Sequence record: Y10025.2
Direction: 5' to 3' (one strand)
Source of the DNA: Escherichia virus K5
Length of the DNA stretch: 2,863 nt
Part shown: positions 1-2,863 of the stretch, piece by piece
Layout: the number at the start of each line of letters is the position of its first letter
Numbering within the stretch: the first letter of the stretch is position 1
The notes under the pieces: model-generated
The model's database searches: none
The model's input: the letters and a program-made list of their open reading frames with translations, nothing else
What the model was told of the DNA's origin: nothing
Program-made: the position numbers and the translations under genes

Positions 1-98
1 GATCACCTGTGAATAAGTTTCTAGAAGTTCTGGCAGGTCTTATTGGCCTGCTTGTCTCTGCTAAGAAGAAACAAGAAGAGAAGGAGGCACCAAAGTGA
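1..98 (+). CDS. 3' end of an upstream gene, truncated by the window start (codons in phase with position 3); visible C-terminus ...SPVNKFLEVLAGLIGLLVSAKKKQEEKEAPK*
   Basis: Only frame open from the window edge (frame 1 stops at 10..12, frame 2 at 14..16 and 62..64). Ends at TGA 96..98. Hydrophobic stretch followed by a Lys/Glu-rich tail. Function not assignable from 31 codons. Confidence 0.4.
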   Translation, partial: SPVNKFLEVLAGLIGLLVSAKKKQEEKEAPK

Positions 99-232
99 AG
101 CGAATCATGTTAGTGACCAACCCTTCTGATTGGTTCGCTGACCACTTCCGGGTGTCAGCAGGCGTTACCAGAGAAAGCAATGGTGAAACCTCTGAGGCCG
201 ACGCTGACGGCAGTTTACGAGGTAGACGATAA
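95..232 (+). CDS. Hypothetical small protein, 45 aa, GTG start (VKRIMLVTNPSDWFADHFRVSAGVTRESNGETSEADADGSLRGRR)
   Basis: Perfect Shine-Dalgarno AAGGAGG at 81..87, 7 nt before GTG 95. GTG 95..97 overlaps the upstream stop TGA 96..98 (GTGA), an arrangement typical of translational coupling. Stop TAA 230..232. Not on the supplied ORF track; no homology recognised. Confidence 0.3.
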   Translation: MKRIMLVTNPSDWFADHFRVSAGVTRESNGETSEADADGSLRGRR

Positions 233-344
233 AGTCTGCTTCAGTAAGCCTGATGCTACAAAATTAGGTTTGTATATTCTCTCGCTAGAACGCGGATATA
301 ATTAATACATAGCTTTATGTATCAGTGTCTTACGATTTACTGGA

Positions 345-367
345 CACTATAGACGAGATACAGGTAG
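345..367 (+). promoter_or_regulatory. SP6-type single-subunit phage RNA polymerase promoter, predicted +1 at G362
   Basis: ATTTACTGGACACTATAGACGAG matches the SP6 promoter ATTTAGGTGACACTATAGAAGAG at 19 of 23 positions, with the core GACACTATAGA fully conserved. It sits in an AT-rich non-coding spacer 76 nt upstream of the tailspike ATG, and is the only such motif in the window. Confidence 0.8.
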
Positions 368-426
368 TGCCGTTCTTTAGAGCGGCCTATTACTAGCCAA
401 TCTTCATAGGGAGGGTTGGGAAGTAA

Positions 427-432
427 TAGGAG
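427..432 (+). promoter_or_regulatory. Ribosome-binding site of the tailspike gene
   Basis: TAGGAG at 427..432, 5 nt before ATG 438. Confidence 0.6.
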
Positions 433-437
433 TTAGC

Positions 438-2336
438 ATGGCTAAATTAACCAAACCTAAGACTGAAGGAATCTTGCATAAAGGACAATCTTTGTATGAG
501 TACCTTGATGCGAGAGTTTTAACATCAAAGCCGTTTGGTGCTGCAGGTGACGCCACTACTGATGATACGGAGGTTATAGCTGCTTCACTAAACTCTCAAA
601 AAGCTGTCACAATCTCAGACGGTGTATTCTCTAGCTCTGGTATTAATAGTAATTACTGTAACTTAGACGGTAGGGGTAGTGGTGTGCTAAGTCACCGTTC
701 CAGTACAGGTAACTACTTAGTATTTAACAATCCACGTACAGGTCGCTTAAGTAATATTACGGTAGAAAGTAATAAGGCGACTGATACAACTCAGGGACAG
801 CAGGTATCTCTTGCTGGTGGAAGTGATGTTACTGTAAGTGACGTTAACTTCTCAAACGTTAAAGGTACTGGTTTCAGTTTAATCGCATACCCTAATGATG
901 CGCCACCTGATGGACTTATGATTAAAGGCATTCGAGGTAGCTATTCCGGCTATGCTACTAATAAGGCAGCCGGATGCGTACTTGCTGACTCCTCAGTTAA
1001 CTCCCTCATAGATAACGTCATTGCTAAGAACTACCCTCAGTTCGGAGCAGTAGAGTTGAAAGGTACAGCCAGTTACAACATAGTCAGTAATGTTATAGGG
1101 GCAGATTGCCAGCATGTAACTTACAACGGCACTGAAGGGCCAATAGCCCCTTCTAATAACCTTATCAAGGGGGTGATGGCTAATAACCCTAAGTATGCAG
1201 CGGTTGTTGCAGGCAAAGGAAGTACGAACTTAATCTCAGACGTGCTCGTAGATTACTCAACTTCTGATGCTAGGCAGGCTCATGGTGTTACCGTAGAAGG
1301 GTCTGATAACGTCATAAATAATGTGCTTATGTCAGGATGTGATGGTACTAACTCTTTAGGACAAAGGCAGACTGCTACAATTGCACGCTTTATAGGTACA
1401 GCTAATAACAACTATGCGTCTGTATTTCCTAGCTACAGTGCTACAGGTGTTATTACTTTCGAATCCGGCTCTACCCGTAACTTCGTAGAGGTAAAGCACC
1501 CTGGCAGGAGAAACGACCTTCTCAGTTCTGCTAGTACTATTGACGGTGCAGCTACTATTGACGGCACTAGTAATAGTAACGTAGTGCACGCACCTGCCTT
1601 AGGGCAGTACATAGGTAGTATGTCAGGTAGGTTCGAATGGCGGATTAAGTCCATGTCACTCCCTTCAGGCGTTCTTACTTCTGCTGATAAGTACAGAATG
1701 CTTGGGGATGGTGCTGTATCATTAGCTGTAGGTGGGGGTACTTCTTCTCAAGTTCGCCTATTTACTTCTGATGGTACTTCTCGGACAGTGTCCCTCACCA
1801 ACGGTAACGTGCGTCTTTCTACCAGTAGCACAGGCTATTTGCAGTTAGGTGCTGATGCAATGACCCCAGATAGTACTGGTACATACGCATTAGGTTCCGC
1901 CAGTCGAGCATGGTCTGGCGGTTTTACTCAAGCAGCATTCACTGTTACCTCAGATGCTCGGTGTAAAACAGAACCTCTTACTATCTCAGATGCCTTACTG
2001 GATGCTTGGTCTGAAGTTGACTTTGTGCAGTTTCAGTATTTGGATCGTGTTGAGGAGAAGGGTGCAGACTCAGCTAGATGGCACTTCGGTATCATCGCTC
2101 AGCGAGCTAAGGAGGCTTTCGAACGTCACGGTATAGATGCACATCGCTATGGCTTCTTGTGCTTCGACAGTTGGGATGATGTATACGAGGAAGATGCCAA
2201 TGGCTCTCGTAAACTGATTACACCAGCAGGTTCCCGCTACGGTATTCGTTACGAGGAAGTACTGATATTAGAGGCTGCGTTGATGCGGAGGACTATTAAG
2301 CGTATGCAGGAAGCACTAGCTGCCCTTCCTAAGTAA
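438..2336 (+). CDS. kflA: Tailspike protein, capsular-polysaccharide depolymerase (K5 heparosan lyase KflA-like), 632 aa, with C-terminal auto-cleaving chaperone module
   Basis: Complete 632-aa ORF with RBS and dedicated phage promoter. Residues 31-50 KPFGAAGDATTDDTEVIAAS are the N-terminal signature of right-handed parallel beta-helix depolymerases (pectate-lyase-like tailspikes). A Ser/Thr/Gly-rich stalk precedes a C-terminal segment matching the endosialidase/T5-fibre chaperone family. The gene symbol is from memory of K5 lyase, not from a search. Confidence 0.9.
   Translation: MAKLTKPKTEGILHKGQSLYEYLDARVLTSKPFGAAGDATTDDTEVIAASLNSQKAVTISDGVFSSSGINSNYCNLDGRGSGVLSHRSSTGNYLVFNNPRTGRLSNITVESNKATDTTQGQQVSLAGGSDVTVSDVNFSNVKGTGFSLIAYPNDAPPDGLMIKGIRGSYSGYATNKAAGCVLADSSVNSLIDNVIAKNYPQFGAVELKGTASYNIVSNVIGADCQHVTYNGTEGPIAPSNNLIKGVMANNPKYAAVVAGKGSTNLISDVLVDYSTSDARQAHGVTVEGSDNVINNVLMSGCDGTNSLGQRQTATIARFIGTANNNYASVFPSYSATGVITFESGSTRNFVEVKHPGRRNDLLSSASTIDGAATIDGTSNSNVVHAPALGQYIGSMSGRFEWRIKSMSLPSGVLTSADKYRMLGDGAVSLAVGGGTSSQVRLFTSDGTSRTVSLTNGNVRLSTSSTGYLQLGADAMTPDSTGTYALGSASRAWSGGFTQAAFTVTSDARCKTEPLTISDALLDAWSEVDFVQFQYLDRVEEKGADSARWHFGIIAQRAKEAFERHGIDAHRYGFLCFDSWDDVYEEDANGSRKLITPAGSRYGIRYEEVLILEAALMRRTIKRMQEALAALPK
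1533..1568. repeat. In-frame imperfect 18-bp tandem duplication inside the tailspike stalk
   Basis: agtactattgacggtgca (1533..1550) followed by gctactattgacggcact (1551..1568); the core tactattgacgg recurs exactly 18 nt apart (1535..1546 and 1553..1564), encoding STIDGA/ATIDGT. Confidence 0.6.
1953..2333 (+). other. C-terminal intramolecular chaperone / autoproteolysis domain (peptidase S74-like) within the tailspike; predicted cleavage between Ser505 (1950..1952) and Asp506
   Basis: Motif S-D-A-R-C-K-T-E-P then LDAW, HFGIIAQ, a conserved Cys and a C-terminal helix EAALMRRTIKRMQEALAAL, the pattern I recall from the K1F endosialidase chaperone domain. Placement at the extreme C-terminus after a triple-beta-helix-like stalk fits. 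Confidence 0.65.
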
Positions 2337-2341
2337 GCAAC

Positions 2342-2366
2342 AGGCAGTGCGTAAGCACTGCTTTTC
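2342..2366 (+). terminator. Intergenic stem-loop with GNRA tetraloop and U-tract: candidate partial terminator or RNA-processing/stability hairpin
   Basis: Perfect 7-bp stem GCAGTGC (2344..2350) / GCACTGC (2355..2361) around loop GTAA, extendable by A-U and G-U pairs at 2342..2343, followed by TTTT (2362..2365). Lies 6 nt after the tailspike stop in the 85-nt spacer 2337..2421. Confidence 0.55.
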
Positions 2367-2410
2367 ACGCAACTTTTCTTAAAGGTTATCATGGTGGTAG
2401 CCTTTCAGAA

Positions 2411-2417
2411 AAGGAGG
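2411..2417 (+). promoter_or_regulatory. Ribosome-binding site of the downstream tail gene
   Basis: AAGGAGG at 2411..2417, 4 nt before ATG 2422. Confidence 0.7.
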
Positions 2418-2421
2418 TTAC

Positions 2422-2863
2422 ATGCTACAAAGATTAAGCACCAAGTTGATACAGTATAATGGTGAGAAATTACATACATTAATAGAGCCTTTACTTGAAG
2501 AGGTTAATCCCATTATCCGTATACCAGAAGATTACCCTTCGCTGTATGCGGTTGGTGAGTACCTTACTACTGTAAGCTATGATAACCAAGCAGTAGTAGT
2601 TGAAGTGGCAGCTGGTACTTACAGAGAAACTAAGTCACTACATGAAGTATTTGGAACTAAGTTTGGTAACGGTCGCATACAGATAGTTGGTAAAGGTGTA
2701 GATGTCACTACCTTTGAGTTCTTGAAATGTGATGGAATATATGCAGGACATGGTACTTGTTTTGGTCATGCACCACAGTATCCTGTAAGTGGCGGTGACA
2801 TCCATCCTATCTTTAAGAATTGCACACTTAGTGGTATTAACCGAGATGATGCCCTAGATGATC
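2422..2863 (+). CDS. Second tail-protein gene, 5' portion only (147 codons, continues past the window end); likely an alternative receptor-binding protein of unknown specificity
   Basis: Strong RBS, ATG start, no stop through the window end (MLQRLSTKLIQYNGEKLHTLIEPLLEEVNPIIRIPEDYPSLYAVGEYLTTVSYDNQAVVVEVAAGTYRETK...). No phage promoter of its own, so probably co-transcribed from the promoter at 345..367. Function inferred from position only; no catalytic motif recognised. Confidence 0.75.
   Translation, partial: MLQRLSTKLIQYNGEKLHTLIEPLLEEVNPIIRIPEDYPSLYAVGEYLTTVSYDNQAVVVEVAAGTYRETKSLHEVFGTKFGNGRIQIVGKGVDVTTFEFLKCDGIYAGHGTCFGHAPQYPVSGGDIHPIFKNCTLSGINRDDALDD

Follow-up and report, generated by a model that had tools for sequence, protein, structure and literature searches.

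A one-promoter receptor-binding locus of coliphage K5 with the KflA capsule lyase and orf523, a candidate second spike gene

The stretch of DNA that was analysed here, referred to as the window, comprises 2,863 nucleotides of Escherichia virus K5 (record Y10025.2), and both of its ends are GATC sites. It carries a phage promoter (335-357), a 632-aa ORF (438-2336), a spacer of 85 nt and a second ORF that is open at the end of the window; all of the features that are described below lie on the plus strand. Across bases 1-2438, the window is ~98% identical to K1-5-like genomes, while the match of bases 2422-2863 to GenBank AF322018 ("Coliphage K5 orf523") is 100%, which bears out the kinship with known coliphages that was expected in the original prediction. 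That prediction had described the first gene as complete, the gap behind it as 85 nt and the second gene as partial, all of which agrees with the sequence: the gap is exactly 85 nt (2337-2421), and the second gene runs from 2422 to the open end at 2863, covering 147 of 523 codons. The second spike position (slot 2) was completed by joining the window to AF322018, which supplies the remaining codons as had been anticipated from flanking sequence, and the joined sequence has the gene order promoter, leader, slot 1, conserved spacer, slot 2 and gp48.

The window opens with the 3' end of a homologue of K1-5 gp44 (1-16), which aligns base for base with K1-5 positions 38933-38948, the end of the CDS at 38799-38948. 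The label of this gp44 homologue is holin in RefSeq, and a note in LL11 describes it as a candidate i-spanin. It is followed by an Rz-like spanin gene that is homologous to K1-5 gp45 (95-305; PHROG 8971, E=1.7e-38), and both genes confirm a phage rather than a bacterial context. The spanin gene is divided into two ORFs, 95-232 and 180-305, by an extra C at position 117; without C117, a 69-aa product is restored that is identical to K1-5 gp45. This base and another extra one, C90, were missing from all seven relatives that were checked, and both are probably sequencing errors.

The element at 335-357 (ATTTACTGGACACTATAGACGAG) covers positions -17 to +6 of a phage single-subunit RNA polymerase promoter of the K1-5/K1E/SP6 type with G352 as +1. 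An SP6-type promoter had been predicted at 345; the element is present, but it begins 10 nt earlier, at 335, and although the SP6-type assignment holds, K1-5/K1E-type is the closer label since positions -12 to -10 differ from SP6. It is identical to the K1-5 consensus ATTTACTGGACACTATAGAAGAG (23 bp, -17 to +6) at 22 of 23 positions, including all of those from -17 to +1, and to the SP6 consensus ATTTAGGTGACACTATAGAAGAG (23 bp) at 19 of 23. The promoter 18-mer occurs once in the window, for which 0.01 chance matches would be expected even when up to three mismatches are allowed. The promoter is intergenic and co-oriented with the genes, and its position overlaps that of a promoter annotated in the K1E record. 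In 15 of the 16 related loci, it was found at a matching distance of 84-86 nt ahead of slot 1; the one remaining locus, L019, is cut short upstream. The K1-5 genome, which encodes a single-subunit RNA polymerase (gp7), contains 12 clear copies of the promoter, all on the plus strand, and one marginal match with six mismatches within a gene. Motif scans detected no second phage promoter within the window, nor any in K1-5 from the spike promoter to the genome end. Judging from the sequence match and the conserved position, G352 is the inferred start of transcription. The transcribed leader would then be 86 nt long (352-437) with hairpins at 369-386 and 387-429 (MFE -32.8 kcal/mol, z = -4.6), and the 3' arm of the second hairpin covers 428-429, the first two bases of the Shine-Dalgarno sequence AGGAG (428-432). 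The leader is nearly invariant in eight phages including SP6, with 100% of cells paired and one compensatory pair, which occurs in SP6.

Slot 1 is occupied by kflA (438-2336), the gene for the precursor of the K5 capsule (heparosan) lyase tailspike (632 aa, 66.9 kDa). Residues 1-505 of KflA are identical to those of the crystallised K5A lyase (505/505; PDB 2X3H), the protein matches PHROG 14895 (tail spike) over its full length, as was expected of a tailspike, and 624 of its 632 residues are identical to K1-5 gp46. According to reviews (including PMC6872550), the K5 lyase cleaves K5 heparosan by beta-elimination. The first seven codons (438-458) encode MAKLTKP, an exact match of the heptapeptide that docks slot-1 spikes on the gp37 adapter and that is credited to Leiman 2007 in PMC6872550. 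The slot-1 N-termini fit MA[KRG]LT[KR]P across the loci, and in several relatives homology to the window stops at nt 451-463. Residues 506-632 (1953-2333) make up the C-terminal intramolecular chaperone or self-cleaving domain (Peptidase_S74, PF13884), the profile match being to residues 505-565 (E=1.5e-14), and this domain is related to the chaperone structures of phi29 gp12 and endoNF (3GUD, 3GW6). Both residues of the Ser/Lys self-cleavage dyad, S505 and K510, are present, and the 2X3H construct stops at S505, the predicted release point. Cleavage there would convert the 66.9-kDa precursor into products of 52.2 and 14.6 kDa, which agrees with the entry "67 / mature form 52" in a review.

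The conserved inter-spike spacer (2337-2421) is strongly folded according to prediction (MFE -35.3 kcal/mol, z = -6.7) and is identical to that of K1-5 at 82 of 85 positions. The Vectrevirus and SP6 loci have a spacer of 83-85 nt, and that of K1E-type phages measures 67 nt. Spacer hairpin 1 (2342-2365) consists of a core stem at 2344-2361 with a GUAA loop followed by UUUU (dG -14.8 kcal/mol, z = -4.0). Compensatory changes at three of its pairs were found in SP6 and CrRp3, and 98.9% of cells are paired compared to 36-59% in slid controls. The hairpin is labelled "terminator" in the LL11 record, and its position after kflA is that of a terminator- or attenuator-like element, which could be an efficient terminator; in K1E-type phages, its 5' arm is deleted and the slot-2 endosialidase is still encoded. 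Spacer hairpin 2 (2373-2413) is a predicted, interrupted 18-bp stem whose 3' arm extends into the Shine-Dalgarno sequence AAGGAGG (2411-2417) of the second gene. All of its 18 pairs are invariant in eight phages including Salmonella phage SP6, which amounts to strong conservation, yet not to covariation evidence. An Rfam search returned no match anywhere in the window.

The second gene, orf523, enters the window with its first 147 of 523 codons (2422-2863) and begins with MLQRLSTKLIQ (2422-2454), a variant of the slot-2 docking undecapeptide as judged from the family motif. The K1-5 peptide is given as MIQRLGSSLVK in PMC6872550, which refers to Leiman 2007; the K5 variant is identical to it at five of 11 positions and at seven of 11 to that of LL11/T147P9 (MLQRLSAYLVK). 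The slot-2 genes of all 16 loci open with M[IL]QRL[GS]xxL[VI], which orf523 fits. Homology with K1-5-like genomes stops at nt 2433-2444, ~12 nt into the gene. For the entire orf523 product, a right-handed parallel beta-helix was predicted confidently over the full length, resembling phage receptor-binding proteins and depolymerases, with residues 1-16 disordered in the model. Pfam searches assigned the protein to no family (Beta_helix 11.6 bits, the cut-off being 25.9), a PHROG search gave no match and a sequence search of the PDB gave no usable solved relative; a match to isovaleryl-CoA dehydrogenase in the latter (E about 1e-3) was dismissed as chance. A tblastn search against 50,697 phage records recovered only its own entry, and a relative was present in two of 5,426 E. 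coli genomes. Prophage spikes that resemble orf523 are carried by the E. coli genomes NZ_CP053079, NZ_CM128600 and GCA_014408065. Homologues in E. coli prophages are 60-69% identical, and homologues of orf523 occupy the tailspike position in prophages; moreover, bodies of this type are carried by three other virion anchors, namely Head_binding, Tail_spike_N and Phage_tail_fib N-termini. Many invariant polar residues are common to orf523 and spikes of 48-66% identity on functional-looking anchors. Additionally, a second K5-like copy of orf523 is identical at 1556 of 1572 nucleotides, with six amino-acid changes and an intact frame.

A literature search yielded nothing on orf523 or ORFP, and no second host of K5 was documented in the papers searched. 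The name ORFP for the second K5 gene, with its function unknown, is said to stem from Scholl in 2001, who also reportedly cited a report of K5 phage plating on K95 strains. A review from 2020 counts K5 as a one-spike phage ("1 TSP KflA"). The target of orf523 may not be a capsule; it may instead be an O-antigen, because the closest relatives sit on the tailspikes of P22-like and other temperate podophages. An attempt to read the substrate from the serotype of the prophage-carrying strains was abandoned, as 60-69% identity does not guarantee the same specificity.

The modular layout that was claimed for the K1E/K5/K1-5 group matches the one described in reviews for K1-5, K1E and SP6, phages of the Vectrevirus/Zindervirus type. 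Comparison of 16 related loci revealed that a common promoter, leader, docking peptides, spacer and downstream gp48 bracket the two slots, while the bodies in between comprise six unrelated genes in slot 1 and nine in slot 2, which occur in mixed combinations and therefore directly support cassette exchange. This comparison shows that the two slots are, as far as the sequences tell, exchanged independently of each other. Different relatives match different stretches of the window, i.e., 1-2438, 1-450 together with 2336-2436, 566-2322, 1-451/463, or only 2344-2436. The conserved blocks are shared by relatives whose hosts are E. coli, Citrobacter and Salmonella, and gp48 follows slot 2 in K5 and all of the relatives. 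When viral contigs were searched with the spacer hairpin, the scan gave 10 loci, about half of which were already in the set, so the estimate of diversity is that of a small sample. Of the "dual- or swappable-specificity" that had been proposed, the swappable part is thus upheld by the 16 loci; the dual part is documented in reviews for K1-5 and SP6, but not for K5.

The K5/K5A kflA-orf523 region itself (Y10025, AF322018; Clarke 2000, Scholl 2001, as covered in reviews) has the same sequence, with no substantial difference apart from the extra C90 and C117 of the window. The K1-5 gp46/gp47 locus (AY370674) has the same promoter, leader, heptapeptide, lyase (624/632), spacer (82/85) and gp48, but its slot 2 encodes an 811-aa K1 endosialidase instead of the 523-aa orf523, and, in the reviews (including PMC6872550), a dual host range established by experiment is given for K1-5 only. 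The K1E locus (X78310), with a 12-kDa ORF and an endosialidase, has the same promoter, leader, heptapeptide, spacer hairpin 2 and slot-2 motif; it differs in a slot 1 that is reduced to a 111-aa stub, a 67-nt spacer without the 5' arm of hairpin 1 and an endosialidase in slot 2. In Salmonella phage SP6, gp46/gp47 (SP6p49, SP6p50) have the same architecture: the leader is 84 nt and the spacer 83 nt long, hairpin 2 is identical, and the peptide reads MIQRLGSSLVK. Positions -12 to -10 of the promoter are different (ATTTAGGTGACACTATAG), and both SP6 spikes are directed at Salmonella O-antigens, as summarised in a review. The K5-lyase tail fibres of T7-like phages (Kayfunavirus), including PDB 9VVR, share the lyase body and the C-terminal chaperone (nt 566-2322 at 93-97% identity, residues 31-631 aligned). 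However, they carry a gp17-type N-terminal anchor of roughly 240 aa in place of the seven-residue docking peptide of KflA and belong to a single-spike system without an adapter.

These findings support the interpretation in the original prediction of a two-gene spike cassette of the K1E/K5/K1-5 group. The source is K5 (K5A) itself, whose receptor-binding locus the window carries, and we are highly confident in the full proposal of a one-promoter locus with KflA and a second spike, orf523, in which spike bodies are exchanged between fixed junctions. Late in infection, the SP6-like RNA polymerase of the phage would initiate at the promoter and read through the structured leader into kflA. The KflA precursor would trimerise with the aid of the chaperone domain, which would cleave itself off after Ser505 to yield the mature 52-kDa beta-helix enzyme, by which the heparosan capsule of K5 type is degraded, a chemistry that is adopted from the literature. 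The first seven residues would dock on the tail adapter gp37 as in the literature for K1-5, the motif being identical; the window contains no gene for the adapter or the RNA polymerase, and both are assumed for K5 from its relatives. Between the spike genes, the spacer hairpin with its U-run would probably attenuate transcription rather than end it, as the genes further downstream have no other phage promoter, and the second, invariant hairpin would adjoin the ribosome-binding site of orf523. The orf523 product, based on its motif, fold and homologues, would form a second beta-helix spike that docks through MLQRLSTKLIQ at the second site of the adapter. The promoter-leader-heptapeptide block, the spacer-undecapeptide block and gp48 would act as the fixed junctions between which the spike bodies recombine.

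An origin of the window from a K1-5-type dual K1/K5 phage, with an endosialidase as the partial second gene, would accord with the 98% identity of bases 1-2438 to K1-5 and its relatives. It is extremely improbable and was refuted by the end of K1-5 homology ~12 nt into the second gene and by the 100% identity of that ORF to K5 orf523 (AF322018), with no similarity to an endosialidase; furthermore, the lyase matches K5A KflA at 505 of 505 residues but differs from K1-5 gp46 at eight. It also appears unlikely that the locus forms two transcription units, with hairpin 1 as a full terminator and orf523 under a promoter of its own, be it a host sigma-70 promoter or one within the spacer that went unrecognised. 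The covariation in hairpin 1, its trailing UUUU and the LL11 terminator label would fit such an arrangement, as would a weak sigma-70-like match at 2364-2392. However, four U's followed by C make a weak terminator run, and K1-5, whose spacer is nearly identical, has no downstream phage promoter even though both of its spikes are on the virion according to the literature. The sigma-70 scan gave three sites compared to 5.1 in shuffled sequence, and the -35 hexamer of the match is not kept in K1-5 or K1E; this candidate promoter was rejected as weak and no better than chance.

The function of orf523 is more evenly contested. It could be a passenger without function, or a structural stub comparable to the 111-aa remnant in slot 1 of K1E, which would make K5 effectively mono-specific for the K5 capsule. 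Such a reading, which we regard as the less probable one, draws on a gene for which neither a substrate nor a second host is documented, on the single spike listed for K5 in the review, on its place outside Pfam and PHROG families and on the rarity of the module, i.e., its sole phage record and the two E. coli genomes with a relative. On the other hand, the frame of 523 codons is intact and the predicted beta-helix is confident over the full length, the docking motif has been kept, the polar residues that are shared with the 48-66% identical spikes are invariant, and the independent second copy has 16 nucleotide differences of which only six alter an amino acid. We judge the chances to be about even that K5 virions carry orf523 as a second, functional receptor-binding spike whose target is some polysaccharide other than heparosan.

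The locus is a known system that has already been published (Clarke 2000, Scholl 2001, Leiman 2007, Thompson 2010), and the window by itself adds nothing new on the two-slot system. This type of locus is a textbook case of how short-tailed phages alter or widen their host range via spike cassettes that are swapped between fixed junctions, a design that is in use by phage engineers, and its cassette linkers are conserved RNA hairpins with a putative role in expression. Orf523 is missing from recent catalogues, and its sequence and predicted fold point to a real receptor-binding protein. If it is a functional second spike, the phage that is classically used for typing as "K5-specific" would in fact have two specificities, and orf523 would found an uncatalogued family of beta-helix depolymerases.

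A megablast search of 50,697 phage records placed the window in the K1E/K5/K1-5 group, as the original prediction had proposed: from base 1 to about 2438 it shares 96-98% identity with 32 Vectrevirus genomes, among them K1-5 (AY370674 38933-41362, covering the gp44 end, gp45, the K5 lyase gp46 and the start of gp47). The K1-5 homology stops about 12 nt inside the second gene, and 2422-2863 matches GenBank AF322018 ("Coliphage K5 orf523 gene, complete cds") with 100% identity. Residues 1-505 of KflA, the first gene product, are identical (505/505) to PDB 2X3H, crystallised as "coliphage K5A lyase", while eight substitutions separate KflA from K1-5 gp46. The two identities and the gp46 differences identify the window as the kflA-orf523 region of phage K5/K5A; the same evidence and the end of homology rule out K1-5 as its source. 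GATC stands at both window ends (1-4 and 2860-2863), which suggests a cloned Sau3AI/MboI (or BamHI/BglII-compatible) fragment, fitting the original kflA clone.

On the plus strand, the window carries the 3' end of a small gene (1-16, the K1-5 gp44 end), a short frameshift-split gene for an Rz-like spanin (95-305, homologous to K1-5 gp45), the 632-codon kflA (438-2336), the inter-spike spacer of 85 nt (2337-2421) and orf523 (2422-2863), whose frame is open at the window end, as expected for the partial second tail-protein gene that had been predicted. A non-coding stretch of 132 nt lies between 305 and 438, and the minus strand has only short ORFs, each of them inside one of the large ORFs. AF322018 completes the second gene, and the small gene gp48 follows it in the K5 record and in all relatives. 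The context is that of a phage, with the gp44 end and gp45 upstream and gp48 downstream as in K1-5. Compared with K1-5, VEc3, LL11, T147P9, PSK8, CrRp3 and K1E, the window has two single extra C's (C90 and C117), of which C117 breaks the spanin gene by frameshift into two ORFs, 95-232 and 180-305; without C117, the gene again encodes a 69-aa protein that equals K1-5 gp45. Sequencing error in an old record probably accounts for the extra C's, although this K5 stock could truly carry a defective lysis gene.

The first gene encodes a complete tailspike, as predicted from its 632-aa frame: KflA matches PHROG 14895 (tail spike) end to end. A Pfam Peptidase_S74 domain ("chaperone of endosialidase") covers its residues 505-565, and chaperone domains of known structure, from phi29 gp12 and endoNF, also match its C-terminus. 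Ser505 and Lys510 are the expected dyad, and the 2X3H construct stops exactly at residue 505. The predicted masses of the precursor (66.9 kDa) and the mature protein (52.2 kDa) fit the "67 / mature form 52" given in a review. The seven N-terminal residues are exactly MAKLTKP, the peptide by which the lyase attaches to the gp37 adapter (Leiman 2007, as cited in reviews).

The predicted SP6-type promoter was recovered as ATTTACTGGACACTATAGACGAG at 335-357, which occurs once in the window (0.01 matches expected by chance). From -17 to +1 it is identical to the K1-5 motif, with one mismatch at +3, and it shares 19/23 positions with the SP6 promoter; judged by sequence, SP6-type is thus a correct label and K1-5/K1E-type the more precise one. 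The K1-5 genome has 12 copies of the motif, all on the plus strand and all ahead of genes. The element lies 84-86 nt upstream of slot 1, the first spike position, in all related loci with upstream sequence, and the promoter annotated in the K1E record (1995) overlaps it. No further phage-type promoter was found in the window or downstream of the spike promoter in K1-5, and a sigma-70 scan of the window gave fewer sites than shuffled sequence. The +3 change, in the initially transcribed region, is A to C (GACGAG versus GAAGAG in K1-5 and most relatives; window 352-365). The K5 leader is also one base longer, with 86 nt versus 85 nt in K1-5 and most relatives.

The 86-nt leader before slot 1 and the 85-nt spacer before slot 2 are nearly invariant from K5 through Salmonella phage SP6, and each is predicted to form two hairpins (z = -4.6 and -6.7, respectively). 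Spacer hairpin 1 (2342-2363, plus strand, followed by UUUU) retains its pairing in SP6 and CrRp3, where three pairs carry compensatory changes; 98.9% pairing compares with 36-59% in slid controls, and the LL11 record labels the hairpin a terminator. K1E-type phages have a 67-nt spacer without its 5' arm, yet retain the slot-2 endosialidase, which indicates that hairpin 1 is dispensable for slot-2 expression; its role would be that of an attenuator. Spacer hairpin 2 and those of the leader show no variation save for one compensatory pair in SP6, so covariation says little about them, and a processing or translational role is presumed. In the long hairpins at 369-429 and 2373-2413, the 3' arm enters the Shine-Dalgarno of the following spike gene. 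From K5 to SP6, these two stretches are more conserved than the adjoining coding sequence. They could be targets of RNase III or elements that control translation, and a further role as homology arms for recombination is possible; no Rfam family matches the leader or spacer hairpins.

All that was predicted had already been published for these phages (Clarke 2000, Scholl 2001/2002/2004, Leiman 2007 and Thompson 2010, as cited in reviews); the observation is thus confirmed and its interpretation supported, for a known system. Of the proposed dual or swappable specificity, cassette exchange is borne out by the comparison of 16 loci carrying the same linkers, in which slot 1 holds six unrelated bodies and slot 2 nine, in mixed combinations, while dual specificity, in the accounts consulted, was demonstrated for K1-5 and SP6 and not for K5. 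The K5 lyase has four different partner spikes in slot 2, the LL11-type slot-2 spike has two in slot 1, and a 111-aa stub has two in slot 2. Such mixed pairings directly support, by comparison, two cassettes that swap independently between fixed junctions. In one locus (IMGVR_UViG_3300045988_001199), slot 1 (487 aa) and slot 2 (459 aa) encode paralogues that share 28.5% identity across 242 residues (E=5e-21), showing that one spike lineage can fill either slot.

Which part of the window is matched depends on the relative. Several Escherichia, Citrobacter, Raoultella and Salmonella phages match from 1 to 432-463, Salmonella phage PST_H2 matches 2344-2436 only, and K1E-like phages match 1 to about 450 and about 2336-2436. 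In the K1E-type loci (K1E X78310 777-1179, L013, L016 and L018), slot 1 is the 111-aa stub, which is lyase-like in its first ~45 residues only (41% identity); in L013 its slot-2 partner is not the endosialidase. The stub and short spacer fit a deletion that took the spike body together with some of the terminator. T7-like Kayfunavirus phages and the 73-76-kb phages UE-M3 and UE-M6 match the lyase body alone (566-2322). In Kayfunavirus, the body and chaperone, without the first ~43 codons, have 92-97% nucleotide identity and are joined to an anchor of the gp17 type (compare PDB 9VVR). This is domain-level transfer across phage families.

For full-length orf523 (AF322018), sequence searches gave no Pfam match above threshold, no PHROG and no relative of known structure, and the 50,697 phage records hold it only in its own entry. 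A search of about 5.8 billion proteins gave ten relatives. The closest (99% identical) is encoded on a 1634-nt contig from a sequencing run (Logan SRR8048111), with the same spacer before it and the same gp48 gene after it; 1556/1572 nt are identical, and the 16 differences change only six amino acids and leave the frame intact. This second K5-like phage is the sole other occurrence of the gene across the collections searched. The remaining nine relatives are 48-66% identical in the body and have different, longer N-termini, three of which are recognised virion anchors (P22 Head_binding, Tail_spike_N and Phage_tail_fib). The orf523 N-terminus reads MLQRLSTKLIQ, compared with MIQRLGSSLVK in the docking undecapeptide of K1-5, and M[IL]QRL[GS]xxL[VI] starts every slot-2 gene examined. 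On this evidence, a real second spike is very probably what orf523 encodes. A 2020 review lists K5 with one spike only.

Two orf523 homologues occupy the tailspike position in E. coli prophages, and a relative is present in only 2/5,426 complete E. coli genomes. The orf523-like bodies lie at 3355-5283 in strain K56-43-un (NZ_CP053079) and at 6001-8109 in GCA_014408065.1; one is in a P22-like prophage at bioA/ybhB and has an Arc repressor gene as its neighbour, and the other is closely followed by a holin and lysis cassette. Since the spikes of phages of this kind usually target O-antigen, orf523 may, by analogy, recognise O-antigen rather than capsule.

Follow-up and report, generated by a model that had tools for sequence, protein, structure and literature searches.

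The closest described system to the locus analysed here is KflA, the capsule-degrading tailspike of coliphage K5. Two reviews describe KflA as cleaving the alpha-1,4 bond of the K5 polysaccharide as a lyase, by beta-elimination (PMC5380687; PMC7885116). The beta-eliminative cleavage of heparosan by KflA is credited in reviews to Clarke 2000 and Thompson 2010 (PMC5380687; PMC7885116; PMC3594737), and according to the reviews the A232 assay on heparosan and the formation of halos were in substance published earlier for KflA itself. The fold is reported to be trimeric, with a single-stranded right-handed beta-helix and, after it, an intertwined C-terminal domain. KflA is also presented as the first known case of a tailspike in which a single-stranded beta-helix is combined with a lyase site resembling that of bacterial glycosaminoglycan-degrading enzymes (PMC3594737). 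A tabulation of masses gives 67 kDa for the KflA of phage K5A; for the lyase of phage K1-5 (ORF46), which is 99 per cent identical, it lists 67 kDa, and 52 kDa once matured (PMC5380687). Escherichia coli K5 also has a chromosomal or prophage K5 lyase, ElmA, which is reported to share the substrate and lyase activity of KflA (PMC3594737). We rely on this literature for both the chemistry of the lyase and its trimeric fold; the enzymology reaches us second-hand through reviews, and the fold through the published description of 2X3H, a crystal structure of identical sequence.

Other tailspikes resemble KflA only in part. Endosialidase NF (endoNF; 3GW6) and phi29 gp12 (3GUD) carry a Peptidase_S74 domain homologous to that of KflA, with Ser and Lys positions that align with it, and we take the chaperone domains of both to have the same role as that of KflA, namely trimer folding followed by self-cleavage. 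The catalytic domains, in contrast, are unrelated to KflA: that of endosialidase NF is a sialidase beta-propeller, and that of phi29 gp12 is a teichoic-acid-degrading beta-helix.

We compared these systems with a stretch of DNA 2,863 nucleotides long, referred to below as the window. Its gene order is the end of a holin gene, a spanin gene, a putative promoter, kflA, a probable terminator, and a second tailspike gene (Table 1). The kflA gene thus occupies the same slot as in an SP6/K1-5-like podovirus, as the first of two tailspike genes and after the lysis genes.

Table 1. Features of the window, with the evidence for each. The promoter, terminator, adapter-peptide and cleavage-site rows are predictions.
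Feature	Position	Strand	Evidence
End of gene-44 homologue (holin), last four codons and stop, cut by window start	2..16	+	Translates as ITCE*, the same as the C-terminus of K1-5 gp44
Gene-45 homologue, Rz-like o-spanin lipoprotein, broken into ORFs 95..232 and 180..305	95..305	+	K1-5 alignment
ATTTACTGGACACTATAGACGAG, 23 bases, resembling an SP6/K1-5-type phage RNA polymerase promoter	335..357	+	K1-5 conservation; shuffle test
Ribosome-binding site of kflA, AGGAG, five bases before ATG	428..432	+	Sequence; phage LL11 has an annotated ribosome-binding site at the corresponding position
kflA, encoding the precursor of the K5 capsule (heparosan) lyase tailspike	438..2336	+	ORF; exact match to O09496 / CAA71133.2
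N-terminal ~30 residues, candidate virion-adapter attachment peptide	438..527	+	Comparison with K1E and with 9VVR/P0016; adapter role from review
Residues 1-505, predicted mature tailspike, with the beta-helix lyase domain and after it the Ser/Thr/Gly-rich intertwined C-terminal part	438..1952	+	Extent of 2X3H; calculated mass; fold from the literature
FGAAGDATTDDT motif, residues 33-44, start of the catalytic module	534..569	+	Read from sequence; conserved core common to 9VVR begins here
S505-D-A-R-C-K510, putative self-cleavage site with Ser/Lys pair	1950..1967	+	Alignment to 3GUD and 3GW6
C-terminal intramolecular chaperone (Peptidase_S74), residues 506-632, predicted to be removed after trimer assembly	1953..2333	+	PF13884; PDB sequence matches
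Probable terminator: 9-bp stem with a GUAA loop, then TTTT	2342..2365	+	RNA fold; phage LL11 annotation
Ribosome-binding site of orf523, AAGGAGG	2411-2417	+	Sequence
orf523, first 147 codons, cut by window end	2422..2863	+	100 per cent identical to AF322018; AF322018 1-1572 continues it

The kflA gene and its source

The open reading frame (ORF) at 438..2336 (+) runs from ATG to TAA and encodes 632 amino acids. Since the next-longest ORF in any frame of the window encodes only 77, a frame of this length is far beyond chance. An exact-sequence look-up found its product to be the same in every residue as UniProt O09496 / GenBank CAA71133.2, an entry labelled "Tail spike protein; Depolymerase, capsule K5-specific" from Escherichia virus K5 (GenBank record Y10025). 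Among all PDB chain sequences, chain A of 2X3H ("K5 lyase") was found to be 100 per cent identical to residues 1-505; after its expression tag, this chain starts at M1 and stops exactly at S505. The product was also matched over its full length by phrog_14895 (tail spike).

The original prediction had proposed that the gene product is KflA, a tailspike with lyase activity on K5 heparosan, and had given 2X3H as its structure. It was right on both counts. Its argument that a length of 632 residues fits KflA was also sound, given a calculated mass of 66.9 kDa against the 67 kDa tabulated. We found no evidence that contradicts the identity of the protein, and with an exact match over the full length it cannot reasonably be refuted. 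We place the probability that this ORF is kflA of coliphage K5 (K5A), encoding the heparosan lyase tailspike, at about 98 per cent. This is a rediscovery, as the protein had previously been characterised and crystallised.

One alternative shares the function and differs in origin: the gene could encode the K5 lyase (gp46) of phage K1-5, which has dual specificity, or that of another K1-5-like Vectrevirus. Positions 1-2433 of the window are about 98 per cent identical (97-98 per cent) to K1-5 and some thirty other Vectrevirus genomes. These phages encode a lyase of equal length with 99 per cent protein identity (AAG59821 in K1-5), and they have the same lysis genes, promoter, and terminator. 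One source even labels the organism of 2X3H as 'Vectrevirus K15'. However, the sequence of 2X3H equals that of the window exactly and differs from K1-5 gp46, which is identical to our product at 624 of 632 residues; the remaining eight are substitutions relative to a protein that matches the K5 entry O09496 throughout. In addition, the likeness to K1-5-like genomes breaks off at about 2433-2444, just beyond the start codon of the next gene. From 2422 to 2863 the window is 100 per cent identical to AF322018 ('Coliphage K5 orf523'), whereas K1-5 and the other Vectrevirus genomes have an endosialidase or another tailspike in this place. KflA of phage K5 has the same neighbour, orf523, as the gene in the window. 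The eight substitutions and the different downstream gene led us to reject K1-5 as the source, and we consider such an origin very improbable. The distinction between K5 and K1-5 in any case concerns source and not function.

We therefore refer to the gene as kflA of coliphage K5 in what follows. The window has GATC at both of its ends (1-4 and 2860-2863), which fits a cloned Sau3AI/MboI-type fragment from an older database record rather than a genome assembly. A megablast search of 5,426 complete E. coli genomes found no ElmA-like chromosomal copy with at least 85 per cent DNA identity to kflA.

Domain layout and maturation of KflA

The N-terminus of KflA differs from the rest of the protein in its relatives. 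A truncated 12-kDa ORF of phage K1E has sequence in common with KflA only at residues 1 to ~45, mainly MAKLTKPKT.G.LH. A tailspike of 843 amino acids from T7-like coliphages (PDB 9VVR; QZI79749, vB_EcoP-101120B1-2) is nearly identical to KflA over residues 31-631, with a score of 1229.6 bits. This protein and a second relative of the same length (P0016) diverge from KflA before residue 31 and have Phage_T7_tail and Tail_spike_N domains instead. The N-terminal ~240 residues of the 843-residue tailspike thus correspond to a T7 gp17-type tail-attachment domain plus Tail_spike_N, in contrast to the 30-residue adapter peptide of KflA. The KflA-type lyase module (window 528-2333), catalytic and chaperone parts together, is a clear case of the same module carried on a different virion architecture. 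Adapter binding by a short N-terminal peptide is described in a review citing Leiman 2007 (PMC5380687), and we infer that the N-terminal peptide of KflA docks to the adapter in this way.

The original prediction had taken three features together to define a trimeric capsule-degrading tailspike: a motif near the N-terminus, a long Ser/Thr/Gly-rich stalk, and a C-terminal chaperone module. The FGAAGD-TDDT motif is indeed present at residues 33-44 and resembles the start of a Pectate_lyase_3-type beta-helix. Alone, however, it does not define a capsule-degrading tailspike. The Pfam beta-helix and pectate-lyase models (Pectate_lyase_3, Beta_helix) gave no score on KflA at E <= 0.01, and Peptidase_S74 was the sole match. 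The domain is too divergent for the Pfam models, and membership of these families is not supported by the sequence. The stalk was likewise borne out only in part. A stretch enriched in Ser, Thr, and Gly does exist at residues 361-505, where their summed fraction is 0.38-0.47, compared to 0.29 for the whole protein and 0.06-0.20 for the C-terminal module, but the enrichment is only moderate; according to reviews, this region forms a triple-stranded beta-helix or a beta-prism behind the main beta-helix of KflA rather than a loose stalk.

The third feature, the chaperone module, was recovered clearly. Pfam Peptidase_S74 (PF13884) matched residues 505-565 with an E-value of 1.5e-14 and a score of 54.5 bits, compared to a cut-off (gathering score) of 22. 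PDB matches of the C-terminal module included 3GUD (E 1.4e-23) and 3GW6 (E 9.8e-22), as well as 7Y5S, 6EU4, and 4UW8. In the alignments to the first two, S505 is matched by the residue with which the released phi29 gp12 domain begins (3GUD, SDERHK) and by the Ala of a non-cleaving endoNF construct (3GW6, TANGERK), and K510 is matched by a Lys in both. We take S505 and K510 to be the catalytic pair, as in the work on endoNF. The calculated mass of residues 1-505 is 52.2 kDa. Together, the alignment of S505 and K510, the end of the 2X3H chain at S505, and the calculated masses, set beside the tabulated 67 kDa and the 52 kDa of the mature K1-5 lyase, support a maturation route in which residues 506-632 would aid the folding of the trimer, followed by self-cleavage after S505.

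Residues E206, K208, and Y229, which may be involved in catalysis by KflA, are present in the 632-residue sequence. The residues of the catalytic site are necessarily there, because the sequence equals that of the crystallised enzyme. We give practically no credence to a generic beta-helix tailspike that is a hydrolase (glycosidase) or a mere binder of surface polysaccharide, although most beta-helix tailspikes are hydrolases and the catalytic domain is not matched by any model of a lyase family. The sequence is that of a protein for which beta-eliminating lyase activity on K5 polysaccharide is described and a catalytic site has been proposed (PMC5380687; PMC7885116; PMC3594737).

For the lyase tailspike KflA we propose the following course. 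The 66.9-kDa precursor would be produced by late transcription from the SP6-type phage promoter just upstream, and three chains would co-fold under the guidance of the Peptidase_S74 domain (residues 506-632). Self-cleavage by the chaperone domain after S505 would then yield the mature 52-kDa trimer, which the short N-terminal peptide would anchor on the tail adapter. From this position, the right-handed beta-helix domain would bind the capsule and cleave the alpha-1,4 GlcNAc-GlcA bond by beta-elimination to give unsaturated uronate ends, and this cleavage would open a path for the phage across the capsule to the outer membrane. The model takes the identity of the protein, the layout of its domains, where the cleavage site lies, and the genomic surroundings from the computations made here, and the chemistry and trimeric fold from the literature; the roles of promoter, terminator, and adapter we infer.

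As a specific lyase for heparosan and unsulfated heparan sulfate, KflA is a tool and an anti-capsule enzyme, which was established earlier for this exact sequence. In this respect our result adds only confirmation, in that a known tailspike could be recognised from the raw sequence.

Genes and signals flanking kflA

Both lysis genes upstream of kflA have counterparts in K1-5 that belong to known families. K1-5 gp44 matches phrog_4712 (holin, E 2.8e-27), and K1-5 gp45 matches phrog_8971 (Rz-like spanin, E 1.7e-38). Relative to K1-5, the o-spanin gene in the window is frameshifted by a single extra C in the CC at 117-118, and the window has a further extra C at ~90 and an extra base at ~361. The upstream flank differs by such single-base insertions from all related phages: the extra C at ~90 and the one at ~117 are missing from 74 of 74 related phage records, which have 259 bases where the window has 261. 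Deleting one C at 117-118 yields a protein of 69 amino acids that is 100 per cent identical to K1-5 gp45 and has a lipoprotein-type signal ending in ...LTTSGC. Because all seventy-four related phages lack it, the extra C at ~117 is probably a sequencing error in an older deposited cloned fragment, which is the simplest explanation. The public K5 fragment would then carry an error in its spanin gene, a point of small practical value. If the extra C is real, the o-spanin would be a disrupted lysis gene.

About 80 bases 5' of kflA, at 335-357, lies ATTTACTGGACACTATAGACGAG, which we take to be an SP6/K1-5-type phage RNA polymerase promoter. A single base separates it from its counterpart in K1-5, and none of 200 shuffles produced a match. 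A promoter is also annotated at the equivalent position of the K1E record X78310. Scans of the window for sigma-70 promoters and intrinsic terminators gave no more matches than expected by chance.

Downstream of kflA, the stem-loop at 2342-2365 is probably its transcription terminator. The predicted structure has a folding energy of -15.4 kcal/mol (z -3.27), and none of 200 shuffles was as stable. Phage LL11 has an annotated terminator at the equivalent position. The consensus terminator scan flagged the kflA hairpin on the minus strand only. Tailspike genes are swapped between phages at a boundary after kflA, with K1-5-like similarity ending at ~2433-2444.

The second tailspike gene, orf523

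Sequence comparison of the 523-residue product of orf523 with Pfam, PHROG, and the PDB gave no match; a weak PDB hit to an acyl-CoA dehydrogenase (E 9e-4) was regarded as spurious. A tblastn search against 50,697 phage records returned only its own entry. Compared with the K1-5 endosialidase, which occupies the same slot, there is no meaningful similarity beyond the first few residues (M-L/I-Q-R-L). We found ten relatives in 5.8 billion proteins. One of these (P0001) is a 99 per cent identical copy, and the other nine have 48-66 per cent identity over ~94 per cent of the length; one of the ten is an E. coli "hypothetical protein". Some relatives have other N-terminal attachment domains, including P22 Head_binding, Tail_spike_N, and a tail-collar fibre domain. 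In a small number of uncultured phages and of prophages in E. coli, the orf523 module is fused to attachment domains of P22 type, T7/CBA120 type, and tail-collar type.

An AlphaFold model of orf523, built on the alignment of its relatives, predicts a long parallel beta-helix (pLDDT 85.9, pTM 0.83). Fold matches of the model include the tail appendage of phage Andhra, phi29 gp12, CBA120 TSP1, and the P22 tailspike, along with beta-helix carbohydrate enzymes (AlgE epimerases, GH87, GH28, and PL6), with all of the best matches at low TM-scores of 0.13-0.51. We predict with confidence that orf523 encodes a second tailspike with a beta-helix fold. A depolymerase tailspike is its most likely identity, and we see an even chance that it is a functional one, with a substrate that nobody has named. 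This second tailspike of phage K5 has very few relatives and is so far uncharacterised; if it does act as a depolymerase, orf523 would give phage K5 a second host range.

Follow-up and report, generated by a model that had tools for sequence, protein, structure and literature searches.

A conserved two-hairpin spacer between the tailspike genes of coliphage K5 as a probable read-through junction of SP6-like phages

The spacer between the two tail genes of coliphage K5 is a structured element. It folds into two hairpins (HP1 and HP2) that are conserved and covary among related phages, favor the sense strand, stand without a promoter of their own and are distributed among phages in a modular fashion. 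With moderate confidence, we read this spacer as a conserved and structured read-through junction of the tailspike transcript in SP6-like phages, which acts at the RNA level and is composed of two modules. We infer its functional steps to be partial termination or stabilization at HP1 and translational tuning by HP2.

The window, that is, the whole stretch of 2,863 nt analyzed here (sequence record Y10025.2), is bounded by GATC at both ends and comes from the tail-gene region of coliphage K5, an SP6-like podovirus of the Molineuxvirinae; it also carries the ends of genes 44/45. The first tail gene (438..2336, plus strand; TAA stop at 2334-2336) encodes a K5 lyase of the gp46 type with 632 aa. 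The lyase region is 97.9% identical at the DNA level to the K1-5 region annotated as K5 lyase gp46, and the C-terminus of the lyase is a Peptidase_S74 chaperone domain (PF13884, E = 1.5e-14). The second gene (2422..2863, plus strand) is the 5′ part (147 codons) of orf523 of coliphage K5, ending at the window edge, and showed 100% identity over 147 aa to orf523 of AF322018.1. From its ATG at 2422, the opening codons (MLQRL) belong to a conserved block shared with other phages, and the DNA homology of the second gene to other phages ends at about 2436-2447, after some 5-8 codons. A tblastn search with orf523 (E ≤ 1e-5) against a collection of 50,697 phage records detected no relative besides the K5 entry itself, and a Pfam search with orf523 gave no match. 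A minus-strand ORF of 47 aa (2249-2392) in the mechanical ORF list was rejected as being without support.

A first-pass annotation of this DNA had described a spacer of 85 nt, which is exactly the distance between the TAA stop and the ATG of the second gene (2337-2421), and a perfect hairpin within it. This hairpin, HP1, is indeed present: the arms GCAGTGC (2344-2350) and GCACTGC (2355-2361) form a perfect stem that encloses the loop GTAA (2351-2354), and TTTT follows (2362-2365). Folding of the spacer with RNAfold, a check proposed in that annotation, gave -35.3 kcal/mol and recovered HP1 with one G-U and one A-U pair added, which use two of the four U. HP1 (2342..2363, plus strand; RNAfold and covariation) accordingly comprises a 9-bp stem, with its perfect 7-bp core at 2344-2361 and a GUAA loop of the GNRA type. 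The core stem begins 8 nt past the K5-lyase stop, and HP1 overall 5-8 nt past it. The energy is -12.0 kcal/mol for the 7-bp core and -14.3 kcal/mol for the 8-bp extension in an isolated 22-nt segment. At least one perfect 7-bp hairpin arises by chance in 64% of dinucleotide shuffles of the 2.9 kb, but one followed by TTT in merely 2.2% of them. A short U-run and a single-stranded linker (UUUUCACGCAA; 2362..2372, plus strand) come after the stem, and the linker motif (C)ACGC(R)AAC is kept family-wide. Along the linker between the two hairpins (2366-2379; columns 37-53 of alignment A1), this motif is followed by UUUUCU, a succession kept across seven host genera; the AACUUU within it also resembles part of the T7 gene-10 “epsilon” enhancer UUAACUUUA.

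The rest of the spacer is occupied by a larger second hairpin, HP2 (2373..2413, plus strand; 18 bp; RNAfold and covariation), which had been overlooked in the first-pass annotation. In HP2, a U-C mismatch separates a 7-bp lower stem (CUUUUCU/AGAAAAG) from an 11-bp upper stem that is capped by a UGG loop; the energy of the hairpin is -19.7 kcal/mol on the plus strand versus -10.7 kcal/mol on the minus strand. The Shine-Dalgarno (SD) sequence of the second gene, AAGGAGG (2411..2417, plus strand), has its first bases inside the 3′ arm of HP2. HP2 pairs A2411-G2413 and leaves G2414-A2415 free, the unpaired probabilities along AAGGAGG being 0.01, 0.01, 0.01, 0.96, 0.99, 0.37 and 0.31. The conserved 3′ arm thus pairs with the SD as in SD-sequestering hairpins, partially so in this window; with pairing confined to the first three bases of AAGGAGG, the masking may be mild here. 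Among the relatives, the degree of masking differs: Escherichia and Salmonella phages have a partly masked SD, the SD is mostly paired in the Proteus and Pectobacterium (PP1) phages, and masking is complete in the Klebsiella phages. The RNAalifold consensus kept both hairpins and also allowed a different lower stem, formed by CUUUU and the GGAGG of the SD. HP2 is like the lambda N leader, an SD-sequestering type, in that a pyrimidine-rich arm pairs with a purine-rich SD region across divergent relatives, and unlike it in that the occlusion is merely partial in the Escherichia and Salmonella phage versions. The second spike gene would have HP2 as its leader hairpin, with the CUUUUCU arm pairing to the purine run that leads into the SD. 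Such pairing suggests that HP2 tunes ribosome access, or that it must be opened or cleaved. To our knowledge, no trans-acting factor or trigger acting on HP2 has been described. HP2 is predicted to be the more stable of the two elements and appears to be the better candidate for processing or translational control. An upstream ORF starting from the ATG in the HP2 loop (2391) was rejected, since this ATG is absent in SP6, K1-5 and PP1 though the stem is kept.

The fold of the whole spacer is far more stable than that of its shuffles (-17.4 ± 2.7 kcal/mol; z = -6.7; none of 200 shuffles equalled it) and lies 10.5 kcal/mol below the fold of the antisense strand (-24.8 kcal/mol). Both hairpins are strand-specific because of their G-U pairs. 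In the K1-5 genome, the spacer is the most structured intergenic region (-0.424 kcal/mol per nt). A scan of the whole window against Rfam gave no match for the spacer at E ≤ 10. The conserved block extends from about 2342 to about 2438 (about 95 nt) and is present in about 134 phage records, including phages of Escherichia (K1-5, K1E, K1A and LL11), Salmonella (SP6 and UAB_Phi78), Citrobacter, Proteus, Lelliottia, Pectobacterium and Klebsiella. The genes flanking the block are often unrelated, for example in SP6, K1E, CrRp3 and Proteus phages, and HP1 starts from a few bases to about 10 past the stop of whichever gene precedes it.

Covariation was assessed in an alignment of 22 distinct spacers from phages of seven host genera. 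A scan of IMG/VR for the pattern added few variants (L020, L025, L029 and L036), and seven chance matches from it were dropped (L017, L019, L026, L028, L030, L034 and the L049 type); a covariance-model alignment with mixed strands (A2) was left out of the counting. Standard pairs filled 95.6% of cells in the 22 spacers, compared with 82% in shuffles and 38-55% with slid partners, and both sides had changed at twelve pairs. The covariation score was 0.385, against 0.150 in shuffles (0 of 500 reached it) and 0.03-0.08 in the slid controls; the shuffle-based statistics are inflated by the shared descent of the 22 sequences, but the slid-partner control is immune to this and still favors the structure. 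Four stem pairs of HP1 were changed on both sides in 7-10 sequences each, with none unpaired. HP1 stems that vary and yet pair include CAGTGC/GCACTG, CAGCGC/GCGCTG, CACGGC/GCCGTG and CGCGGC/GCCGCG, as well as GTGCGGC/GCCGCAC, GAGCGGC/GCCGCTC, GAGTGGC/GCCACTC and CGATGC/GCATCG. This covariation among the relatives shows that HP1 is under selection. In HP2, seven pairs were changed on both sides and 97% of cells were paired. Taken with the strand asymmetry, the covariation shows that selection acts on the hairpins as RNA structures and not just as DNA homology.

The window contains a single SP6/K1-5-type phage RNA polymerase promoter (ATTTACTGGACACTATAGACGAG; 335..357, plus strand; one mismatch, with 0 expected in 200 shuffles), which serves both tail genes; its motif is likewise found upstream of gene 46 in K1-5. 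The 23-nt consensus ATTTACTGGACACTATAGAAGAG had no match in the spacer (2337-2421) when up to 3 mismatches were allowed, and no phage promoter was found at up to 5 mismatches in the interval between genes 46 and 47 of K1-5. The statement in the first-pass annotation that the second gene has no separate promoter therefore holds for the phage promoter type, and so does its dependence on read-through, which follows from the lack of a phage promoter of its own. Polymerases starting at 335-357 would pass HP1 and transcribe the second gene. A sigma-70 promoter in the spacer (2364-2392, 9/12) was rejected as being at chance level (3 sites in the window versus 5.1 expected). In K1E, gene 46 is a remnant, and HP1 stands upstream of gp47, the one spike that is functional, without an intervening promoter; therefore, read-through in K1E must be substantial. 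The annotated stop of the truncated gene 46 of K1E (NC_007637.1; L012 2508-2510) is the UAA in the GUAA loop of HP1, so that the remnant ORF extends into the hairpin. Just 5′ of the promoter at 335-357, there is also a perfect 7-bp AT-rich hairpin, ATACATA-gctt-TATGTAT (305-322), which is present in K1-5 as well. A palindrome, GTCTCACATGTGAGAC, with variants such as GTCTCACGTGTGAGAC, occurs at five places in K1-5 (L043), three copies being just upstream of phage promoters; its positions are the intergenic regions after genes 7, 9, 17 and 35.

HP1 had been proposed to be a leaky terminator. The part of this proposal that stands is a stable, conserved, sense-strand stem right 3′ of the gene, and the part that does not is the U-run, which is short. 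The GC-rich stem-loop of an intrinsic (class I) terminator is present, whereas the U-rich tract (typically at least 5-6 U in 8) is not, the tail TTTTCACG having T at 4 of 8 positions. Four U follow the core stem here and 2-4 in the relatives; the stem is kept and the length of the U-run is not. A simple terminator scan with a threshold of at least 5 T missed HP1 on the plus strand, because T occupies merely 4 of the 8 bases after the stem. HP1 may thus not terminate at all. The records of LL11, R4596 and KAW1A4500 annotate HP1 as a terminator, based on standard published predictors whose rules are laxer. The best terminator candidates of K1-5, located after the RNA polymerase and capsid genes, have longer stems and 6-7 T in 8; the energy of HP1 (-12 to -14 kcal/mol) is near those of the other terminator candidates of the phage, but its U-run is shorter. 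A “terminator” on the minus strand (2361-2344) was rejected, being the HP1 palindrome reversed, and the annotated genes of the examined related genomes all lie on the plus strand.

HP1 resembles class I terminators such as T7 T-phi and SP6 t5 in being a GC-rich stem-loop on the transcribed strand, placed directly behind a structural gene and trailed by U residues, and in belonging to a phage that has its late genes transcribed by a single-subunit RNA polymerase; partial read-through is normal for signals of this kind. It differs from SP6 t5 and the K1-5 homologue of t5 (11-bp stem, 6 T in 8) in having a 7-9-bp stem and 4 U. In vitro, SP6 RNA polymerase terminated at SP6 t5 with an efficiency of 86%, and termination at T7 T-phi was 54% (PMC11347151); HP1 was outside that experiment. 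SP6 t5 was considered as a homologue of HP1 and rejected, as it is instead the capsid-gene terminator, homologous to the K1-5 capsid-gene hairpin. A literature search for transcript ends at the HP1 site in K5, K1-5, K1E and SP6 found none. Given the short U-run and the position of the K1E spike downstream without a promoter, HP1 can be at most a leaky terminator or a 3′ hairpin. In our model, HP1 is best described as a leaky terminator and/or a 3′-end hairpin, most likely a weak one of the class I type and/or one that would protect the 3′ end of the gene-46 message.

The first tail gene is preceded by a similar two-hairpin leader (369..429, plus strand; MFE -32.8 kcal/mol, z = -4.35), consisting of hairpins A (369-386) and B (387-429). 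In hairpin B, a lower stem of 8 bp and an upper stem of 9-10 bp are separated by a 2x2 internal loop, and the 3′ arm reaches into the SD AGGAG (428-432), so that part of the SD is buried. The same leader fold was found in 17 of 18 examined relatives having a promoter before the first tail gene; the exceptions noted are UAB_Phi78 (L021), in which the MFE structure differs, and K44PH129C1, for which the slice was offset. A covariance model built from the spacers matched the gene-46 leaders of Klebsiella and Lelliottia phages at 36-46 bits and those of SP6, UAB_Phi78 and Pm5460 at 21-26 bits, and it scored 20.2 bits on the leader of the window itself (358-440) with filters off. In the strong matches, the score came mostly from HP2 aligned with hairpin B. 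This shared layout and these matches make the spacer a counterpart of the gene-46 leader that lacks a promoter.

The two hairpins of the spacer are also separable. HP1 is tied to the site behind gene 46, where the single-spike Vectreviruses 101118B1 and R4596 have retained it together with the linker. HP2 accompanies the SD and the opening codons of spike genes of the second type, and the single-spike Klebsiella phage VR702 shows the order promoter, a hairpin, HP2, SD and spike gene. In 101118B1 and R4596 (L014 2492-2596 and L015 2490-2594), HP1 is followed by a different 9-bp hairpin (CCCTTGAAG...CTTCAAGGG), an SD and gp48. With this hairpin in the place of HP2, the two-hairpin layout is rebuilt with another second hairpin. 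That both spike genes are preceded by one design suggests that spike expression is controlled post-transcriptionally. A broader and rather unlikely extension is that the two-hairpin module is a dedicated, duplicated “expression adaptor”, which would precede every spike gene of the Molineuxvirinae, with or without a promoter of its own, and whose processing (e.g. by RNase III) would activate translation and equalize the output of the cassette. If this were true, the spacer would be a functional part of cassette exchange and more than a terminator.

As a rival explanation, HP1 could be an attenuating intrinsic terminator that sets gp46 above gp47, the remaining spacer being passive. Its location directly past the stop, its GC-rich stem followed by UUUU, its annotation as a terminator in relatives and the lack of a promoter downstream agree with this idea. 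However, HP2 is conserved and covaries as strongly as HP1, so the remaining spacer is not passive, and the U-run shrinks to 2-3 U in relatives that retain the stem. K1E, moreover, relies wholly on read-through. In Leiman 2007, the two spikes were reportedly present in equal numbers on K1-5 virions, and Tu 2017 is said to have found an equal copy number of both spikes on SP6 virions. A skewed ratio would be without evident purpose in such virions, and there is no evident need for attenuation. We regard this explanation as quite doubtful. RNase III was also named in the first-pass annotation, with HP1 as its site. RNase III needs roughly 20 bp of double-stranded RNA, and HP1 is an unlikely site because its 9-bp stem falls far short of this length. 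HP2 is a better fit for a T7-style site, where cleavage by the host RNase III would free the SD of the second gene and leave HP1 or the stump of HP2 to protect the 3′ end of the upstream message. In T7, RNase III cleaves late mRNAs at intercistronic hairpins that resemble HP2 in form, and cleavage by this enzyme stimulates the translation of T7 gene 0.3 and lambda N. HP2 is made of coaxial stems of 7 and 11 bp with a 1x1 mismatch and reaches up to 23 bp in Klebsiella and Proteus phages, the Klebsiella-phage versions having 10 + 2 + 11 bp. The gene-46 leader hairpin B is comparable (two stems, a 2x2 internal loop and a partly buried SD), and several other K1-5 genes have long imperfect hairpins abutting their SD. 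Like the T7 sites R0.3 and R1.1, HP2 and hairpin B are intercistronic, have about 18-23 bp with a small internal loop and stand directly upstream of the ribosome-binding site of the next gene. Unlike those sites, HP2 has in this window the minimum length, its 18 bp being the lower limit of the enzyme, and Rfam has no family matching the spacer. We consider RNase III processing at HP2 to be a candidate explanation, if a rather unlikely one.

It could also be that the block is kept as DNA alone, as backbone homology for the recombination of spike cassettes, and that the hairpins have no function as RNA. This is suggested by the island of about 95 nt of homology between unrelated genes (in SP6, K1E, CrRp3, Proteus phages and others), by the breakpoints between HP1 and HP2 in single-spike phages and by the occurrence of the block beside a swapped spike in an unrelated myovirus, Escherichia phage alia. 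However, recombination selects identity and not compensatory changes, and at least six HP1 stem sequences all pair. The fold is also strand-specific through its G-U pairs, and the overlap with the SD is kept across divergent versions. A role as DNA only is thus very improbable. The read-through junction that we prefer is compatible with a role of the same block in recombination: backbone sequence between two hypervariable receptor-binding genes may provide homology for spike-cassette exchange, and breakpoints are located at the edges of the block and, in single-spike phages, between the two hairpins.

The spacer is the 85-base intergenic region of K5, K1E and K1-5 from Scholl et al. 2001 (J Virol 75:2509), the work with which orf523 of coliphage K5 was deposited. 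That work is said to have described a conserved 85-base spacer without a promoter, in which two dyad symmetries were a possible terminator. It reportedly also described the tail genes as a cassette arrangement and proposed cassette exchange. Beyond these reported points, the present analysis adds the covariation across seven host genera, the paralogy between the spacer and the gene-46 leader and the finding that HP1 and HP2 can occur separately. HP1 with its U-run is an already known feature, a routine and previously annotated putative terminator; since other annotators had labeled it so, the finding is real yet ordinary. The spacer lies within the known phage gene-expression signals and does not depart from them. 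Tailspike genes decide which bacteria a phage can infect, and they are parts that are swapped in phage engineering. For new spike inserts, this means that the inter-spike junction is a conserved structured RNA requiring read-through, and that each spike gene has its ribosome-binding site partly hidden within a conserved hairpin.

The block of alia, a phi92-like myovirus of 147 kb (MN850632.1, about 22701-22792; L004 4992-5083), contains HP1 and a degenerate HP2. It lies 3 nt past the stop of a spike-like gene, alia_23, the body of which had no close DNA match among the other records of the phage collection, and a gp48-like ORF of 49 aa comes next. Judged from its sequence, this block looks like a trace of the transfer of a spike cassette from an SP6-like podovirus. 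In the HP2 of alia, there is an insertion of about 14-15 nt, and the SD is lost.

Follow-up and report, generated by a model that had tools for sequence, protein, structure and literature searches.

Coliphage K5 orf523 is probably a second tailspike gene directed at the Escherichia coli K95 capsule

The DNA of Escherichia virus K5 deposited as Y10025.2, a stretch of 2,863 bases that is referred to here as the window, carries behind its K5 lyase gene the beginning of another reading frame, which raises the question of what this second gene encodes and which receptor its product recognises. A first-pass annotation, which was made from the letters alone, had proposed a second receptor-binding protein of unrecognised specificity. 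In the present work, we compared the gene with those of related phages, predicted the fold of its product and typed the capsule loci of the bacteria in which homologous modules reside, and we consider it probable that orf523 encodes the second tailspike of a podovirus of the K1-5/SP6 type, which binds and cleaves the K95 capsule and thus adds to the K5 lyase specificity of the phage.

The first tailspike gene of the window encodes the K5 lyase KflA (Table 1), which starts exactly with the adaptor-docking heptapeptide MAKLTKP (438-458), matches the tail spike family PHROG 14895 and ends in a Peptidase_S74 chaperone domain (Pfam PF13884, E=1.5e-14). Its counterpart in the K1-5 record, gp46, is annotated as 'K5 lyase', and the DNA of the two genes is about 98% identical. 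The end of a lysis region precedes KflA, and just 5' of the lyase gene, at 335-357, lies ATTTACTGGACACTATAGACGAG, of which K1-5 and VEc3 have nearly identical versions and which we take to resemble a promoter of an SP6-type phage RNA polymerase. The window was matched by 108 phage records, the 30 listed being mostly Vectrevirus (K1-5-like) with an identity of 95-98%, and at least 80% of the query was covered in 32 phage records. It is probably a cloned kflA fragment of phage K5A; Y10025.2 is given as the KflA accession in a review. The tetranucleotide GATC is present at both termini (1-4 and 2860-2863), as in a Sau3AI or MboI fragment.

Table 1. Features of the window around the two tailspike genes
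Feature	Position	Strand	Remark
K5 lyase KflA, 632 aa, first-slot tailspike	438..2336	+	ORF and homology
Hairpin GCAGTGC-GTAA-GCACTGC (2344-2361) followed by TTTT	2344..2365	+	Between the tailspike genes
Shine-Dalgarno sequence AAGGAGG	2411..2417	+	4 nt 5' of the ATG; read directly
Putative docking peptide MLQRLSTKLIQ, codons 1-11	2422..2454	+	Alignment with four relatives
Linker, codons 12-30, poorly conserved; predicted short helix at residues 17-24	2455..2511	+	
Beta-helix N-terminal cap and first rungs, codons 31-147	2512..2863	+	Predicted

The second reading frame starts with the ATG at 2422, begins with MLQRLSTKLIQYNGEK... and stays open through the last base, 2863, over 147 sense codons, while the minus-strand frames beneath it reach just 31-55 aa; the 147-residue ORF beginning with MLQRL that had been described earlier was therefore borne out by direct reading. 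It can be identified as the 5' part of orf523, a gene that has been deposited without a name: in tblastn and blastn, the fragment agreed at 100% with the initial 442 bases and residues 1-147 of AF322018.1, a record from 2001 entitled "Coliphage K5 orf523 gene, complete cds". Because of this identity, the sequence of the full protein ("ORF P", 523 aa) was available for analysis up to its stop codon, an extension that the first-pass annotation had recommended. The Shine-Dalgarno sequence is invariant in five phages (K5, K1-5, VEc3, LL11 and PDP21P6), and a ribosome-binding site is annotated at the equivalent position of the LL11 record. The hairpin between the two tailspike genes, which an inverted-repeat scan scored on the minus strand only, is identical in sequence in K1-5, VEc3, LL11 and PDP21P6; it is terminator-like and may function as such, a terminator being annotated at the corresponding point of LL11.

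The position of orf523 in the genome is that of the second tailspike of its relatives. From the stop codon of the lyase to about codon 6, the DNA is 97-100% identical to that of K1-5, VEc3, LL11 and PDP21P6, after which, in an alignment of the five phages, the similarity collapses abruptly behind codon five or six. The match to the window ends at 2433-2444 in every one of the 30 records listed, and identity with the relatives stops at about 2438-2460, which places the recombination junction at or just before the linker. On the other side, the 163 bases that follow the orf523 stop codon in AF322018 belong to a conserved small gene, designated '48' in the K1-5 record, which comes after the second tailspike in K1-5, VEc3, LL11 and PDP21P6 alike (4/4). 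Since the DNA identity with more than 30 relatives stops in codons 5-7 and resumes at gene 48, orf523 has the borders of a second-slot cassette. PDP21P6 (4023-5819 of L002) and PDP21P3 have a longer start in common with K5, MLQRLSTALVRY, with shared DNA to about 2460, and continue with a body that is different again (598 aa), which indicates that the junctions in this slot are not fixed but differ by a few codons.

The short stub that orf523 shares with these phages had previously been likened to the N-terminus of the K1E endosialidase. PMC6872550 quotes Leiman et al. (2007) to the effect that MAKLTKP docks the K5 lyase on the adaptor gp37, while the endosialidase uses a second gp37 site via the undecapeptide MIQRLGSSLVK. 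The N-terminus of orf523, MLQRLSTKLIQ, aligns with this peptide of K1-5 gp47 over its entire length, and so the shared stub comprises 11 residues and not five. All five second-slot spikes fit the pattern M[IL]QRL[GS]xxL[VI]x, those of PDP21P6, VEc3 and LL11 being MLQRLSTALVR, MLQRLGSKLVS and MLQRLSAYLVK, respectively; the K5 peptide agrees with that of K1-5 in 5/11 positions and with that of PDP21P6 in 8/11. The N-terminal comparison that had been suggested thus speaks for a shared adaptor-binding stub, and the 97-100% identity of the DNA up to about codon 6 shows that the resemblance results from shared descent rather than chance. By analogy with K1-5, the undecapeptide of orf523 would dock on the tail adaptor of K5, the gene for which lies beyond the window, K5 being represented in the collections by two short records only.

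Behind the stub, the protein belongs to no named family in the collections that were searched. In Pfam, nothing rose above the threshold, Beta_helix (PF13229) reaching only E=0.22 and a score of 11.6 bits where 25.9 is required; of the family described below, only 2/10 members matched this model, with a best E of 2.7e-5. No PHROGs family was matched, and the best results of a profile search against the PDB had E>0.2. A phmmer match in the PDB to isovaleryl-CoA dehydrogenase (E=9e-4) was treated as chance because this is an alpha/beta dehydrogenase, whereas the matching stretch is modelled inside a beta-helix. When the 147-aa and 523-aa sequences were used as tblastn queries against 50,697 phage records, many of which contain endosialidases, the K5 record alone was returned and no endosialidase; nor did Pfam find a sialidase domain, in line with the earlier statement that no sialidase could be recognised. 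Unlike in the lyase and the endosialidase, the C-terminal Peptidase_S74 domain (PF13884) was absent from orf523 in the Pfam search.

The same early reading had also seen no beta-helix motif, and in this respect it was contradicted by the structure prediction for the full protein. An AlphaFold2 model of the monomer, which was run on an alignment of 10 sequences, had a mean pLDDT of 85.9 and a pTM of 0.83, and consisted of disordered residues 1-16, a short helix and a regular right-handed parallel beta-helix that starts at residue 31 and ends near residue 500. The beta-helix begins inside the window, where residues 31-120 are modelled with a pLDDT of 82-96, compared with 36-64 in the linker. The last 23 residues are conserved and yet disordered in the monomer model; the protein is presumed to be a homotrimer. 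The fold matches were headed by Andhra gp15 and the Vag8 adhesin, followed by mostly active depolymerases, epimerases and glycosidases, with the adhesins pertactin and Ag43 also among them, while a Foldseek search against viral models returned generic beta-helix or tailspike matches only.

The family of the orf523 body is very rare. Among 5.8 billion clustered proteins, we found one variant with 99% identity and nine homologues with 48-66% identity, and when 1.84 billion representatives were searched exhaustively with a profile, just five sequences had E<1e-30, the other 52 matches (E from 1e-15 to 1e-3) being generic beta-helix proteins that point to no particular enzyme class. The nine homologues cover residues of about 31-523, their BLAST homology beginning at residues 31-34, and the alignment of 10 members has 118 invariant columns, many of which are Asp, Glu, His or Arg. 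Their N-termini, on the other hand, are wholly different and correspond in Pfam to the P22 Head_binding domain (E=5.7e-67), Phage_tail_fib (1.3e-29) or Tail_spike_N of the TSP1/Gp66 kind (1.8e-15). The contexts are just as diverse, comprising a baseplate cluster of a metagenomic phage, in an E. coli prophage the position beside the lysis cassette, just before the holin, and the final gene of P22-like prophages. To judge from these sequences, the body of orf523 is a horizontally exchanged cassette, which unrelated phages and prophages carry behind different anchors to the virion. One homologue, P0002 (8001-10028 of L003), belongs to a contractile-tail cluster, where it is flanked by a sheath-initiator gene and Baseplate_J, and its N-terminus of 180 residues, which had no match in Pfam, may be a further type of anchor for this module.

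A possible receptor was indicated by the bacteria in which the module resides. When 5,426 complete E. coli genomes were searched with blastn, only two contained the module, K56-43-un from urine in Greece and E400634 from stool in Kenya, in both cases as the tailspike of a P22-like prophage. Between these spikes the identity is 98.9%, compared with 62% between them and orf523. The prophages appear to be independent: one is inserted at ybhB/bio and the other at argW, and the stretches that were fetched (13.4 kb and 7.4 kb, both ending at the tailspike gene) have in common only a segment of about 2 kb (98.3% identity), which covers this gene. The O-antigen locus of K56-43-un has the wzx and wzy genes of O75, and that of E400634 is composed differently, wecB and an EpsG-type polymerase being among its genes. 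The O75 O-antigen, which had been considered as the receptor after the first lysogen, was dropped in view of the different O locus of the second. Region 2 of the group-2 capsule (kps) locus, by contrast with the O loci, is the same in both lysogens, with an identical cytidylyltransferase protein (one RefSeq accession), a WcbI-family acetyltransferase of 530 aa and a polymerase of 1,112 aa, the K56-43-un copy of which is split by frameshifts. In this strain, the K95-type polymerase appears as three ORFs (39581-42923 of L014) and the O75 wzy is likewise annotated as frameshifted (29770-30844 of L011); these frameshifts could be assembly errors or could mark a strain without capsule and O-antigen.

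The capsule type of this locus was determined by comparison with related locus types in the complete genomes of strains 042 and DLI.6n, using the pairwise identities that the kTYPr paper (PMC13171606) gives within the set of K74, K109 and K95. According to that paper, region 2 of K95, whose reference strain is O75:K95:H5, has three genes, and K95_7 is a protein of 530 aa. Our identity counts (Table 2) include the stop codon, and DLI.6n was used for the polymerase while TUM14771 was left out owing to a frameshift. The control pair, 042 and DLI.6n, reproduced the published K74-K109 values exactly in 3/3 genes, and the DLI.6n polymerase, at 1,113 aa, has the published length of K109_8. In the lysogen locus, two of the three genes gave precisely the K109-K95 values, and one residue separated the remaining gene from its published value. 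Together with the 530-aa acetyltransferase, this assigns both lysogens to the K95 genotype, the call being a match to published pairwise identities and not to the K95 reference sequence. A polymerase gene of the K95 type occurs in 7/5,426 complete genomes, so that both lysogens would share this genotype by chance with a probability of about 2e-6. As further results of this typing, the published identity values place kps region 2 of the enteroaggregative strain 042 in the K74 type and that of DLI.6n, ERP001 and TUM14771 in the K109 type.

Table 2. Observed identities of kps region 2 proteins and the published values for the capsule types
Pair	Protein	Observed	Published pair	Published (%)
042 vs DLI.6n	Polymerase	950/1114 = 85.278%	K74-K109	85.278
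042 vs DLI.6n	Acetyltransferase	515/531 = 96.987%	K74-K109	96.987
042 vs DLI.6n	Cytidylyltransferase	227/232 = 97.845%	K74-K109	97.845
Lysogen vs DLI.6n	Polymerase	876/1114 = 78.636%	K109-K95	78.636
Lysogen vs DLI.6n	Acetyltransferase	514/531 = 96.798%	K109-K95	96.798
Lysogen vs DLI.6n	Cytidylyltransferase	226/232 = 97.414%	K109-K95	97.845

The argument from lysogens to capsule follows the logic of the P22-like prophage tailspikes of the CUS-3 type, in which a capsule-specific module is joined to a P22 head-binding domain and the lysogens make that very capsule; in CUS-3, a review describes the module as a K1 endosialidase, whereas that of orf523 belongs to a different, unannotated family. In our case, the sample consists of two lysogens, and the capsule that a host makes today need not be the one for which its prophage spike is specific. 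The association aligns with the literature on the phage itself, since a passage of the review PMC7344395, citing Nimmich et al. (1991) and Nimmich (1994), describes capsule disruption by phage K5 in strains of either K5 or K95; this statement concerns the whole phage, and relating it to orf523 presupposes that the K95 work of the 1990s was done with the phage sequenced here. Taken together, the lysogen association and the literature suggest that the K5 copy is most probably specific for K95. The K5/K95 activity of the whole phage was published before, and what is new here is the comparative-genomic support for K95. The earlier label of unrecognised specificity consequently holds for Pfam, PHROGs and the PDB, which leave the protein unnamed, but no longer for its target, for which both the review and the genomes point to K95. 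ORF P is also reportedly among the suggestions of Scholl et al. in 2001, as a possible K95 tail protein.

We consider it rather unlikely that orf523 is a second-slot tailspike for another glycan, such as the K74 or K109 capsule, an O-antigen (O75) or an unknown one, with the K95 activity of the phage coming from elsewhere. With an identity of only 62% to the prophage copies, the K5 protein could differ from them in specificity, for example towards K74 or K109, all the more so as the flanking genes of the K74, K109 and K95 loci are 96-98% identical and the polymers are therefore probably alike; moreover, one lysogen is O75, an O-type that is often paired with K5 and K95. However, the module was absent from all seven K74-type or K109-type genomes among the 5,426 searched, and the two lysogens differ in their O-antigen clusters while having the same K locus. 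Phages of the K1-5 type also have two spike slots only, the other being occupied by the K5 lyase, and the passage in PMC7344395 reports a dual K5/K95 activity for phage K5.

It is still less probable that orf523 is a binding-only or vestigial spike that sits on the adaptor site without depolymerase activity, in which case it would resemble the truncated protein of K1E, which according to a review is retained as an inactive second protein. No catalytic motif was recognised in the sequence, nor a match to an enzyme family of CAZy or Pfam, and beta-helices such as Vag8, pertactin and Ag43 also act as pure adhesins. Yet orf523 is of full length, its family has kept 118 invariant columns across 10 members and persists in five or more phage backgrounds, the fold matches that follow Andhra gp15 and Vag8 are mostly active enzymes, and K95 depolymerase activity is among what the cited part of PMC7344395 reports for phage K5. 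That the gene is non-structural and merely happens to lie downstream of the lyase is highly improbable: while it lacks a PHROG or Pfam assignment, the docking undecapeptide is conserved, the gene occupies exactly the cassette position, the predicted fold is of the tailspike type and the homologues are joined to P22 head-binding, Tail_spike_N and tail-collar-fibre domains. The different enzymatic or binding module in the second tail slot that the first-pass annotation had envisaged is thus what the position between the K5 lyase and gene 48, as well as the tailspike homologues, argue for.

A second tailspike with K95 specificity would operate as follows. The K5 lyase gene and orf523 would be co-transcribed from the promoter-like element at 335-357, with read-through of the hairpin, and orf523 would be translated from its own strong ribosome-binding site. 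As in K1-5 and K1E, the first 11 residues would dock the protein on the second site of the adaptor, and past a linker of about 20 residues, some 470 residues are predicted to form the right-handed parallel beta-helix of a presumed trimer. This beta-helix, the proposed K95-capsule binding and depolymerase module, which would start at codon 31 and continue beyond codon 147, may bind and cleave a second capsule type, most probably that of E. coli K95, in which case adsorption and tunnelling by the phage would extend from K5 capsules to those of K95. The K95 capsule contains beta-Kdo-furanose and lacks a 4-linked uronic acid, which makes a glycoside hydrolase seem more likely than a lyase. We know of no sequence family or solved structure for the chemistry of cleaving the ribofuranosyl or Kdo-furanosyl linkage of K95, and it is conceivable, if somewhat doubtful, that orf523 and its relatives form a new glycoside-hydrolase family that cleaves this linkage.

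The closest parallel is the endosialidase of K1-5 (gp47) and K1E, which has the same gene position, upstream hairpin and ribosome-binding site and a homologous undecapeptide, and whose attachment to gp37 and role in host range are presumed to be the same. Beyond residue 11 or so, the bodies are unrelated: orf523 has 523 aa compared with 811 aa in K1-5 gp47, and has neither the sialidase domain nor the Peptidase_S74 chaperone. Within the same phage, KflA (PDB 2x3h) is likewise a beta-helix tailspike with a short N-terminal peptide, and would use the same adaptor as orf523. In Andhra gp15 of a Staphylococcus phage (PDB 8egr), a beta-helix with putative activity likewise follows a short segment for attachment, but the protein is only 15% identical to orf523, its host is Gram-positive, its ligand is wall teichoic acid and, unlike orf523, it attaches by a coiled coil to portal and collar. 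Among the coliphages studied by Nimmich, which include K5, K20 and K95 phages, the K95 activity of phage K5 would correspond to the product of orf523; in the portions of this literature that we could draw on, these depolymerase activities have apparently never been tied to a gene.

Although orf523 has been unnamed in GenBank since 2001 and neither Pfam, PHROGs nor PDB sequences give it a name, it is the expected kind of protein at the expected place. If the K95 reading is true, phage K5 has a dual specificity like K1-5, and its module would provide the first depolymerase sequence for a Kdo-furanose capsule. It would then serve as a ready K95-specific reagent, with which K95 capsules of extra-intestinal E. 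coli could be typed or stripped, as well as a portable host-range cassette. Beyond this case, orphan phage spikes can be assigned receptors from prophage tailspikes and the in-silico K types of the lysogens that carry them.

Two smaller observations concern the flanks of the tailspike genes. The variant with 99% identity to orf523 is carried by a Logan contig of SRR8048111 (L022, 1634 bases), which ends 34 bases 5' of the variant's start and 28 bases 3' of its stop; such ends would match the assembly graph of related phages that carry different cassettes between shared flanks. Additionally, K1-5 and VEc3 lack single bases that are present in the window at about 90, 117 and 361. Of these, the base near 117 shifts the frame of the homologue of gene 45, which encodes a lipoprotein-like protein (VKRIMLVTTLLIGSLTTSGCQQ... 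in K1-5) whose annotation differs among the relatives, and this results in two overlapping ORFs in the window (95-232 and 180-305), which possibly reflect an error in the old sequence or a real disruption of the gene.
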